Of a stretch of 64,000 nucleotides of DNA, positions 1 to 64,000 are shown in pieces; position 1 is the stretch's first letter, and every line of letters begins with the position of its first letter. Both the position numbers and the translations under genes were made by a program. The stretch is from Spirochaetia bacterium. Lineage in GTDB: Bacteria; Spirochaetota; Spirochaetia; CAKZLE01. The stretch covers positions 3,904,001 through 3,968,000 of the forward strand of contig OY782041.1 of NCBI GenBank assembly GCA_963677595.1. The letters are read 5' to 3'. Under the pieces are notes generated by a model. The model saw only the letters and a program-made list of their open reading frames with translations. It ran no database searches and had not been told where the DNA came from.

Positions 1-13
1 GTAACTGTTTCAT
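1..13 (-). CDS. 5' end of a gene running off the left edge (MKQL...), product unknown
   Basis: Minus-strand ATG at 13, preceded by an AAGGA Shine-Dalgarno (SD) sequence and by the promoter at 65-93. Confidence 0.55.
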
Positions 14-64
14 GGCATCCTTCTTGTTCTCTCATGACCGGTCAGAAGGTTTTTATCTACCAAC

Positions 65-93
65 AGTGTACCAAATAACTAGATGCATGTCAA
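65..93 (-). promoter_or_regulatory. sigma70-type promoter TTGACA-N17-TACACT
   Basis: tgtcaa at 88-93 and agtgta at 65-70 on the + strand, 17 bp spacer. Confidence 0.65.
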
Positions 94-146
94 TAGAATG
101 CTTATTTGTGATTATTTTAATGTTTATAACTGATCATAAGAACAGA

Positions 147-935
147 TCAATGATAATACCCGGTATATGCATGCACCAGTTCCCTGAACTGACCGATATC
201 ATGTCCGTAGAGTATCCGGGCAGCATGCGTTTCCTTGTATTTCAGAATCCTCTCCACAGAACGTGAATAGCCTTCTTGGTCTTCCAGAATCGCAGGGAGT
301 ATAGGTGGGGGGCCAAGATGACGTGCAGAATAGAGCGCATCGGAAGCCAGCAGGAAACTCCCAGAGTCCTGTAACTCGATCAGGAGCCCAAGCATGCCCC
401 AGGAATGGCCCGAGCCGAGGTTTATGACTGTCAGGCCGTCAAGTACTTGGTATTCACCATCCTGTTCGCTGACTGTTTTCCAAGTGATATCTGCTTGGAT
501 CCAGCTCTCGATATCTGAGACAAGATGGGCCCCGAGCTCCTCGCCGGCCTCATACCGGGTCATGGTATTGCGCAGCTCGACCTCACTCACGATCACTTCT
601 GCGTTGGGGAAGTACTTCAGGCAGCCGGCATGGTCAAGATGCAGATGAGAAGCGACCACATAGCGAATATCTTCGAGTCGGTATCCCAGCCGTTCCAGGC
701 TGTTCGGCAGGAGCTGTGCCTCATCTGCTATATACGGGAACTGCCGGAAAGCTTCAGGCCAGTTACCTAACATGCCTTCTGGATCACAGGCAGCATCGAA
801 AAGTACCAATCCTTCCGGATGGTCTATCAGCACGGAATAGACTGGTATGTCTATCCACTTCTCTTCACTGCCACCCGTATAGATGGTGACTTCCGGCATC
901 CTGATGATACCATTATCGAGAACGTACATGTTCAT
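147..935 (-). CDS. N-acyl homoserine lactonase-like metallo-beta-lactamase fold hydrolase (AiiA/AttM family)
   Basis: HLHLDHAG (HxHxDH), GHSWG, SDALY and GHD metal-ligand motifs; N-terminus MNMYVLDNG. The ORF track starts at 956; 935 follows an AAGGTG SD. Confidence 0.85.
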   Translation of the reverse strand: MNMYVLDNGIIRMPEVTIYTGGSEEKWIDIPVYSVLIDHPEGLVLFDAACDPEGMLGNWPEAFRQFPYIADEAQLLPNSLERLGYRLEDIRYVVASHLHLDHAGCLKYFPNAEVIVSEVELRNTMTRYEAGEELGAHLVSDIESWIQADITWKTVSEQDGEYQVLDGLTVINLGSGHSWGMLGLLIELQDSGSFLLASDALYSARHLGPPPILPAILEDQEGYSRSVERILKYKETHAARILYGHDIGQFRELVHAYTGYYH

Positions 936-952
936 GTCATCACCTTGCAGCA

Positions 953-1918
953 TCAATTGCCTTCGAAGAACCGCTTGGGGTTCTCCGTACTCATCTTCAT
1001 GAGCAGGTCCAGGTCCACACCCATCTCTACAAGTTTGGGGAATACAACATTATGAAGGAAGAGGAATCGTTCGGGATTGAGTCCCTTTACGTATGCCAGT
1101 GTCTCTTCGGGAAGGGTATCGAACATCGTGGAAATGGACATGAAGTCATGCGAGAGGAGCATGATGTCAGACATACCTGCATCGATCATCCGCTTGATGG
1201 TCTTGATCCGGGTCTCGGTACTGACCGCGAAGTTTCCCGGGAAGGTGATCAGGGGGAGCCTGTCCACACCGATCCAGCAGCCCTGGTCTGCTACCCACTT
1301 GATATAGTCCATATCGGTGGTTTCCAGGATATGGTCGATCTTCACGCGGCTCATATCGAGGCCTTCTTCCTGCAGTATACGAAGCTGGTGCCTGCCTGAT
1401 TCTGCCTGCGGATAGGAATGGAGCATCACCGGGGCCCCAGTCTCCTTCGCTGCGATCGCAACGGCCCGGTGGAGCAGGTCACGTGCAGGGGTAAGCCCCT
1501 CACGGTCCATGGCAGCCTTGATGATCCCGGCCTTGATCCCGGTCTCGCCTACCCCTTTCTGGACATCATCGATGAACAGTGAAGCGATCTTCTCAGCCGT
1601 GAACCTTCCCAGCGTCGGCGCGAACTCCTGCCACCAGCCGGTACAGGCCACGATATGCACACCCGTTGCCTCTGAAGCAGCCTTCAGGCGCTTCACATCA
1701 CGTCCGAGGTCGATCGGGGAAGCTTCTATGACGGACTTGATCCCGACACTCTTCATCTCGTTGAGGTCCCCAATCACCACCTCATCCACATCATCCCGAT
1801 AGAGCTGCGGATAGTTCTCCGGCACCCCTATCGAGGAGGAATAGATATGCTCATGCATCAGGGTATAGCCAAGTTCATCAGGTGTGATCGGTCCGGTGAC
1901 CGTCTGGATCATCTTCAT
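953..1918 (-). CDS. Phosphotriesterase-like lactonase family amidohydrolase (paralogue 1)
   Basis: QTVTGP..LGYTLMHEH, GIIKAA (carboxylated Lys), MLHS, KIDH, LLSHD, ENPKRFF. Confidence 0.9.
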   Translation of the reverse strand: MKMIQTVTGPITPDELGYTLMHEHIYSSSIGVPENYPQLYRDDVDEVVIGDLNEMKSVGIKSVIEASPIDLGRDVKRLKAASEATGVHIVACTGWWQEFAPTLGRFTAEKIASLFIDDVQKGVGETGIKAGIIKAAMDREGLTPARDLLHRAVAIAAKETGAPVMLHSYPQAESGRHQLRILQEEGLDMSRVKIDHILETTDMDYIKWVADQGCWIGVDRLPLITFPGNFAVSTETRIKTIKRMIDAGMSDIMLLSHDFMSISTMFDTLPEETLAYVKGLNPERFLFLHNVVFPKLVEMGVDLDLLMKMSTENPKRFFEGN

Positions 1919-2031
1919 ACTTCAAGCTCCTTACGCGACCTGCCGTTGAGGCGGTCATGTGTGTTACGTGTCTACAGATCAGTGATCAGTAACGCCACGT
2001 TTGGTTTTCTGGAAGGAATTCAATTCAGACA

Positions 2032-2061
2032 AGCATAATCTCTAAAGATCATGCTTGTCAA
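2032..2061 (-). promoter_or_regulatory. Promoter TTGACA-N18-TATGCT for the phosphotriesterase/lactonase pair, embedded in a palindrome with 14-bp arms (2028-2059)
   Basis: tgtcaa 2056-2061, agcata 2032-2037; GACAAGCATAATCT-CTAA-AGATCATGCTTGTC. Confidence 0.6.
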
Positions 2062-2079
2062 AACAGATTCATACTCAGT

Positions 2080-2119
2080 AAAAAAATGTTTGCGGAAAGG
2101 CCTATGCCCTCCCGCAAAC
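2080..2119 (-). terminator. Intrinsic terminator after the RpiB-like gene
   Basis: Minus strand GTTTGCGGGAGGGC-ATA-GGCCTTTCCGCAAAC followed by ATTTTTTT. Confidence 0.75.
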
Positions 2120-2127
2120 TACAATCA

Positions 2128-2601
2128 CTACTTGAAGACTGCCCCTTCGTATCCGTCCCACATGGCTGCTCCGTCCTTGATCCGTTTGACTCTGAATTCA
2201 GGGAGTCCTTCTCCCCATTTGGTCTGGATGAAAACATCTGCCATCTCGCATGCCATCCTGAGACTGATAGTGGTTCCGCCTAATGCAAGTATATTCGCAT
2301 CATTCACGATCCGGCTGTCACGTGCAGCCCATACGCTCTCTACTCGGGCACATCGTGCGCCTTTGTTCTTGTTCGCCGCGATGCTGATACCGATTCCGGT
2401 ACCGCAAACGACGATCCCGAGTTCTGCTGCATCTGATGTAACTGCCTCTGCAACATTCCGGGCTACATCCATGTACATCACTGGATTGTCAGGATCTGTG
2501 GTCCCGAGGTCAGCAACATCATGTCCCTGTTCAACAAGGTGTTTCTTCAAATCTCCGATCAGTCCGAAACCGCCGGGATCTGCTCCAATCGCTAATTTCA
2601 T
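2128..2601 (-). CDS. RpiB/LacA/LacB family sugar-phosphate isomerase (atypical, lacks conserved histidines)
   Basis: MKLAIGAD, catalytic CGTGIG motif, NDANILALG. Confidence 0.88.
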   Translation of the reverse strand: MKLAIGADPGGFGLIGDLKKHLVEQGHDVADLGTTDPDNPVMYMDVARNVAEAVTSDAAELGIVVCGTGIGISIAANKNKGARCARVESVWAARDSRIVNDANILALGGTTISLRMACEMADVFIQTKWGEGLPEFRVKRIKDGAAMWDGYEGAVFK

Positions 2602-2663
2602 TTCTTACCTCCATTATTAGTTATTATCATACAACTGCGAATACATCCGATTCGTTCTCTCTC

Positions 2664-3974
2664 CTACATCATTCCCGTGATCCTCGGAAGCCACTCGACG
2701 ATCCCCGGAACCAATAGCAGCAGGATAAGGTGTGCCGCATCCGCTATGAGGAAGGGTGCGATACCCTTGAAGACCCTCGAAAGCGGCACATCCTTATAGA
2801 GCCCCTTCAGGAAGAAGGCCGTCATGCCCATAGGCGGGGTGAGCCCCCCGATATCACCCATACGTACCATGACGACGCCGAACCATACAGCCGAGAACCC
2901 GCAGGCCTGTACGATCGGCAGGAAGATACCGACGGTAAGCAATACCATCGACATGACTTCAACAACACAACCTAATGCGATATAGATCATCATGATGATG
3001 ACCATCAGCAGCATCGTCGGGAACTGCATGGCCATGACTGTGTCAGAAAGCCAGAACGGCAAACCGCTTACGGCGATCATCTGCTTCAGCACGTTTGCGC
3101 CAACGATGAGAAAGTAGATCATCCCGATCATCTTCGCTGAAGAGATCATTACTTGTTTCAGCTTCTCACGATCGAGTCTTCTTTTCAGCAGTGCCAGGAT
3201 GAACGCACCTAATGCACCGATGGATCCAGCCTCTGTGGGGGTGAACCAACCTGCGAATAGTCCTCCAAGCACGAGGATGACGATGAGGATGATCCCAAGG
3301 CTTCCCGGGAGGGACTTGATCTTCTCCTCCATCGAGGTTTTCGGTCCACGCGGTCCATAACTCGGGTTTATCTTGCAGTTGATCGCGATGACGATCATAT
3401 AGAATACCGCAAGGATCAAACCGGGAATAATACCAGCGATCAGGAGCGTACCGATTGAAGTACCTGAGATCATACCGTAAATAATGAACATGGCACTCGG
3501 TGGTATAAGGTCTCCCAACTCACTTCCTGCCGCGACCGACCCGATCGCGAGTTCCGTCGAGTACTTGTACTTCCTCATCTGCGGGATGGCGATCGCCCCG
3601 ATACTCACGATAGCTGCCCAGGGGAACGCAGTAACAGCCGCAAAGACTGCACAGGCACCGATAGTCGCGATCGCCAAGCCTCCAGGGATCTGGCCGAGCC
3701 AGGTCGAAGCAGTCTTGTAGAGGTCAGAACCCATCTCCGAGACCGTGATGATCTGAGCCATGAGGATGAACATCGGCAATACTGCGAAGTCATAACTCGA
3801 TACGACCGAGAATACGTTCGTTCCAAGGACAGTGATCGCTCCCCTCCAGCTCGTCATCAGGACTAACCCGATGAATCCAGTGGTCAGCATAGAGAAACCG
3901 ATCTTTACACCCATCATGGAAAGGATGAAGAAAGCTGCTATACAGATCAGCCCGATAGCAATAGCACTAGTCAT
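2664..3974 (-). CDS. dctM: TRAP transporter large permease
   Basis: Highly hydrophobic; LIPPS, FTPTEAG and LTPPMG motifs. Start moved to ATG 3974, overlapping the dctQ stop. Confidence 0.9.
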   Translation of the reverse strand: MTSAIAIGLICIAAFFILSMMGVKIGFSMLTTGFIGLVLMTSWRGAITVLGTNVFSVVSSYDFAVLPMFILMAQIITVSEMGSDLYKTASTWLGQIPGGLAIATIGACAVFAAVTAFPWAAIVSIGAIAIPQMRKYKYSTELAIGSVAAGSELGDLIPPSAMFIIYGMISGTSIGTLLIAGIIPGLILAVFYMIVIAINCKINPSYGPRGPKTSMEEKIKSLPGSLGIILIVILVLGGLFAGWFTPTEAGSIGALGAFILALLKRRLDREKLKQVMISSAKMIGMIYFLIVGANVLKQMIAVSGLPFWLSDTVMAMQFPTMLLMVIIMMIYIALGCVVEVMSMVLLTVGIFLPIVQACGFSAVWFGVVMVRMGDIGGLTPPMGMTAFFLKGLYKDVPLSRVFKGIAPFLIADAAHLILLLLVPGIVEWLPRITGMM

Positions 3975-4536
3975 TATTCTGCTCCTCTCCTCCAAGTAGA
4001 ACTATGGAATCGTCTTGTTCATCGAATATCGTCGCGACTTCTTTTCCCATCGCCAGCCTGATAAAATCTACTGTCTCGATGATTATGGCAAGGGCCAGAA
4101 GAACCAGGCCGAAGACCCAGACCCACCGAAAGATCCAGGTAGGGAGATTCCCGGAGAGCGTCTTCTCGAAAACCAGGGTCTTCGTATAGGCATACTTCCC
4201 GCCTGCATAGATCATCATGAAGATAATACCGATACTGATGAGCCCTGATATTGACTCACTTACCTTCCTCATACCGGATGGCATCTTTCCAAGGACTAAA
4301 TCCATTACAGTATGGTCCTGAAGCAATGCACAATATGGAATAGCAAGAGATGCCGCAAAGGCTGCAGAAAGACCTGCAAGGTCATAGATATAACGCATAG
4401 CCAGGCCGAACGGCCTGATAAAGATATTGATCACCATGAAGGTGGTACCCACGATCAGCGCGACACCTGCGATGATGCCCAGCAGATTGGCTATGGTCTT
4501 AGTCCACTTGATCTTCAACCTGTCATATTCACCCAT
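3967..4536 (-). CDS. dctQ: TRAP transporter small permease
   Basis: About 4 transmembrane segments, HTVMDL motif, located between dctP and dctM. Confidence 0.85.
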   Translation of the reverse strand: MGEYDRLKIKWTKTIANLLGIIAGVALIVGTTFMVINIFIRPFGLAMRYIYDLAGLSAAFAASLAIPYCALLQDHTVMDLVLGKMPSGMRKVSESISGLISIGIIFMMIYAGGKYAYTKTLVFEKTLSGNLPTWIFRWVWVFGLVLLALAIIIETVDFIRLAMGKEVATIFDEQDDSIVLLGGEEQNND

Positions 4537-4593
4537 AAGCCTTCTTCCTCCAAAGAAAAACTGTAAACTAGGACGCTAAACTTTAGACATTCA

Positions 4594-4630
4594 ACAATAC
4601 AGGACCTGCTCATGCAGGATCCTGTATTGT
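4594..4630. repeat. Intercistronic hairpin after dctP
   Basis: ACAATACAGGA-CCTGC-TCAT-GCAGG-A-TCCTGTATTGT inverted repeat, no U-tract. Confidence 0.7.
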
Positions 4631-4652
4631 GATTTAAAGTATTTAGCGATTC

Positions 4653-5699
4653 TTAATTATACTTAGCAGAATATTCTGCCACTGCCTTCACGAAGGCAGT
4701 ACCGGGAAGCCCCTGTGCATCAAGTTCTTTAGCAACCTTCAGGTTTGCATTCATGAGAACTTGGTTGAACTCAGCAGCTGCTGCTGCATCAGGATAGATC
4801 GCTGTTGTCCCATGATTCTCAACTGCCCAGTCCAATGCAGATGCCTCTGAAGCCTGGAAACCCTTAGCATTCTCAGCCTCCACGAAGGAAGCCTGGCTGT
4901 TGATGATATCCTTGATGTCATCCGGAAGAGCGTTCCAAGAGTCCTTGTTGATTATATGTCCAGGACCGGTAGCATATGCGATATTGACCATGTTCACATA
5001 CTTACATACTTCAGCGAAATTACATGACTGTAATGTCTCGGTCGGGATCATCATACCGTCGAAGAGGTTTTTCTGCAGTGAGCTGTAGACCTCTGGGAAG
5101 GGTGCGTTGATCGGGGTTGCGCCACAGTCGAGCACGAACTGATTGAAGTCAGCCTCACACCAGATCTGCATACCCTTCATGTCAGCAACCTTGGTGATAG
5201 GTTTATTGACTGAAAGGATCTGGTATACCGTACCACCGTTGAATGCCTGGGCTGGTACATATACATCCTTGAACTCATCTCTAAGTTCCGGGAAACCGTT
5301 CCACAGATCATAGGAGACATCTGCTTCATGACCTACCGGTACACCTGTCGTGATTGCTTTCCAGTGCTCGGAGAGAACAAAACCTGAAGAAGCAAATCGG
5401 TGGACATCCGCGATATCAGCGATGCCGTCTACGAGCTGCTCATAGGCATTGAGGCTGTCTACCAGAGTGTCATCATAGTAAAATGTGAATGTGAGCCTGC
5501 CGTCAGTCTCATCAGTGATCTTCTGTGCCCAAGCTCTCCATGCAGCTGACATGAAGTTGTTCTCGCTGATGGCAAGACTGAATTTCCAATTGATCGGTTT
5601 GTCGCTTGCGGTCTCACTCTGTCCACCTGCGAATGCACTGACTGCCCCAAAGAGCAGCAACGAAATGACCAGGATCGAAATGATTTTTCTCATACTCAT
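4653..5699 (-). CDS. dctP: TRAP transporter substrate-binding protein
   Basis: Signal peptide ending AFAGGQSE; TDGRLTFTFY, DGIADIA, KPITKVADMKG, EVYSSLQKNLFDG, INKDSWNALP. Confidence 0.88.
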   Translation of the reverse strand: MSMRKIISILVISLLLFGAVSAFAGGQSETASDKPINWKFSLAISENNFMSAAWRAWAQKITDETDGRLTFTFYYDDTLVDSLNAYEQLVDGIADIADVHRFASSGFVLSEHWKAITTGVPVGHEADVSYDLWNGFPELRDEFKDVYVPAQAFNGGTVYQILSVNKPITKVADMKGMQIWCEADFNQFVLDCGATPINAPFPEVYSSLQKNLFDGMMIPTETLQSCNFAEVCKYVNMVNIAYATGPGHIINKDSWNALPDDIKDIINSQASFVEAENAKGFQASEASALDWAVENHGTTAIYPDAAAAAEFNQVLMNANLKVAKELDAQGLPGTAFVKAVAEYSAKYN

Positions 5700-6538
5700 A
5701 CCTTCCTTTTAAATATGTTCCTAATCGCGGCACAGTCTTCTGCAGCTATCTGCATGAAGTCCCCGCCTTGATTTATAGGTTCCGCGTAATAGTAGCTCTC
5801 TGATATGACCCAGCCGTCAAACCCGGTGGCCAGGACGATATCAGCGGACTCCTGTATCCTTGAATCACCCTTTCCCATCAGGATCGGGGCAGGACGACCG
5901 ATGAGGAACTCTTCCCTCCTCGTGTCCTTCACATGGTAGTGGTCGATGATCTCAGGATCTGTCGCCATCATGTCTGCGAGCATCTCAGGCGCCTCCCCGG
6001 AATCGTAGATGTAGGGGTTGCAGGTATCGAAACAGACCTTCAGCCCGGTACCGGTGCGCTCCCGCATCCTGAAGATATCGTCGTTCGAGAGATTGGACTC
6101 GAACGCGATGACGATCCCCTTCTCTGCACCCAGCGAGCAGGCATAGGAGAGGTTATCGGCCACATTGCGGAAGACTTCCTCATCCCCTGCTCCGATGAAG
6201 CCCGAGATCATCACGACCGGGACCTTCATGTCCACTGCGGCTGTAACGGCAGAAAGGATATCCATGCGGGCACGATCAGAATCAGGGGTGCCTTTTGACG
6301 CATAGATCGTCTTCTCCTGGTACATCGTCCTGGTATGGATGGAGTGGAAGCTCACCCCGGCAGTTTCAGCTGCCTGGAGGTACTCCTGCTGCACACGCCG
6401 ATGGTTCAGGGGATATGCCATCTTCTTGCCGCCGCAGTCCCCGAGCTGGAGACCGTCAAACCCGATCTCAGCTGCCAGCCTGACAGCAAAGGGCCCCGTC
6501 ATGGGAAGTGCCCATTCACAAACGCCTATCTGTATCAT
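5696..6538 (-). CDS. Sugar phosphate isomerase/epimerase, xylose isomerase-like TIM barrel (AP endonuclease 2 family)
   Basis: AAEIGFDGLQL, IAFES, CFDTCN, HYHVKD, GFDGWVISE metal-site pattern. Confidence 0.85.
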   Translation of the reverse strand: MIQIGVCEWALPMTGPFAVRLAAEIGFDGLQLGDCGGKKMAYPLNHRRVQQEYLQAAETAGVSFHSIHTRTMYQEKTIYASKGTPDSDRARMDILSAVTAAVDMKVPVVMISGFIGAGDEEVFRNVADNLSYACSLGAEKGIVIAFESNLSNDDIFRMRERTGTGLKVCFDTCNPYIYDSGEAPEMLADMMATDPEIIDHYHVKDTRREEFLIGRPAPILMGKGDSRIQESADIVLATGFDGWVISESYYYAEPINQGGDFMQIAAEDCAAIRNIFKRKV

Positions 6539-6614
6539 TCTCTATCCCCTGGGGCGTAAAAAGAACCATACTGAATATTTTAATACTTTTCATGTTTCTT
6601 TTTTCGCTTGTTTG

Positions 6615-6677
6615 TTATCACTATGTGTATATTTATGATTACAATATTAATTATACACTGCTTTCATGCGTTGTCAA
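6615..6677 (-). promoter_or_regulatory. Promoter TTGACA-N16-TATAAT with candidate operator TTATCA-N15-TGATTA near +1
   Basis: tgtcaa 6672-6677, attata 6650-6655, operator 6615-6641. Confidence 0.7.
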
Positions 6678-6771
6678 ACTAAAAAACTATTTTATGATCA
6701 CTTATTTTTACCCTTGTGATAGCTTTTGCTTACAAATACACACTCCTACAGAATGCGTAGCAATGGGGTAC

Positions 6772-6807
6772 AAAAAAAATGCATCATCCCGCCATGGAAC
6801 GATGCAT
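6772..6807 (-). terminator. Intrinsic terminator of ABC operon A
   Basis: Minus strand ATGCATCGTTCC-ATGGC-GGGATGATGCAT followed by a T-run. Confidence 0.75.
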
Positions 6808-6829
6808 CTTTGTGATTAGTAAGGATGGA

Positions 6830-7780
6830 TCAGCCTATCTGGATCTTCCTGGCATCCGTGTTGATCGACATCACGACGATGATCAGGATGACGCCATTCA
6901 CGACAGCTTCGGTCCAGAACGGGGCTCCCATGATGCTGATGCCGTTGAAGGTGATGCCGAGCATGATGAGCGATGCAACCATTCCCGGCACATTGTACCG
7001 TCCCGTGGTATGGGTCGTGATGCTGAAGAAGACGACCGCAAGACCCGGCAGCAGGTAGGATGGGCCGGTATCTGGATAGGCGTTACCGGTCCTCGCGAGC
7101 GTGATCAGTCCGCCGACCCCGATATAGAAGGAGGCCAGGACGAAGGCCGCGAACCTGACCAGTTTTGTCTTGATACCGGCGAGGTAGGCCACCCGCTCTG
7201 AGAGGCCGACCGCATAGATGTGCTTACCCAGCGGGGTATGTTCCATGATGTAGTAGAGGCTTGCGGCACAGATGAAGAAGATCCATACTGTGATGTTCAG
7301 GTTGAGGAACTTCACCCGGAACATCGACAGGACTGCATCCGGAACAACGCCGTTGATGGCAGAGCCGTTGTTCATACTCAGGCTGATACCGTAGAAGATG
7401 GTCCCGACTCCCAGCGTCGAGATGGTTGACGGTACTTTCAGGACGACATTGATGATCCCGTTCACGGCACCCAAGGCCACGGCGAAGAGGATCATGGCAG
7501 CGAACGCCAGCCCGATCGGTAAGCCGCTCTCGGCCAGCCGCGCCCCGAACATGATCGTGAGCCCGAGCATGTAGCCAAGCGAGATATCGAACTCACCGAC
7601 TGCCAGCGGGATCATGGCGCCGAGGGCGAAGAAGCCTACGATGACCTGCCCTGTTGCGAGCATGTTGATATTCCTCCAGCTTAAGAAGAATTCCGACAGG
7701 AAGGAGAAGAGCACCATGAGCAGCAGACTGACTCCGATGACACCATAGTTCTTTAGGATATGAAATTTTGAGGTAATCAT
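6830..7780 (-). CDS. Monosaccharide (RbsC-type) ABC permease, operon A
   Basis: GEFDISLG, TPLGKHIYAVGLSERVAYLAGI; start overlaps the ATPase stop (ATGA). Confidence 0.9.
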   Translation of the reverse strand: MITSKFHILKNYGVIGVSLLLMVLFSFLSEFFLSWRNINMLATGQVIVGFFALGAMIPLAVGEFDISLGYMLGLTIMFGARLAESGLPIGLAFAAMILFAVALGAVNGIINVVLKVPSTISTLGVGTIFYGISLSMNNGSAINGVVPDAVLSMFRVKFLNLNITVWIFFICAASLYYIMEHTPLGKHIYAVGLSERVAYLAGIKTKLVRFAAFVLASFYIGVGGLITLARTGNAYPDTGPSYLLPGLAVVFFSITTHTTGRYNVPGMVASLIMLGITFNGISIMGAPFWTEAVVNGVILIIVVMSINTDARKIQIG

Positions 7781-9333
7781 GCGTAACACCACCTTGCAAC
7801 AGATTCTCGGGTAAGGGAGCCATCCTCATGGGTCAGCTCGGCAGCAATCTTTCCATGCTGCAGTACGATAACGCGGGTACAGATAAGAGCGAGCTGCTCA
7901 GGTTCTGTCGAGAAGATGACCACGCCGACATGGTTCTCCGAGGCACTCTTGATCGCCTCGAACACGGTGATCCTCGAAGCCGGGTCCACACCGTAGGTCG
8001 GGTCATCGAGAACGAAGACTGAAGGCGACAGGGAGAGCCACTTCGCGAGGATCGCCTTCTGCTGGTTACCCCCGGAGAACTTCCCGAACTTCATGTTCAT
8101 ATCGTGCCCTGGGTTCACATCGAAGACGTTGATACAGGTCTTCATGACCTTCTTAGCAAGTTTCCTGTTGTGCCAGAACTTTATCTCGTTGGGCATCAGC
8201 ATGTTGTCCCGCAGTGAACAGGACATGATGCCGCCGTTTCGGATCCGGTCACAGGGGAGCATGTTGAGTCCCTGTTTGTACAGAGTCCTCGGGGAAGTGC
8301 TCATCGGCATCTCATGGCCATTCACGACGAAGTCACCGGACTTGCGCTGCATCATCCCGCCTAACAGTGACGGAAGTTCACCTACCCCGCTGTCCCCGAG
8401 TCCGACGAACCCGATGATCTCATTGTTCTTGACCGTGAAGCTCAGTCCGTCGATGTTCTTCGCCTGGACATCTTTGAACTCAAGGACCGTCTTCACGACA
8501 TCTTCATGGGGCTTGCGGTCGAGCATCTTCCAGATATCGACGAGATCGAGCTCCTCATCAGCAGCTTTCAGCTCATCGGCGGTATCATCATGCTTCTTGA
8601 GCATATTGGCGATGACGACCTCCTCGGTCGCTTCCTCTGAGAGGCCGCTGAAGACGACCTTCCCGCCGTTGAGGATCGTGACATCATCACAGATCTTCTT
8701 GATCTCCTTGAGGCGGTGGGTGACGGTTATGACCGGGATCCCCATGTCTGCGATCTTGCGGACATGCTCGAGGAAGAACTCTGCCTCTGCCTCAGGGATC
8801 GAGGCATCGGCCTCGTCAAGGATGAGGGCTTTCGTACGCTTGAGTTCCTCGCCCTTCCCGATTGCGATCGCCATGGCGATCATGTTCCGTTCCGATGCCT
8901 TCAGGTTTGTGGTCAGGGTCTTCGGGCTGATCCCGATGTTGAACACCTCGAAGAGTTCGGTGACGTAATCATAGACATGCTTCCAGTCTATGTTGCCGAA
9001 CCGGTTCTTGGGATAACCCTTGAACAGGGCCACACATTCCGCGATGGTGAACGTATCGATCAGGGGGGTCTCCTGGTGGACGACCCGGATCCCCAGGTCA
9101 TATGCCACGCTCGGGTTCTCGATCCTGCCGAGGACCGTCCCGTCGATGTTTATCTCTGAACCGCAGTCCCGGTCCGGCTGGTATACCCCGGTGAGGAATT
9201 TCACCAGGGTGGACTTCCCGCTGCCGTTGGCCCCAAGGACTGCATGCACCCTGTTCGGCTTGAACTCGACACTCACATCATCGAGGGCCTTCACACCGGG
9301 AAATGAAACTGATATATGGTTAGCTGTTAGCAT
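7777..9333 (-). CDS. Monosaccharide ABC ATP-binding protein with two nucleotide-binding domains (RbsA-like), operon A
   Basis: Walker A GANGSGKST, LILDEADAS, FSGGNQQK, LDDPTYGVD. Confidence 0.92.
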   Translation of the reverse strand: MLTANHISVSFPGVKALDDVSVEFKPNRVHAVLGANGSGKSTLVKFLTGVYQPDRDCGSEINIDGTVLGRIENPSVAYDLGIRVVHQETPLIDTFTIAECVALFKGYPKNRFGNIDWKHVYDYVTELFEVFNIGISPKTLTTNLKASERNMIAMAIAIGKGEELKRTKALILDEADASIPEAEAEFFLEHVRKIADMGIPVITVTHRLKEIKKICDDVTILNGGKVVFSGLSEEATEEVVIANMLKKHDDTADELKAADEELDLVDIWKMLDRKPHEDVVKTVLEFKDVQAKNIDGLSFTVKNNEIIGFVGLGDSGVGELPSLLGGMMQRKSGDFVVNGHEMPMSTSPRTLYKQGLNMLPCDRIRNGGIMSCSLRDNMLMPNEIKFWHNRKLAKKVMKTCINVFDVNPGHDMNMKFGKFSGGNQQKAILAKWLSLSPSVFVLDDPTYGVDPASRITVFEAIKSASENHVGVVIFSTEPEQLALICTRVIVLQHGKIAAELTHEDGSLTRESVARWCYA

Positions 9334-9378
9334 GTCATCCCCTTTCTCACTTCTTCGTTACACATGAGTATCACTATC

Positions 9379-10356
9379 TTATTCATCAGCCTTGTCCTTG
9401 TTTTGGTCAAGTTTGTTCGCAAGGAGCATGGCAACGACAAGGATGACACCTTCATAGATGTAGCTCGCCCATGGCGGTGCACCGACGATGGTCATGCCGT
9501 TACTGCCGATCCCCACGAAGAGGATGGCAAGGATGAGGCCGCCAATATTGAAGTACCCGGGCTTGAAGGAGATCTTGCTTAAGAATACGATCGCATAGGC
9601 CGGAAGCAGTACGGAGTGTCCGTACGCAGCACTTGCAGCACCCAGTTTCCCAAGCAGGAGGAATGCACCGATCGCGGTGAAGAAACCTGCTGCCGAGAAT
9701 GCGAAGATCCTTACGTAATTCGTCTTGATCCCAGCCAGGAATGAAGCTTTTTCTGAACTTCCCACAGAATAGAGCTTCCTGCCTAGCGGTCTGTGATTCA
9801 ACAGAAAATAGACGACCAAACATAAGAACAGCCAGAAGACGACTGAATACCCGATCTGTCCCCATCTGCCCTGGGCAAATGTACTGATTGCTCTCGGGAT
9901 CCCATGATTGAGCACCATACCGCCGCTCACTGCCTGGGTCAGACCGGAAAGGGTCAACCCGACACTCAGAGTGACGATGAAAGAGCTGATGCTGAACTTC
10001 ACGGCGATGATCCCGTTGATGAACCCCGACAGGGTACCGGCTGCGATCATGACCAGGACGAGAACGAGTGCGCTGTTTACGCCGTTCTCGGCTAGTTTCG
10101 CACCGAGCACCATGCAGAAGGATGTCAGGTAGCCTAACGAGAGGTCGAACTCACCCACTACGAGTATGAACATCGCACCAAGGGCCACACAGCCTATGGT
10201 AACCTGGGTGATGAGGATGTTGCCGAAGTTCTGCATACTGAAGAACGTATCAGAAAGGGCACTGAACACTGCTATGATGACTAGCAGCAGGAACACCATC
10301 CCGTATTTGTAGAATAGAGTCTTGATATCGAAGGACCCAGCATTATTTTCTCGCAT
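9379..10356 (-). CDS. Monosaccharide ABC permease, operon A
   Basis: GEFDLSLG, ISSFIVTL, LGRKLYSVGSSEKASFLAGI. Confidence 0.9.
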   Translation of the reverse strand: MRENNAGSFDIKTLFYKYGMVFLLLVIIAVFSALSDTFFSMQNFGNILITQVTIGCVALGAMFILVVGEFDLSLGYLTSFCMVLGAKLAENGVNSALVLVLVMIAAGTLSGFINGIIAVKFSISSFIVTLSVGLTLSGLTQAVSGGMVLNHGIPRAISTFAQGRWGQIGYSVVFWLFLCLVVYFLLNHRPLGRKLYSVGSSEKASFLAGIKTNYVRIFAFSAAGFFTAIGAFLLLGKLGAASAAYGHSVLLPAYAIVFLSKISFKPGYFNIGGLILAILFVGIGSNGMTIVGAPPWASYIYEGVILVVAMLLANKLDQNKDKADE

Positions 10357-10376
10357 ACACTAAACACTCCAAATAT

Positions 10377-10404
10377 AAGATGAGAGGCTTTCGCCTCTCA
10401 TCTT
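10377..10404. repeat. Intercistronic hairpin after binding-protein gene A
   Basis: AAGATGAGAGGC-TTTC-GCCTCTCATCTT perfect inverted repeat. Confidence 0.75.
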
Positions 10405-10424
10405 GTAATCTTATCTAAACTCTA

Positions 10425-11537
10425 TCAATCCCAGAGCGCGTAGAATGCACTCTTATAATCATAGGCCGGGGTCCAAGCCTCACCCTCCGGCGGGAGCAGT
10501 GACTTGTCGACGATCGCCATCGGGAGGTTCTCGTTGTGCGGGGTGATCAGCGGCTGCCCGTTGAGGACTCGAATTGCCTGATCAACTTCAGCGTACCCGA
10601 GGTAGGTCGAATCATAGGCTGCTGTACCAGCTGCTATGGGAGATCTCTTGATGAGTGACATCATCTCAGTCGTACCGAGCACACTAACGACCTTCACCTC
10701 AGTGAGGTCAGCTGCTTCGAGTGCAGCGATAGGGCCGAGGGCTGCCGGATCAAACGGGATGAACACATAATCGACCTGCGGGTGTGACATGACATACCCG
10801 GTTACCATCCTGTTGAGGGTATCGCCGAGCTGGTCAAAGCTGAAGACCTGGGGTTTCGGGTCGAAGGTGATGTTCCGTGCTGTCAGTTCATCGATGAGTC
10901 CTTCCTCGAACAGGTCTACTGATGGGAGACCGGGGCAGGAGAAGATCACGACATTAGCCTTGCCGTTGGAATCCTCATCCATCCATGCTGCCATGGTCTG
11001 TCCGAGACCATAATAATACGGACCGACATCATAGAGGAAGTTCAGGTTCCCTGCACCAACATCAAGGATCGGGTTCGGGTCATCTGTACCGCTCGAACCG
11101 CTGACGATAGGGATACCAGCAGTCTTCGCAGCATTCAAGCCTTCCTGGAAGCTTCGCGGGTCAAGGGAAATAGTCATGATGACATCCGCATTCCATGCTA
11201 TCGCATTCAGGATAGCCTTGTTCCCTCCCTCCGGAGTTCCCCTTCCATCAAAGATCTGGACATCCCAGTCATATCGTTCGCCGATCTCGACCATGGCATC
11301 GCCAGGGACGATACAACCGGAAAGTGAAGCCATTGCTGGAACAATTGCTACCTTGATACCCCTTGGAGCTTTTGCCTTGACTGTGGGTCCTGGGAACCCT
11401 TCAGTCGTCTTCGCCGGGGCTGCTGCCTGTACTTCAGCCTTCGTATCAGCTGCTTTTTCCTGCTGGCCGCCTGCCATCACGGAAAAACTGACCAGCATGA
11501 TCAGCAAGATTGCCAGAATCCTCTTACATCTCAACAT
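10425..11537 (-). CDS. Sugar-type ABC substrate-binding protein (RbsB/Peripla_BP_4-like), operon A
   Basis: Signal peptide MLRCKRIL...MAGGQQEK; GGAGG SD before ATG 11537; AKTAGIPIV motif. Confidence 0.85.
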   Translation of the reverse strand: MLRCKRILAILLIMLVSFSVMAGGQQEKAADTKAEVQAAAPAKTTEGFPGPTVKAKAPRGIKVAIVPAMASLSGCIVPGDAMVEIGERYDWDVQIFDGRGTPEGGNKAILNAIAWNADVIMTISLDPRSFQEGLNAAKTAGIPIVSGSSGTDDPNPILDVGAGNLNFLYDVGPYYYGLGQTMAAWMDEDSNGKANVVIFSCPGLPSVDLFEEGLIDELTARNITFDPKPQVFSFDQLGDTLNRMVTGYVMSHPQVDYVFIPFDPAALGPIAALEAADLTEVKVVSVLGTTEMMSLIKRSPIAAGTAAYDSTYLGYAEVDQAIRVLNGQPLITPHNENLPMAIVDKSLLPPEGEAWTPAYDYKSAFYALWD

Positions 11538-11680
11538 TTGAGACCTCCTCTTTTTTAACTTCATTATGTAAGGCAAACGCTTACTAATTAAAGCCATTCT
11601 TATGATACCACACTCATCAGGAGAACAATACTATAAGAAATACGATCAGACCTACTCTTCAGTATGACCGAATCATGTAA

Positions 11681-11746
11681 CAATCAGCTTTATTGCTCTT
11701 TCTGATTAGTTATGAACATTTTACATCCACATATGTACGCTGTCAA
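11681..11746 (-). promoter_or_regulatory. Promoter TTGACA-N17-TAAAAT with candidate operator CAATCA-N16-TGATTA
   Basis: tgtcaa 11741-11746, atttta 11718-11723, operator 11681-11708. Confidence 0.65.
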
Positions 11747-11864
11747 GGAATTGTTTTTATCAAAATAGTTTACATTTATGCTAATAATGACCTACTTTTC
11801 TGTTCTTTCCTGTTCATACAATGGGTATCACTCACTCCTGTTCATAGGAGTTTGGATGATATAG

Positions 11865-11897
11865 AAAAAAAAAGCAGGTTCAACGTATGAACCCGCT
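11865..11897 (-). terminator. Intrinsic terminator after the VOC gene (end of operon B)
   Basis: Minus strand AGCGGGTTCA-TACGT-TGAACCTGCT followed by a long T-run. Confidence 0.8.
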
Positions 11898-11937
11898 CTT
11901 TCATATATAAGTCTCTTCCAAAAGGTAACTGTATTCC

Positions 11938-12474
11938 CTATTTCAGCTCCAGACCTACCTTCTCATCGACGAAATCAGGGTTGAATACTTTAGCCAGGGG
12001 TCCCACGACCGTATCACCGCATTCGAACATGACTCCTAGCTGTTCACGAACGTCATAGAATTTACAGGTCTTACCCTGGGCTGACGCATCAAGCATGACT
12101 GGTATACCATTCTCCTCCATCGCCTCACTGAACCCGTCACGGTCTTCCAGCAGAACGTTCACATGATGGATCCCGGGGCCGTGTTCCCGCAGCCAGGTCG
12201 CATACATATCATCCCCATCCTTGTCGAGCGGTTCGATGATCTCGAAATCAAGGCCGCCCATGTCGAACCGTACGATATTGATCCAGAGTTCTGACTCCTC
12301 CCCATAGTATTTTGGGTTCTCGTACTTGCCTACTGCAGCCAGATCCCTGGTATTCTTCTGAATGATGGTAGACTCATCTATATTGAAATATTTCTGCCAT
12401 TGTGCAAGTGTGGCCTTAGCGTCCCGGACGCAAACGCCGACTTGGAACATACTCTTCATATTTGTCTTCTTCAT
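11938..12474 (-). CDS. VOC family protein (glyoxalase / methylmalonyl-CoA epimerase-like)
   Basis: QVGVCVRD, FEIIEP, WLREHGPGIHHV, LGVMFE. Start is 12474 or 12486. Confidence 0.8.
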   Translation of the reverse strand: MKKTNMKSMFQVGVCVRDAKATLAQWQKYFNIDESTIIQKNTRDLAAVGKYENPKYYGEESELWINIVRFDMGGLDFEIIEPLDKDGDDMYATWLREHGPGIHHVNVLLEDRDGFSEAMEENGIPVMLDASAQGKTCKFYDVREQLGVMFECGDTVVGPLAKVFNPDFVDEKVGLELK

Positions 12475-12515
12475 CTCTTCCTCCATATACGACTGTTTGG
12501 TTTCTGCTGTATTGT

Positions 12516-13481
12516 TCAGCAGCCCTCGAAGAACCGTCTTGGGTTCTCATAGCAGATCTTGTTGAGCACGGTTTCATCGACGCCCATTTCGAGCAGTTTG
12601 ACGATCACGTAGTCCTTGATGAACAGCCAGTGTTGGGGAGCAAGGGATTCGATGAACTCGAGTTCCTCAGGGCTCTTCGTGTTCCACATGGTGGATAAGA
12701 CACCGGTATCATGTGAGAGGAGCATCTGGTCAGCCATCCCGGCATCTATCATCTGCTTGACCATCTTGATCCGTGTCTCCGTGGCAACACCGTGCTCATG
12801 GGGAAGGTGCAGACACGGCAGCCGTTCCACTCCCAACCAGACGCCCTGGTCTGCGATCCACTTGATATAGTCCAGATCGGTGGTCTCGAGGCAGTGGTCG
12901 ACCTTCACGCGGTTCATGTCGATCCCCTCTGCCTTGAGGAACTCGAGCTGGAACCGTGCAGTCTGCTTGAATGCCAGGGTATGCATGAATACCGGGGTAC
13001 CCGTCTCATTCGAGGCGATCGCCGCGGCCCGGTGCTGGATCTCCCGTCCCTTCGTGGGGCCTTCCATATCCATGACACCCTTGATCATACCTGCTTTGAT
13101 ATCAGTACCTGACATACCCTTCTTCAGGTCCTTGATCATGCAGGCAGCCAGGTCATCGGGAGTATAGTTCCCGAGCATGGGACTTAAGTCCATGAAAAAA
13201 CCCGTGGTCGCCACGATGTTCATCCCCGATTTTTCAGCCAGTTCCTTCAGGGTCCTCGGGTCCCGTCCCAGGTCATACGGAGCTGTATCGACGATCAGCT
13301 CGATACCATTTGCCTTCAGGTCCTTAAGATCCTTCAGGGCTTTCTCATAATACCCTTTTACATAGAGTTCAGGATAGTTTTCCGGGATGCCAGCTGCTGA
13401 AGCGACGACATGCTCATGCATGAGGGAGAACCCTATCTTCGAGGTCTCAAGCGGACCGGTCACTGTCTGTACATATTTCAT
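12516..13481 (-). CDS. Phosphotriesterase-like lactonase family amidohydrolase (paralogue 2)
   Basis: QTVTGP..GFSLMHEH, GMIKGV, FMHT, KVDH, LLSHD, ENPRRFF; same length as (321 aa) and colinear with paralogue 1. Confidence 0.9.
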   Translation of the reverse strand: MKYVQTVTGPLETSKIGFSLMHEHVVASAAGIPENYPELYVKGYYEKALKDLKDLKANGIELIVDTAPYDLGRDPRTLKELAEKSGMNIVATTGFFMDLSPMLGNYTPDDLAACMIKDLKKGMSGTDIKAGMIKGVMDMEGPTKGREIQHRAAAIASNETGTPVFMHTLAFKQTARFQLEFLKAEGIDMNRVKVDHCLETTDLDYIKWIADQGVWLGVERLPCLHLPHEHGVATETRIKMVKQMIDAGMADQMLLSHDTGVLSTMWNTKSPEELEFIESLAPQHWLFIKDYVIVKLLEMGVDETVLNKICYENPRRFFEGC

Positions 13482-13508
13482 TGGTGTTACTCCTTATATA
13501 TTTGTTCG

Positions 13509-14459
13509 TTAGCCTGAGAGCGCCGCTCTCGCATTCTTCCCGTTCGTCAGGACGACTCCGAGGATCACGATGCCATTCATCACGTTCTCGAACCAGAAGG
13601 GGGCACCCATCAGTCCTGCAATATTGTAGACGACTCCCAAAAGCAACAGCCCCACTAACATACCGGGAATGTTGTACCTTCCAATTCGATGTGTCGTAAT
13701 ACTCAAGAAAGTGACTGCCAGACACGGCATCAGATACATAGGACCGGTAGTGATATATGCATTACCGCTCTGTGCAATGAGCAATGCACCTGCTACACCG
13801 ACACTTGCCCCTCCGAAGGTGAATGCGAGAAACTTCACGAGTTTCGTCCGAATTCCTGCAAGATGCGATACTCTCTTTGAGAACCCGACTGCATATATCT
13901 GCCCGCCAAGAGGAGTGAACTCAAGCAGCCAATAAGCGAGAATTACTACTACAAAGAAGGCCCAGATACAGGGATTGAATCCAAAATATTTAGCTTTGAA
14001 CATTTTCGTGACTACTTTTGGCATTACAGATGTGATACTCAAAGAGTTGTTCGTCCAGCTGCTTATACCGTACATAACCATTCCAGAGCCTAGCGTCGAG
14101 ATGGTAGAAGGTATTTTGATCACCATGGTAAGCAGTCCATTCATGGCGCCGAACACCACCCCGGAAAGAAGAGCAACGAGTATGATCACAACAGGATCAG
14201 CGCCCATCTTCCCGACTTTCGCCGCGATCATGACAGTCGCACCGAGCATATAGCCTACGGAGATGTCCATTTCGCCTGATGACATGATGATGACCATCGC
14301 TATCGCCAGGAACCCTACGGTGACACGTCCAAGGAGCATCGTCCTGATGTTCTGAAGTGACAGGAAGGCACTATTCCAGACCCCTCCAAATATAACTGCA
14401 ATTATGAGAATAATTAAGAGTCCATAATTTGAAACGATTTTTTTTTGTAGTTTCATCAT
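13509..14459 (-). CDS. Monosaccharide ABC permease, operon B
   Basis: GEMDISVG, KIPSTISTLG, TPLGGQIYAVG; paralogue of 6830-7780. Confidence 0.9.
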   Translation of the reverse strand: MMKLQKKIVSNYGLLIILIIAVIFGGVWNSAFLSLQNIRTMLLGRVTVGFLAIAMVIIMSSGEMDISVGYMLGATVMIAAKVGKMGADPVVIILVALLSGVVFGAMNGLLTMVIKIPSTISTLGSGMVMYGISSWTNNSLSITSVMPKVVTKMFKAKYFGFNPCIWAFFVVVILAYWLLEFTPLGGQIYAVGFSKRVSHLAGIRTKLVKFLAFTFGGASVGVAGALLIAQSGNAYITTGPMYLMPCLAVTFLSITTHRIGRYNIPGMLVGLLLLGVVYNIAGLMGAPFWFENVMNGIVILGVVLTNGKNARAALSG

Positions 14460-16009
14460 AGGTAGCACCACCTTGCGATTTCCTGTCTAGTCAATAAACC
14501 GTTTTCAGGTGTTAGCTCTGCCTTAATCTCTCCATTATGCAGAGCGATCATCCTTGTGCAGATATTCACCAGCTGTTCCGGTTCTGTTGAGAAAATGACC
14601 ATCGCCACTTGTTTATCGGCAGCTTCTTTGATCGCTTCGAAGATCCTGATTCTTGAGGCAGGATCGACTCCGTATGTAGGATCATCAAGAACGAATACTT
14701 TCGGACAAGTCGAGAGCCATTTTGCCATGATGGCTTTTTGCTGATTCCCGCCGGAGAACTTCCCAAAGAGCATGGAGTAGTTGTTACCAGGATGTATATC
14801 GAAGATATCAACGCACATCGCCATAGTTTTCTTTGCCAGCTTACTCTTGTTCCAATATTGTATGAGATTAGGCAGTAATAAATTCTCCTGTAATGTACAT
14901 GACATAATGCATCCCCTAGTCGGCCTATCGCTCGGGAGCACACTTACCCCGGATTGATATGCCTTGCGGGGACTGAGGCTCTTCGGGAGCACTTTGTTTT
15001 CTACCATATACGTCCCGCTCTCAATCTCTAAATCTCCACCAAGAACCATTGGCAATTCTTTTACACCGCTGTCCGGATTTCCGATGATGCCAAGAATCTC
15101 CCCGCTCCGAACGGTAAAGGAAACATCATTCAGTCCTTTTGCAACAAGATGCTGCAGCTCGAGAATCGAAGAAGTTTTTTTTGGAGGTTGCTTATCGAGC
15201 AACTTCCACAAATCCTCCATGGAAAAGGTAGTCTGTTCTTCTCCGATCTTGATATCAACATCATTTCCTTGTCGGATCATTTTTGAGATGATGAAATTCT
15301 CATTGACATCATCTTTCAATCCAGTGAATACCAGTTTCCCACCATTGAGGATCGATATATCATCACAGTAGCTCATCACTTCTTTCATTCGGTGTGTTAC
15401 CATGACGACCGGTATGCCAAGATTAGCAACATAATGCACTCTTTGGAGAAAACTCTCTGTCTCGGATTCGGGTATCGATGCATCAGCTTCATCAAGAACA
15501 AGGAGTTTCGTAGATTTCATCTCCTCCTCATTGCCCATTGCCATAGCCATCGCTATCATGTTTCTGTCTGCAGCAGTTAGATCATCAGTAAGCATCTGTG
15601 GGTCTACCTTGATGTTATACAACTCGAGCAGTTCGTTGATATAGGAATTGACCCGTTTCCAATCGATTCTGAAACCCTTTTTGGGAAACCCTTTGAATAG
15701 CGCAACGCATTCAGCTACTGTGAACGTATTCAGTAGGGGGCTTTCCTGATGGACTACCCGAACGCCAAGGCTGTCTGCCTGGCGAGGGGTTAGAATATCA
15801 CTAACTATATTTCCATTAAAATCTATACTGGCATTACAATTCTTATCAGGGTGATAGTTCCCGGTAAGGACCTTTACTAAGGTCGATTTTCCGCTCCCAT
15901 TTGCCCCGAGGACCGCATGGATCCTGTTCTCTTCAAACCGGAAACTGGCATCTGATAAAGCCTTAACACCGGGGAATGAAACGGATATATTCTTAGCTAT
16001 AATAGGCAT
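14456..16009 (-). CDS. Monosaccharide ABC ATP-binding protein, operon B
   Basis: GANGSGKST, LVLDEADAS, FSGGNQQK, LDDPTYGVD; paralogue of 7777-9333. Confidence 0.92.
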   Translation of the reverse strand: MPIIAKNISVSFPGVKALSDASFRFEENRIHAVLGANGSGKSTLVKVLTGNYHPDKNCNASIDFNGNIVSDILTPRQADSLGVRVVHQESPLLNTFTVAECVALFKGFPKKGFRIDWKRVNSYINELLELYNIKVDPQMLTDDLTAADRNMIAMAMAMGNEEEMKSTKLLVLDEADASIPESETESFLQRVHYVANLGIPVVMVTHRMKEVMSYCDDISILNGGKLVFTGLKDDVNENFIISKMIRQGNDVDIKIGEEQTTFSMEDLWKLLDKQPPKKTSSILELQHLVAKGLNDVSFTVRSGEILGIIGNPDSGVKELPMVLGGDLEIESGTYMVENKVLPKSLSPRKAYQSGVSVLPSDRPTRGCIMSCTLQENLLLPNLIQYWNKSKLAKKTMAMCVDIFDIHPGNNYSMLFGKFSGGNQQKAIMAKWLSTCPKVFVLDDPTYGVDPASRIRIFEAIKEAADKQVAMVIFSTEPEQLVNICTRMIALHNGEIKAELTPENGLLTRQEIARWCYL

Positions 16010-16035
16010 TTTTCTTCTCCCTTTTCCCAGTACAT

Positions 16036-16992
16036 CTATTTGATTTCAATAGGAGATACCCGCTGAGACAACCACATGGAAAACATCAGGATAAGACCGC
16101 TGAAGATGTTTTCACTCCACGTAGGGGCACCTGCCATCTGTATACCATTGACTCCGACGGTTATTAATGCAACTGACAGTACCAGTCCCGGCACATTGAT
16201 ATATCCTGGTTTAAAAACTGCTTTGCTCAAAAACACCGTCGCATATGCAGGAAGTAGTAAAGAAGTCCCATAACCGGAGCTTGCTGCACCTAACTGACCT
16301 AGAAGTATGATTCCGGCAATAGATGCGAAGAATCCAGCGCTTGTGAATGCGAAGATACGAACATATGCTGTCTTGATCCCAGCGAGGAACGCAATCTTCT
16401 CTGAAGTCCCAACTGCATACATCTGACGCCCAATGGGGGTTTGGGTGAATAGCAAATGAAGTCCTATTGCAGCAACTATGAAAAACAGTACACAGTAACC
16501 CAGATGCCCGAAACCATCACGCGTGAATGCCAGCAGCCAAGCCGGGGAATCAATGTAAATATTGCCGCTGTTGGTAATCGCCTGTGCCAATCCCGATAGT
16601 GTCATACCCACTGCCAGGGTCACGATAAATGAACTTATCTTCATATGTACAACGATAAGTCCGTTAATCAGTCCTGCAGTAATCCCGCATAGTATCGGAA
16701 TTATCACTATCAAAGCACTGTTTACTCCAAGATTTTCAAGATATGCAGCAATTACCATGGTGAAGGTTAGATTGAACCCTATTGAGAGATCGAACTCCCC
16801 GGTTACGATGATGAACAAGCCGGCAAGAGAAAGAACTGCACTTGCCATCTTGGTCAGAAACATATTACCGAAATTCATGGTTGTTAAAAACGTATCTGAT
16901 ATCAATCCGAATACCAACAACAATGCAGCGAAAACAATAATCATGCTGAATCTGCTGATAAGCTCGGAGATCTTTGTTGTTTTTGTTGTCAT
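16036..16992 (-). CDS. Monosaccharide ABC permease, operon B
   Basis: GEFDLSIG, KISSFIVTL; GGAGG SD before ATG 16992. Confidence 0.9.
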   Translation of the reverse strand: MTTKTTKISELISRFSMIIVFAALLLVFGLISDTFLTTMNFGNMFLTKMASAVLSLAGLFIIVTGEFDLSIGFNLTFTMVIAAYLENLGVNSALIVIIPILCGITAGLINGLIVVHMKISSFIVTLAVGMTLSGLAQAITNSGNIYIDSPAWLLAFTRDGFGHLGYCVLFFIVAAIGLHLLFTQTPIGRQMYAVGTSEKIAFLAGIKTAYVRIFAFTSAGFFASIAGIILLGQLGAASSGYGTSLLLPAYATVFLSKAVFKPGYINVPGLVLSVALITVGVNGIQMAGAPTWSENIFSGLILMFSMWLSQRVSPIEIK

Positions 16993-17027
16993 TGAAATCA
17001 GCCTCCATTCCATTGATTTCAAGAATA

Positions 17028-17057
17028 TTTGCAGGGAGAGAAACCTCTCCCTGCAAA
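17028..17057. repeat. Intercistronic hairpin after binding-protein gene B
   Basis: TTTGCAGGGAGAG-AAAC-CTCTCCCTGCAAA perfect inverted repeat. Confidence 0.75.
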
Positions 17058-17090
17058 CGATCTGATAATATCTATGAATGTAGGTTCAGA

Positions 17091-18185
17091 CTACTCCCAT
17101 AATGCATAGAATTTCGACTTATAATCAAAATCAGGAGCCCATGCTCCATCCGATGGAACATTGGTAATATCAAGAATAGCATATGGTGTATTCTCTCCAT
17201 GCGGCTCGAACAGGGGGTCACCGTTCAGATGCCGAATCATCTGGTCCATTGCAGCGTAACCAAGATAGGTGTTGTCATACGCAGCCGATGCGGAAGCAAC
17301 TGTATCCTGACTTATGAGTGCACACATCTCAATATTACCGAGCACACTGGCTACCTTCACGTCAGTAAAACCTGCAAGTTCCAATGCCTCACTAACCGGT
17401 ACTGCTGCCGGGTCGAAGGGGAAGAATATGAACTCTGTATCAGGATTATTGGTCAGATAGGTAGTCACCTGTCGGTTCAGCTGATCTCCGATCAAATCGA
17501 AGGTGAAATATCCTACAGGATCATAATCCATCCCTAATTCCTCGAATCCTTCATAGAGGCCTTTTCTTGTGTTGTCTATCGAGTAGGCTCCCTCAAAGTC
17601 CCAACATGCGACCTTACCGCTGCCTTCAATATTATTGTACATCCATTCCGCCATGGCGTGTCCCATTTCGTTGTAACTTGCACCGACATCATACACATAG
17701 TCATATTCATTTCTTATGACAGGATTGGGAGTATCGGTACCGGCTGAAGCACAACCTATTGGGATGCCAGCTTCTACAGCAGCTTTCACACCTGCCTGTA
17801 GAGAACTAGATTCCTGTGCTGTCATAAGAATAGCATCTGCACCCCATGCGATAGCACTCATGATTGCAGGGTTCATGACATCAGGTGATCCCTGACCATC
17901 CCAAGTCTGCACTTCCCAGCCGAAATGATTTGCGATCTCTACCATTGCATCTGCAGGGATACTCGCACCGGACATCGATGCGTGACCAATGATAACCGCA
18001 AGCTTCAAATCTTCAGGAGCTTTTGAAGGGGTCGTTGGGCCTTCATACCCTTTGTCGTACGCAGGTGCGGCAGCTTTTACAGGAGCTGCTGGTTCCGCCG
18101 GCTTCTCCTGGCTACCACCTGCAAACAGCGAGAAACTGACAACCATGATAAGCAAAATAGAAACGATTCTTTTACTTTTCAACAT
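17091..18185 (-). CDS. Sugar-type ABC substrate-binding protein, operon B
   Basis: MLKSKRIV...FAGGSQEK signal; C-terminus DYKSKFYALWE matches binding protein A (DYKSAFYALWD). Confidence 0.87.
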   Translation of the reverse strand: MLKSKRIVSILLIMVVSFSLFAGGSQEKPAEPAAPVKAAAPAYDKGYEGPTTPSKAPEDLKLAVIIGHASMSGASIPADAMVEIANHFGWEVQTWDGQGSPDVMNPAIMSAIAWGADAILMTAQESSSLQAGVKAAVEAGIPIGCASAGTDTPNPVIRNEYDYVYDVGASYNEMGHAMAEWMYNNIEGSGKVACWDFEGAYSIDNTRKGLYEGFEELGMDYDPVGYFTFDLIGDQLNRQVTTYLTNNPDTEFIFFPFDPAAVPVSEALELAGFTDVKVASVLGNIEMCALISQDTVASASAAYDNTYLGYAAMDQMIRHLNGDPLFEPHGENTPYAILDITNVPSDGAWAPDFDYKSKFYALWE

Positions 18186-18236
18186 CTGAAAACCTCCTCT
18201 TTCTTATGTTGACGAGAATCACAAAATAGATAGTTA

Positions 18237-18296
18237 TAATCACTTATAATCTTTTTGTGATTAATTTATGTTATCCCTACAATCACTATTTGTCAA
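18237..18296 (-). promoter_or_regulatory. Promoter TTGACA-N17-TAACAT with candidate operator TAATCA-N15-TGATTA
   Basis: tgtcaa 18291-18296, atgtta 18268-18273, operator 18237-18263. Confidence 0.7.
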
Positions 18297-18472
18297 ACAA
18301 TTATTCCAGTTTTTTCTTGTAGTAACAGGTTTAGAAAGCTTCCTAACGCTGGATTTCGCTGTTTACGAAGCATTTTTTATGTAGATATAATCATGAAAGA
18401 GGTTCTCGATGATAATTTCAGATAGCTGAGAAGCCAGACGTGACCGCCGGCTCCTCATCCATCTCCTGCTGC

Positions 18473-19684
18473 TTACAATCTTGATGCCAGTGCCAGCCCG
18501 ATCAGGCACGCGATGCCGGGGACGATGAACGTCCAACTCGTAGGGTTGCCGTTCACGCTGACTACTCCGGCGATGATCGGGGAGAGGATCCCTGCTGCCA
18601 GGATCGCGATCCCGGTCAGCCCGAGGACTGACCCGATATGCTTCGTCCCGAAGAGATCCGTGATGAGTACAGGGTTGATCCCGGCGCTTCCTCCGTAGGC
18701 GAAGGCAACGAAGAAGATGACGAGGAGGAAGACGATCCCCTTCGCGAAGATACCCAGGATGACGCATGCGATCATGATCAGGTAGAGGCTCTGCATCACA
18801 CGCTTCGACCCGATGTAATCGGACATCTTTGCGGCGACCATCCTGCCGCTCGCCGATGCCGCGCCGGTGAGCATGATGCCGCCGACTGCCAGGCTCTCGG
18901 AGAGTCCCCTGGCCTGTCCAAGGGTCTTGAAGATGGGGTTCAGGATGTAATAGGTCGGGATCAGCAGCATCAGGCTCGCGAGCAGGATATAGAATTTCTT
19001 CATCCTGATTACCTCACCTGCTGAGTAATGCCGCTGGTTCTCCTTCTTCGCAGATCCTTTGCGCAGCCCGTCCTCGAACCCTCCTGGGGGGTCGGAGACG
19101 AACAGGCCGAAGATGCTGAACATCACCGCATAGAAGACAGCGAGCATCCGGAACGTAGCGACGACGCCGAAGGATGACAGGAGGCGATTCACGACCGGGG
19201 CGAAGAGGATGGTTGCCGCACCGAAGGCGGTGACCGTGACCCCGCTTGCCAGGCCGCTCTTGTCGACCCACCATTTCTGGTTCGAGGAGACGTTCGTCGT
19301 GTAGACGATACCGCTGCCGAACCCGGTGATGACGCCATAGGTCAGATAGATCAGCCAGGGCATATGGACCGGGACGAGTGAAGATAGGAGCATACCGCAG
19401 GTAAAGAAGGCTCCACCGGTATAGACCGTGAAACGTGGACCGGTGCGGTCATAGATCCTGCCGCCGATGATGTTCCCCAGTACATTCGCCACGATCATGA
19501 CATAGAAGGTCATGGATGCCTTGGTTGGGTTCCAGTCGAAGTAGGTCATGACCGGTTCCTGGAATACTCCCCATATATAATAGATTCCGATACAGAGCTG
19601 CAGGATCACGCTTACTACCAGATGCCTGACCCTGCTCGGGGCCCTCAGGTTCCCCGTAAGCCCGATACTCACGTCTTCACTCAT
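18473..19684 (-). CDS. MFS transporter, OFA (oxalate/formate antiporter-like) family
   Basis: GIYYIWGVF, GGRIYDRTGPR, KWWVDKSGLASG, TDLFGTKHIG. Confidence 0.85.
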   Translation of the reverse strand: MSEDVSIGLTGNLRAPSRVRHLVVSVILQLCIGIYYIWGVFQEPVMTYFDWNPTKASMTFYVMIVANVLGNIIGGRIYDRTGPRFTVYTGGAFFTCGMLLSSLVPVHMPWLIYLTYGVITGFGSGIVYTTNVSSNQKWWVDKSGLASGVTVTAFGAATILFAPVVNRLLSSFGVVATFRMLAVFYAVMFSIFGLFVSDPPGGFEDGLRKGSAKKENQRHYSAGEVIRMKKFYILLASLMLLIPTYYILNPIFKTLGQARGLSESLAVGGIMLTGAASASGRMVAAKMSDYIGSKRVMQSLYLIMIACVILGIFAKGIVFLLVIFFVAFAYGGSAGINPVLITDLFGTKHIGSVLGLTGIAILAAGILSPIIAGVVSVNGNPTSWTFIVPGIACLIGLALASRL

Positions 19685-20874
19685 GCAGACACACTCCTTA
19701 CCTCACCCGCTAGTTGTCGCTGCCTGAGGATCAATGCGGCTATGAATGCAACCAGGGCACCGATCGCGATCCCCATGATCATATAGAACGCATAGGAGAA
19801 CCCGGCGTAATCGACTGCCGCACCGACCAGGGCCCCTGCGGCAGCCCCGCCGACCCCTGTCGCCGACATCATGAAGTTGGAGGCAAGCCCGGTGTTCTTC
19901 GGGTAGAGGTCGATCGTGATGCTCATGATCGTCGGGAAGAGCGGGCCGCTCGAGAGCCCGAGCAGCAGGCTGCAGGCGACAGCTACTGCGGGGACCTTGA
20001 AGGTTGCCATGATGAAGATGAGGATGGCGTCTGCGGCAAGGCAGCAGATCACCAGCAGTTTCTTGTTCTTGTGGATGAAACTCGCGATCAACCTGGCCGG
20101 AATGGTCCCGATCCAGATGAGGGAGACCCCGAGGGAGCCGAGTACCGGGTCATCTAGTTCAGATATGAAGAAGGCCTTGATGAAGCTCTGGATCCCGGTA
20201 TCGATCATGAAGTAGAGGACCATGGCGATGAGCAGCAGGATGAAGGAAGCCGAAAGGATGACCTTGAGGCTCTTCTCCTCTGTATGTGTCGCTTCAGCAT
20301 GGTGTATGAATGATTCTTTATGTTCTATCCTGATCAGCATCCAGATCACTACGACAGCAGCACTGAACAGTGATACGACCGCAAAATGGAATCTCCAGTC
20401 AAGTCCCTCATTGATGATCCGGTTCACGATCAGCGGGGCGATCACGGCGCCTGCACCGACGAGCATCATGGATTGGTTGGAGTATCGATTGCTCTTCCGG
20501 GGATTCTCCGCAGCCAGGGCCGCGATGATCGTCCCCATGAGCAGGCTCGTGGCGCCCCCGATGAGGAGGATGCCGAGCACGAGGATCATGGGTGAGGCTG
20601 ACAGGGCTATCAGGATGCAGCCGGCGATGAAGACCAGCGTGAAGATCGAAACACTCTTCTTCTTGCTGATACGGTCCGTGAGCGGGCCGACGAGCAGCGG
20701 GGTCACGATCGTCGCCGAATAGAGGACGGTGACGAGAAGTCCCATCTGGGTCCCGGAGAGACCGAAATCTTCCGCCATATTATAGAGGAGGGCCTGATAC
20801 CCCCCGATCTCCAGGCCGAGCGCAAAACACAGCAGGTAGCCTGCCGGCACGAACCATCTCTGCGAAATCCTCAT
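19681..20874 (-). CDS. MFS transporter (FucP/TsgA-like)
   Basis: About 12 hydrophobic segments, GPLTDRISKK motif A, GPLFPTI. Confidence 0.8.
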   Translation of the reverse strand: MRISQRWFVPAGYLLCFALGLEIGGYQALLYNMAEDFGLSGTQMGLLVTVLYSATIVTPLLVGPLTDRISKKKSVSIFTLVFIAGCILIALSASPMILVLGILLIGGATSLLMGTIIAALAAENPRKSNRYSNQSMMLVGAGAVIAPLIVNRIINEGLDWRFHFAVVSLFSAAVVVIWMLIRIEHKESFIHHAEATHTEEKSLKVILSASFILLLIAMVLYFMIDTGIQSFIKAFFISELDDPVLGSLGVSLIWIGTIPARLIASFIHKNKKLLVICCLAADAILIFIMATFKVPAVAVACSLLLGLSSGPLFPTIMSITIDLYPKNTGLASNFMMSATGVGGAAAGALVGAAVDYAGFSYAFYMIMGIAIGALVAFIAALILRQRQLAGEVRSVSA

Positions 20875-20921
20875 AGATCCTCCCTCTTCCGGTCAGGGAG
20901 GATCCTCTTACCTGAGGAGTT

Positions 20922-21764
20922 TCACACCGTGCCGGTCGTATTGCAAATCGTAAGCTGTTCCTTCACGAACCCGACAGCAGCAGCGAATGCCGCCTGTGTG
21001 AGCCCGGGATACCGTCTCTCCCCGCTGTTGTACATATCGCCGGCAGCGGCCCCGGCTGCGATCATCAGCCCAGTGAAGATATTCACCTTCTTCACACCGA
21101 GACTGATCGTGTGCCTGATATCATCGGCAGGCAGGCCGGTGGACCCGTGGAGCACCAGGGGAAGGTCGACCGCTTTCGAGATCGCCTCAAGCCGGTCGAA
21201 GTCAAGCTTCGGCTCTTCCCTGAACAGTCCATGCACCGTACCGAATGCCACGGCCAGGGCATCTATCTGCGTACTGTCGGCAAAGCGTACCGCATCCTCT
21301 ACCCTGGTATATTTCGCGCTGTCAGGCATACCCTTGCCGGTAGTGCCCTCAGGCCCGGAGACGTGCCCGATCTCTGCCTCAACGCTCACACCGGCAGCTC
21401 GTGAGAACTCGACGACCCGGTTGGTCAATGCGATGTTCTCATCGATCGGGAGGGCCGACCCATCGAACATGACTGAGGAGCAGCCGTAGCGTATAGCTCT
21501 CTCGGCAGCCTCTATACTGGTCCCATGGTCCAGGTGGAGGGCTGCCGGTATAGTAGAGGCCCTGCAGCGCCCAGCGATAGCCGGGATGACATAGGGAGCA
21601 TAGGGTTTGTGAATGAGACTCCCGATCATGATGATCACCGGGGATCCCGCCTCTTCCGCGGCAGAGAGGATTGCCTCTGCCATGAGGTAGTCCGTGGTCC
21701 CGACAGCGGCGACCGCCGAACCTTCCTCAACCTTCAATATTTCCTGTAATGTTATCAGTCCCAT
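20922..21764 (-). CDS. Class II ketose-bisphosphate aldolase (FbaA/GatY-like)
   Basis: LHLDHG, SVMFDGS, VEAEIG, GTVHG, LVLHGSTG, KVNI. Confidence 0.9.
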   Translation of the reverse strand: MGLITLQEILKVEEGSAVAAVGTTDYLMAEAILSAAEEAGSPVIIMIGSLIHKPYAPYVIPAIAGRCRASTIPAALHLDHGTSIEAAERAIRYGCSSVMFDGSALPIDENIALTNRVVEFSRAAGVSVEAEIGHVSGPEGTTGKGMPDSAKYTRVEDAVRFADSTQIDALAVAFGTVHGLFREEPKLDFDRLEAISKAVDLPLVLHGSTGLPADDIRHTISLGVKKVNIFTGLMIAAGAAAGDMYNSGERRYPGLTQAAFAAAVGFVKEQLTICNTTGTV

Positions 21765-21770
21765 GCCGAC

Positions 21771-21799
21771 AGTATAGTATGTTTCCGCGTTCTGGTGAA
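21771..21799 (-). promoter_or_regulatory. Probable leaderless promoter TTCACC-N17-TATACT, 6 nt before the aldolase ATG
   Basis: agtata 21771-21776, ggtgaa 21794-21799; no SD before ATG 21764. Confidence 0.45.
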
Positions 21800-21852
21800 T
21801 ATATCTTTCACCTGAACTTCTTCAGCATGTGTGTATTGTGTTCATCTTGCTT

Positions 21853-22281
21853 TCAAGGGTCGATCCGGTAGAGGTCTACCCGCTCCTGCACACCGGAGGC
21901 CGACACCAGGAGGATGTTGGCGCAGGGGGTATCCTCAGCAGTCCTGATGAAGAACCGTGCATCCGCAGCCCGCTTCCTGAACTCAGGCAGGTCGGCATAG
22001 CCGATCTCCTGCTTCGTCAGCAATCCCGTGACCTCATCATGCATGTGGGGGTTGGCCGTCTTGACGCACTCCATGAGTACCGCTTCCTGCACGACCATCT
22101 CACCTATGACGGCCTTGAGTGTCTGCATGAGGCCCGGTATGCCCCGAACGAGGGCTAAGTCTATCCTGACTGCGCCCTGTGGAATGGGAAAGCCCATGTC
22201 GCAGATCACGAATGAGTCGAAATGTCCTAAGGCAGTCAATTCCCGAATGAGTCCCGGGTGCAGTATGCCGTCCTTCTTCAT
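21853..22281 (-). CDS. rbsD: D-ribose pyranase / RbsD-FucU family mutarotase
   Basis: MKKxGILH, LGHFD, DMGFPIP, RIDLAL, IRTAE..P.ANILL. Confidence 0.85.
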   Translation of the reverse strand: MKKDGILHPGLIRELTALGHFDSFVICDMGFPIPQGAVRIDLALVRGIPGLMQTLKAVIGEMVVQEAVLMECVKTANPHMHDEVTGLLTKQEIGYADLPEFRKRAADARFFIRTAEDTPCANILLVSASGVQERVDLYRIDP

Positions 22282-22386
22282 CTGTTACCCTCCTGTCCTG
22301 TTTATTATACGCTTCCAGGACAGCGGGATAGGGAGATAAGGCAGCAATGAGATAAGAGCGTAAGGGAACAGGTCCTTGGTAGCGGA

Positions 22387-23148
22387 TCAGCCTGCTACGA
22401 CGACCTCGACGTTGAGCTCTGCCAGGTGCTTCTTCAGTTCCTTGTCCTTGATGGGCTTCGACGTGATGATCATGTCAAGCTCCTCGAACTTGGCAAAGAG
22501 CACCATGCCGGAGACATCGAACTTGCTGGAGTCTGCGAGCAGGATCTTCTTGCTGGCTGACTGGATCATGGCTTTCTTGATACTCGCCTGGAAGGGGGAG
22601 ACACAGGTCAGCCCGTCGGGATGGCGGATCCCCGTCGTCGACAGGAAGAGCAGCGGTGCATGGATCTTCTTCATGAACTCCTCGGCATCAGGACCGATGA
22701 CCGCCTGCTGCCGGTGAGCGAGATACCCGCCCGTGATCGTCGTGGATACATCAGTATTGGCGAACGCGTTGACGATCGCCACGGAGTTCGTCACGACCGA
22801 CAGGTTAGCCTTGTTGACCAGCTGGTTTGCCAGGGCCAGGGTCGTCGTACCGGAATCCATGATGATCGACATGCCGTCATCGACAAGTTCTGCGGCGTAC
22901 TTAGCGATCGCGAGCTTCTCCGATGAGAACATGACGTTCCTCGTCGGGAAGGGGTTCACGATCTTCGCAGCCCCGCGGGTTCGCATGATAGCACCTGTCT
23001 TCTCGAGAAACGTCAGGTCCCGCCTGATCGTTGCCGGTGTCGCGTCGAGCCTCTTGATGATATCCTCTACCAGCATGGTCGATTCCAGTGAGAGCATCTT
23101 GATAATTTCCTGACGTCTGAATTCCGTATGCACTTTTACCACTTCCAA
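22387..23148 (-). CDS. DeoR/GlpR family transcriptional regulator
   Basis: RRQEII...TIRRDL..LE helix-turn-helix, RTRGAA, EKLAIA, DSGTTT, VVTNS, ADSSKF; start codon uncertain. Confidence 0.92.
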   Translation of the reverse strand: MEVVKVHTEFRRQEIIKMLSLESTMLVEDIIKRLDATPATIRRDLTFLEKTGAIMRTRGAAKIVNPFPTRNVMFSSEKLAIAKYAAELVDDGMSIIMDSGTTTLALANQLVNKANLSVVTNSVAIVNAFANTDVSTTITGGYLAHRQQAVIGPDAEEFMKKIHAPLLFLSTTGIRHPDGLTCVSPFQASIKKAMIQSASKKILLADSSKFDVSGMVLFAKFEELDMIITSKPIKDKELKKHLAELNVEVVVAG

Positions 23149-23383
23149 TTCTTTGATTTATAACAGCTCGAATGTTTGCACTTTACAATCAAAAACGAAC
23201 ATATATATTCCCTATTATATGTTCACATCTCAAATAATTCAATTAAATTATTCAAAAATTACCGTATTTCGCTCAGTTACTCGAACGTACCATGATCAAT
23301 TCCCAAAATCTCTATTCTATCTCTCTACCGTACCTCTGGATCCCGCTGAGCCCTCCTTCACATCAAATGATGCATCATTGTAA

Positions 23384-23470
23384 TAATCACTATTTTTCCT
23401 ATAATGATTAATTATTTCTTATTTACGATACGTTATGTGCAAATATACCATGACCATACAGGGCTGTCAA
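23384..23470 (-). promoter_or_regulatory. Promoter TTGACA-N17-TATATT (extended -10) upstream of the DeoR gene, with candidate operator TAATCA-N15-TGATTA
   Basis: tgtcaa 23465-23470, aatata 23442-23447, operator 23384-23410. Confidence 0.6.
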
Positions 23471-23598
23471 TAGGTATCCATACGGCAAGAGGACGTACTC
23501 CCACGGCTGATTTGGGCACGTTCTCGAAAATTATCAGGAAAAAGAACACAGCCTGGTTTTCTATGATAGAATAGGGAAAAAGTGATTTGGAGTGAACC

Positions 23599-24057
23599 AT
23601 GAGATGCCCTCATTGCAGTTCTATGGATGATAAAGTACTCGAGTCCCGACAGAACTCGAGCGGTTCGACGATCAGGCGGCGCCGTGAATGCCTTGCCTGC
23701 GGGTACCGTTACACCTCGTACGAACGTATCGAGGAGAAGCCCCTGATGGTCATCAAGCGTGACGGCAGAAGAGAAGTATTCGACATCCTCAAGCTCGAGC
23801 ACGGCCTGCAGACCTCGCTGCAGAAGCGTGATGTGAGCCAGGAGGTGGTGGAGAACCTCCTCCATGAGATCGAGGATGAGTCGATGATCCTTGCGGGGAG
23901 CAAGCGGGAGGTCTCCTCCCATGAGATCGGGGATCTTGTCTTAAGGAAACTCTATGCGATAGACCCGGTCGCCTATGTACGGTTCGCCTCGGTCTACCGC
24001 ATGTTCGATAATGTCACCCAGTTCATCCAGGAGATCGAGAAGCTCTCCTCGAGTTAA
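23599..24057 (+). CDS. nrdR: Transcriptional repressor NrdR
   Basis: MRCPHC...IRRRREC..C zinc ribbon, ATP cone VIKRDGRRE, AYVRFASVY. Confidence 0.97.
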   Translation: MRCPHCSSMDDKVLESRQNSSGSTIRRRRECLACGYRYTSYERIEEKPLMVIKRDGRREVFDILKLEHGLQTSLQKRDVSQEVVENLLHEIEDESMILAGSKREVSSHEIGDLVLRKLYAIDPVAYVRFASVYRMFDNVTQFIQEIEKLSSS

Positions 24058-24058
24058 G

Positions 24059-25180
24059 TCATTCCATCAGGAACCGGTTGAACTGCTCGTACATATACTT
24101 TGGCGTGATGATCTCATTGACGCAGTCCAGAGCATAGTTGTCGCTCATGCCCACGATATAATCGATGATCAGGTTGTCAAAGGACCCGTCATGCCCCTCA
24201 TAGAAGTCCTCCATCTTCCTGATGTAGTTCCCGAACCTGACGGCTAAGAGGTTCCGCTCAGCCCGGTAGGCCTCCCAGTCCCTGCCGAAGGTGTCGAAGA
24301 TGCCCTGGAGGTACTCATGGATGAGTTTCAGGATCCGCTCGAAATAGGTATGGTAGTCCGCGAGGAGGTGGGATTCATAGATCTTCCGGTAGTTGAACTC
24401 CTTGAGGGCGAACACTGCCTCGAACACCCCGTCAGAGAACCCGAGCTTATCCCGGGAATTGGCACTCTTCACCACATCGTCGACGAGGGTCCCAATGATC
24501 TCACTGTTGGAGGTGCCGAGCCGCTTCCTGACGATTTCGGGAAGCTCATCCCGCCTGATGATCTTCAGCTTCACCGCATCCTCGTAATCACGGCCGAGAT
24601 AGGCGATCTTGTCAGCTACCCGCACGGCTACCCCTTCCCAGGTGGCCGGCAGGATATTCCTGCCGGTGACCGCAGAGAGGTCCTTGACGGTATGGTCAGG
24701 CGAAAGGTACTGCTCGAACTTCTCACCGCAGTGGCTGATGATGCCGTCGCGCACCGCATAGGTGAGGTTGAGTCCCTTACCGTAATAGGCAAGGAAGTCG
24801 ACAACCCGCAGCGAGTAGAGTTCGTGGATGAACCCACCTGCCCTACCGTTGAGCTCTGCGATGATCGTCTCGCCGACATGGCCGAAGGGTGCATGCCCGA
24901 GATCATGACCGAGGCCGATCGCCCAGGCGAGTTCATCATCGAGGTCGAGGCCCTTGCAGATGGAGGCCGCGATCGTGGCGACATGCTGGACATGCTCTAT
25001 CCTCGTGCAGATATGGTCATTGCTCGGGGCGAAGAAGACCTGCGTCTTATGCTTGAGTCTCCGAAACGGATAGGAGTGGATGATCGCCGTCGTATCACGG
25101 AAGTAGGCCCCCCTGAGGTCCTCCTCCTTCTCGACCGAGCGAGCCGTCAGCTGTTCTCCGGGCAGTTCATTGACCAACAT
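24059..25180 (-). CDS. dGTP triphosphohydrolase-like HD-domain protein
   Basis: FRRLKHKTQVF, TRIEH, GHDLGHAPFGHVGE, ADKIAY, DYIVGMSD. Confidence 0.9.
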   Translation of the reverse strand: MLVNELPGEQLTARSVEKEEDLRGAYFRDTTAIIHSYPFRRLKHKTQVFFAPSNDHICTRIEHVQHVATIAASICKGLDLDDELAWAIGLGHDLGHAPFGHVGETIIAELNGRAGGFIHELYSLRVVDFLAYYGKGLNLTYAVRDGIISHCGEKFEQYLSPDHTVKDLSAVTGRNILPATWEGVAVRVADKIAYLGRDYEDAVKLKIIRRDELPEIVRKRLGTSNSEIIGTLVDDVVKSANSRDKLGFSDGVFEAVFALKEFNYRKIYESHLLADYHTYFERILKLIHEYLQGIFDTFGRDWEAYRAERNLLAVRFGNYIRKMEDFYEGHDGSFDNLIIDYIVGMSDNYALDCVNEIITPKYMYEQFNRFLME

Positions 25181-25253
25181 TCTCTCCCCCTTTTACTTGC
25201 TATAACAATAAGTATAATGGTAAGGTGAACATGTATCAATCAGAGGTTTACAC

Positions 25254-26447
25254 ATGAGTACATTCTATATCGATTTATTGAGTATCTTCTTCCTGTTCCT
25301 CACCGCCCTCACCTGTTTCTTCGCGCTCTTCAAGAAGGGGGGCATCTACTGGTTCCTCCCCTTCCTCGCCGCCTCGATACTCTGCGGGCTCAGGATACTC
25401 AAGCTCATCGATCCCGAGTACCTCCCTGCCATCCTGGCCGGCCGGAAACTCTACATCGAGATGATGACCCCGACCGCCCTGCTCCTGCTGTTCCTCAGCA
25501 GCCTCTTCCTCCGGTACGGGATCAGGAACCGGCCGTCTTCAAGGAAGACGGAACGACAGTCTTCCTCACACCACCTCAGCAGTTTCGATGATGACCATAT
25601 CGCGCTTGATCACGGGCAGCCCCATAAAGAGAAGCCGGTCCCCACTCCGGCCGTTCCGGCACGAAGGACAGCGGAACCTGCAGCGTCACCGACCATGATA
25701 TTCGAACCCGATGAACAGGAGCCAGACGTGAATCCCGATGAGTACATCGAGGAGGTCCCGTATGAACCCTACGAGGCAAGCCCGGATGATTCGGTCGAGA
25801 CCCGACAGCTCGAACTCTTCTTCGACCGGCTCGCAGAGGTGACCGGTACCCAGACGATCCGCCATGATGAGGGCTACATCTATATCACGGGTATCAAGCA
25901 CAGCGGGAAGACCACCAAGGGGCGTATGGCAGCGAACATGCTCGATTGTGATTTCCACGACCTCGATGAGCTGATCCTCGACCTCTGTGAGTTCTCACCC
26001 CTGTCGGACCTCTCCATCCGCGAGATCTACTCGGCAGTCGGCAAGGAACGGTTCATGCTCCTCGAGTATGCGACCATGCACCAGTTCATCTTCATGCACC
26101 AGCAGGAGCCCAACGAGAACTCCTCGATCCACCTCATCGCCCTCGGCGGCGGGGCATGCGACAATGCTACTCTCATGGAGCTTCTCCAATGGACCGGCAG
26201 CATCATCTATATCGCGGCCGAGGAAGCAGTCCTCTATTCCAGGATCATCAAAAACGGCATCCCGCCCTTCCTCGATGCATCCGACCCGAGGAAGAGTTTC
26301 CATACCCTCTTCGTGAATCGGGATGCGGCATACCGGGAGGCGGCAGGGTACGTCATAACTTCTTCTCCTGAAGCCCCGGTGGAAGAGGGGGCGAACAGCC
26401 TCTATGAAACCATAGGATCGATCCGCGGAGGGACAGATGAGCAGTAA
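25254..26447 (+). CDS. aroK: Shikimate kinase with an N-terminal three-TM domain and acidic/Pro-rich linker
   Basis: C-terminal GIKHSGKTT P-loop, DLDELI, IREIY..GKERF..LE, ALGGG, RDAAY; directly upstream of aroC. Confidence 0.75.
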   Translation: MSTFYIDLLSIFFLFLTALTCFFALFKKGGIYWFLPFLAASILCGLRILKLIDPEYLPAILAGRKLYIEMMTPTALLLLFLSSLFLRYGIRNRPSSRKTERQSSSHHLSSFDDDHIALDHGQPHKEKPVPTPAVPARRTAEPAASPTMIFEPDEQEPDVNPDEYIEEVPYEPYEASPDDSVETRQLELFFDRLAEVTGTQTIRHDEGYIYITGIKHSGKTTKGRMAANMLDCDFHDLDELILDLCEFSPLSDLSIREIYSAVGKERFMLLEYATMHQFIFMHQQEPNENSSIHLIALGGGACDNATLMELLQWTGSIIYIAAEEAVLYSRIIKNGIPPFLDASDPRKSFHTLFVNRDAAYREAAGYVITSSPEAPVEEGANSLYETIGSIRGGTDEQ

Positions 26448-27492
26448 CACATTCGGCAGTATCGTGACGATCACCACCTTCGGTGAATCACACGGGAAGG
26501 CGATCGGCGTCATCCTCGATGGGATCGAGTCAGGCTTCCCCGTTGACGTGGAAGCGATCCAGCATGAGCTAGACCGGAGGCGTCCGGGCCAGAGCAGCGT
26601 CACCACTCCCCGCAAGGAGTCAGATACCGTAATGGTCCTCTCAGGGCTCTATGAGGGCATGACCCTCGGGACCCCGGTTGCCATGGTCATCCAGAACGCA
26701 GACCAGCACAGCAGGGACTACTCGAACCTGAAGGACCTCTTCAGGCCGGGACATGCTGACTACACCTACCAGGAGAAGTACGGGATCCGCGATCACCGCG
26801 GCGGCGGCCGGTCCTCAGGCCGGGAGACCGCCGCCAGGGTAGCTGCCGGGGCACTCGCCCGGCAAGTGCTCTCTTCCAAGGGGATCGAGATAACCGCCTA
26901 CACGAAGGAGGCTGCCGGTATCGCCTGCTCCACGATCGACTACTCGGTCATCGAGCAGAACATACTGAGGGCACCTGACCTTGATGCGGCAGCTAGTATG
27001 CTCGAACGCATGGAGGATATCATAGACCGGGGAGACAGCTGCGGCGGCATCGTCGAATGCGTTATCAGCGGTGTCCCTGCAGGGCTGGGGGATCCCATGT
27101 TCAAGAAGCTCGATGCTCTTCTCTCCCTGGCGGTCGTCTCCATCGGTGCCGTGAAGGGGATAGAGTTCGGACTCGGCTTCAAGGCAGCAGGCCTGACCGG
27201 TTCCCAGAACAATGACTCCTTCGACGGGGAGCATTGGGGGAACAATGCAGGTGGTATCCTCGGCGGGATCAGCACCGGTGAGGAGATCATCTTCCGATGT
27301 CCGGTCAAACCGACCCCCTCCATCTCGATCGAGCAGCAGACGATGAACAGCGATGGTGAGGTGGAGCTGATCCAGATCAAAGGTCGTCATGACCCCTGCA
27401 TCTGTCCGAGAATCGTCCCCGTGATCGAATCGATGGCAGCCCTGACGCTGCTCGATGCCTATTATGCCCAGTTTGGTAGAGGAAGAGGATGA
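26437..27492 (+). CDS. aroC: Chorismate synthase
   Basis: GESHG, RPGHAD, RGGGRSSGRETA, NNAGGILGG, GRHDPC. Confidence 0.97.
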   Translation: MSSNTFGSIVTITTFGESHGKAIGVILDGIESGFPVDVEAIQHELDRRRPGQSSVTTPRKESDTVMVLSGLYEGMTLGTPVAMVIQNADQHSRDYSNLKDLFRPGHADYTYQEKYGIRDHRGGGRSSGRETAARVAAGALARQVLSSKGIEITAYTKEAAGIACSTIDYSVIEQNILRAPDLDAAASMLERMEDIIDRGDSCGGIVECVISGVPAGLGDPMFKKLDALLSLAVVSIGAVKGIEFGLGFKAAGLTGSQNNDSFDGEHWGNNAGGILGGISTGEEIIFRCPVKPTPSISIEQQTMNSDGEVELIQIKGRHDPCICPRIVPVIESMAALTLLDAYYAQFGRGRG

Positions 27493-28271
27493 GAGTAGGC
27501 TGCTACCAGTTCGAGCCGATTCCCTTCGGCGTTGAGGAGAACTGCACGACCATCAGCAAAATGATCTCTGAAGCAGGTCTAGACCTGCTTGTCTTCCCTG
27601 AACTCTCACTCTCCGGCTACGTCTTCGAGACGGCAGAGGAGCTGTATGCGGTATCTTTGAGGGCAGAAAGCCATCAGTTCAAGCCTGTTCAGGAAGCTGT
27701 GGACCGTTCCGGCTGCGCTGCGGTGATCGGGTTCGCGGAGGCTGGGGAGCAGGATCATACGGTGTACAACAGCTCGATCTGCCTCAAGCCTGGGGAGGTT
27801 CCGACTGTCTACCGGAAGGCCCACCTCTTCGGGACGGAGACCCTCTTCTTCTCACCCGGTGATTCCGGGTTCTTCACCTTCGACTATCTCGACACCAGGA
27901 TTGGGATGCTCGTCTGTTTCGACCACTACTTCCCTGAGGCTGCCAGGTCGCTCATGCTCTCCGGGGCACAGGTGATCTGCCATCCCTCGAACCTCGTGCT
28001 CGAGGGTGCGGCACAGCTCACCACGAGGGTACGGGCCATGGAGAACCGTGTATTCTGGCTGCTTGGGAACCGATGCGGAGCCCAGGGGGAGCTCACCTTC
28101 ACCGGCGGGTCGCAGATCGTCGCCCCGAATGGCGGTATCCTCGCGAATGCCGGCAGGGATACCACAGAACTGATCACCGCGGTGATCGACCCGGGTCTTT
28201 CAGATGACAAGCATATCTCCCGGTACAATGAGATACTGCAAGATCGAAGGACCGACCTCTATTCGACCTGA
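27489..28271 (+). CDS. Nitrilase / carbon-nitrogen hydrolase family protein
   Basis: FPEL, YRKAHL, VCFD Glu-Lys-Cys catalytic triad, RAMEN. Confidence 0.9.
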   Translation: MRVGCYQFEPIPFGVEENCTTISKMISEAGLDLLVFPELSLSGYVFETAEELYAVSLRAESHQFKPVQEAVDRSGCAAVIGFAEAGEQDHTVYNSSICLKPGEVPTVYRKAHLFGTETLFFSPGDSGFFTFDYLDTRIGMLVCFDHYFPEAARSLMLSGAQVICHPSNLVLEGAAQLTTRVRAMENRVFWLLGNRCGAQGELTFTGGSQIVAPNGGILANAGRDTTELITAVIDPGLSDDKHISRYNEILQDRRTDLYST

Positions 28272-28278
28272 AACGCCT

Positions 28279-29766
28279 ATGAGAGAAGACCTGCATGAAC
28301 TGACCAGGGAACTGAACCCCCTGCACATCCATGGTGCTGCACCAATAGGGTGCTGTCACATCACCAATGACTCCCGTGAGTGCAAGCCTGGTTCTATCTA
28401 TGCCGCGCTGCCCGGGTCCCTGACGGACGGGCACCGCTTCATCTACCAGGCCATCGATGCCGGGGCTGTATGCATCATACATGAGCTCCCGCTCTCCTCC
28501 TATGCAGCAGATATTCTCTACCTCCAGGTCCCGTGCGCACGCAAGGCTCTTTCGTACGCGAGTTCCTGGCTCTATGAGACTGATCGTTCCCCGATCAAGG
28601 TAGTCGGGGTTACCGGCACGGACGGGAAATCGTCTACCTGCCACTTCATCTACCAGCTGCTCCATGCAGTGGGGATCCCTTGCAGCCTCCTGACCACGGT
28701 CTCGTATGATGACGGGTCGGGACTCCGTCCCAACCCGGGCCGCATGACGACCCCTGAAGCCCCTGCGATCCATAGGTTCCTCCATGATTCCCTGCAGAAC
28801 GGTGCGTCGATCGCGATCCTCGAAGCGTCCTCCCATGCCCTCTCAGAGAAGACCCACCGTCTTGCCGACCTGAGGTTCTCCCTCGCTGTCACGACGACGA
28901 TCAGCAGCGAGCACCTAGACTTCCATGGCTCGATCGACGAGTATATCGCGGACAAGCTCTCCATCTATTCCCGACTGGATGGGAAGGCTGTCGCACAGGC
29001 AGGCTCCCCTTACAGGGAACGCATGGTCGGACTCTCCCCGGAAGCACCCCTCACCTACGGCGTTGATGATAGGACTGCCGACCTTGCGTTCATCCCAGGT
29101 GGGGAACGCCTCCATCTCAGGAGCAGCTGCTATGGTATAGCAAGAGACATGCCTGCCCCCTTCGGGCAGCCGTTCTTCCTCCTCGATGCGGCAGCAGCCC
29201 TCATCGCTGCCATAGAGCTTGCCGGCAGGGACCGTATCCCGGAACTGGTCGAGGCCTGTTCCCGGCTGCAGCTCATCACGGGGCGATGCAATGAGATCTC
29301 CTTCTCCGGCCGGCTGGCCGTCATCGACTATGCCCATACTGCGGATTCGTTCGAGCGGCTCTTCCAACATTACCGGAAACAGTACCCCAGAAACAGGTTC
29401 ATCACCGTCTTCGGCTCAGCCGGCAGGAGGGACCACGGGAAGCGTGCGGCAATGGGTCATACAGCTGCCGCTGACTCACAACTGGTCATCATCACCAACG
29501 AGGACCCGAGGGACGAGGACCCGGGTGCTATCTACGAAGAGATTACCGCCGGGGTACCGAAATTAGAGAGAGGGGTCTTCACCCGGATCGACGACCGCCG
29601 TGAGGCGATGAGGTCCGCAGTAGCCGGCTCCCTCCCCGGTGATATCCTCTTCTTCCTTGGGAAGGGGCATGAGTCCTCGATCGTCATCGGGGAAGAAGCT
29701 GTCCCCTGGGACGAGGAAGCCGAGCTGAAGCGTATGATCAACAGGGAGGGACTATGGAAACACTGA
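28279..29766 (+). CDS. murE: UDP-MurNAc-tripeptide synthetase (Mur ligase)
   Basis: GVTGTDGKSS, TTPEA, EASSHAL, EHLDFHG, DYAHT, NEDPR, GKGHE; likely start ATG 28279. Confidence 0.9.
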   Translation: MREDLHELTRELNPLHIHGAAPIGCCHITNDSRECKPGSIYAALPGSLTDGHRFIYQAIDAGAVCIIHELPLSSYAADILYLQVPCARKALSYASSWLYETDRSPIKVVGVTGTDGKSSTCHFIYQLLHAVGIPCSLLTTVSYDDGSGLRPNPGRMTTPEAPAIHRFLHDSLQNGASIAILEASSHALSEKTHRLADLRFSLAVTTTISSEHLDFHGSIDEYIADKLSIYSRLDGKAVAQAGSPYRERMVGLSPEAPLTYGVDDRTADLAFIPGGERLHLRSSCYGIARDMPAPFGQPFFLLDAAAALIAAIELAGRDRIPELVEACSRLQLITGRCNEISFSGRLAVIDYAHTADSFERLFQHYRKQYPRNRFITVFGSAGRRDHGKRAAMGHTAAADSQLVIITNEDPRDEDPGAIYEEITAGVPKLERGVFTRIDDRREAMRSAVAGSLPGDILFFLGKGHESSIVIGEEAVPWDEEAELKRMINREGLWKH

Positions 29767-30815
29767 TGCTGCTCTACGGCGGGAACTCTACCGAACATGA
29801 GGTCTCCTGCCTCTCCGCGGAGAACATCTACAGCCTGCTTGCAGGTATTGGCTATGACCTCATCCCTGTCGGTATCTCCCGCAGCGGGTCCTTCTACCTC
29901 CAGGAGCCTGAGATGATGGCGTCCGGAGAGGTAACAGTCGTCGAGGATCCTGCCATGGAGCTGCTCATCAAGCCCGGGACCGGGTTCCTCCTCCAAGGCG
30001 CGGTCCTGAACCCCGATGTCATACTCCCGGTGACCCACGGGACCTTCGGCGAGGATGGCATACTGCAGGGACTGCTCTCCATGCTGCCCTTCCCCTACAT
30101 CGGCTCTGACCATGCCGCGAGCGCGGCTGGCATGAGGAAATCGTCCACGAAGCGGCTCCTCTCCCCTGACATACCCATCACCCCCTACCGGCTCTGTGAT
30201 GACTCGAGCCTGCCTGATACCTCTGAGGTGATCAGGGTATTCGGTCTTCCCCTCGTCGTGAAGCCCGACTGCGGCGGGTCATCGGTAGGAGTCTCCATCA
30301 TCCATGACGCACCTTCACTGATCCCTGCTGTCAGGACAGCCCTGCAGTATGATGATGCGGTCCTCATCGAACCCTGCATCAACGCGATCGAGATCGAGTG
30401 CGGAGTCTTCGGGACACGCCATGACGTGAGTGCCACGCTCCCAGGGACGGTATCCCCTTCCCATGGCTTCTACAGCTATGAGGAGAAGTACCACGACCCG
30501 CTTCTTGCCTACACGATCCCGGCGCCGCTCGAGCAGGCCATGCTTTCCCGTATCCAGGAGTATGCTCGGTCAGCCTTCTCCCTGCTCGGGTGTTCGGGTT
30601 TCGCCCGGGTCGACTTCTTCCTCGACCGGGATAGTGGAGAGCTCTATCTCAATGAGATCAATACGATACCGGGGCTCACTCCAACGAGCCTTTTCCTCAA
30701 GCTTGTCGAGGCCAGCGGCATCACGCTCCCTGCGCTCTTCTCCCGGCTGGTCGATGATGCTGTGACCTCCTATAGGAAGAGACGTTCGCTCGTGAGGGAT
30801 ATTCCCTCCCCATGA
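29754..30815 (+). CDS. ddl: D-alanine--D-alanine ligase
   Basis: GGNSTEHEVS, HGTFGEDG, GSSVGV, YEEKY, RVDFF, NEINTIPG. Confidence 0.95.
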   Translation: METLMLLYGGNSTEHEVSCLSAENIYSLLAGIGYDLIPVGISRSGSFYLQEPEMMASGEVTVVEDPAMELLIKPGTGFLLQGAVLNPDVILPVTHGTFGEDGILQGLLSMLPFPYIGSDHAASAAGMRKSSTKRLLSPDIPITPYRLCDDSSLPDTSEVIRVFGLPLVVKPDCGGSSVGVSIIHDAPSLIPAVRTALQYDDAVLIEPCINAIEIECGVFGTRHDVSATLPGTVSPSHGFYSYEEKYHDPLLAYTIPAPLEQAMLSRIQEYARSAFSLLGCSGFARVDFFLDRDSGELYLNEINTIPGLTPTSLFLKLVEASGITLPALFSRLVDDAVTSYRKRRSLVRDIPSP

Positions 30816-32005
30816 GTGATACCTGGTTCTTCCATATCGACCTTGATGCGTTCTACGCCTCTGTGGAACAGTATGACGACCCTTCCCTCAAGGGGCGTCC
30901 AGTCATCGTCGGGGGAGCCGACTCAAACCGGGGAGTCGTCTCAGCCTGTTCCTACGAGGCACGGAAGTACGGGGTACACTCCGCGATGCCGATCTTCAAG
31001 GCACGGGAGCTCTGCCCAAAGGGTGTCTACCTTCCTGTCAGGATGAAGCGGTACCAGCGGGTCAGCGAGCATATCATGTCGATCTTCTCCCGCTACAGCC
31101 CGGTCATGCAGCAGATATCCATCGATGAGGCCTTCCTCGACATGACCGGCACGGTATCGCTCTGGGGACCTGTCGAGGAGACGGCGCAGAGGCTGCAGCA
31201 GGATGTCTACGCCGAGTCGGGACTTACCGCCTCGATCGGGGTGGCTCCGAACAAATATATCGCGAAGATGGCATCGGACCGCAACAAGCCGAACGGGATC
31301 TGCTTCGTACCACAGGGCGGTGAGTATGAGTTCATCTCTTCCCAGCCGTTCAGTAAACTCTGGGGAATCGGGCAGAAGGGACGGGAGAACCTCTATCGTC
31401 ACCAGATCACCTCGGTCGATTCACTGCGCTCCTTCTCGCTCGAGTGGCTCCAGCGGACCTTCGGCGAGGCTTCGGGGAGTTTCTACTACCATGCGGTTCG
31501 GGGGATCGACCCGGGGATCTTCTCCACGGTCCAGAAGAGCCGCTCGGTGAGCAACGAGATCACCCTCGAGGAGGATACGGCTGATATGGAACAGCTCAGG
31601 GGGATGATCCACCAGCTTTCGCACCATGTGATGTTCAGGCTCTTGAAGAACGGGCTCACGGCAACGACGGTCGGTGTGAAGTACAAGCTCTCCAACTTCA
31701 CTGTACACTCTGCCCAGGTGACCCCGGTAAAGCCGATCTACTCTGCCGAGGAGATCTACTCCTACGTCTGGGCGCTCTTCACCGAGCGATGGGACCACTC
31801 TTCCCCCATCCGGCTGATCGGCGTGACGGTGAACTCCCTGCAGGAGCGGGCCGTTCCCCTCCAGGAGGAGCTCTTCGAGGATGATTTCAAGCGCAAGCAC
31901 ACCGTCGAGAAGACGGTGCTGAAGCTCAGGTCGATGGGGAACCGGATCATGAAGGCATCGGACCTCCTCGGGGAGAATCGAATCACAGGAAAGAAGGACT
32001 CATAA
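30812..32005 (+). CDS. dinB: DNA polymerase IV
   Basis: HIDLDAFYASVE, RGVVSACSYEAR, SIDEAFLD, KMASDRNKPNG. Confidence 0.95.
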   Translation: MSDTWFFHIDLDAFYASVEQYDDPSLKGRPVIVGGADSNRGVVSACSYEARKYGVHSAMPIFKARELCPKGVYLPVRMKRYQRVSEHIMSIFSRYSPVMQQISIDEAFLDMTGTVSLWGPVEETAQRLQQDVYAESGLTASIGVAPNKYIAKMASDRNKPNGICFVPQGGEYEFISSQPFSKLWGIGQKGRENLYRHQITSVDSLRSFSLEWLQRTFGEASGSFYYHAVRGIDPGIFSTVQKSRSVSNEITLEEDTADMEQLRGMIHQLSHHVMFRLLKNGLTATTVGVKYKLSNFTVHSAQVTPVKPIYSAEEIYSYVWALFTERWDHSSPIRLIGVTVNSLQERAVPLQEELFEDDFKRKHTVEKTVLKLRSMGNRIMKASDLLGENRITGKKDS

Positions 32006-32006
32006 C

Positions 32007-32519
32007 ATGGCATTGCATATCGTATTGGTAGAACCTGAGATCCCGCAGAACACGGGGAACATCGCACGGACCTGCGCCGCGGTCGGTGCATCCCTCCACC
32101 TCATACACCCGCTTGGCTTCCGCATCGATGAGAAGTCGGTACGACGGGCTGGGCTCGACTACTGGGACAAGCTCTCCGTCCATGAGTACCCATCCCTCGA
32201 GGCCTTCCTCGAGCTTCACGGGGATGAACAGCTCTACCTCTTCTCCACGAAGGCAGAACATACCTATGCTGAGGTGAGCTATCCCGCCGATGCATGGCTG
32301 CTCTTCGGGAAGGAATCGAAGGGGCTGCCCGAGCCGCTGATCATACGCTACCGTGATACCACGGTACGGATCCCGATGGTCGAGGCTTCCCGCTCCCTGA
32401 ACCTCTCGAACACCGTCGCCATAGCTGCCTATGAGTATCACAGGCAGCAGGGATTCTGTACGCTCCTCTCTGTCGGCGAGCTCCATTCCACTACCTGGGA
32501 TTCGCTTGAAAATAGGTGA
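32007..32519 (+). CDS. trmL: tRNA (cytidine/uridine-2'-O)-methyltransferase, SPOUT family
   Basis: PEIPQNTGNIARTC, RRAGLDYW, FGKESKGLP, RSLNLSN. Confidence 0.95.
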   Translation: MALHIVLVEPEIPQNTGNIARTCAAVGASLHLIHPLGFRIDEKSVRRAGLDYWDKLSVHEYPSLEAFLELHGDEQLYLFSTKAEHTYAEVSYPADAWLLFGKESKGLPEPLIIRYRDTTVRIPMVEASRSLNLSNTVAIAAYEYHRQQGFCTLLSVGELHSTTWDSLENR

Positions 32520-32535
32520 TTACTGCCGGTTTGTG

Positions 32536-32564
32536 TTGCAATTATCGGCTCTAATCTCTACAAT
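32536..32564 (+). promoter_or_regulatory. Promoter TTGCAA-N17-TACAAT for proC-serS-pncB
   Basis: Hexamers at 32536-32541 and 32559-32564. Confidence 0.55.
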
Positions 32565-32599
32565 TCATCATACTCGCATATGATCAGGAAGGGGGAATT

Positions 32600-33391
32600 A
32601 TGAAAACCATCGGCATTCTCGGCTGCGGGAACATGGGAGCCGCCATCATCAGGGCTTTAGCCTCAGCAGGTTCGTTCGGCATCATCATCTATGATGTGAA
32701 CCGTGAGGTCACCTCAGCCCTTGCAGCTGAACTCGCCATACGGACAGCAGGGACCATCGAAGAGCTCAACGAGCAGTCCGACCTCGTCGTACTTGCGGTC
32801 AAGCCGCAGATCCTCCCGTCACTGTTCGACATACTCTCAGCCAAGGGCGGCCAGCAGTATATATCGATCGCGGCAGGTGTTTCGATCAACACCCTCTCCT
32901 CTGGCTTGCACAGTGAGTCGATCGTAAGGTTCATGCCGAACATCGCCGCATCCGTGGGCAAGGCGATCACGGCGATCGCTCCCGGGGAGAAGGCAAGTGA
33001 GGAACTTATCAGTACCGCACAGGAGGTCGCATCGACCTTCGGCGCGATGACGATCGTACCGGAACACCTGATCTCGGCATTCATCGGGATCTCTGGCTCT
33101 GCGATCGCCTTCTTCTACCAGTTCCTCCATGCGATCGCCCTCGGGGGAACGAAGCAGGGGATACCCTACCAGCAGTCAGTCTCCATCGCAGCAGATACCT
33201 TCTCAGGAGCGATCGAGCTGATGAAGCAGTCAGGGAGTACACCAGCCTCCCTCATCACCTCCGTGACTTCAGCCGGAGGTACGACGATCGAGGGGATCCA
33301 CGCCCTCGAGGAAGGTGGTTTCACCGGAACGGTCATGAACGCAGTCGAAGCAGCCTCCCTGCGGGGAATCGAACTAGAACACCAGGCATAA
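32600..33391 (+). CDS. proC: Pyrroline-5-carboxylate reductase
   Basis: GCGNMG, LAVKPQ, SIAAGV, RFMPN, SAGGTT. Confidence 0.95.
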   Translation: MKTIGILGCGNMGAAIIRALASAGSFGIIIYDVNREVTSALAAELAIRTAGTIEELNEQSDLVVLAVKPQILPSLFDILSAKGGQQYISIAAGVSINTLSSGLHSESIVRFMPNIAASVGKAITAIAPGEKASEELISTAQEVASTFGAMTIVPEHLISAFIGISGSAIAFFYQFLHAIALGGTKQGIPYQQSVSIAADTFSGAIELMKQSGSTPASLITSVTSAGGTTIEGIHALEEGGFTGTVMNAVEAASLRGIELEHQA

Positions 33392-33401
33392 GGATTACAC
33401 C

Positions 33402-34685
33402 ATGATAGATTTGAAACAGATCACAGAACGTAAGGACGAGATCAAGAAGAACATAGAGGACAGGTTCATGAAGGTGGACCTTGACCCGATCCTGGAACTC
33501 CAGGAACGCAGGTCCTCCCTCATCCAGGAGAGTGATGCCCTCAAGAAGGCCCGGAACGAGAATGCCGGGAAGATGAAGGGAAAGATGACGAACGAGGAGC
33601 GACAGCTCCTCATAGCTGAGGGTAAGGAGCTCAAGGTGAAGATCGCTGAGGTGGACGAGATCCTGAAGGATGTCGAGGAGAAGTACCTCGCCTCCGCAAA
33701 ACGGATCCCGAACTATGCCCACCCTGACGCACCGGTAGGCAGGGAGGACAAGGACAACCTCGAGATCAAGCGATGGGGAACGGTCCCCTCCTTCGATTTC
33801 GAGGCGAAGGACCATGTCCAGATCGGCCAGGAGCTCGACCTCATCGACTTCGACACCGCTGCGAGGGTAAGTGGGGCGAAGTTCTACTACCTCAAGAACG
33901 AGGCGGTCCTGCTCGAGCTCGCCCTCGAACGCTATGCCCTCGATATCTTGAGGAAACACGGCTTCACCCTCACGATCACCCCTGACATCGCGAAAGAGGA
34001 GGTCCTCGAGGGCATTGGGTTCAACCCGAGAGGGGCCGAGAGCAACATCTACACTCTCGAGGATACCGGGACCTGCCTCGTCGGGACTGCCGAGATCACC
34101 CTCGGGGGCTACTATGCCGGGGAGATCATTGACAGGGAACGGCTCCCGATCAAGCTTGCCGGCCTTTCCCACTGTTTCAGGAAGGAGGCAGGCGCTGCCG
34201 GCCAGTACTCAAAAGGCCTCTACCGTGTCCACCAGTTCTCCAAGGTCGAGATGTTCATCTATGCCCTGCCCGAAGAGTCTGATGCGATCCACCAGCAGCT
34301 GCTCGGTATTGAGGAGGAGATCTTCCAGGGACTTGAGATCCCCTACCGGGTCGTCGACACCTGCACGGGTGACCTCGGGGCCCCGGCATACCGGAAGTTC
34401 GATATAGAGGCATGGATGCCCGGGCGCGGGGATGGCGGTGAATGGGGAGAGGTGACGAGTACCTCGAACTGTACCGACTACCAGGCACGACGGCTGCAGA
34501 TCCGCTATAAAGATGAGAACGGGAAGACAAAGTTCCTCCACCTGCTCAACGGGACGGCAATCGCGGTCTCCCGTGCGATCGTTGCCCTGCTCGAGAACAA
34601 CCAGAGCTCTGACGGTTCGATCAGGATCCCTGCTGCCCTCCAGCCCTATATGGGGATGGATGCCATCAGGAGGGACCAGGCGTAG
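33402..34685 (+). CDS. serS: Serine--tRNA ligase
   Basis: N-terminal coiled-coil arm, GTAEI, CFRKEAG, RVHQFSKVE, SNCTDYQARR, LNGT. Confidence 0.97.
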   Translation: MIDLKQITERKDEIKKNIEDRFMKVDLDPILELQERRSSLIQESDALKKARNENAGKMKGKMTNEERQLLIAEGKELKVKIAEVDEILKDVEEKYLASAKRIPNYAHPDAPVGREDKDNLEIKRWGTVPSFDFEAKDHVQIGQELDLIDFDTAARVSGAKFYYLKNEAVLLELALERYALDILRKHGFTLTITPDIAKEEVLEGIGFNPRGAESNIYTLEDTGTCLVGTAEITLGGYYAGEIIDRERLPIKLAGLSHCFRKEAGAAGQYSKGLYRVHQFSKVEMFIYALPEESDAIHQQLLGIEEEIFQGLEIPYRVVDTCTGDLGAPAYRKFDIEAWMPGRGDGGEWGEVTSTSNCTDYQARRLQIRYKDENGKTKFLHLLNGTAIAVSRAIVALLENNQSSDGSIRIPAALQPYMGMDAIRRDQA

Positions 34686-34686
34686 T

Positions 34687-36132
34687 ATGGGGATCTCAGG
34701 CCTCTTAACAGATTTTTATGAGCTGACGATGAGCCAGGGGTATTTCCTCACCGGGAACGATCCCCGTGTGGTATTCGATATGTTCTATCGGTCCCAGCCG
34801 TTCGGCAGCGGGTACACCATCTTCGCGGGCCTCGAGACGGCCCTGAGGGGTATCCTCTCCATGCGGTTCTCGAGCGACGATATCGCGTATCTCCGCTCGA
34901 CCGGGCTCTTCAGGGAGGAGTTCCTCACCTACCTCAGCACCTTCTCCTTCAGCGGCACGATCCATGCCATGGATGAGGGGACCGTGGTATTCCCGGGGGA
35001 ACCCCTGATCAGGGTCGAGGCTTCCCTCATCGAAGCCCAGCTCATCGAGAGCTTCCTCCTCAACACCATCAACTTCCAGTCGCTCATAGCGACCAAGACC
35101 TCACGGGTCTACCAGTCTTCCCGTTGCGGGAAGGTCCTGGAATTCGGGCTCAGGCGTGCCCAGGGTCCCGACGGGGCCCTCTCAGCCGCCCGTGCTGCAT
35201 TCATCGGCGGGGCGTGTGCCACCTCCAATACCGAGGCCGGCAGGCGCCTGGGGATCCCGGTCAGCGGCACCATGGCCCACTCCTGGGTCATGTCCTTTGC
35301 CTCGGAACTTGAATCATTCAGGGCCTATGCCGAACTCTACCCGGACAACTGCATCCTGCTCATCGACACCTATGACACCTTAGGTTCAGGGGTCGAGCAT
35401 GCCGTGACCGTCGGACTCGAGCTGAAGGCGAAGGGTAAGCGTCTTGGTGTTCGTATCGACAGCGGGGACCTCAGCTACCTCAGCAGGGAAGTTCGTACCC
35501 GGCTTGATGAGGCCGGACTGGAGGACGCGTTCATCGCTGTATCCAACGACCTCACCGAGGAGGTCATCGCCACCCTGATCGCCGAGGAGTCTCCCATAGA
35601 CTCATGGGGAGTCGGCACCCACCTGGTGACCGGCGGCATCCAGTCCTCGATGAACGGCGTCTACAAGCTATCTGCTAAAGCAGGGGCTGACGGGAGTCTC
35701 ATCCCGACCATGAAGGTCTCGAACAACTACGAGAAGACGACCAACCCCGGACAGAAGCAGGTCTATCGCTTCTTCTCGACGAAGAACGGGCTTGCCCGTG
35801 CTGATTACATCGCGCTCACCGAGGAACAGGTGACACCCGATAGGGACTACCGCTTCTTCCATCCGATGATCGACAAGGATTATTTCGATATGCGATCCTC
35901 AGAGATCCTTTCTATCAAACCCATGCTCACCTGCAAGGTCTCCGACGGTAAGCTGACTGAAGAGCTCCCGAGTCTTTCGGAGATCCAGGGACGGGTACAG
36001 GAGGGGCTTGGGACCTTCCACAAGTCCTACAAACGGCTGGTGAACCCCCATATCTACAAGGTATCGCTCTCCCGGGACCTGATGGGTCTCAAACAGTCAC
36101 TCCTGAGGCAGTACCGTGATGATCTGAGGTGA
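34687..36132 (+). CDS. pncB: Nicotinate phosphoribosyltransferase
   Basis: LLTDFYELTM, EFGLRRAQG, GTMAHS, LIDTYD, RIDSGD; real start is ATG 34687 just after the serS stop. Confidence 0.95.
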   Translation: MGISGLLTDFYELTMSQGYFLTGNDPRVVFDMFYRSQPFGSGYTIFAGLETALRGILSMRFSSDDIAYLRSTGLFREEFLTYLSTFSFSGTIHAMDEGTVVFPGEPLIRVEASLIEAQLIESFLLNTINFQSLIATKTSRVYQSSRCGKVLEFGLRRAQGPDGALSAARAAFIGGACATSNTEAGRRLGIPVSGTMAHSWVMSFASELESFRAYAELYPDNCILLIDTYDTLGSGVEHAVTVGLELKAKGKRLGVRIDSGDLSYLSREVRTRLDEAGLEDAFIAVSNDLTEEVIATLIAEESPIDSWGVGTHLVTGGIQSSMNGVYKLSAKAGADGSLIPTMKVSNNYEKTTNPGQKQVYRFFSTKNGLARADYIALTEEQVTPDRDYRFFHPMIDKDYFDMRSSEILSIKPMLTCKVSDGKLTEELPSLSEIQGRVQEGLGTFHKSYKRLVNPHIYKVSLSRDLMGLKQSLLRQYRDDLR

Positions 36133-36138
36133 TCTTTC

Positions 36139-36909
36139 TTAGCGCAGGGATTCGATGTAGGTGCTGACCCCGAGGGCGATCCCCCTGGCATAGGTCTCCT
36201 GGTAGGAGGGGTCAAGCAGCTTCTGCAGCTCATCCTTGTTCGTCATGAAGCCCGTCTCTATGAGGATCGCAGGCATGAGGGAGTTATGCAGGACATAGAA
36301 CGATCCCTCCTTGATCCCGCGGTCCCTCGTCTCAGGCGGCAGCCCGTAGATGAGGGCTGTCTCCATGCTCTGGGCCAGGCGGGAGGCCATGGCATCGAGT
36401 TCCTGGTTCATGCTGGTATTGAGTTCCTCGGTCTTCTCGACGATACCGCTCTCCGAGAGGGTGGTGGTGAGGAAATCCTTCTCGATGCTCGTCTGGAGTT
36501 TCCACACCTCGAATCCGCTTGCCGTCTCTGTCCCTGCGGCATTCACATGGACTGATACGAACAGCTTGCTCGTTCCCGGTACTGCCGGGCTGCTGTTCGC
36601 TGTCTGCGAACGCTCCCACAGGGAGATGTAGTCATCGGCTGTCCGGCAGTAGATGACTGACAGCTCAGGGTACATCTCCTCGAGCATCCGGCCGGCCTGC
36701 AGCACGAGACTGAGGGTGATGTCCTTCTCATAGATCTCTATCGTGGAGCCGTCCCGGGTGACCGTCGAGACAGCACCCGGGTCCTTCCCACCATGACCGG
36801 CATCGAGGATGACCGTCCCTGCCGGCAGGGAGAAGAATGGTTCCGAGGCATAGGAGAGACCGAGTACGCTGATGAACACCAGAACGAATATGCTGCAGAC
36901 TCTCTTCAT
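36139..36909 (-). CDS. N-acetylmuramoyl-L-alanine amidase (Amidase_3)
   Basis: Signal peptide, LDAGHGGKDPGA, EKD, SVHVNA, ILIETGF; TAATG coupling with the upstream gene. Confidence 0.92.
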   Translation of the reverse strand: MKRVCSIFVLVFISVLGLSYASEPFFSLPAGTVILDAGHGGKDPGAVSTVTRDGSTIEIYEKDITLSLVLQAGRMLEEMYPELSVIYCRTADDYISLWERSQTANSSPAVPGTSKLFVSVHVNAAGTETASGFEVWKLQTSIEKDFLTTTLSESGIVEKTEELNTSMNQELDAMASRLAQSMETALIYGLPPETRDRGIKEGSFYVLHNSLMPAILIETGFMTNKDELQKLLDPSYQETYARGIALGVSTYIESLR

Positions 36910-37802
36910 TACCTCACTCCTGACCTGCTGTAGTCCTTCCATTGTGCAATTAATTCCTCTCCCTGACAATAGAGCGCAGAAGGTTTTCGCCGGTAATCAT
37001 CAAGGAGGTAGTCGGGGATGTGCCGTTTCATGCCGGTCTTCAGCTTCAGGGAGCCGTCTCCCTCGAGCTCGAAGCCGAAGTGCTTCGCCCTGAACCTCTT
37101 CATATGTCCCGTCATGGTACGGTTGGTCATCGGGGCGCCGTGGCTGTAGAGGATCGCAGGCACGGTATGGACGCAGGAGGGAATACCCCGCTGCCAGGCA
37201 GAGAGGCCGAAATCTGAGAGCTGCCAGAACCCCTCCTCGAACCTGGTATCGAACCCCTGCACCTTCTTGAACCGCTCCACATCGTATATCCCCATATAAT
37301 CGAGGGGGAAGAGCGTCGGTGTCCCGTCCTCTCCCGGGAACTCTGGTACTGCGTCAAACCCCTCCTGACGGTGGTAGAGGGGGACCTGCACCGAAGGGAT
37401 CATGCCCTGCCCCTCCTCGAGGAGCAGCGGCTGGACGCAGAGGCACTGCTTCCCGAGCAGCCATGCGGTCAGCTCCTCCCCGAGCTGTATGTTGATATCG
37501 ACATCGTTCCAGATCACGCAGCAGTAGGGACTGCGGATCTGCTTCATGACGCTGTTCAGGTACTGGCCGGCATTGGTGTACTCCTCGAACACGATCGGAC
37601 GGATCAGCTCCGAGGAGAGGGTGAGCTTCATCAGGGATGCGTTGTTATCCTTATAGAGGAGGATATAGAGGGGAACATGGTACCTGCTCACGAGTGTCTC
37701 TATGAGGTAATGGAGATGTTCCCGCTCCGCGGGCCTGTCCCGGTACTCGCGCCGGAGCATGATCACGAAGGAGTAGACGGAGACCATGTCCTGCTGTTTC
37801 AT
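36909..37802 (-). CDS. Divergent glycosyltransferase family 2-like protein
   Basis: VIWNDV (DxD-like), FKKVQGFDTRF..FWQLSDFGL pattern of GT2 C-termini; low certainty of function. Confidence 0.5.
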   Translation of the reverse strand: MKQQDMVSVYSFVIMLRREYRDRPAEREHLHYLIETLVSRYHVPLYILLYKDNNASLMKLTLSSELIRPIVFEEYTNAGQYLNSVMKQIRSPYCCVIWNDVDINIQLGEELTAWLLGKQCLCVQPLLLEEGQGMIPSVQVPLYHRQEGFDAVPEFPGEDGTPTLFPLDYMGIYDVERFKKVQGFDTRFEEGFWQLSDFGLSAWQRGIPSCVHTVPAILYSHGAPMTNRTMTGHMKRFRAKHFGFELEGDGSLKLKTGMKRHIPDYLLDDYRRKPSALYCQGEELIAQWKDYSRSGVR

Positions 37803-37824
37803 CCCTCTTCCATCCTGGAGTCCC

Positions 37825-38931
37825 TCAATCAAGGAAGACGATGTCCTCAGGCCTGGCGATCACGTCCCGCCGGTCGTCACCCACGGTGTCCCGTATCGTG
37901 CTGCTGTGCCGGCCGATGAGGTTCTCGATCTCGCTGCTGTTGAATGACGGGACGAGTTTCGCTGCTTCATTGAGCATGACCACGGTCCCGCGCTCGAACA
38001 CACCCTCGACTGCGATGATGCCCGAGGGCAGCAGGCTCTTATGCTTCCTCAGTGCCCTCAGAGCACCCTCATCCACGACGATCCGTCCGGTGGTGGTGGA
38101 CTGCAGGATCCATCGCTCACGCTGGGAACGTCGCTTCTCGGGCAGGAACCAGGTCCCCACCTCCTCGCCCTGCAGGATCCGGTAGAGGACGTTGTGATCG
38201 CTCCCCCGAGCGATCACGCAGCCGCAGCCGGCCCGTGAGGCTATCTGGACAGCGTTGAGTTTGGTGATCATACCACCGGTCGCGAAGGAGGACCCGGCCC
38301 CGGAGGCCCAGGAGATGACCTCCTCATCCACGGTCTCGACGGTCCTGACGAGCTTCGCATCGGGGTCCTTATTTGGGTTCCCGTCATAGAGCCCGTCGAT
38401 ATCGGTGAGGATGACCAGGAGGTCAGCATCGATCTTGCTCGCGATCAGGGCACTGAGGCTGTCATTGTCACCGAAAGCGGTGCCGATCTCGTCCGTCGAG
38501 ATCGAGTCATTCTCGTTGAAGATCGGCACCACCCCCATCTCGAGGAGGTCCTCCACCGCATTCTTGAGGTTGAGGAAGCTCTTGCGGTTGTTGAGGATGG
38601 TCCTCGTGAGCAGGATCTGGGCTACCTTTATCCCGTAGGAGGAGAAGAGCAGGCGGTAGTTATGCATGAGCATCGGCTGCCCGATGGATGCATATGCCTG
38701 CCGCTTGATGATACTCGTTGCCGGTTTCGAGACACCGAGTTCCTTCGCCCCCATACCTATCGCGCCGGAGCTTACCAGCAGGGGCATGCAGCCGGCATCC
38801 ATGAGGCTGCTGATCTCATTGACGATCTTCTCCATGAAGAGCATATCGACGCCGCTTTGGGAGCTCAACAGGTTCGTCCCGACTTTTATGACCACTCGTT
38901 TAGCCTGGGAGAAGTCTCTTTTCATATCCAT
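37825..38931 (-). CDS. proB: Glutamate 5-kinase with PUA domain
   Basis: VIKVGT, VSSGAI, PIFNEND, FGDNDSL, TGGMITK. Confidence 0.96.
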   Translation of the reverse strand: MDMKRDFSQAKRVVIKVGTNLLSSQSGVDMLFMEKIVNEISSLMDAGCMPLLVSSGAIGMGAKELGVSKPATSIIKRQAYASIGQPMLMHNYRLLFSSYGIKVAQILLTRTILNNRKSFLNLKNAVEDLLEMGVVPIFNENDSISTDEIGTAFGDNDSLSALIASKIDADLLVILTDIDGLYDGNPNKDPDAKLVRTVETVDEEVISWASGAGSSFATGGMITKLNAVQIASRAGCGCVIARGSDHNVLYRILQGEEVGTWFLPEKRRSQRERWILQSTTTGRIVVDEGALRALRKHKSLLPSGIIAVEGVFERGTVVMLNEAAKLVPSFNSSEIENLIGRHSSTIRDTVGDDRRDVIARPEDIVFLD

Positions 38932-38942
38932 TCCTTGTAGGT

Positions 38943-40244
38943 CTACCTGACGGTCAGGTCCTTGTGCGTGAAGCTCCTGCCCTTCTCCCCGCTGTAATCA
39001 GCGACGATCTGTCCGGTCCCCCTCAGTTTCCACTTATAGCTGATCAGCCCCTCGAGGCCGACCGGTCCGCGGGCATGGATCTTATGGGTACTGATCCCTA
39101 CCTCCGCACCGAGCCCGTAGCGGAAGCCGTCGGCGAACCGGGTACTGCAGTTCCAGTAGACATCTGCAGCATCCACTGCCTCCATGAAGTATTCCGCACG
39201 ACCTGAGTCTGTCGTGATGATGAGGTCAGTATGAGCCGACCCGTAGGTGTTTATATGGGTCACGGCACGGTCGATACTGTCCACGATCCTGATGGAGACG
39301 ATGAGATCGAGATACTCTGTGCCCCAGTCACTCTCGGTCGCCTCAATGCAGGGGTAGAGTGCCCGTACCCCCTCATCCCCGCGGATCTCGACCCCGGCAT
39401 CCGCCAAGGCGGTGCAGAGGGGGACGATCACTGCCTTCGCAGCCTTCTCGTGTACGAGGATCGTCTCGACCGCATTGCAGGCCGCAGGGTACTGGCACTT
39501 CGAGTCCACGGCGACGTTCACGGCAGTCTCCACATCTGCCGTCTCATCGATGTAGCAGTGGCAGATCCCTTCGGCATGGCCGAGGACCGGGATCGTGGTA
39601 TTATTCATGATGTACTTCACGAACTCATTGGACCCCCTCGGGATGACCAGGTCGATAAGGGTGTCGAGTTCCAGCATCTGCCGGACATCCTCCCGCTTCT
39701 CGAGCAGCGTGATCCAGGCATCGGAAACATCTTCCGGGAAGATCTCGCGACTCACCTCCTTGAGGATCCCGGTGAGTACCCGGTTGGTCCGCAGGGCTTC
39801 TGAGCCGCCCTTGAGGACGATCCCGTTGCAGCTCTTCAGGCAGAGAGAAGCGATCTGGATCAGGGCATCAGGCCGTGACTCGAAGATCATGCCGATGACC
39901 CCGATAGGACAGGTCTCCTGCGTGAGGATCAGTCCCTCATCGAGCTCAGTGCGCTTCTTTACCATATGCACCGGGTCAGGGAGGGCCGCGATCTGCCTGA
40001 GTCCCTCACAGGCAGTCTGCAGCTTCGACTCGTCGAACTTGAGCCGCTTGAGCAGCGGGAGGGCGAGCTCTTCAGCCTCAGCGGCTGCGAGGTCCTCTTT
40101 GTTCGCGGCAAAGATGCGCTCCTTCTGCGCCTGAAGCGCCTGGCCTGCTGCAAGCAGGTAGTTGTTTCGTAGTTCTGTAGACAGCAGCGATAATCGCTTC
40201 TGCGCCTGATTGAGTCTCTGGATCTCTTCGTGCAGTTCTCCCAT
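38943..40244 (-). CDS. proA: Gamma-glutamyl phosphate reductase
   Basis: PIGVIGMIFESRP, LKGGSEA, ACNAVET, STRFADG, HARGPVGL. Confidence 0.96.
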   Translation of the reverse strand: MGELHEEIQRLNQAQKRLSLLSTELRNNYLLAAGQALQAQKERIFAANKEDLAAAEAEELALPLLKRLKFDESKLQTACEGLRQIAALPDPVHMVKKRTELDEGLILTQETCPIGVIGMIFESRPDALIQIASLCLKSCNGIVLKGGSEALRTNRVLTGILKEVSREIFPEDVSDAWITLLEKREDVRQMLELDTLIDLVIPRGSNEFVKYIMNNTTIPVLGHAEGICHCYIDETADVETAVNVAVDSKCQYPAACNAVETILVHEKAAKAVIVPLCTALADAGVEIRGDEGVRALYPCIEATESDWGTEYLDLIVSIRIVDSIDRAVTHINTYGSAHTDLIITTDSGRAEYFMEAVDAADVYWNCSTRFADGFRYGLGAEVGISTHKIHARGPVGLEGLISYKWKLRGTGQIVADYSGEKGRSFTHKDLTVR

Positions 40245-40340
40245 ACCTGGACACACTCCTGATTCTTGGTACCCATAGAGTACTGAGAATTCGATGAATT
40301 TTCAACTGACTACTTCCCATTTTCTCACTCCCACTATATA

Positions 40341-41135
40341 TTGATAAACATAATGGCTGCAGTATTATTGGAGGAACTCCTCTCAGGGTACCGGGGACCC
40401 AGTCGGGGAAACCGTACCGTACCGCTTCTGGTCTCCATCGCAGGGGCCGGGGGCAAGACCTCCATCCATTCACAGCTTGTCAGGGACTGGAAGAGTCACT
40501 GGGATGCCCGTCTGTGCATCGGCACGACCACGACCAAGATGTTCTACCCGCTCGATGACGGGCTCTACGACCATATCATGGCCTCTGCGGTGCCGGAGGG
40601 GGGGATTCAGGGTACCTGCTTCCTCTACCGTCACCTGGTAGAGGGGACCCGGAAAGTATCGGGCCTGACCCCTGGGGAGGTCGACTCCCTGCAGAGGTAT
40701 GAGCCGTCGCTGATCGTCTGTGAGTCAGACGGTGCGAGGGGGATGTCGATCAAGGCTCCCGGTCCTGGTGAGCCGCTCCACCCTGCTTCGGCGGACATCG
40801 TCATCGGCATCATCGGGCTCTCCTGTCTCGGGAAGCCCTGCAGGGAAGAGACCGTCCACCGAATGATGCGATTCGAGCAGCTGACTGACCCCAGCCGGAA
40901 CATCGGCCCTGAGACCTTCCTGGATCTCATCAGGCACCCTGAGGGTCTGTTCAAGGGGACACCCCCGGGGGCATACCGGGTACTGGTCCTTAACCAGGGG
41001 GATGTACTGACTGACCTGGCGAGGGATGACCTCTTCGATAATCTCTGTGGTGCCCGATTGCCGGTTGATGCAATACTGCTCACCTCGATGAGAGAGAACT
41101 TCACACTATACAGGAACTATAGGAGCATGCTATGA
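40341..41135 (+). CDS. yqeC: Selenium-dependent molybdenum hydroxylase accessory protein YqeC
   Basis: GAGGKTS, TTTTKM, ESDGARG..IKAP..GEP, VHR, GLFKG, LNQ; start uncertain. Confidence 0.85.
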   Translation: MINIMAAVLLEELLSGYRGPSRGNRTVPLLVSIAGAGGKTSIHSQLVRDWKSHWDARLCIGTTTTKMFYPLDDGLYDHIMASAVPEGGIQGTCFLYRHLVEGTRKVSGLTPGEVDSLQRYEPSLIVCESDGARGMSIKAPGPGEPLHPASADIVIGIIGLSCLGKPCREETVHRMMRFEQLTDPSRNIGPETFLDLIRHPEGLFKGTPPGAYRVLVLNQGDVLTDLARDDLFDNLCGARLPVDAILLTSMRENFTLYRNYRSML

Positions 41136-42721
41136 ACATCTTCCAGAAAGCAGCAGAACTCGAACAGACAGGCGATACCTTCGCCCTGGCTACCATTATC
41201 ACCGCACAGGGATCCACACCGAGGAGCAAGGCCCGTATGATCATCACCGGGTCGGGGGAGACCTTCGGTACGGTCGGCGGAGGGCTTGCCGAAGCCTATG
41301 TCATCAGAGAGGCTGGGGCCAGGATGGCAACAGGGGAATCAGGCATGGTCTCCTACACCCTCGATGTTGCCGGTTCTCAGAACAGCATCGACATGCTCTG
41401 CGGCGGGGACTTACAGATCTATATCGAAGTGTTCTCCTCCCCGGTGCATCTGGTGCTCTTCGGGGGCGGACACGTCAACCTCGAGATCGCGAAGCTTGCT
41501 GATTCGGTCGGCTACCAGGTGACCGTCGCGGAGACCCGCGAGGAGTTCGTGACCGAAGAGCGGTTCCCCATGGCAAGGAATCTGGTCTGTGCTCACGATA
41601 CTGCAGCCCTCATGGACAAGATCAGGTTCGCAGGGAACACTGCCGTGGTCATCGCGACCCATAACCATGATTTCGATCCCCTGTATCACCTCATAGGCCG
41701 GGAGCTTCCTTATATCGGGATGCTTGGGAGCAGGAAGAAGGTCGCGTTCCTCAAGCAGAAGCTTGCCGAACAGGGGGCGGATCCCTCCTGGATCAAGGCT
41801 CTGCGCAGTCCCATCGGCCTCGATATCGGGGCAGAGACCCCGCAGGAGATCGCGGTGAGCGTCATCTCGGAGATCATGATGACCTTCTCGAGAGGATCCG
41901 GCCTCCCCTTATCCCGCCGTGCCGAGAACCTCGTCATCGTCCGCGGTGCCGGCGATATCGCGACGGGAAGCATCATACGGCTGGTCAACTGCGGGTTCAG
42001 GGTCCTTGCCCTCGAGACACCGCAGCCCACGGTCATCAGGAGAACCGTCTCCTTCGCGCAGGCAGTCTTCGACGGAGAGACCACCATCGAGGGGATCAGG
42101 GCCGTACGGACAGACTCCTACAGCCGGGCAAAGAGCCTCATGGATGAGGGTGTGGTACCGGTCATGGTAGACCCCGAGGGAGAAGCCGTAGCTGTCATGA
42201 AGCCGAATATCCTCGTCGATGCGATCCTGGCAAAGCGGAACCTCGGAACCACGGTCGACATGGCACCGCTGGTGATCGGGCTCGGCCCAGGATTCACCCC
42301 GAAGCTGGATGTGGATGCCGTCATCGAGACGAATCGCGGACATGACCTCGGGAGGGTCCTCTGGAACTCGCCAGCTATGCCAGACACCGGAATTCCCGGC
42401 ACGATCGCCGGTGTATCCGGTGACCGGGTACTTCGCTCCCCGGGAGCCGGGGTCTTCACCACTGATCACGAGATCGGGGATCTGGTCCTGAAAGGAGAGC
42501 CCATCGCCCAAGTCGGCGACCTGGTCATACCGGCTACGATAGACGGTGTCATCAGGGGCCTGCTTACCTCAGGCCTCGAAGTGACTACAGGGTTCAAGGT
42601 CGGGGACATCGACCCGCGCAATGATCCTACCTACTGCGAACGTGTCTCCGACAAGGCCCGTTCGGTTGCCGGGGGTGTCGTAGAGGCCATCCTCACCTGG
42701 AAACGGGGAGTGAGAGCGTGA
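41132..42721 (+). CDS. yqeB: XdhC/CoxI-YqeB fusion, selenium-dependent molybdenum cofactor maturation protein
   Basis: N-half GSTPR, GTVGGG, CGG, YIGMLGS, PIGLDIGAETPQEIA; C-half RGAGDIATG, RRTVSF, DAILAKRN, ETNRGHDLG, KVGDIDPR. Confidence 0.92.
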   Translation: MNIFQKAAELEQTGDTFALATIITAQGSTPRSKARMIITGSGETFGTVGGGLAEAYVIREAGARMATGESGMVSYTLDVAGSQNSIDMLCGGDLQIYIEVFSSPVHLVLFGGGHVNLEIAKLADSVGYQVTVAETREEFVTEERFPMARNLVCAHDTAALMDKIRFAGNTAVVIATHNHDFDPLYHLIGRELPYIGMLGSRKKVAFLKQKLAEQGADPSWIKALRSPIGLDIGAETPQEIAVSVISEIMMTFSRGSGLPLSRRAENLVIVRGAGDIATGSIIRLVNCGFRVLALETPQPTVIRRTVSFAQAVFDGETTIEGIRAVRTDSYSRAKSLMDEGVVPVMVDPEGEAVAVMKPNILVDAILAKRNLGTTVDMAPLVIGLGPGFTPKLDVDAVIETNRGHDLGRVLWNSPAMPDTGIPGTIAGVSGDRVLRSPGAGVFTTDHEIGDLVLKGEPIAQVGDLVIPATIDGVIRGLLTSGLEVTTGFKVGDIDPRNDPTYCERVSDKARSVAGGVVEAILTWKRGVRA

Positions 42722-43851
42722 TCTACTTCGATAACGCAGCCACATCCTTCCCGAAGGCCCCGGGTGTCGCAGAAGCGGTCTCTGAAGCGCTGTGCAGTCC
42801 TATGGGCAACTCAGGAAGGTCCTCGCATGTCTCGAGCCTGAAGGCAAGCAGGCTGCTCTATGAGACGAGGAAACTCGCAGCGGACTATTTCTCTCATCCC
42901 GCACCAGAGCGCGTGATCTTCACCTCCGGTGCTACCGAGTCACTCAACACCGCTATCTTCGGCATGATCACGAAGGATGCGAATATCCTCACCACGATGA
43001 TGGAGCATAATGCGGTCGCCCGCCCGCTCAGGAACCTGTTCAACCACGCAGGCATATCCCTAGTACATATACATTCTGACAACTTCGGGTATATCGACCT
43101 CAAGGCCTTCGAGGTATTGGTGACCGAAGGGAAATTCAACCTAGTCGTCATCAACGGTGAGTCCAACGTGACAGGAACGATCCAGCCTCTCGACAGGATG
43201 ATCGAGCTCCTCGAGGCACGCGGCATACCTTATATCATAGACGGGGCCCAGCTGACCGGTGACGTCAAGGTCGATCTCTCTGGGATGCACCGCGGCTGCT
43301 ACTGCTGTTCAGGCCATAAGGGACTGCTCTCCCCCGCCGGGATCGGGTTACTCATTCTCGGGGATGCATGCAGCATCGATCCTCTCCTGCTCGGCGGGAC
43401 CGGCAGCAAGTCTGACTCTGACATACAGCCAGACTTCCTCCCCGACGCACTGGAGAGCGGGACGCGTAACATCCACGGTATCGCCGGCTTGCGTGCTTCG
43501 CTGTCCTACCTGCTCTCCCGGGCCGATGCCTTCAGAATCAAGCATGAGATCAATGAGTACCTGTTCAGCAGGCTGGAAGCCATCGAGGGGATCATCCTCC
43601 ATTCTCCTGCCGAACACCGAGGATCAGTCATATCCTTCACCTGCGAAGGATATGAGATCGATGAGGTCACGGAGTTCCTTGACGAGGAAGGTATCGCCTG
43701 CAGGATGGGGATGCATTGTGCCCCTTGGGCCCACAACCACATCGGCACAGCTGAGGGAGGCGGTACGATCCGTATCTCGACCGGCCTGTTCACGACCAGG
43801 GATGAGATAGACCAGTTCATCTCCCTGCTTGGAGGATACCTTCATGGATGA
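42718..43851 (+). CDS. Cysteine desulfurase / selenocysteine lyase-like class V PLP enzyme
   Basis: IYFDNAATS, EHNAV, SGHKG (PLP Lys), ESGT, RMGMHCAP (catalytic Cys). Confidence 0.9.
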   Translation: MIYFDNAATSFPKAPGVAEAVSEALCSPMGNSGRSSHVSSLKASRLLYETRKLAADYFSHPAPERVIFTSGATESLNTAIFGMITKDANILTTMMEHNAVARPLRNLFNHAGISLVHIHSDNFGYIDLKAFEVLVTEGKFNLVVINGESNVTGTIQPLDRMIELLEARGIPYIIDGAQLTGDVKVDLSGMHRGCYCCSGHKGLLSPAGIGLLILGDACSIDPLLLGGTGSKSDSDIQPDFLPDALESGTRNIHGIAGLRASLSYLLSRADAFRIKHEINEYLFSRLEAIEGIILHSPAEHRGSVISFTCEGYEIDEVTEFLDEEGIACRMGMHCAPWAHNHIGTAEGGGTIRISTGLFTTRDEIDQFISLLGGYLHG

Positions 43852-44878
43852 CATTCGACTCACGACATACACCCGTTTCTCAGGCTGCGGAGCGAAACTC
43901 GGTCCCGGACTGCTCGATCGGGCGTTATGCGGGCTTACCCAGCCTGCCTATGCGGAACTGATCGGGGACTACTCCACCAGCGAGGACTGCGGGATCGTGA
44001 AGATCAGCGACACGGAAGCACTCATCCAGACGATCGATTTCTTCCCACCTATCGTCGATGATCCCTTCATTTTCGGGCGCATAGCGGGAGCCAACTCCCT
44101 CTCCGATATCTACGCGATGGGGGGAAGACCCGTCTCTGCTGTCTCAGTCGTCTGTTTCCCGAAGGACACCCTCGATATCTCCTACCTCCGGGCAATCACG
44201 GAAGGGGGGCTCGATGCGCTCATCGAGGCAGGTACCCCGCTGGTTGGCGGGCACAGCATCGATGACCCCGAACCGAAGTTCGGCTATTCGGTCACCGGAC
44301 TTCTCGGGATGGACAGGATCCTTTACAACAATACCCTCCATGCCGGTGATGCCCTCTACCTCACGAAACCGCTCGGTACCGGGATCATCAACACTGCCCT
44401 GAGGGCTGACCTGGCTTCAGCTGCTGCGATCGATGCATCGATCGCATCGATGAGTAAGCTGAACAAGGCTGCTGCTGAAGTCCTCTCGGGCTTCACCGTC
44501 AGTTCCTGTACCGACGTCACGGGCTTCGGACTCCTCGGCCATGCCTGTGAGAAGATCTCCGGGTCCGGCTGCTCGCTTGAGATAGCCCCTGCTGCAGTAC
44601 CCGTGCTTCCGGAAGTGCTCGACTACCTGCAGATGGGACTCATCCCCGAAGGGACCTACCGGAACAAGGAGTTCCGCAGCCGCCTTATCAAGGACTTTGA
44701 GGAGATCGACCGTGACATCATCGACCTCCTCTTCGATCCCCAGACCTCGGGCGGCCTGCTCTTCACCCTGCCGGAGGCTCTATCGGGAGAGCTGGAGCAC
44801 AGGATGGGGGAAGCAGGGGTCCATGCCGTGAGGATCGGCAGTGTCCGTGAGGGAGGAGAGGAGGTCATCCTTGTCTGA
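43844..44878 (+). CDS. selD: Selenide, water dikinase (Cys form)
   Basis: GCGAKL (TGC codon), TIDFFPPIVDDP, GGHS, TDVTGFGL, DPQTSGGLL. Confidence 0.96.
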   Translation: MDDIRLTTYTRFSGCGAKLGPGLLDRALCGLTQPAYAELIGDYSTSEDCGIVKISDTEALIQTIDFFPPIVDDPFIFGRIAGANSLSDIYAMGGRPVSAVSVVCFPKDTLDISYLRAITEGGLDALIEAGTPLVGGHSIDDPEPKFGYSVTGLLGMDRILYNNTLHAGDALYLTKPLGTGIINTALRADLASAAAIDASIASMSKLNKAAAEVLSGFTVSSCTDVTGFGLLGHACEKISGSGCSLEIAPAAVPVLPEVLDYLQMGLIPEGTYRNKEFRSRLIKDFEEIDRDIIDLLFDPQTSGGLLFTLPEALSGELEHRMGEAGVHAVRIGSVREGGEEVILV

Positions 44879-45107
44879 AGGCAGATACCTCCACACCTTC
44901 ATCTCCACACACTGCCTCATGGAAGCAGAGAGTAAGTTGCTGCAGCAGCATAGTGACTACCGGCTGATCCCGACCCCGAGGAAGATCAGCTCTGAATGCG
45001 GGTTCTCGATCGTCTCACCGACGATACTCTCCACCGCGGAGGGACTTGAACATATCTATACGATCACGAATGAAGGAAGGAATAAGGATTATGAAGAGAT
45101 CTGTTGA
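44871..45107 (+). CDS. DUF3343-like small protein (putative Se/S carrier)
   Basis: TFxSTH..M.AE..L...LIPTPRKISSECG pattern; TTG start after a GGAG SD; lies between selD and yedF. Confidence 0.75.
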   Translation: MSEGRYLHTFISTHCLMEAESKLLQQHSDYRLIPTPRKISSECGFSIVSPTILSTAEGLEHIYTITNEGRNKDYEEIC

Positions 45108-45675
45108 TGCACGCAGGCTTCCCTGCCCGAAACCGGTCATCCTCACCCGGCAGGCTATCAACGAAGGAGGATTCACATCGCTCGAGATCCTCGTTGACAA
45201 TATAGCGGCAAAGGAGAATGTGCTGAGGATGCTCTCTGCCTGCGGGTATGAGGATGCTTCCGCTGACCAGACCGACTACGGCTACCTCGTCACCGTCGGG
45301 GAGAAGACGACCGAAGTCACGGACGTACCTCCCGTACCGCTCGAGAAGTGCCTGTTCTTCAGCTCCAAACACCTCGGCAGCGGGGAAGAGGCCCTCGGGA
45401 CCCTGCTCATGCGGGGATTCATCTACTCCCTCACGGAGCTCGAATGTCCCCCCACTACCCTCATCTTCATGAACTCGGCAGTCTACCTGGCACTCAAGGA
45501 TGCAGATACCGTGAAGGACCTCATGAGACTCGAGGATGCAGGGGTGAACATCCTGGTCTGCGGTACCTGCCTCGACTACTACCGGGTAACCGACGAACTG
45601 GCTGTCGGGGAGATCAGCAACATGTATTCGATCACCGAGGCACTGCTTACCGGGGAGACGGTCAAGATCTCATAG
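45091..45675 (+). CDS. yedF: Selenium metabolism protein YedF (TusA/SirA plus DsrE-like domains)
   Basis: DARRLPCPKPVI, VDNIAAKENV, LGSGEEALG.LLM, FMNSAV, CGTCLDYY, VGEISNMY. Confidence 0.9.
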   Translation: MKRSVDARRLPCPKPVILTRQAINEGGFTSLEILVDNIAAKENVLRMLSACGYEDASADQTDYGYLVTVGEKTTEVTDVPPVPLEKCLFFSSKHLGSGEEALGTLLMRGFIYSLTELECPPTTLIFMNSAVYLALKDADTVKDLMRLEDAGVNILVCGTCLDYYRVTDELAVGEISNMYSITEALLTGETVKIS

Positions 45676-45736
45676 GCCATTGTGTTTTTATTAATATAAT
45701 GGTATACTCTGCTGAAATTTGTACATTAGTGAGGAA

Positions 45737-46807
45737 ATGATGAAACACAGCATACGTATCGTACTGATGATGCTCCTTCTGCTCATACCGGGAATGCTCT
45801 GCGCACAAGGCTCAGGGGAAGTCTCCGGGTCAATCTCCGCAGTTGACTCCTTCGGGAACCTCGTGACGCTCGATGAGTACCCTGAACGTATCGTCATCGC
45901 GGGAAAGGCCTCGCTCCTGCCGGCAGACGCGCTCTTTCTCTTTCCCGAGGCACGTTCCAAGGTCGTAGGCCTCGGCCTGACGAACCAGGGACTCGGGGAC
46001 TTCTACACCTACCTCGCCCCCCAGTTCACCAAGGGCGACCGGCTCCCCCATTCGGTCGGGGCTGAGGAGATCGCCTCATTGGCCCCGGACGTAGTGATCA
46101 CCAAGTCACGGAACTATGCGTCTCTCGGGAAGCAGCTCGAGATGCTCGGCATTCCTGTCTTCTCAATGGACCTCGAGAACCCCGAGACCTTCACCGAGGA
46201 GCTCCTCCAGCTGAGTATCCTGCTCGGTGAGGAACAGCGCGGTACAGAACTTGCAGCCTACTATGCTGATGAACTTGCTTCCGTACAGGCTTCGGTCTCC
46301 GGGACAAGAAAACCGTCAAGCCTCCTCCTCTACTGCACCGCAAGCGACGGGATCACCTCCTTCCAGACAGCCCCCAAGGAGTGGCTGCAGACCTACATGA
46401 CCGAAGCTGCCGGTGGTTCAGCGGTCTGGAAAGGGACCAACCTCACCAGCGGCTGGCAGAAGGTGAGTTTCGAGCAGGTCGCAGCCTGGGATCCTGAGAG
46501 GATCTACCTTATCAGCTACAAGGTCCCGACATCCGTGTTTCTGCAGCAGATCGAGGAAGATCCAGCCTGGAGCCACCTGCAGGCTGTCAAGAATGGCTCT
46601 ATACAGGCCTTCCCCGCTGATTTCCACAACTGGGCCCAGCCTGATACCCGTTGGATCCTTGGCCTGAAGTGGCTTGCTCGTGACCTGCACGGATCGGTGG
46701 ACGGTTTCGAGGAGGAGGTCTCAACCTTCTTCACCGAACTCTACGGGATAGGTGACCCCTCAGTCATAGCGGAGTTGACCGCACGGTATGAAGACTCACT
46801 CCAGTGA
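45737..46807 (+). CDS. Type II (Fe-siderophore/B12-like) ABC substrate-binding protein
   Basis: Signal peptide, DSFGNLVTL..YPERIV, EEIASLAPDVVI, SFEQVAAWDP, AVKNG. Confidence 0.87.
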   Translation: MMKHSIRIVLMMLLLLIPGMLCAQGSGEVSGSISAVDSFGNLVTLDEYPERIVIAGKASLLPADALFLFPEARSKVVGLGLTNQGLGDFYTYLAPQFTKGDRLPHSVGAEEIASLAPDVVITKSRNYASLGKQLEMLGIPVFSMDLENPETFTEELLQLSILLGEEQRGTELAAYYADELASVQASVSGTRKPSSLLLYCTASDGITSFQTAPKEWLQTYMTEAAGGSAVWKGTNLTSGWQKVSFEQVAAWDPERIYLISYKVPTSVFLQQIEEDPAWSHLQAVKNGSIQAFPADFHNWAQPDTRWILGLKWLARDLHGSVDGFEEEVSTFFTELYGIGDPSVIAELTARYEDSLQ

Positions 46808-47825
46808 TCGTGGTCCGGCCCATGCGCCGCGACACAGGAACGCACACAGGCGCCTGGCACTTCTCTACCTGGCGCTGCTTGTCCTCTTCGCTCTCTCGCT
46901 GCTGATCGGCAGGTACCCGAGAGCGGGCTTCATCTCTCTGGCGACCCTGCGTTCCGAGCCATTGGCGATGAGGATCATCCTGCAGCTGCGGCTTCCGAGG
47001 ATCCTTACCGCCATCCTTGGCGGGGCGGTCCTCGGCGCATCGGGATTCATCTTCCAGATGCTCTTCTCGAACCCCATCGTTGAGCCGGGTTTCCTCGGGG
47101 TCTCTCAGGGAGCAGCCTTCGGTGCGGCTCTCTCGATCCTCATCGCGGGCTATGCACCCTTCCTCATCCAGGTATCTGCTGCGATCTTCGCCGTGCTCGG
47201 TCTTACCCTCTCCTTCACTCTTGCCAGACGATTCCATTACGGTGGCTGGATCCTGCGACTCGTCCTTTCGGGAATCGCGGTCTCCGCACTCTTCTCCTCC
47301 GGGCTCGGCTTCATCAAGTATGCAGCGGATCCGATGAGTGAACTGCAGGAGATCACCTTTTGGCTGCTCGGCGGGTTATGGAATATTACCTGGGAGCAGT
47401 TCATGGTCATCTTCCCGATCACTGTCTCCTCCCTGGCGATCCTCCTGCTCTTCCGCTGGAGGATAAACGTCCTGTCCCTCGAGGAGCGGACGGCACATTC
47501 ACTCGGGATCTCGCCGGCTGCGGAGAAGCGGCTGATCCTCTTCATCGCCACGATCGGGACGGCGTCGGTGATCTCGGTCTCGGGGCTCATCGGATGGATT
47601 GGCCTCATCGTCCCCCACCTGTCCAGAAGGCTCTTCGGTGCCAATGCCACCATGGCACTGCCCGGCACGATGGTGATCGGCTCGCTCTACCTCCTGGGCT
47701 GCGACACCCTCGGGCGAAGCCTCTTAGCAGGGGAACTCCCCCTCGGCATCATCACCAGCATCACGGGGACGGTCCTCTTCATCCTTCTGCTGAGTTCGAG
47801 GCGGGGGTTGGGAGAGAGCGTATGA
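46788..47825 (+). CDS. FecCD/BtuC family ABC permease
   Basis: LRLPRIL, NPIVEPGFLGVSQGA, WLLGG, IGWIGLIVPH, ELPLGIIT. Confidence 0.92.
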   Translation: MKTHSSDRGPAHAPRHRNAHRRLALLYLALLVLFALSLLIGRYPRAGFISLATLRSEPLAMRIILQLRLPRILTAILGGAVLGASGFIFQMLFSNPIVEPGFLGVSQGAAFGAALSILIAGYAPFLIQVSAAIFAVLGLTLSFTLARRFHYGGWILRLVLSGIAVSALFSSGLGFIKYAADPMSELQEITFWLLGGLWNITWEQFMVIFPITVSSLAILLLFRWRINVLSLEERTAHSLGISPAAEKRLILFIATIGTASVISVSGLIGWIGLIVPHLSRRLFGANATMALPGTMVIGSLYLLGCDTLGRSLLAGELPLGIITSITGTVLFILLLSSRRGLGESV

Positions 47826-48595
47826 GCAGGTTCTTCGAGCTCTCTGGTGTCTCCTACACCTATCCCGCTGCTGAGGATGATGCCCTCTACCATGTGGACC
47901 TGACCGTCGAGGCCGGTACGGTCACGGCGGTACTCGGCCCGAACGGTGCGGGTAAGTCAACGCTGCTCGACCTCCTCCTCGGCTGGCGCCGACCTGAGAC
48001 CGGCAGCCTGCTCCTCAAAGGGAAGCCGCTCCACCAGTACGGGAAGCGTGAGCGTTCCCGGCTGATCAGCCTGGTTCCCCAGAATGAACCGATCCAGTTC
48101 TCCTTCACGCTTTTGGACTATGTCCTCTTCGGCAGGGCTCCCTACCTGCCGCAGCTCGGGAGTCCAGACCAGAAAGATATCGACATCGCACTGAGGGCAT
48201 TGGACCTCGTCGGGCTCGACATCTCACCCTATCGCTCGGTCACCTCCCTCTCAGGAGGCCAGGGACAGCTGCTGATGCTTGCCCGGTCGATCGCCCAGGA
48301 ACCGGAGATGATCATCCTCGACGAACCCACGAGCAGCCTCGACCCGGGCAACACAGCCGTGGTCCACTCCATCATCGAGAGCCTGGAGCAGGCAGGCCAC
48401 ACGATCCTCTTCACCACCCATGACCCCAACTTCGCAGCGGAATCGGCTGATTCCATCGCGATGCTCAAGCACGGGAGGATGCTTGCCCACCTGCCCACCG
48501 ACGAGGCACTCACACGGGAGCATATATCAGAGTTGTATGATACGCCTATCGAGGTCATCCGCCATGGGGGGAGGCCCCTGGTCTTCAGGAGATGA
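47822..48595 (+). CDS. FecE/BtuD-like ABC ATP-binding protein
   Basis: GPNGAGKST, LSGGQGQ, ILDEPTSSLD, THD; ATGA overlap with the permease. Confidence 0.92.
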   Translation: MSRFFELSGVSYTYPAAEDDALYHVDLTVEAGTVTAVLGPNGAGKSTLLDLLLGWRRPETGSLLLKGKPLHQYGKRERSRLISLVPQNEPIQFSFTLLDYVLFGRAPYLPQLGSPDQKDIDIALRALDLVGLDISPYRSVTSLSGGQGQLLMLARSIAQEPEMIILDEPTSSLDPGNTAVVHSIIESLEQAGHTILFTTHDPNFAAESADSIAMLKHGRMLAHLPTDEALTREHISELYDTPIEVIRHGGRPLVFRR

Positions 48596-48598
48596 GGC

Positions 48599-50335
48599 TC
48601 AGGTGATCGAGATCGGGGTGAACCTGAACTCCCGCACATCGAAGAGCCCCATATCGGTGAGCTTGAGGTCCGGGATGACCGGAAGGGAGAGGAAGCTCAA
48701 GGTCATGAAGGGATCTATCCCGGGGTTTATACCGAAGCGGTCATGGGCCTTCCCATGCATGCTGTCCAGTTTTTCCTTCACATAGGCTGCAGACTCATTC
48801 GTCATGAGCCCGCCTATCGGCAGTGGCAATGACTCGATGATGACGCCGTCGGCACACAGCGTGATCCCTCCCCCGATAGCGATGAGCTCGTTCACCGCAC
48901 AGTAGATATCCTCGTCGTTGTCACCGATGGCTATGATGTTATGGGAATCATGGGCTATGGTCGTTGCGACTGCCCCGCCGGTAAGACGGTAGTTCTCCAC
49001 GATCCCAAGCCCGATGCTGCCGGTCTCGTGGTGCCGTTCGATGACGACGAGCTTGAGCAGGTCGAGGTTCTCATGGGTGGTGAAGTACCCATCCTCATCC
49101 CTGTGGACCTTCCTGACGACGTTCTCCGTGACCAGGGAATGGGGTGCGACCCGTATTACCCGCGCCAGGTCGCTCTCCAGCGGCAGGGCAAGCGACTCGA
49201 TCCCGAAGGGTCTCACATGCATGGTCCCGGAGACCGGGCTGATCGGGGTATCGCTGATCTCATGGGTCATCCTGCCGTCCTTCGCTGTGAGCTTGCCAGC
49301 GACATAGACATTCCTGACCCGGAATCCCTCAAGGTCATCGACGAGGAGGAAGTCAGCCTGGTACCCGGGGGCGATGGCGCCGTACCCTGTGAGACCATAA
49401 CATTCCGCTGCGTTTATCGTGGCCATCTGTACAGCCGTGATCGGGTCGATCCCGTACTTCACGGCAAGCCTGAGGTGGTTGTCGATATGTCCCGACCCTA
49501 TGATATCCTCAGGCTGCCGGTCGTCGGTACAGAAGAGACAGCGTCTCGAATTGAAGCCACTCACCCCCCTGATGAGGTCAGCGAGGTTCCTTGCGGCGGA
49601 TCCCTCACGGATGAGGACATACATCCCCCTCGAGAGCCTGTCACGCATCTCATCGACGGTTGAGCACTCATGGTCGGTGCGGATGCCCGCAGCCGCATAG
49701 GTGTTGAGGTCCTTTCCCTCGAGCATGGGGCTGTGGCCGTCGATCAGCTTGCCGGCCCTCTTTGCCGCCATCAACTTCTCCAGGATCGGCTCCCCTCCAT
49801 TCACGACACCGGGATAGTCCATCATCTCCCCCAGCCCGAGGATGCGTTCATGGCCCATGAAGGACTCGATGGCCTGCGCATCGATCGAAGCCCCGGAATG
49901 CTCGAATCCCGTTGCCGGGACACAGGAGGGAAGCATCATCCAGACATGCATCGGGACCCCCCGCGTGGCATCGAGCATGTACTTGATACCCCTCATGCCT
50001 GACACATTCGCGATCTCATGCGGGTCCGCGATGATCGTCGTGGTCCCACACGGTAATACAGTCCGTACGAACTGTTCCGGGGAGACCATCCCCGATTCTA
50101 TATGGACATGGCTGTCGACCAGCCCGGGAATGACATAAGCCCTGTGAGCATCGATCTCCTCGATTCCCTCATATGCGCCGATACCGGCGATACGGCCTTG
50201 TGCCACAGCCAGCGAGCCCTCGATGACGGTATGGTTGAACACGTCGACGATCCTCGCGTGCCGTATGACCAGGTCTGCCTTGCGCCTTCCGGCCGCGACA
50301 TCCAGGAACTGCCTAAGTCCTTCTGTTTCAGTCAT
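48599..50335 (-). CDS. ade: Adenine deaminase
   Basis: DSHVHIES, DPHEIANV, DGHSP, TDHE, REGS, CTDD, AHDSHN, LPVIPDLKLTD. Confidence 0.95.
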   Translation of the reverse strand: MTETEGLRQFLDVAAGRRKADLVIRHARIVDVFNHTVIEGSLAVAQGRIAGIGAYEGIEEIDAHRAYVIPGLVDSHVHIESGMVSPEQFVRTVLPCGTTTIIADPHEIANVSGMRGIKYMLDATRGVPMHVWMMLPSCVPATGFEHSGASIDAQAIESFMGHERILGLGEMMDYPGVVNGGEPILEKLMAAKRAGKLIDGHSPMLEGKDLNTYAAAGIRTDHECSTVDEMRDRLSRGMYVLIREGSAARNLADLIRGVSGFNSRRCLFCTDDRQPEDIIGSGHIDNHLRLAVKYGIDPITAVQMATINAAECYGLTGYGAIAPGYQADFLLVDDLEGFRVRNVYVAGKLTAKDGRMTHEISDTPISPVSGTMHVRPFGIESLALPLESDLARVIRVAPHSLVTENVVRKVHRDEDGYFTTHENLDLLKLVVIERHHETGSIGLGIVENYRLTGGAVATTIAHDSHNIIAIGDNDEDIYCAVNELIAIGGGITLCADGVIIESLPLPIGGLMTNESAAYVKEKLDSMHGKAHDRFGINPGIDPFMTLSFLSLPVIPDLKLTDMGLFDVREFRFTPISIT

Positions 50336-50484
50336 ATATTCCCAGTCCTCCTGTTTTGAGTATAGTAGCACGATTCAGCCCTATCCGCAACAGAATGCAA
50401 CAATTTATATTTTCCCCTGTACATGGGATACCAATCATAGTACAATGTTCGATAGTATAAATATTTTCCTAAAGGAGAGGATAG

Positions 50485-51765
50485 ATGGAAAAATTCTTTA
50501 AACTTCAGGAGCATAAGACGAATATGCGGACTGAGGTTCTGGCTGGTCTCACAACGTTTCTGACCATGGCGTACATTCTTATTGTGAACCCGCTCATTAT
50601 GAGTGAGACAGGAATGGATTTCGGGGCATTGTTCACCGCAACAGCCCTTTCATCTGCGATCGCGACCCTCGTTATGGCTTTTGCCGCAAACCTGCCGTTC
50701 GCCCTCGCACCCGGTATGGGACTCAATGCGTTCTTCGCATATACCGTAGTCCTGACCATGGGCTATTCCTGGCAGTTCGCACTGACAGCGGTCTTCCTCG
50801 AAGGTATCATCTTCATCATCCTGACGATCTTCAACGTCCGGGAAGCCATCATCAACAGTATCCCGATGAACATCAAGAAGGCTATCTCCGTAGGTATCGG
50901 CTTGTTCATCGCGTTCATCGGCTTCCAGAATGCCGGGATCATCGTAGACGGGGCTACCCTCGTCACCCTTGGTGACCTGACGACAGGGACAGCGCTGCTC
51001 GCAGTCATCGGGCTGGTCGTCACAGGTGTCCTCCTGGCTTTCAAGGTCAAGGGATCACTCCTGATCGGTATCGTGATCACGACGCTCATCGGTATACCCT
51101 TCGGGATCACCCAGGCCCCGAGCGGAAGCTGGGCACCCCCATCACTCGGGCCGATCATCTTCAAGTTCGAGTTCGCGCAGATCTTCACCTTTGACATGCT
51201 GATCGTGCTCTTCACCTTCCTGTTCGTCGACATGTTCGACACGGTCGGGACCCTGATCGGTGTATCGACGAAAGCCGGCATGCTCGATGCGAAGGGGAAC
51301 ATCCCCAAGGTCAAGCAGGCACTCATGGCAGATGCTATCGGTACGACAGTAGGCGCATGCCTCGGTACCAGTACGGTCACGACCTATGTCGAGAGTTCCG
51401 CTGGTGTTGCTGAAGGCGGACGGACCGGTCTCACAGCCCTCACGGTTGCAGTCCTGTTCATCATCGCGCTCTTCCTCTCACCACTGTTCCTGGCGATCCC
51501 GGGTGCAGCCACAGCCCCTGCCCTCATCCTGGTTGGCCTCTTCATGATGTCACCGGTCAAGGATATTAACTTCGATGACTTCACGGAAGCCATCCCTGCA
51601 TTCCTGACCCTCATCATCATGCCGGTCGCCTACAGCATCGCAGACGGTATCATGATCGGTATGCTCTCATGGATCCTCCTCAAGCTCTGCACAGGCAAAG
51701 CAAAGGAGATCAACGTACTCACTATCGTGATCGGGATCCTGTTCATACTCAAGCTTCTTGCATAG
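50485..51765 (+). CDS. NCS2/AzgA (PbuG-like) purine permease
   Basis: TTFLTMAYIL, APGMGLNAFF, DMFDTVGTL, YVESSAG..EGGRTG, YSIADGI. Confidence 0.93.
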   Translation: MEKFFKLQEHKTNMRTEVLAGLTTFLTMAYILIVNPLIMSETGMDFGALFTATALSSAIATLVMAFAANLPFALAPGMGLNAFFAYTVVLTMGYSWQFALTAVFLEGIIFIILTIFNVREAIINSIPMNIKKAISVGIGLFIAFIGFQNAGIIVDGATLVTLGDLTTGTALLAVIGLVVTGVLLAFKVKGSLLIGIVITTLIGIPFGITQAPSGSWAPPSLGPIIFKFEFAQIFTFDMLIVLFTFLFVDMFDTVGTLIGVSTKAGMLDAKGNIPKVKQALMADAIGTTVGACLGTSTVTTYVESSAGVAEGGRTGLTALTVAVLFIIALFLSPLFLAIPGAATAPALILVGLFMMSPVKDINFDDFTEAIPAFLTLIIMPVAYSIADGIMIGMLSWILLKLCTGKAKEINVLTIVIGILFILKLLA

Positions 51766-51794
51766 TCTCCCCATTTCGGTATACTAGAACCTAT

Positions 51795-51830
51795 ACGGCT
51801 GTCTGTTCAGAACAGACAGCCGTTTCACTT
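51795..51830 (+). terminator. Strong hairpin / probable terminator after the purine permease
   Basis: ACGGCTGTCTGTT-CAG-AACAGACAGCCGT followed by TTCACTTT. Confidence 0.65.
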
Positions 51831-51840
51831 TCAGGAGGAT

Positions 51841-52635
51841 ATGCAGATGGGACAGGTGATCATCACGGGGGCATCGAGGGGGATCGGGCGGGTGACTGCC
51901 CGGCAGTTCGCAGCTGCGGGGTATGAGGTAGTGGGTACGTCGAGAAACCCGCAGGGACTCGATACGGCGGGAGATCCCCCTGGACTGACCTACGACCTCC
52001 TCGACCTCTGCGACCCCGCCTCCATCGAGGCGTTCTGCACGCGCCACCCGGAGACTGACATCCTCATCCATAATGCGGGCATCTCACAGATAGGTGCTGC
52101 GGAGGACTTTGCCGACGAGACGATCGAGGAGCTCTACCAGACGAACCTGTTCGGGATCATGAGGCTCAACAGGTTCTACATCGGGAAGATGCGTCAACGG
52201 GGTTCAGGAAAGATCATCCACGTCAGTTCCCTTGCAGCCTTCACGCCGGTCCCCTTCTCCTCGGTATACGCATCTTCGAAGGCCGGCCTGGTCGCCTACT
52301 CCTCCGCCCTGCGCAGCGAGCTCCACCAGTACGGGATATGGGTCACGACGGTATTCTTCGATTTCGTGAAGACCACCCTCCCGCAGCTGGAAAATATACC
52401 GGAGGGGTCTGCGTATGCTCTTCAGGTGAGAAGGGCCAAACGTCAGCGGGACAGGAGTATCGAGGAGGGTATGCATGCAGACAGGGTCGCACAGGCCATA
52501 TTCCGTACTGCAGGACGGCGGAAGCCGCCTATCCTTCTCCCCATCGGGGGAAGGACACGGTTCATGTACCTGGTGAGCCGTCTGCTGCCTCCCGGCATCG
52601 TGGAGCGGCTTATACGCCTACGGTATGAACTCTGA
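51841..52635 (+). CDS. Short-chain dehydrogenase/reductase (SDR)
   Basis: TGASRGIG, NAG, SS, YASSK. Confidence 0.9.
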   Translation: MQMGQVIITGASRGIGRVTARQFAAAGYEVVGTSRNPQGLDTAGDPPGLTYDLLDLCDPASIEAFCTRHPETDILIHNAGISQIGAAEDFADETIEELYQTNLFGIMRLNRFYIGKMRQRGSGKIIHVSSLAAFTPVPFSSVYASSKAGLVAYSSALRSELHQYGIWVTTVFFDFVKTTLPQLENIPEGSAYALQVRRAKRQRDRSIEEGMHADRVAQAIFRTAGRRKPPILLPIGGRTRFMYLVSRLLPPGIVERLIRLRYEL

Positions 52636-55600
52636 GAGCGGGTTCTCGAGTGCTTCGGGTTCCTTGCTGAGTTCGAGCGGCACGATCTTGTTCATCTCTT
52701 CGACGATCCCTGAGGTATGTTCCCCGAAATCGAACATATTGAGGAGTTTCCTGAACATCGGGCGCACGAAATGGCGCAGCTGGTTGCTGTCCTTCTCGTA
52801 GGTCGTCTTGCTGTGGAGCACGAGGACGGTCACAGGGTCCGGGGACCGGAACATGCCGACCTCCTCGAACCCGAACTTCTTGTAGAGCTTGATCGTCTTC
52901 TTGTCATTCTGGAATACATCGATGATGACGTCCTCGACCCCGAGGTACCGCGAGAAGAGGAATACCAGGATGATCAACCCGATGGACACAGAGGTATTGC
53001 GCATCTCGGGCAGGACTGCCAGACGCAGGATCTCGGAACACTTCCTCCTCGATTTCAGCACTGACTCGATATCGAAGTTCTTGGCGATGGGCATCGGCCA
53101 GACATGTTCGGAAGTCAGCAGGGAGACCGTACCGACCGGCTGGATACCCTGGTATGCCAGGATATGGACGGCTTTCTCGTCGATCTCACGGTGGATCGAT
53201 TCCTCAAGGTAGCCCTTCTCGCCAACGAGCACCTTTCGCTGGATATAGAAGACATCATTGAGCCCGGTCGAATCGGTGACGAGGGTGAACGATATATTCT
53301 TCTTCTCATCCTCGTTGATCGGGAAGATCACGATGAATTCCGCTCCCTGCCCCTCTTCGCTCTTCACCCGTATCCTGCCGTCCATGCTGTCAACGATCTT
53401 GTAGCAGTTGGACAGCCCGAGGCCTGTCCCCTTCCCGGGAGCCTTCGTCGTGAAGAACGGCGTGAAGATCTGGTTGATGTCCTTGGAAGAGATCCCCGCA
53501 CCGGTATCCTTGATCGACACGTGGACGAAGCCGTTGACGACCCGGCAGTGCAGGGTCAGCGTCCCCTTCCCGTCCATTGCCTGCATGGCATTGACGATAA
53601 GGTTGAGGAAGAGCTGCTGCAGCTCGCTCTCGTTCGCCTCGATGGTGGGTAGGGCCTGGTAGCTCCGTTCCACCTTGATGTTCTTCGACTCATTACCACG
53701 GGAAGCGAGACGCAGGGAGAACTCGAGGATCCGCACGATGTCGACGGCCTGTTTCTCACGCTCCTCCTTCCTGGTATACACGGACAGTTCCCTGATGACA
53801 TCCGCAGCGGTCTTGGAGTATGAGATGATATCCTCTACATACTCCTTGATGGGAGAATCTTCTTCTATCTCAGACAACATGATCTCTCCAGTACCAAGGA
53901 TCCCGGCCAGGGGGTTGTTCAGTTCATGAGCGATGCCGGCAGCGAGGGTACCGATGCCTGCCATCTTCTCAGTCCTGACCAGTTCCTGCTGCAGGTTCTT
54001 ATTCTCAGTTACGTCATTGATGATCTCTATGAACTGTCCCTTTGAGTTCTTCGGGACCCGGATCGTATGGAATTGGAATGAATAGGTGGCATCCCCCACA
54101 TCAGCCTCGGAGACCTGCATCGCACCGGAGTGGAGACAGTCGAGGGCTTTGCAGAATGAACAGGGCCTGTTCCGGTCAAAGAGGACCCGGTAGCACTTGC
54201 GCCCGATGAGCTCCTCCCTGTTCTTACCGACGAAACCCGTGGTAGCACTGTTGACCTCACGGACCGTGTAGTCGATATCGATCATGCATACCGGGGATGC
54301 GATCCCGTTGAAGATCGCTTCGAGCTTGTTGTTGCTCATGATGAGTTCATGGCCCTGGTTGCGCAGCTGCTCGAACGAGAGCGCATTCTTCAGGGAGAGG
54401 GAGCACTGGGCAGCAAGGATCTCCAGGGCATCGAGCTCGATCTTGGAGATGATCATCTTGACCGGGTCGAACCCGATGAAGATGTAGCCCGCGATGCTCT
54501 TCCTGAAGATGAGCGGGATCACGACATCCGCATCGGGCAGCTTGGCACTGGTCATGAACCGCGGCTCATCCGGTTTTGCATAGAGGATGGAGCTTATATT
54601 CTCCTTCTGGAAGTTCTCGAGGTGGCGCTTCACGGAATCGGTGAAGTTGAACCGCACCTCGGAACCGATCTTCAGGTTCGTCTTGCAGTTGTTGTTCGAG
54701 ATCAGCTTGAAGTGGTCCTGCGTGTCCTTGAGGTCCTTGACGACGAAGAGGACCCAGTCGGTCTGGGAACCGATCTTGAGGGTCTCAACGACCTCATCCC
54801 CGAGTTCGGTGAGGTCCACGATGGTCGTGAGCCGCTGGCTCAGCCCCTTGATCGTCGCCTGGTAGGGGTGCCGCTTCGGGATGATGATCTTGTCGATCAT
54901 GTAGGAGATCAGGTTTCGTATCGGGTGGATCACGATGACCGTGACCAGTCCGAGGATGAAGGAGAGCTGTATGGTATTGAACGGGGCGAAGTCCTTGTTG
55001 AAGATCTGGACGATGTAGAAGATGACGAAGTAGGCGATCGCCGCGAAGATCACGAGGATCGTCGAGAACATGATGCTCAAGCCGATGCGGGAGTAGTTGA
55101 TCAGTTTGAACTTATAGATCGTGTAGAAGAGCAGGAAGGCATTGATCGTCGCCGCGAAGATATCGATGGGATACCTGCCGAGCACAGGGTTGACGTTGAG
55201 GAAGATACCGACGAGCATGATGATCACACCGATGAGCGGGAGATAGATATCCTTCCCGTAATGGATGCTGCTCTTCGACCGCTTCCCGATGAAGAGGATC
55301 AGCAGGATGAGGATCAGGTAGATATAGTCGATGGAGTACGCGATGTATACGCCGCTTCCCAGGGTATAGTGGAAGACGTTCATCTCATCGAACCATGCCG
55401 CGGAGACGACCCTCCCGGTCAGGTTCAAATACCCGAGCAGGAAGATGATCAGGTAGCTGTAATAGACGAATATACGGATCGGGCGGACCTTGATCTCCAT
55501 GATGTCGAGTATGAAGTGCATCAGCGGGAAGGGTGCTGACAGGAGGCCGAGGAGCATCACCTTGTTCCAGAGCAGCGGTGTGTAGATCGAACTGTTGAGG

Positions 55601-55764
55601 TGCATCATCAAGGAGCCGAAACTCCATACTACGATGAAACACATGTAGAGCTGGAAGGACCAGTAGAATCGATCCTTCTTATACTGCAGGAAACCGAACG
55701 CAGCAAAGAAGACATAGAGTATGAAAGATATAGCAGGTATGATGGTCGACACATCAATAATCAT
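52618..55764 (-). CDS. Multi-TM sensor histidine kinase (membrane-GAF-PAS-HisKA-HATPase) with a C-terminal FeeM/LuxI-like GNAT acyltransferase domain
   Basis: About 290 aa polytopic N-terminus; IPLIFRKSIAGYI..LEILAAQ GAF; CYRVL..RPC..C PAS; AHELNNPL H-box; NLIVNA, DTGAG, FTPFFTTK, GTGLGL; then VFYIQRKVLVGEKGY...HILAY...PVGTV...EILRLAVLPEMR...LYKKFGF. Confidence 0.9.
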   Translation of the reverse strand: MIIDVSTIIPAISFILYVFFAAFGFLQYKKDRFYWSFQLYMCFIVVWSFGSLMMHLNSSIYTPLLWNKVMLLGLLSAPFPLMHFILDIMEIKVRPIRIFVYYSYLIIFLLGYLNLTGRVVSAAWFDEMNVFHYTLGSGVYIAYSIDYIYLILILLILFIGKRSKSSIHYGKDIYLPLIGVIIMLVGIFLNVNPVLGRYPIDIFAATINAFLLFYTIYKFKLINYSRIGLSIMFSTILVIFAAIAYFVIFYIVQIFNKDFAPFNTIQLSFILGLVTVIVIHPIRNLISYMIDKIIIPKRHPYQATIKGLSQRLTTIVDLTELGDEVVETLKIGSQTDWVLFVVKDLKDTQDHFKLISNNNCKTNLKIGSEVRFNFTDSVKRHLENFQKENISSILYAKPDEPRFMTSAKLPDADVVIPLIFRKSIAGYIFIGFDPVKMIISKIELDALEILAAQCSLSLKNALSFEQLRNQGHELIMSNNKLEAIFNGIASPVCMIDIDYTVREVNSATTGFVGKNREELIGRKCYRVLFDRNRPCSFCKALDCLHSGAMQVSEADVGDATYSFQFHTIRVPKNSKGQFIEIINDVTENKNLQQELVRTEKMAGIGTLAAGIAHELNNPLAGILGTGEIMLSEIEEDSPIKEYVEDIISYSKTAADVIRELSVYTRKEEREKQAVDIVRILEFSLRLASRGNESKNIKVERSYQALPTIEANESELQQLFLNLIVNAMQAMDGKGTLTLHCRVVNGFVHVSIKDTGAGISSKDINQIFTPFFTTKAPGKGTGLGLSNCYKIVDSMDGRIRVKSEEGQGAEFIVIFPINEDEKKNISFTLVTDSTGLNDVFYIQRKVLVGEKGYLEESIHREIDEKAVHILAYQGIQPVGTVSLLTSEHVWPMPIAKNFDIESVLKSRRKCSEILRLAVLPEMRNTSVSIGLIILVFLFSRYLGVEDVIIDVFQNDKKTIKLYKKFGFEEVGMFRSPDPVTVLVLHSKTTYEKDSNQLRHFVRPMFRKLLNMFDFGEHTSGIVEEMNKIVPLELSKEPEALENPLSEFIP

Positions 55765-55823
55765 GCAGGTTCCTTTTATGTACTTTTCAATTGTGCCTGT
55801 TCATACTATTATAAAGATAAATT

Positions 55824-56387
55824 ATGGAATTTATCAATTTAATTCTGATTGGAACAGCAGGGTACATCCTGGTCTGTATATATGACCTCTCTCAATTATA
55901 CAGGAAAACTCTCCTCCGGTATATGAGTTCCACAGGTTTCATACTCACTTCAGTACCCTATATCATACTACTCTCCAATCGCGATTTTGTCCAGCTGACT
56001 ATTTCACATGTGATCCTGTTCACATTTCTGGCTATTCTAACCGGCCTGCTCATCTATTCCGTACTGATCGAGATCCCTCTCTATTACCATCGTATGAAGG
56101 GCCGTGAGAGCTCCCCAGGCAGTGCCCCGCCGCAACTCTATCGCCAGGGAACCTATGGATTCTCTCGACATCCGGGGTTTATCTGGTATACTGGAATCAA
56201 CAGCCTGTTCATCATCCTGGATACCCGATATCTCATGCTCATGGTGATATTGACAATATGCAATCTTTTATTGATTATAGTAGAAGATATTCATATCTTT
56301 CCAAGACTTTTTCCAGGCTATGAAGCATATAAAGAATCGGTCCCATTCATTCTGTCAGTTGGGATACGAAATAAAAGGGAGTCCTAG
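55824..56387 (+). CDS. ICMT/PEMT-family integral membrane methyltransferase-like protein
   Basis: Several TM segments, LYRQGTYGFSRHPG, ED..F..LFPGYEAYKESVP C-terminal pattern. Confidence 0.7.
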   Translation: MEFINLILIGTAGYILVCIYDLSQLYRKTLLRYMSSTGFILTSVPYIILLSNRDFVQLTISHVILFTFLAILTGLLIYSVLIEIPLYYHRMKGRESSPGSAPPQLYRQGTYGFSRHPGFIWYTGINSLFIILDTRYLMLMVILTICNLLLIIVEDIHIFPRLFPGYEAYKESVPFILSVGIRNKRES

Positions 56388-56390
56388 AAA

Positions 56391-57419
56391 GTGAACCAGC
56401 ACCATATAATCACGACTGACGACGATCCTGCTATCAGAAAGGTTCTGGAACTGATCCTGAAGAAGGCAGATTACAAGGTGACCAAATGCACTAACGGCGA
56501 TGAGCTCATCAGCCAGCTGAAGATCGACCATGCTTCGGTAGACCTGGTGATCCTCGACATCAAGATGCCCGGGAAGTCAGGGTTCGAGGTCCTGGAGATC
56601 ATCCACTCCCGCTACCCTGACCTCCCGATCATCATGATGACGGCATTCAGCGACCTCGAGACGGGCATGAAGGCCATCAGGGAGGGGGCTGCTGACTTCC
56701 TCTCGAAGCCGGTGCACAAGGCTGAGCTCCTCGACTGTGTCGAGCGGGTGCTCACCAAGTCGAAGGAACAGAAGGCAAAATCACACGCCTTCCACATCAA
56801 CTCCAACTACCAGAAAGAGCTCGAGACGAAACTCGATGATGCCTATATGACCATCATGAAGACCACGATGGCAACGATAGAGGCATTGTCGGAGACCATC
56901 GAGCAGAAGGATGTCTACACGAAGGGCCACTGCAGCCGGGTACGTTCCCTCTCGCTCAAGATAGCGGAATACCTCCCGCTCTCCTCCGATGATCTGCTCA
57001 TCCTCGAAGCCGGAGCCCTGCTCCACGACATCGGGAAGATCGGTATCTCCGAACAGATCCTCAACAAGAAGTCAACGCTCACCGATGAGGAGTTTGAGAC
57101 GATCAGGATGCACCCAGAGGCCGGGGCGAAGATCGTGCAGTACATCGACCTCTTCAAGCCCTATCTCCCGATCATCAGGAACCACCATGAGCGGTATGAC
57201 GGGACGGGCTATCCCGACGGGCTCAAGGGAGAGGAGATCCCCCTCCTGGTGCGTATCGTGACCTTGACCGACGCCTTTGATGCCATGACGAGCAACCGCC
57301 CCTACCGGGACGCCCTTCCCAAGCTCTTTGCCGTGGAGGAGCTCAAGCTCAACAGGGGCTCTCAGTTCGACCCCCACCTTGTCGATATCTTCATCGATCA
57401 TGAGATCTACGAGCTGTAG
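56391..57419 (+). CDS. Response regulator with HD-GYP phosphodiesterase output (RpfG-like)
   Basis: Receiver domain DDD, LDIKMPG, MTA, KP; HD-GYP motifs YTKGH, LHDIGKIG, HHERYDGTGYP, DAFDAMTSNRPYR. Confidence 0.95.
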   Translation: MNQHHIITTDDDPAIRKVLELILKKADYKVTKCTNGDELISQLKIDHASVDLVILDIKMPGKSGFEVLEIIHSRYPDLPIIMMTAFSDLETGMKAIREGAADFLSKPVHKAELLDCVERVLTKSKEQKAKSHAFHINSNYQKELETKLDDAYMTIMKTTMATIEALSETIEQKDVYTKGHCSRVRSLSLKIAEYLPLSSDDLLILEAGALLHDIGKIGISEQILNKKSTLTDEEFETIRMHPEAGAKIVQYIDLFKPYLPIIRNHHERYDGTGYPDGLKGEEIPLLVRIVTLTDAFDAMTSNRPYRDALPKLFAVEELKLNRGSQFDPHLVDIFIDHEIYEL

Positions 57420-57431
57420 GTCAGGGGCATG

Positions 57432-57459
57432 AAAAAAGCCGACTGTGGGGACAGTCGGC
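57432..57459 (-). terminator. Intrinsic terminator of ygeW, between convergent genes
   Basis: GCCGACTGT-GGGG-ACAGTCGGC preceded by A6 on the + strand. Confidence 0.75.
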
Positions 57460-57491
57460 AGGGTTTGGGTTATGGAGGTCGTTAGACCTGC

Positions 57492-58700
57492 CTATCGGAT
57501 GCGTGCCTTCGCTGCATCCAATAATTCCTTGAGTTTAGCCGCGGGGTCCTCGAACTTGCTGAGGAAGATCATCGCTGCGATGATGTACGGCTTGAAGCTC
57601 GCCTCTTTGTAGAGGGGCACACGATAGCGATCGAAGACGGAAGCGGAGACCTCCCCTTCCTTGCAGCTCACCCCTGAGATGTCTGCCGGCAGGCAGTGCA
57701 TATAGAGGGCCTTGCCGTCGCGTGTCTTTGCCATGAGTTCCTCGGTGCATTCCCAGTCCTTGAACTGTGCATTCTGTTCGAGACATCGCTTCTCCAGGTC
57801 CTTGAGCTCATCGAACTTTCCCTCTTCCACGAGCTGCGTCCGCTCTTCCATGACGGAGAAGGGAGCCCAGCTCTTCGGGTAGACGATATCGGCATCCTTG
57901 AAGGCCTCTTCCATGCTCTCGACCCTGGTGAAGGAACCGCCGCTCTTCCGGGCATTCTCTGCAGCGACCTCTTCCATCTCCGGCATCACGTTATAGCCTT
58001 CCGGATGGGCAAGGACCACATCCATGCCGAACCGGGTGAAGAGCCCGATGATACCCTGGGGAACTGAGAGCGGCTTCCCGTAGGATGGTGAATAGGCCCA
58101 GGTCATGGCGATCTTCTTGCCCTTGAGGTTCTCGACCCCGCCGAACTCATGGATGACATGGAGCATGTCAGCCATCGACTGGGTCGGGTGGTCTATATCA
58201 CACTGGAGGTTGACCAGGGTCGGTCTCTGCTCGAGTACCCCATCCTTGTTCCCCTCTTCAACGGCTTCGGCCACCTCTTTCATGTAGGTATGCCCCTTGC
58301 CGATGTACATGTCGTCCCGGATCCCGATGACGTCAGCCATGAAGGAGATCATGTTCGCAGTCTCCCTCACCGTCTCACCATGGGCGATCTGGCTCTTCCC
58401 CTCATCGAGGTCCTGTACTTCCAGGCCGAGCAGGTTGCAGGCACTGGCGAAACTGAACCGGGTCCTCGTCGAGTTGTCCCTGAACAGGGAGATTCCCAGC
58501 CCGCTGTCAAAGACCTTCGAGGAGATGTTCTCCTCCCTCATTGCCCTGAGGATATCGGCCACCTTGAATGTGGCATCGATCTCATCATCGCTCTCCTTCC
58601 AGGTATGGAAGAAGTCGTTCAGGTACATCCCCTTCGTCTCAAGCTCAGCAAGCGCCTCGATCATCTTCTGTATCTCTTTCTTCTTCATCTCTCTTTCCAT
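57492..58700 (-). CDS. ygeW: Knotted carbamoyltransferase YgeW
   Basis: FRDNSTRTRFSF, IAHGETVRE, NLQCDIDHPTQ, WAYSPSYGKPLSVPQG, HCLPAD. Confidence 0.95.
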   Translation of the reverse strand: MEREMKKKEIQKMIEALAELETKGMYLNDFFHTWKESDDEIDATFKVADILRAMREENISSKVFDSGLGISLFRDNSTRTRFSFASACNLLGLEVQDLDEGKSQIAHGETVRETANMISFMADVIGIRDDMYIGKGHTYMKEVAEAVEEGNKDGVLEQRPTLVNLQCDIDHPTQSMADMLHVIHEFGGVENLKGKKIAMTWAYSPSYGKPLSVPQGIIGLFTRFGMDVVLAHPEGYNVMPEMEEVAAENARKSGGSFTRVESMEEAFKDADIVYPKSWAPFSVMEERTQLVEEGKFDELKDLEKRCLEQNAQFKDWECTEELMAKTRDGKALYMHCLPADISGVSCKEGEVSASVFDRYRVPLYKEASFKPYIIAAMIFLSKFEDPAAKLKELLDAAKARIR

Positions 58701-58750
58701 CCTCCAACGGTAATCAAAAATAATAACATACTCTCTTCTCAGTATGGTGG

Positions 58751-61627
58751 TTACGAAATCTTCCCTAAGGCCCGCAGCACCTTCTCGGCTGTGAACGGCC
58801 AGTCCCGGATCCAGACCCCTGCAGCATCATAGATGGCATTGGCAATGGCCGGGGCTGCCCCGTTGCAGCTGATCTCCGAGACGGATTTGCCCCCGAACGG
58901 CCCGTCCGGGTCATCGGTCGGGATGAGCACGGCCTTGAAGTCAGAAGGCACTTCCGAGATCATCGGGACCCCGTAGTCCCTGAGGCCGGTGACCCGGCAG
59001 GCTCCGTCCTCATCAAGGATCATATCCTCGTAGAGGGTGTGCCCGATCGATTTCAGGCTGCCCCCGTAGATCTGGCCCAATGCCAGTTCGGGATTGATCG
59101 GTGTCCCGCAGTCCTGCAGGGCGTAGTACTTATCAAGTGTGATCTCACCGGTCCTGGTATTCACCGAGACCTGGCAGAAGTGGGCCCCATAGGGGAATGC
59201 GGCTTCCTCTGTCGTGAACGAGGCATAGCCGACGAGCTGCCCCATACCAAGGCCTGCCTGGGTATCCTGGGCGATCTGCCAGTAGGAGATCTCCTTCCCA
59301 CCCTCGGAAACGACCTTCCCCGGATAGGCTACTGTCAAACTCTCCACGTCCTCCCCGAGTGACCGTGAGGCGGCGTTAAGGATTCTCGTCCTCAGCTCCT
59401 CAGCAGCCAGTTTCGAGGCACTGCCTGAGAAGAACGTCCCGCTCGAGGCATAGGCCCCGGTATCGAAGGGGGTGCTGTCCGTATCGCCGGACAGGATCGA
59501 GACCCGATCCATATCGACGCAGAGTACCTCCGCGGCGAACTTGACCGAAACGGTATCGAGCCCGGTCCCGAGGTCGGCGCCTCCGGAGTGGAGCATGAAC
59601 GAGCCGTCTGCGAGCATCTTGATATCGGCACAGGAATGGTCAAGGCCGGGGAGGCCTGACCCCTGCTGTATCAGGGCGACCCCCTTGCCGATCCTCACAT
59701 CAGGATCTCCAGACTCCTCTCTCTCTCCCCAATCGATCATCTTGGCCCCTTTCTCGAGGGCACCGTCGAGCCCGCAGCTCTTCACGAGGGCGGGAGTCCC
59801 CTCCCGTCCCTCTCCAAGACACCTGAGGATCTCCAGCATGGAGCCCTCACGCACCCGGTTGGCCTCTAGCAGCTCATACAGGTCCATATCGAGTTCAGCT
59901 GCCAGTTCGCCGAGGGCAGTCATGAGTGCGAAGCTCCCCTTCGGGGCCCCGTATCCCTGGTATGCCCCTGTGGGCGGTATGTTCGAGTAGTAGGTCGTGA
60001 CATCGAATGCCATATTGTCACAGAGCACGAGCGGGAGTGATTTCGAGCAGGCGTTCATGGGGACCGTGAGGCAGTGGTTGCCGAAGGGCCCGGTATTCGC
60101 CTTGAGGTCCATATAGACCGCGGTAAGCTTGCCGTCCTTCTTCGCACCGAGCTTCATGGTGATCTTCATCGGGTGCCTGGTGCTGTTCCCGATGAACTCC
60201 TCTTCCCGGCTGTAGTGGTAGAGTACCGACCTGCCGGTAGTCCATGCAGCATAGGCGGTCACCTCCTCGAGGAGGATATCCTGCTTTGAGCCGTAGCCCC
60301 CGCCTACCCGTTCCTTGATGACATGGACCTGGTTCTCGCTGATCCCAAGGACGGTCGCAACGATCCTCCTCAGGTGCCATGGCACCTGGGTCGAGGCATG
60401 GATGACCACCCGGTCCCCATCCATCTTCGCATAGGCAATATGGGTCTCCAGCGGCGTACACTGGATCTGTGAGGTCTCATAGGTACGCTCGATGACGGTA
60501 TCAGCCTCTTCAAGCCCCCTGGCTATATCGCCGATGGAGCCGTGGGCACCCGCCGCGATGTTCCGGTGGGAGTCAGCATGGAGCGGGAACTGGTAGATGA
60601 CCTTCCCGTCCCGCTCATCAGAGCTCTGGTTATAGGCTTCGAGGTCATTCGGAGCTCCTGCGACATACTCGACGACCCCGTTCTGGACGATCGGTGCGCC
60701 TTCGGCTGCTGCATCGTCTATGGTGAAGACCGGCTTCAGCACCTCATACTCCACTTCGATGAGCTTCAGCGCCTCCTGCGCGATCTCGGGAGTCTCAGCC
60801 ACGACTGCCGCGACCCGGTCACCGACATGGCGGACCTTGTGATTGAACATCCGCTTGTCATAGGGGGACGGTTCCGGGAATCCCTGCCCGGCAGAGCCGT
60901 AATAGACATCGGGACAGTTCTTATAGGTGATCACAAGCACGACACCCGGACAGGCTTCAGCCTTCGAGGTATCGATCCTCGTTATATAGGCATGTGCATG
61001 GGGTGAGCGCAGCATCTTCAGGTGACAGCTGCCCGGTTCGACCATATCCTCGACGAAGGCCTTCCAGCCTGCGACGAGCTTCTTGCCGTCGACCTTCGGC
61101 TTCACCTTGCCAACCACACGAAGGTCTTCCCTGAACTCAGGGGCGATCTCCGTGGTATAGGAAGGATCATTCATCCGCTCCTTGGCCAGCTTCACTGCCG
61201 TGAAGAACTGTTCATAGCCGGTGGCCCGATTGAAAAGGCCTGAGAGTGCATCGGCGATATCGTCCCAGTCAGGGTCCGGTTCCCGCTCGAGCAGTTCGGT
61301 GATCAACAGGGCCGCAGCCGGGGCGTTATAGGCTGACTGGACGACTCCTGCATCCACCATCGCCTGCTGCACCACGCTGAGGTTCCTCCCGACAGCGAGC
61401 GATTCGGGCGTGGTGATCGCCTTCCCCTCTACCTGGCTGAGGACGAGCAGGTTCGCATACATGGGGATACCGTCGATGAGTACGGTATCGCTTCCTGCGA
61501 AGCCTTCCGCATCGTCACTGTCCCTGACTGATATAAACCCGGTTCTCTTGAGGACGGACTGCAGGGATTCCCCGGTTCCCCCGGTGAGCTCTTTCTTCAC
61601 TCCGTTTATCGTGCATGAGATCATCAT
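58751..61627 (-). CDS. xdhD: Xanthine dehydrogenase-family molybdenum subunit XdhD/YgfN
   Basis: SVRDSDD.EGFAGSD N-terminus, LRSPHAHA, STQVPWH, VGGGYGSKQ, GAYQGYGAP, DLGTG, PFGGKSVSE. Confidence 0.92.
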   Translation of the reverse strand: MMISCTINGVKKELTGGTGESLQSVLKRTGFISVRDSDDAEGFAGSDTVLIDGIPMYANLLVLSQVEGKAITTPESLAVGRNLSVVQQAMVDAGVVQSAYNAPAAALLITELLEREPDPDWDDIADALSGLFNRATGYEQFFTAVKLAKERMNDPSYTTEIAPEFREDLRVVGKVKPKVDGKKLVAGWKAFVEDMVEPGSCHLKMLRSPHAHAYITRIDTSKAEACPGVVLVITYKNCPDVYYGSAGQGFPEPSPYDKRMFNHKVRHVGDRVAAVVAETPEIAQEALKLIEVEYEVLKPVFTIDDAAAEGAPIVQNGVVEYVAGAPNDLEAYNQSSDERDGKVIYQFPLHADSHRNIAAGAHGSIGDIARGLEEADTVIERTYETSQIQCTPLETHIAYAKMDGDRVVIHASTQVPWHLRRIVATVLGISENQVHVIKERVGGGYGSKQDILLEEVTAYAAWTTGRSVLYHYSREEEFIGNSTRHPMKITMKLGAKKDGKLTAVYMDLKANTGPFGNHCLTVPMNACSKSLPLVLCDNMAFDVTTYYSNIPPTGAYQGYGAPKGSFALMTALGELAAELDMDLYELLEANRVREGSMLEILRCLGEGREGTPALVKSCGLDGALEKGAKMIDWGEREESGDPDVRIGKGVALIQQGSGLPGLDHSCADIKMLADGSFMLHSGGADLGTGLDTVSVKFAAEVLCVDMDRVSILSGDTDSTPFDTGAYASSGTFFSGSASKLAAEELRTRILNAASRSLGEDVESLTVAYPGKVVSEGGKEISYWQIAQDTQAGLGMGQLVGYASFTTEEAAFPYGAHFCQVSVNTRTGEITLDKYYALQDCGTPINPELALGQIYGGSLKSIGHTLYEDMILDEDGACRVTGLRDYGVPMISEVPSDFKAVLIPTDDPDGPFGGKSVSEISCNGAAPAIANAIYDAAGVWIRDWPFTAEKVLRALGKIS

Positions 61628-62460
61628 GACTGACCTCCTCGTTCTGTCTCGATCATCTTCAGGATCGTTACCGCGATCAGGTACTGCCGGTATTCCCGGC
61701 TGCCCGTGATGTCATCAGCCGGCGTGATCTCACGCCGTACCATCTGAAGGCACTGTGCCTCTTCGGTGAGGTCACGGTTCTCGATCGCCTGCTCTATCAC
61801 GGGAAGGCGCTGTATACCCGCACCGATTCCACCGACTACTACCCGTACATCGGCATACTGCCCGTCAGTCAACTCGGCTCCGAAGGCAACCACTGCGTCA
61901 GGACGTCTCTGGGCGGTCCGTGCATACCGTTTCACACGCACGATCCTGGGCTTCTTCTTTATGAAGATCTCCTCTATGCAGGAACCCTTGAAGTTCTCGA
62001 AGTTCTCGACGAACTCACGTATCGGTATATCCTCACGTATGATCCTGCCGTCTGAGTCTATGTCGATCGTGTGGATCCTCGCCTTGGCCGCGATCAGGAC
62101 CGGCAGCAGGTAGGAGTCATCCCTGCAGGCAGCGATGTTTCCCCCGATGGTAGCCATGTTCCTCAACGTCCTCGAACCGGCGAAGCATGCTGCTTCTTTC
62201 AGGTATCCCGGCACCTCATCTGCCTCGACGAGGTCCTGGAGGCGTACCATCGCCCCGATGAAGATCCCATCCTCGTTCTCGGCGATGACGTCGAGCCCCA
62301 GCCCTTCCAGGCTCAGTCCTGTATAGGGTAACGGCGCAGACTCAGAGCCCAGCCTGTTGATCTCTGTCCCTCCGGCGATGAAGAGACTCTCTGTCCCGAG
62401 ACGCATCCTATGCTCAAGAAGTTCATCGAGCGATGTGCTCCTGATAAAATCTGTGATCAT
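61624..62460 (-). CDS. ygfM: Molybdopterin oxidoreductase FAD-binding subunit (YgfM-like)
   Basis: IAGGTEIN, IGAMVRL, RNMATIGGN, DITGSREYR; adjacent to xdhD. Confidence 0.8.
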   Translation of the reverse strand: MITDFIRSTSLDELLEHRMRLGTESLFIAGGTEINRLGSESAPLPYTGLSLEGLGLDVIAENEDGIFIGAMVRLQDLVEADEVPGYLKEAACFAGSRTLRNMATIGGNIAACRDDSYLLPVLIAAKARIHTIDIDSDGRIIREDIPIREFVENFENFKGSCIEEIFIKKKPRIVRVKRYARTAQRRPDAVVAFGAELTDGQYADVRVVVGGIGAGIQRLPVIEQAIENRDLTEEAQCLQMVRREITPADDITGSREYRQYLIAVTILKMIETERGGQS

Positions 62461-62480
62461 ACCATCCTCCCATACCGACC

Positions 62481-63842
62481 TTACGAAGAGGCAAGCAGCC
62501 TTCCTGCTATCTCATTCCCCTTCTTAGCCAGTTCTCCTTCGTCGACCCCGACGATCCTTCCCTCATCGACGACTACCTTCCCGTTCACGATGGTGTAGGC
62601 GGTACTGTGGTCGTAGCCGGTGAATATGAGGGCTGCCAGCGGGTCAGAGAGTGACCCTGCGTACTCGAAGGAACTCACATCGAAGACCGCAGCATCTGCT
62701 GCGTACCCTTCTTCGAGCTTCCCGACCCCGTCGAAGTGGAGCAGGGACGCCCCGTTCTCCGATGCCATCCTGAAGATCTCCCGGGCTGTGATCGCCCCGC
62801 TCCCGTACCTGACCCGCTGCAGCAGCAGTGCGTTACGCATCTCACCGAGGAAGTCTGAGGAGTCGTTCGATGCGGAACCGTCCACGCCGATAGCCACGTT
62901 GATCCCCATCGGGAGCATCTCATGGACCCGACAGATACCTGAACCCAGCCTCATGTTCGAGGATGGACAGTGTGCAATATGGGTGCCGGTCTTCGCGAGC
63001 AGCTTCAGTTCATCGTCATTGAAGTGTATCCCGTGGGCGTAGGAGACATCATTCCCGATGAAACCGCACTCCTCCATGAGGGCCAGCGGCCGTTTCCCGT
63101 ATTTCTCGACGCAGAAATCACTCTCGTCCAGCGTCTCCGCAAGGTGCGTCTGCAGCCCGACCCCGTATTCACGTGCAAGCTTCACCGACTCCTTCATGAG
63201 GTCCTTCGAGACACTGAACGGGCTGCAGGGGGCCAGGAGGACCTTCCTCATGGCCTGAGCTGCAGGATCATGATACTGCTCGATCACCCTCAGACTGTCT
63301 GCGAGGATCTCCTCCTCGTCCTGGACAACGGAATCAGGGGGGAGTCCCCCATCCTTCCTGCTTAAGGACATGGAGCCCCTCGTCGGGCTGAACCGCATCC
63401 CAAGCTGCTCGGCAGCACTGAACTGCACGCCCATCATGTCAGCGGTGAACGAACGCGGGTAGAGGTAGTGGTGGTCGGTGGTCGTGGTGCAGCCGGTCTT
63501 CAACAGCTCGCCCATGGCAAGCAGTGAGGAGTGGTAGACCGCCTCCTCATCGATGAACTTCCAGATCTCATAGAGGTGTACCAGCCAGTCGAAGAGCTTG
63601 GCGTCCTGGACAGCGGGAATATTCCTCGTGAGGGTCTGGTAGAAGTGGTGATGGGTGTTCACGAACCCAGGGACCACGACGTGGTGCGAGCAGTCGATCA
63701 CCCGTGCCCCTTCAGGGGGCTCGATCTCCCTGGCGATCTGTTTCACCACTCCGTCATGCATCAGCAGGTCGTATCCCCTCAGAGGCTCTCTCTGTGAGGA
63801 TAGGTAGAGATAGAATACATCTTTCAGAACAAGCGCAGCCAT
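62481..63842 (-). CDS. 8-oxoguanine deaminase-like amidohydrolase (SsnA/AtzB/TriA family)
   Basis: NTHHHFYQTLTR, DHHYLYP, APCSPFSV, THLAE, HCPSSNMRL, GVDGSASND. Confidence 0.88.
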   Translation of the reverse strand: MAALVLKDVFYLYLSSQREPLRGYDLLMHDGVVKQIAREIEPPEGARVIDCSHHVVVPGFVNTHHHFYQTLTRNIPAVQDAKLFDWLVHLYEIWKFIDEEAVYHSSLLAMGELLKTGCTTTTDHHYLYPRSFTADMMGVQFSAAEQLGMRFSPTRGSMSLSRKDGGLPPDSVVQDEEEILADSLRVIEQYHDPAAQAMRKVLLAPCSPFSVSKDLMKESVKLAREYGVGLQTHLAETLDESDFCVEKYGKRPLALMEECGFIGNDVSYAHGIHFNDDELKLLAKTGTHIAHCPSSNMRLGSGICRVHEMLPMGINVAIGVDGSASNDSSDFLGEMRNALLLQRVRYGSGAITAREIFRMASENGASLLHFDGVGKLEEGYAADAAVFDVSSFEYAGSLSDPLAALIFTGYDHSTAYTIVNGKVVVDEGRIVGVDEGELAKKGNEIAGRLLASS

Positions 63843-63846
63843 AGTA

Positions 63847-64000
63847 TCACTCCATGATCAATGTGTCGATGAACTGGTCCAGCAGGTTGAGGGATACCTC
63901 CTTCCTGTAGACGGCAGTCGATCTCTGATCATCGATTGGCTGGATCAACGCCGCGTAATCGCGGCGTATCTCAGAATACAGCTCCTTCAGCTTTTCAACA
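63847..64000 (-). CDS. 3' end of a xanthine dehydrogenase FAD-binding (XdhB-like) subunit, truncated by the window edge
   Basis: Manual translation: ...YAALIQPIDDQRSTAVYRKEVSLNLL...ME*; PIDDxRSTAxYR is the C-terminal motif of CO-dehydrogenase-type flavoprotein subunits. Confidence 0.75.
   Translation of the reverse strand, partial: VEKLKELYSEIRRDYAALIQPIDDQRSTAVYRKEVSLNLLDQFIDTLIME

Follow-up and report, generated by a model that had tools for sequence, protein, structure and literature searches.

The window, a 64,000-nucleotide stretch of spirochaete DNA, contains a conserved three-gene cassette that encodes a sensor histidine kinase fused to an acyltransferase-like domain, a divergent membrane protein and a REC-HD-GYP response regulator. 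The kinase, receiver and HD-GYP residues of the cassette are intact, and the GNAT domain at the end of the kinase is strongly conserved. Given that its sister clusters hold an unrelated amide-forming enzyme instead, this spirochaete-group cassette probably represents a system, so far undescribed, for making a lipid signal of its own and sensing it. We estimate a probability of roughly one half that the system itself makes an N-acyl amino acid, probably methylated, which tunes the kinase and the breakdown of c-di-GMP. No description of the kinase-FeeM architecture or of the GH3 cassette described below was found in the accessible parts of the literature.

The fusion gene (positions 52618–55764, minus strand) encodes a protein of 1048 aa, as determined from the ORF list and a Pfam search. 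Its domains are arranged in the order 7TM, two more predicted transmembrane helices, GAF, PAS, HisKA, HATPase and FeeM-like GNAT. The HisKA_7TM membrane input domain (aa 12–223; 55096–55731, minus strand) scored 38.8 bits against a cut-off of 28.6. The GAF domain (about aa 316–457; 54394–54819, minus strand) was assigned, with its limits, from the homologues L030 and L053, the window protein's own Pfam matches being without GAF. The PAS domain (Pfam, aa 480–589; 53998–54327, minus strand) carries three cysteines, Cys524, Cys535 and Cys538, that were unchanged in all 68 aligned homologues. The kinase core (53317–53949, minus strand) was delimited by Pfam (HisKA 606–668, HATPase_c 711–816) and by alignment; all class I histidine kinase boxes (H, N, G1, F and G2) were present, and His613, Asn725 and Asp753 were unchanged in 93 of 93 fusion proteins. 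The original prediction, that the kinase continues past its HATPase domain and lacks a receiver, was confirmed: the FeeM match (851–978) follows HATPase_c, the quoted motifs were present in the translation, and Pfam detected neither a receiver nor an HPt domain in the protein. It was the 7TM-GAF-PAS input region, which that prediction did not mention, that led to the wider family.

Among the GNAT families in Pfam, FeeM (PF21926) was the best match for the C-terminal domain (aa 819–1048; 52621–53310, minus strand), with 44.1 bits in the full protein and 47.4 bits for the domain alone, at a cut-off of 27. Glu911, Arg914, Arg922, Asp949 and Tyr961 were invariant, and Glu911, the putative catalytic residue, was kept in 93/93 proteins and aligned with the Glu of E-W-S-R in BjaI. 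The active-site Glu of N-acyl amino acid synthases is given as Glu95 in FeeM and Glu103 in Nas354 (PMC4897644); judged from the motif, Glu911 probably corresponds to FeeM Glu95. The R-x-x-G-x-G loop was absent from the fused domain in all 93 proteins, as well as in 18/18 aligned rows. Loss of the Q/R-x-x-G-x-G/A loop has been described as a marker of an acyl-ACP over an acyl-CoA donor (PMC11685415), but the CoA-dependent BjaI also lacks it, so its absence fits either donor. Conservation of the GNAT domain equalled that of the ATPase domain (68% each); pN was about 0.09 at a saturated pS of about 0.85. The GNAT domains fused to kinases formed their own clade (support 100), whose nearest non-kinase relatives include REC-FeeM and PilZ-FeeM fusions, and identity to FeeM was 13%.

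The fold comparison (VIA) placed FeeM (2g0b) in the top row (Z 16.6, rmsd 2.7, 173 residues aligned), in a tie with YjcF (Z 16.3 over 137 residues); LuxI-family AHL synthases followed with Z 13.7–14.9, including RpaI with 14.9 over 184 residues. SACOL1063 ranked first in both the Foldseek and the sequence searches. Fold ranks thus fail to separate FeeM from generic GNATs, and of the proposed profile and fold assignment to FeeM the Pfam match stood while the structural ranking remained shared with SACOL1063 and YjcF. The label of an autoinducer-synthase-like domain held at the level of fold, but membership of the LuxI family was ruled out, as PF00765 gave no listed match to the window kinase in Pfam at E 0.1. 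A wide profile aligned with the AHL synthase BjaI in one piece that took in the insertion preceding the E-x-S-R strand (strand 4), whereas SACOL1063 and YjcF aligned in two pieces, with about 20 extra residues of the fused domain at the split. Measured against a generic GNAT of the YjcF/ElaA type, defined by a canonical motif-A loop and a compact domain of 140–150 aa, the fused domain departs on both counts, lacking the loop of such acetyl-CoA enzymes and carrying the additional residues.

These features bear on the possibility of the GNAT domain acting as an acyltransferase on proteins, or as an input without catalytic activity that binds acyl-CoA or acyl-ACP and tunes the kinase to fatty-acid status. 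Such a role is suggested by the generic GNATs that lead the sequence and Foldseek matches, by the NCBIfam matches of the domain, which were weak and of RimI type alone, and by the fact that C-terminal domains of kinases are often regulatory. We nevertheless regard it as unlikely, given the missing loop, the FeeM/LuxI-type insertion and the presence, in the equivalent slot of the sister cassettes, of GH3, a small-molecule ligase.

The membrane protein (55824–56387, plus strand; 187 aa) has an ICMT/PEMT/sterol-reductase fold, and its earlier designation as ICMT/PEMT-like needs qualifying. The window protein scored 13.5 bits with Pfam PEMT, below the cut-off of 25, but 9 of 15 orthologues matched ICMT at E up to 0.1, four GH3-type relatives exceeded the PEMT cut-off, and the family profile matched Ma-ICMT (E 9e-4). 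In fold searches a sterol reductase came first (Z 10.8), followed by ICMT (8.4 and 8.1) and steroid 5-alpha-reductase (7.6); neither Foldseek at E 0.001 nor a PDB sequence search with a narrow profile of the family found a match. The protein contains a G-x-Y-x3-R-H-P motif, an acidic pair and a Y-x-x-Y tail, which we take to be the cofactor-binding core of ICMT/PEMT methyltransferases. G109, Y111, R115, H116 and P117 were invariant in 41/41 rows, and the acidic pair was E154-D155 in all 25 FeeM-linked rows and Q-D/E in GH3-linked rows. The Arg of the R-x-x-x-E-E helix of Ma-ICMT, presumably the carboxylate-binding residue of ICMT proper, was not kept, the aligned column holding Leu or Tyr, and a prenylcysteine carboxyl methyltransferase was ruled out on this ground. 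We regard the protein as a likely methyltransferase, although its fold matches are tied with reductases.

The REC-HD-GYP gene (56391–57419, plus strand; 342 aa) begins with GTG 3 nt past the stop of the ICMT-like gene, and its product retains the acceptor Asp56, the HD motif, HHE..GYP and RPYR. H180, H212, D213 and H241 were found in 32/32 rows, and H265, H266, D294, R303 and R306 in the 31 rows that cover them. The signature of c-di-GMP-type HD-GYP domains comprises the metal ligands, the GYP motif and Rxx(R/K) (10.1101/600031), and RPYR of the window protein is of the c-di-GMP-type RxxR form. The protein is therefore predicted from its motifs to degrade c-di-GMP, and specificity for cGAMP is unlikely because the motif is RxxR. 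No DNA-binding domain was detected in it by Pfam. The host genome contains 34 GGDEF matches and one ACP.

The fusion was found in 93 proteins of the database build, the window's own and 92 others, and cultured relatives that carry it include Sphaerochaeta pleomorpha Grapes and Sphaerochaeta sp. PS. A contig from a public run, possibly the source sample itself, covered 52597–54297 without gaps; with the 92 further proteins, this ruled out an assembly artefact as the origin of the fusion. In 22 genome loci, selected by the GNAT domain, the REC-HD-GYP gene lay opposite the kinase in 21 and the ICMT-like gene in 17, the latter missing in cis in the other 5, although linkage among related genomes is no independent evidence. 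Among 401 genomes of the phylum, 11 carried the fusion and all 11 a member of the ICMT-like family, which in 5 cases lay away from the fusion. The expected conservation of the kinase-GNAT architecture and of the three-gene synteny was therefore observed: the domain does not match generic GNATs alone, the fusion is not confined to this assembly, and its neighbours are linked.

Sister cassettes combine the same membrane-protein family and the same sensor clade with a GH3 amide ligase that replaces the FeeM domain. In a set of 80 metagenome loci with a gene of the ICMT-like family, GH3 was present in 54, FeeM in 9 and both in none; no GH3 match was present in the window. The 7TM domains linked to FeeM and to GH3 grouped in one clade, apart from other HisKA_7TM proteins (100/99), the GH3 sensors having been selected by a profile that contained both sensor types. 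That the same slot is filled by either of two unrelated amide-forming enzymes speaks for a small N-acyl product rather than for protein acetylation. Some of the GH3-linked sensors are 7TM-GAF-GGDEF-HD-GYP proteins, and a c-di-GMP output therefore recurs. A quick tree nested the FeeM sensors within the GH3 sensors (support 95), but this placement, and with it the direction of the enzyme swap, was dropped because AU tests did not reject a single clade of GH3 sensors (p 0.54 on 37 rows; p 0.78 on 110 rows, where the constrained tree was the better one).

In the mechanism that we propose, the FeeM-like domain would join a fatty acyl group, supplied as acyl-ACP or acyl-CoA, to an amino acid, and the membrane partner would probably methylate the product, giving, for example, a neutral ester or an N-methyl head group. 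The 7TM domain of the kinase would bind or sense the N-acyl product, phosphate would pass from His613 to Asp56 of the REC-HD-GYP protein, and this protein would then degrade c-di-GMP. By analogy with RpfC, whose binding gates RpfF, the fusion could let the state of the kinase gate synthesis. The original reading of a self-contained signalling module is partly supported by the FeeM-like domain, the widespread fusion, the conserved neighbours and the GH3 sister cassettes, without its LuxI component.

With FeeM-type synthases the cassette shares a Pfam match above the cut-off, the top fold match (tied with YjcF), the invariant Glu in the strand-4 motif and the altered CoA loop; it differs in that the GNAT domain stands behind a membrane kinase core and in a clade of its own. 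Regulatory fusions of these synthases are known: NAS-PilZ proteins are one type, and NasP is a cAMP-binding one. What N-acyl amino acid synthases do in bacterial physiology is described as still unclear (PMC4897644). The Rpf/DSF system of Xanthomonas (RpfF, RpfC, RpfG; PMC5391125) likewise pairs a membrane kinase with a REC-HD-GYP phosphodiesterase and couples sensor and synthase physically, as RpfC binds and represses RpfF (PMC5391125), whereas in the cassette the putative synthase is a covalent GNAT domain. RpfC, however, is a hybrid kinase with REC and HPt; the fusion kinase has neither, its input is HisKA_7TM-GAF-PAS, the cassette includes an extra membrane methyltransferase-like gene, and no crotonase-type (RpfF-type) synthase is encoded among its genes, so that membership of the Rpf system was ruled out. 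LuxI-family AHL synthases (BjaI, RpaI, TofI and LasI) belong to the same GNAT branch as the fused domain, but the cassette has no LuxR gene. A kinase with reported signal-synthase activity is already on record in FilI of the FilI/FilR system of Methanosaeta harundinacea, in which one polypeptide is described as both histidine kinase and acyl-signal synthase (PMC3991700). FilI has other domains (CHASE4-HAMP-PAS-GAF-HisKA-HATPase, no GNAT listed) and FilR regulators as partners, where the window kinase has an HD-GYP protein, and its autophosphorylation was hardly altered by its own products (PMC3991700).

A somewhat unlikely alternative is that the methylated N-acyl amino acid is a structural or stress lipid of the membrane, with the sensor reading another cue and controlling both the enzyme and c-di-GMP. 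The nearest characterised operon of a GH3 enzyme and a methyltransferase, OlsH-OlsG-OlsI of Singulisphaera acidiphila, yields a methylated ornithine lipid (PMC12493201, PMC12971839): OlsH, of the GH3 family as in the sister cassettes, makes N-acyl ornithine, and OlsG has phospholipid N-methyltransferases among its relatives. The description of that operon nowhere mentions a sensor or kinase (PMC12493201), which weighs against the signalling reading. The GAF domain and the Cys-bearing PAS domain could also receive other inputs. The operon, however, includes an O-acyltransferase, whereas no second (O-)acyltransferase gene lies within the window's cassette. Moreover, a synthase bound one-to-one to a kinase would be a poor source of bulk lipid, and the association of a single 7TM clade with an amide-forming enzyme persists through changes of enzyme family and output domain, as expected if the 7TM domain reads the product. 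Coupling of sensor and enzyme would suit removal of a signal as well as its synthesis, the direction not being readable from sequence, and the enzymes could thus inactivate an outside amine or acid, detected by the sensor, through conjugation and methylation. Some plant GH3 enzymes inactivate auxin by conjugation. We consider such a role quite unlikely, since the donors differ (acyl carrier for FeeM-type enzymes, free acid plus ATP for GH3) and the two enzymes would converge on the product rather than the substrate.

That the cassette senses a purine and regulates the cluster for anaerobic purine catabolism around it appears highly improbable. Xanthine-dehydrogenase-like, ygeW-like, NCS2 permease or adenine deaminase genes surround the cassette in the window and in 8 of 14 class-level loci, but such neighbours were absent from the other 6 loci and from L047–L054. 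One subclade of the sensor tree (support 99) contains both the window and the purine-linked loci, so one ancestral insertion is enough, and Pfam gave no DNA-binding domain in the output protein. Purine regulation was ruled out as the core role, being lineage-limited.

Signal synthases and their receptors are usually separate proteins. Taken with the natural replacement of the enzyme by an unrelated one that forms an identical bond, a conserved receptor-synthase fusion allows the class of ligand of the 7TM clade to be predicted. A tentative extension of the signalling reading, which we hold to be less likely than not, is that the cassettes represent a class of cell-cell signalling that is widespread among anaerobes and so far undescribed. 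In it, one 7TM clade would read methylated N-acyl amino acids made by a GH3 ligase or a FeeM-type GNAT, and in the spirochaetes the fusion of the synthase with its receptor kinase would have produced one protein that both makes and senses the signal and is linked to c-di-GMP. Should the product prove to be a signal, anaerobic spirochaetes and other uncultured bacteria would have a quorum-type chemistry that is new; should it prove to be a lipid, the tie of aminolipid synthesis to c-di-GMP would still be new.

The layout of the genes was as originally predicted, the kinase (minus strand) and the ICMT-like gene (plus strand) standing head-to-head 59 bp apart with the REC-HD-GYP gene 3 nt further on. 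The AT-rich 59-bp stretch carries back-to-back promoter-like boxes (55765–55837, no strand assigned) recognised by consensus match alone, among them TTGATA-18-TATAAT on the minus strand upstream of the kinase, which agrees with the consensus at 11/12 positions and overlaps the ICMT-like start. By eye, no conserved operator was seen in this stretch beyond the AT-rich -10-like boxes; such a box also occurs 48–49 nt ahead of the kinase ATG in L001, L024, L025 and L026. A terminator-like hairpin (57438–57459, minus strand) separates the HD-GYP gene from the convergent carbamoyltransferase (ygeW-like) gene.

The three open reading frames, their 59-bp and 3-bp spacings and the motifs quoted in the original prediction were all present in the window sequence, in which the kinase-GNAT fusion (52618-55764, minus strand; 1048 aa) faces a 187-aa ICMT-like membrane protein (55824-56387, plus strand) and a REC-HD-GYP protein (56391-57419, plus strand). 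A Pfam scan of the kinase identified HisKA_7TM (aa 12-223), PAS (aa 480-589), HisKA (aa 606-668), HATPase_c (aa 711-816) and FeeM (PF21926, aa 851-978; 44.1 bits, above its cut-off of 27) and, as claimed, no receiver domain. Hydropathy suggested two further transmembrane helices (aa 236-254 and 264-282), and homologues indicated a GAF domain (about aa 316-457). The FeeM match was the sole one in the whole genome. A search with residues 800-1048, taking only proteins of 576-1834 aa as candidates, yielded 93 fusion proteins, including the window's own, from 1458 candidates; FeeM, HisKA and HATPase were listed for all 93, and the named proteins came mostly from Sphaerochaeta or Spirochaetia. Strong fusion matches were found in 15 of 60 relatives, two further genomes giving only weak matches, and the fusion occurred in 11/401 genomes drawn from the phylum, the window's own counted, bearing out the conservation for which a check had been proposed. 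When 1.84 billion representatives were searched with a profile, 11 proteins were returned at E 1e-30, and the five top new matches scanned were kinase fusions; further down the ranking, after the fusions and their fragments, came stand-alone FeeM-like proteins of ~190 aa and a single fusion each of the REC-FeeM and PilZ-FeeM type (40/150 scanned). The GNAT domain and the ATPase each averaged 68% identity to the query and the 7TM domain 60%; His613, Asn725, Asp753, Glu911, Arg914, Arg922, Asp949 and Tyr961 were invariant in 93/93. Compared with two same-genus genes, the GNAT domain had a pN of about 0.09, with pS saturated. The fusion has a long history and is under selection. The PAS domain carries a C-x10-C-x2-C motif (window 54130-54195, minus strand; kinase aa 524-545) in 68/68 homologues, with His545 in 65/68, and this may be a metal-binding or redox-sensing site.

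The layout of the GNAT domain had been likened to FeeM and LuxI, and this was upheld in part. In VIA, the structure model (pLDDT 92) matched FeeM at first rank (Z 16.6, rmsd 2.7, 173 aligned) in a tie with YjcF (16.3, 1.7, 137), followed by RpaI, TofI and LasI at 14.9-13.7; PF21926 above its cut-off and the VIA rank speak for the resemblance, and the YjcF tie speaks against it, as do Foldseek, in which SACOL1063 came first and FeeM next, and PDB sequence searches, which likewise favoured SACOL1063. An insertion in the domain aligned continuously with BjaI and was broken with SACOL1063 and YjcF, and the R-x-x-G-x-G loop was absent from the domain in 93/93 proteins. Both features point to the FeeM/LuxI branch. 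Loss of this loop is described for carrier-protein-dependent GNATs (excerpt of PMC11685415), but its absence does not decide the acyl donor, because the CoA-dependent BjaI also lacks it. The genome encodes one ACP. In five database proteins (P0105, P0113, P0146, P0147 and P0196), relatives of the GNAT domain are joined to REC, PilZ, part of an HMG-CoA reductase, a class I methyltransferase or ThiF; the single chain of P0147 holds both an acyltransferase-like domain and a methyltransferase.

The three-gene synteny was examined in 22 loci picked via the GNAT domain (L001, L002, L024-L035 and L047-L054; L055 and a 2-kb G005 contig were excluded as truncated). A REC-HD-GYP gene faced the kinase in 21/22 and an ICMT-like gene in 17/22, and both neighbours were present in two loci found via the 7TM family (L173 and L175). 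One locus (L029:7209-10916) keeps the kinase and the ICMT-like gene with no REC-HD-GYP in place. The cassette is real and conserved. Receiver and HD-GYP residues were kept in every covered row, together with RxxR, a c-di-GMP-type HD-GYP signature (excerpt of 10.1101/600031); since the genome holds 34 GGDEF and 12 HD_5 matches, pairing of the kinase with REC-HD-GYP rests on linkage. The membrane protein has an ICMT/PEMT/sterol-reductase fold and retains G-x-Y-x3-RHP, in keeping with the predicted methyltransferase. Against that assignment, the fold match that ranks highest is to a reductase, and the Arg of Ma-ICMT's R-x-x-x-E-E helix, a residue with a role in carboxylate binding, is not retained; the data support no more than a likely methyltransferase. 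Back-to-back -10-like boxes lie at window 55784-55837, and the ICMT-like mRNA may be leaderless, as its ATG is ~11 nt from its own box with no evident ribosome-binding site.

The ICMT-like family occurred in 25/401 genomes, with at least 80 bits in 16: all 11 that carry the fusion, one whose sensor is truncated by a contig end, and four where the gene is followed by a GH3 amide ligase and a multi-TM GAF-PAS kinase that lacks GNAT. Among the best 80 of 183 metagenome loci, 54 had GH3, nine the FeeM kinase, none both and 17 neither (13 of these on fragments shorter than 3.3 kb). The figures at 90% identity were 46 with GH3, 7 with the FeeM kinase and 14 with neither, out of 67; this is no census, because the window's own subgroup would escape the search pattern. 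With a profile of 28 FeeM-linked 7TM domains, 31 GH3-linked domains scored 43-162 bits, compared with -6 to 42 bits for 49 other spirochaete HisKA_7TM domains, a partly circular contrast since the GH3 set was chosen with a mixed profile. In trees, FeeM- and GH3-linked sensors grouped together, apart from the remaining ones (84 on 110 rows; 100/99 on 41 rows), and the ICMT-like proteins divided by partner (100 on 95 rows; 100/100 on 41 rows). A single clade of GH3-linked sensors was not rejected by the AU test (p 0.54 on 37 rows; p 0.78 on 110 rows). Eighteen further HisKA_7TM loci, retrieved at 5-10 kb, had no ICMT-like, GH3 or FeeM neighbour; another 31, spanning 3-4 kb, were too short to be counted. 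The genome's second HisKA_7TM protein (L137, G000:C1:1260497-1262146) carries a GGDEF domain and falls outside the GH3/FeeM clade. Three of four GH3-linked sensors checked ended in GGDEF-HD-GYP, and one-component 7TM-GAF-GGDEF-HD-GYP sensors adjoin GH3 and ICMT-like genes at L070:9154-11673, L099:1853-4885 and L128:3358-5811. The GH3 profile matched 5/401 genomes, only one (G210) shared with the fusion; its GH3 gene (L188:5977-7592), possibly a relic, is broken into a pair of overlapping ORFs and has neither a sensor nor a methyltransferase alongside. In each of the five fusion genomes that lack an ICMT-like gene in cis, a GH3-type copy lies elsewhere (L040-L044) with no adjacent GH3, and four of the five (completeness 64-97%) gave no GH3 match; these copies may function in trans or be relics.

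The original prediction knew of no described system with this architecture, and neither it nor the GH3 cassette was found in the literature searched, which covered few subscription journals and main texts only; the available portions of PMC6944256, PMC10304680 and PMC8895600 contain nothing on this build. The proposed parallel with Rpf, in which RpfC both represses RpfF, to which it binds, and activates RpfG, an HD-GYP protein (excerpt of PMC5391125), holds for the working logic, whereas synthase family and kinase build are not in common. FilI, a kinase for which AHL-synthase activity is reported, was barely altered in its phosphorylation by its own products and, as excerpted (PMC3991700), has no GNAT domain, unlike the cassette kinase. 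NAS-PilZ fusions connect the family of N-acyl amino acid synthases to c-di-GMP (excerpt of PMC4897644), and a planctomycete cluster combines putative NAS genes with a methyltransferase (excerpt of PMC7293339). By its logic the cassette would be a novel form of synthase-receptor signalling; that it represents a new signal class is a tentative proposal.

Although unrelated, GH3 ligases and FeeM-type GNATs each produce amides of acyl groups and amino acids; the bacterial GH3 enzyme OlsH forms N-acyl ornithine, using fatty acid and ATP, and is encoded in one operon with the methyltransferase OlsG (excerpts of PMC12493201 and PMC12971839). That the two enzyme types alternate next to a single sensor clade and a single family of membrane enzymes finds its best explanation in a unit defined by its product. 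We put at roughly 0.5 the reading that the cassette would make such an amide, methylate it, sense it and degrade c-di-GMP. The chief competing reading, in itself doubtful, is an aminolipid as the output product, for which OlsH and OlsG are a precedent. It is unlikely that the GNAT domain serves protein acylation or acyl-donor sensing, and signal removal is quite improbable. The cassette lies within a purine-catabolism and selenium/molybdenum-cofactor cluster (window 40341-63842), whose genes we take to encode YqeC, XdhC, a class V aminotransferase, an AIRS-fold (SelD-like) protein, TusA-DsrE (YedF-like), adenine deaminase, an NCS2 permease, a carbamoyltransferase, an Xdh-like molybdoenzyme and an amidohydrolase. 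A purine-catabolism setting recurred in 8/14 class-level loci, but these and the window all belong to one subclade and the setting was not seen elsewhere, making purine regulation highly improbable. An SDR oxidoreductase gene (window 51841-52635, plus strand) converges on the kinase with an 18-bp overlap of its 3' end; its best NCBIfam matches, PRK06179 and KdsR, were both under cut-off, and the gene was kept only in L001, L002 and L024.
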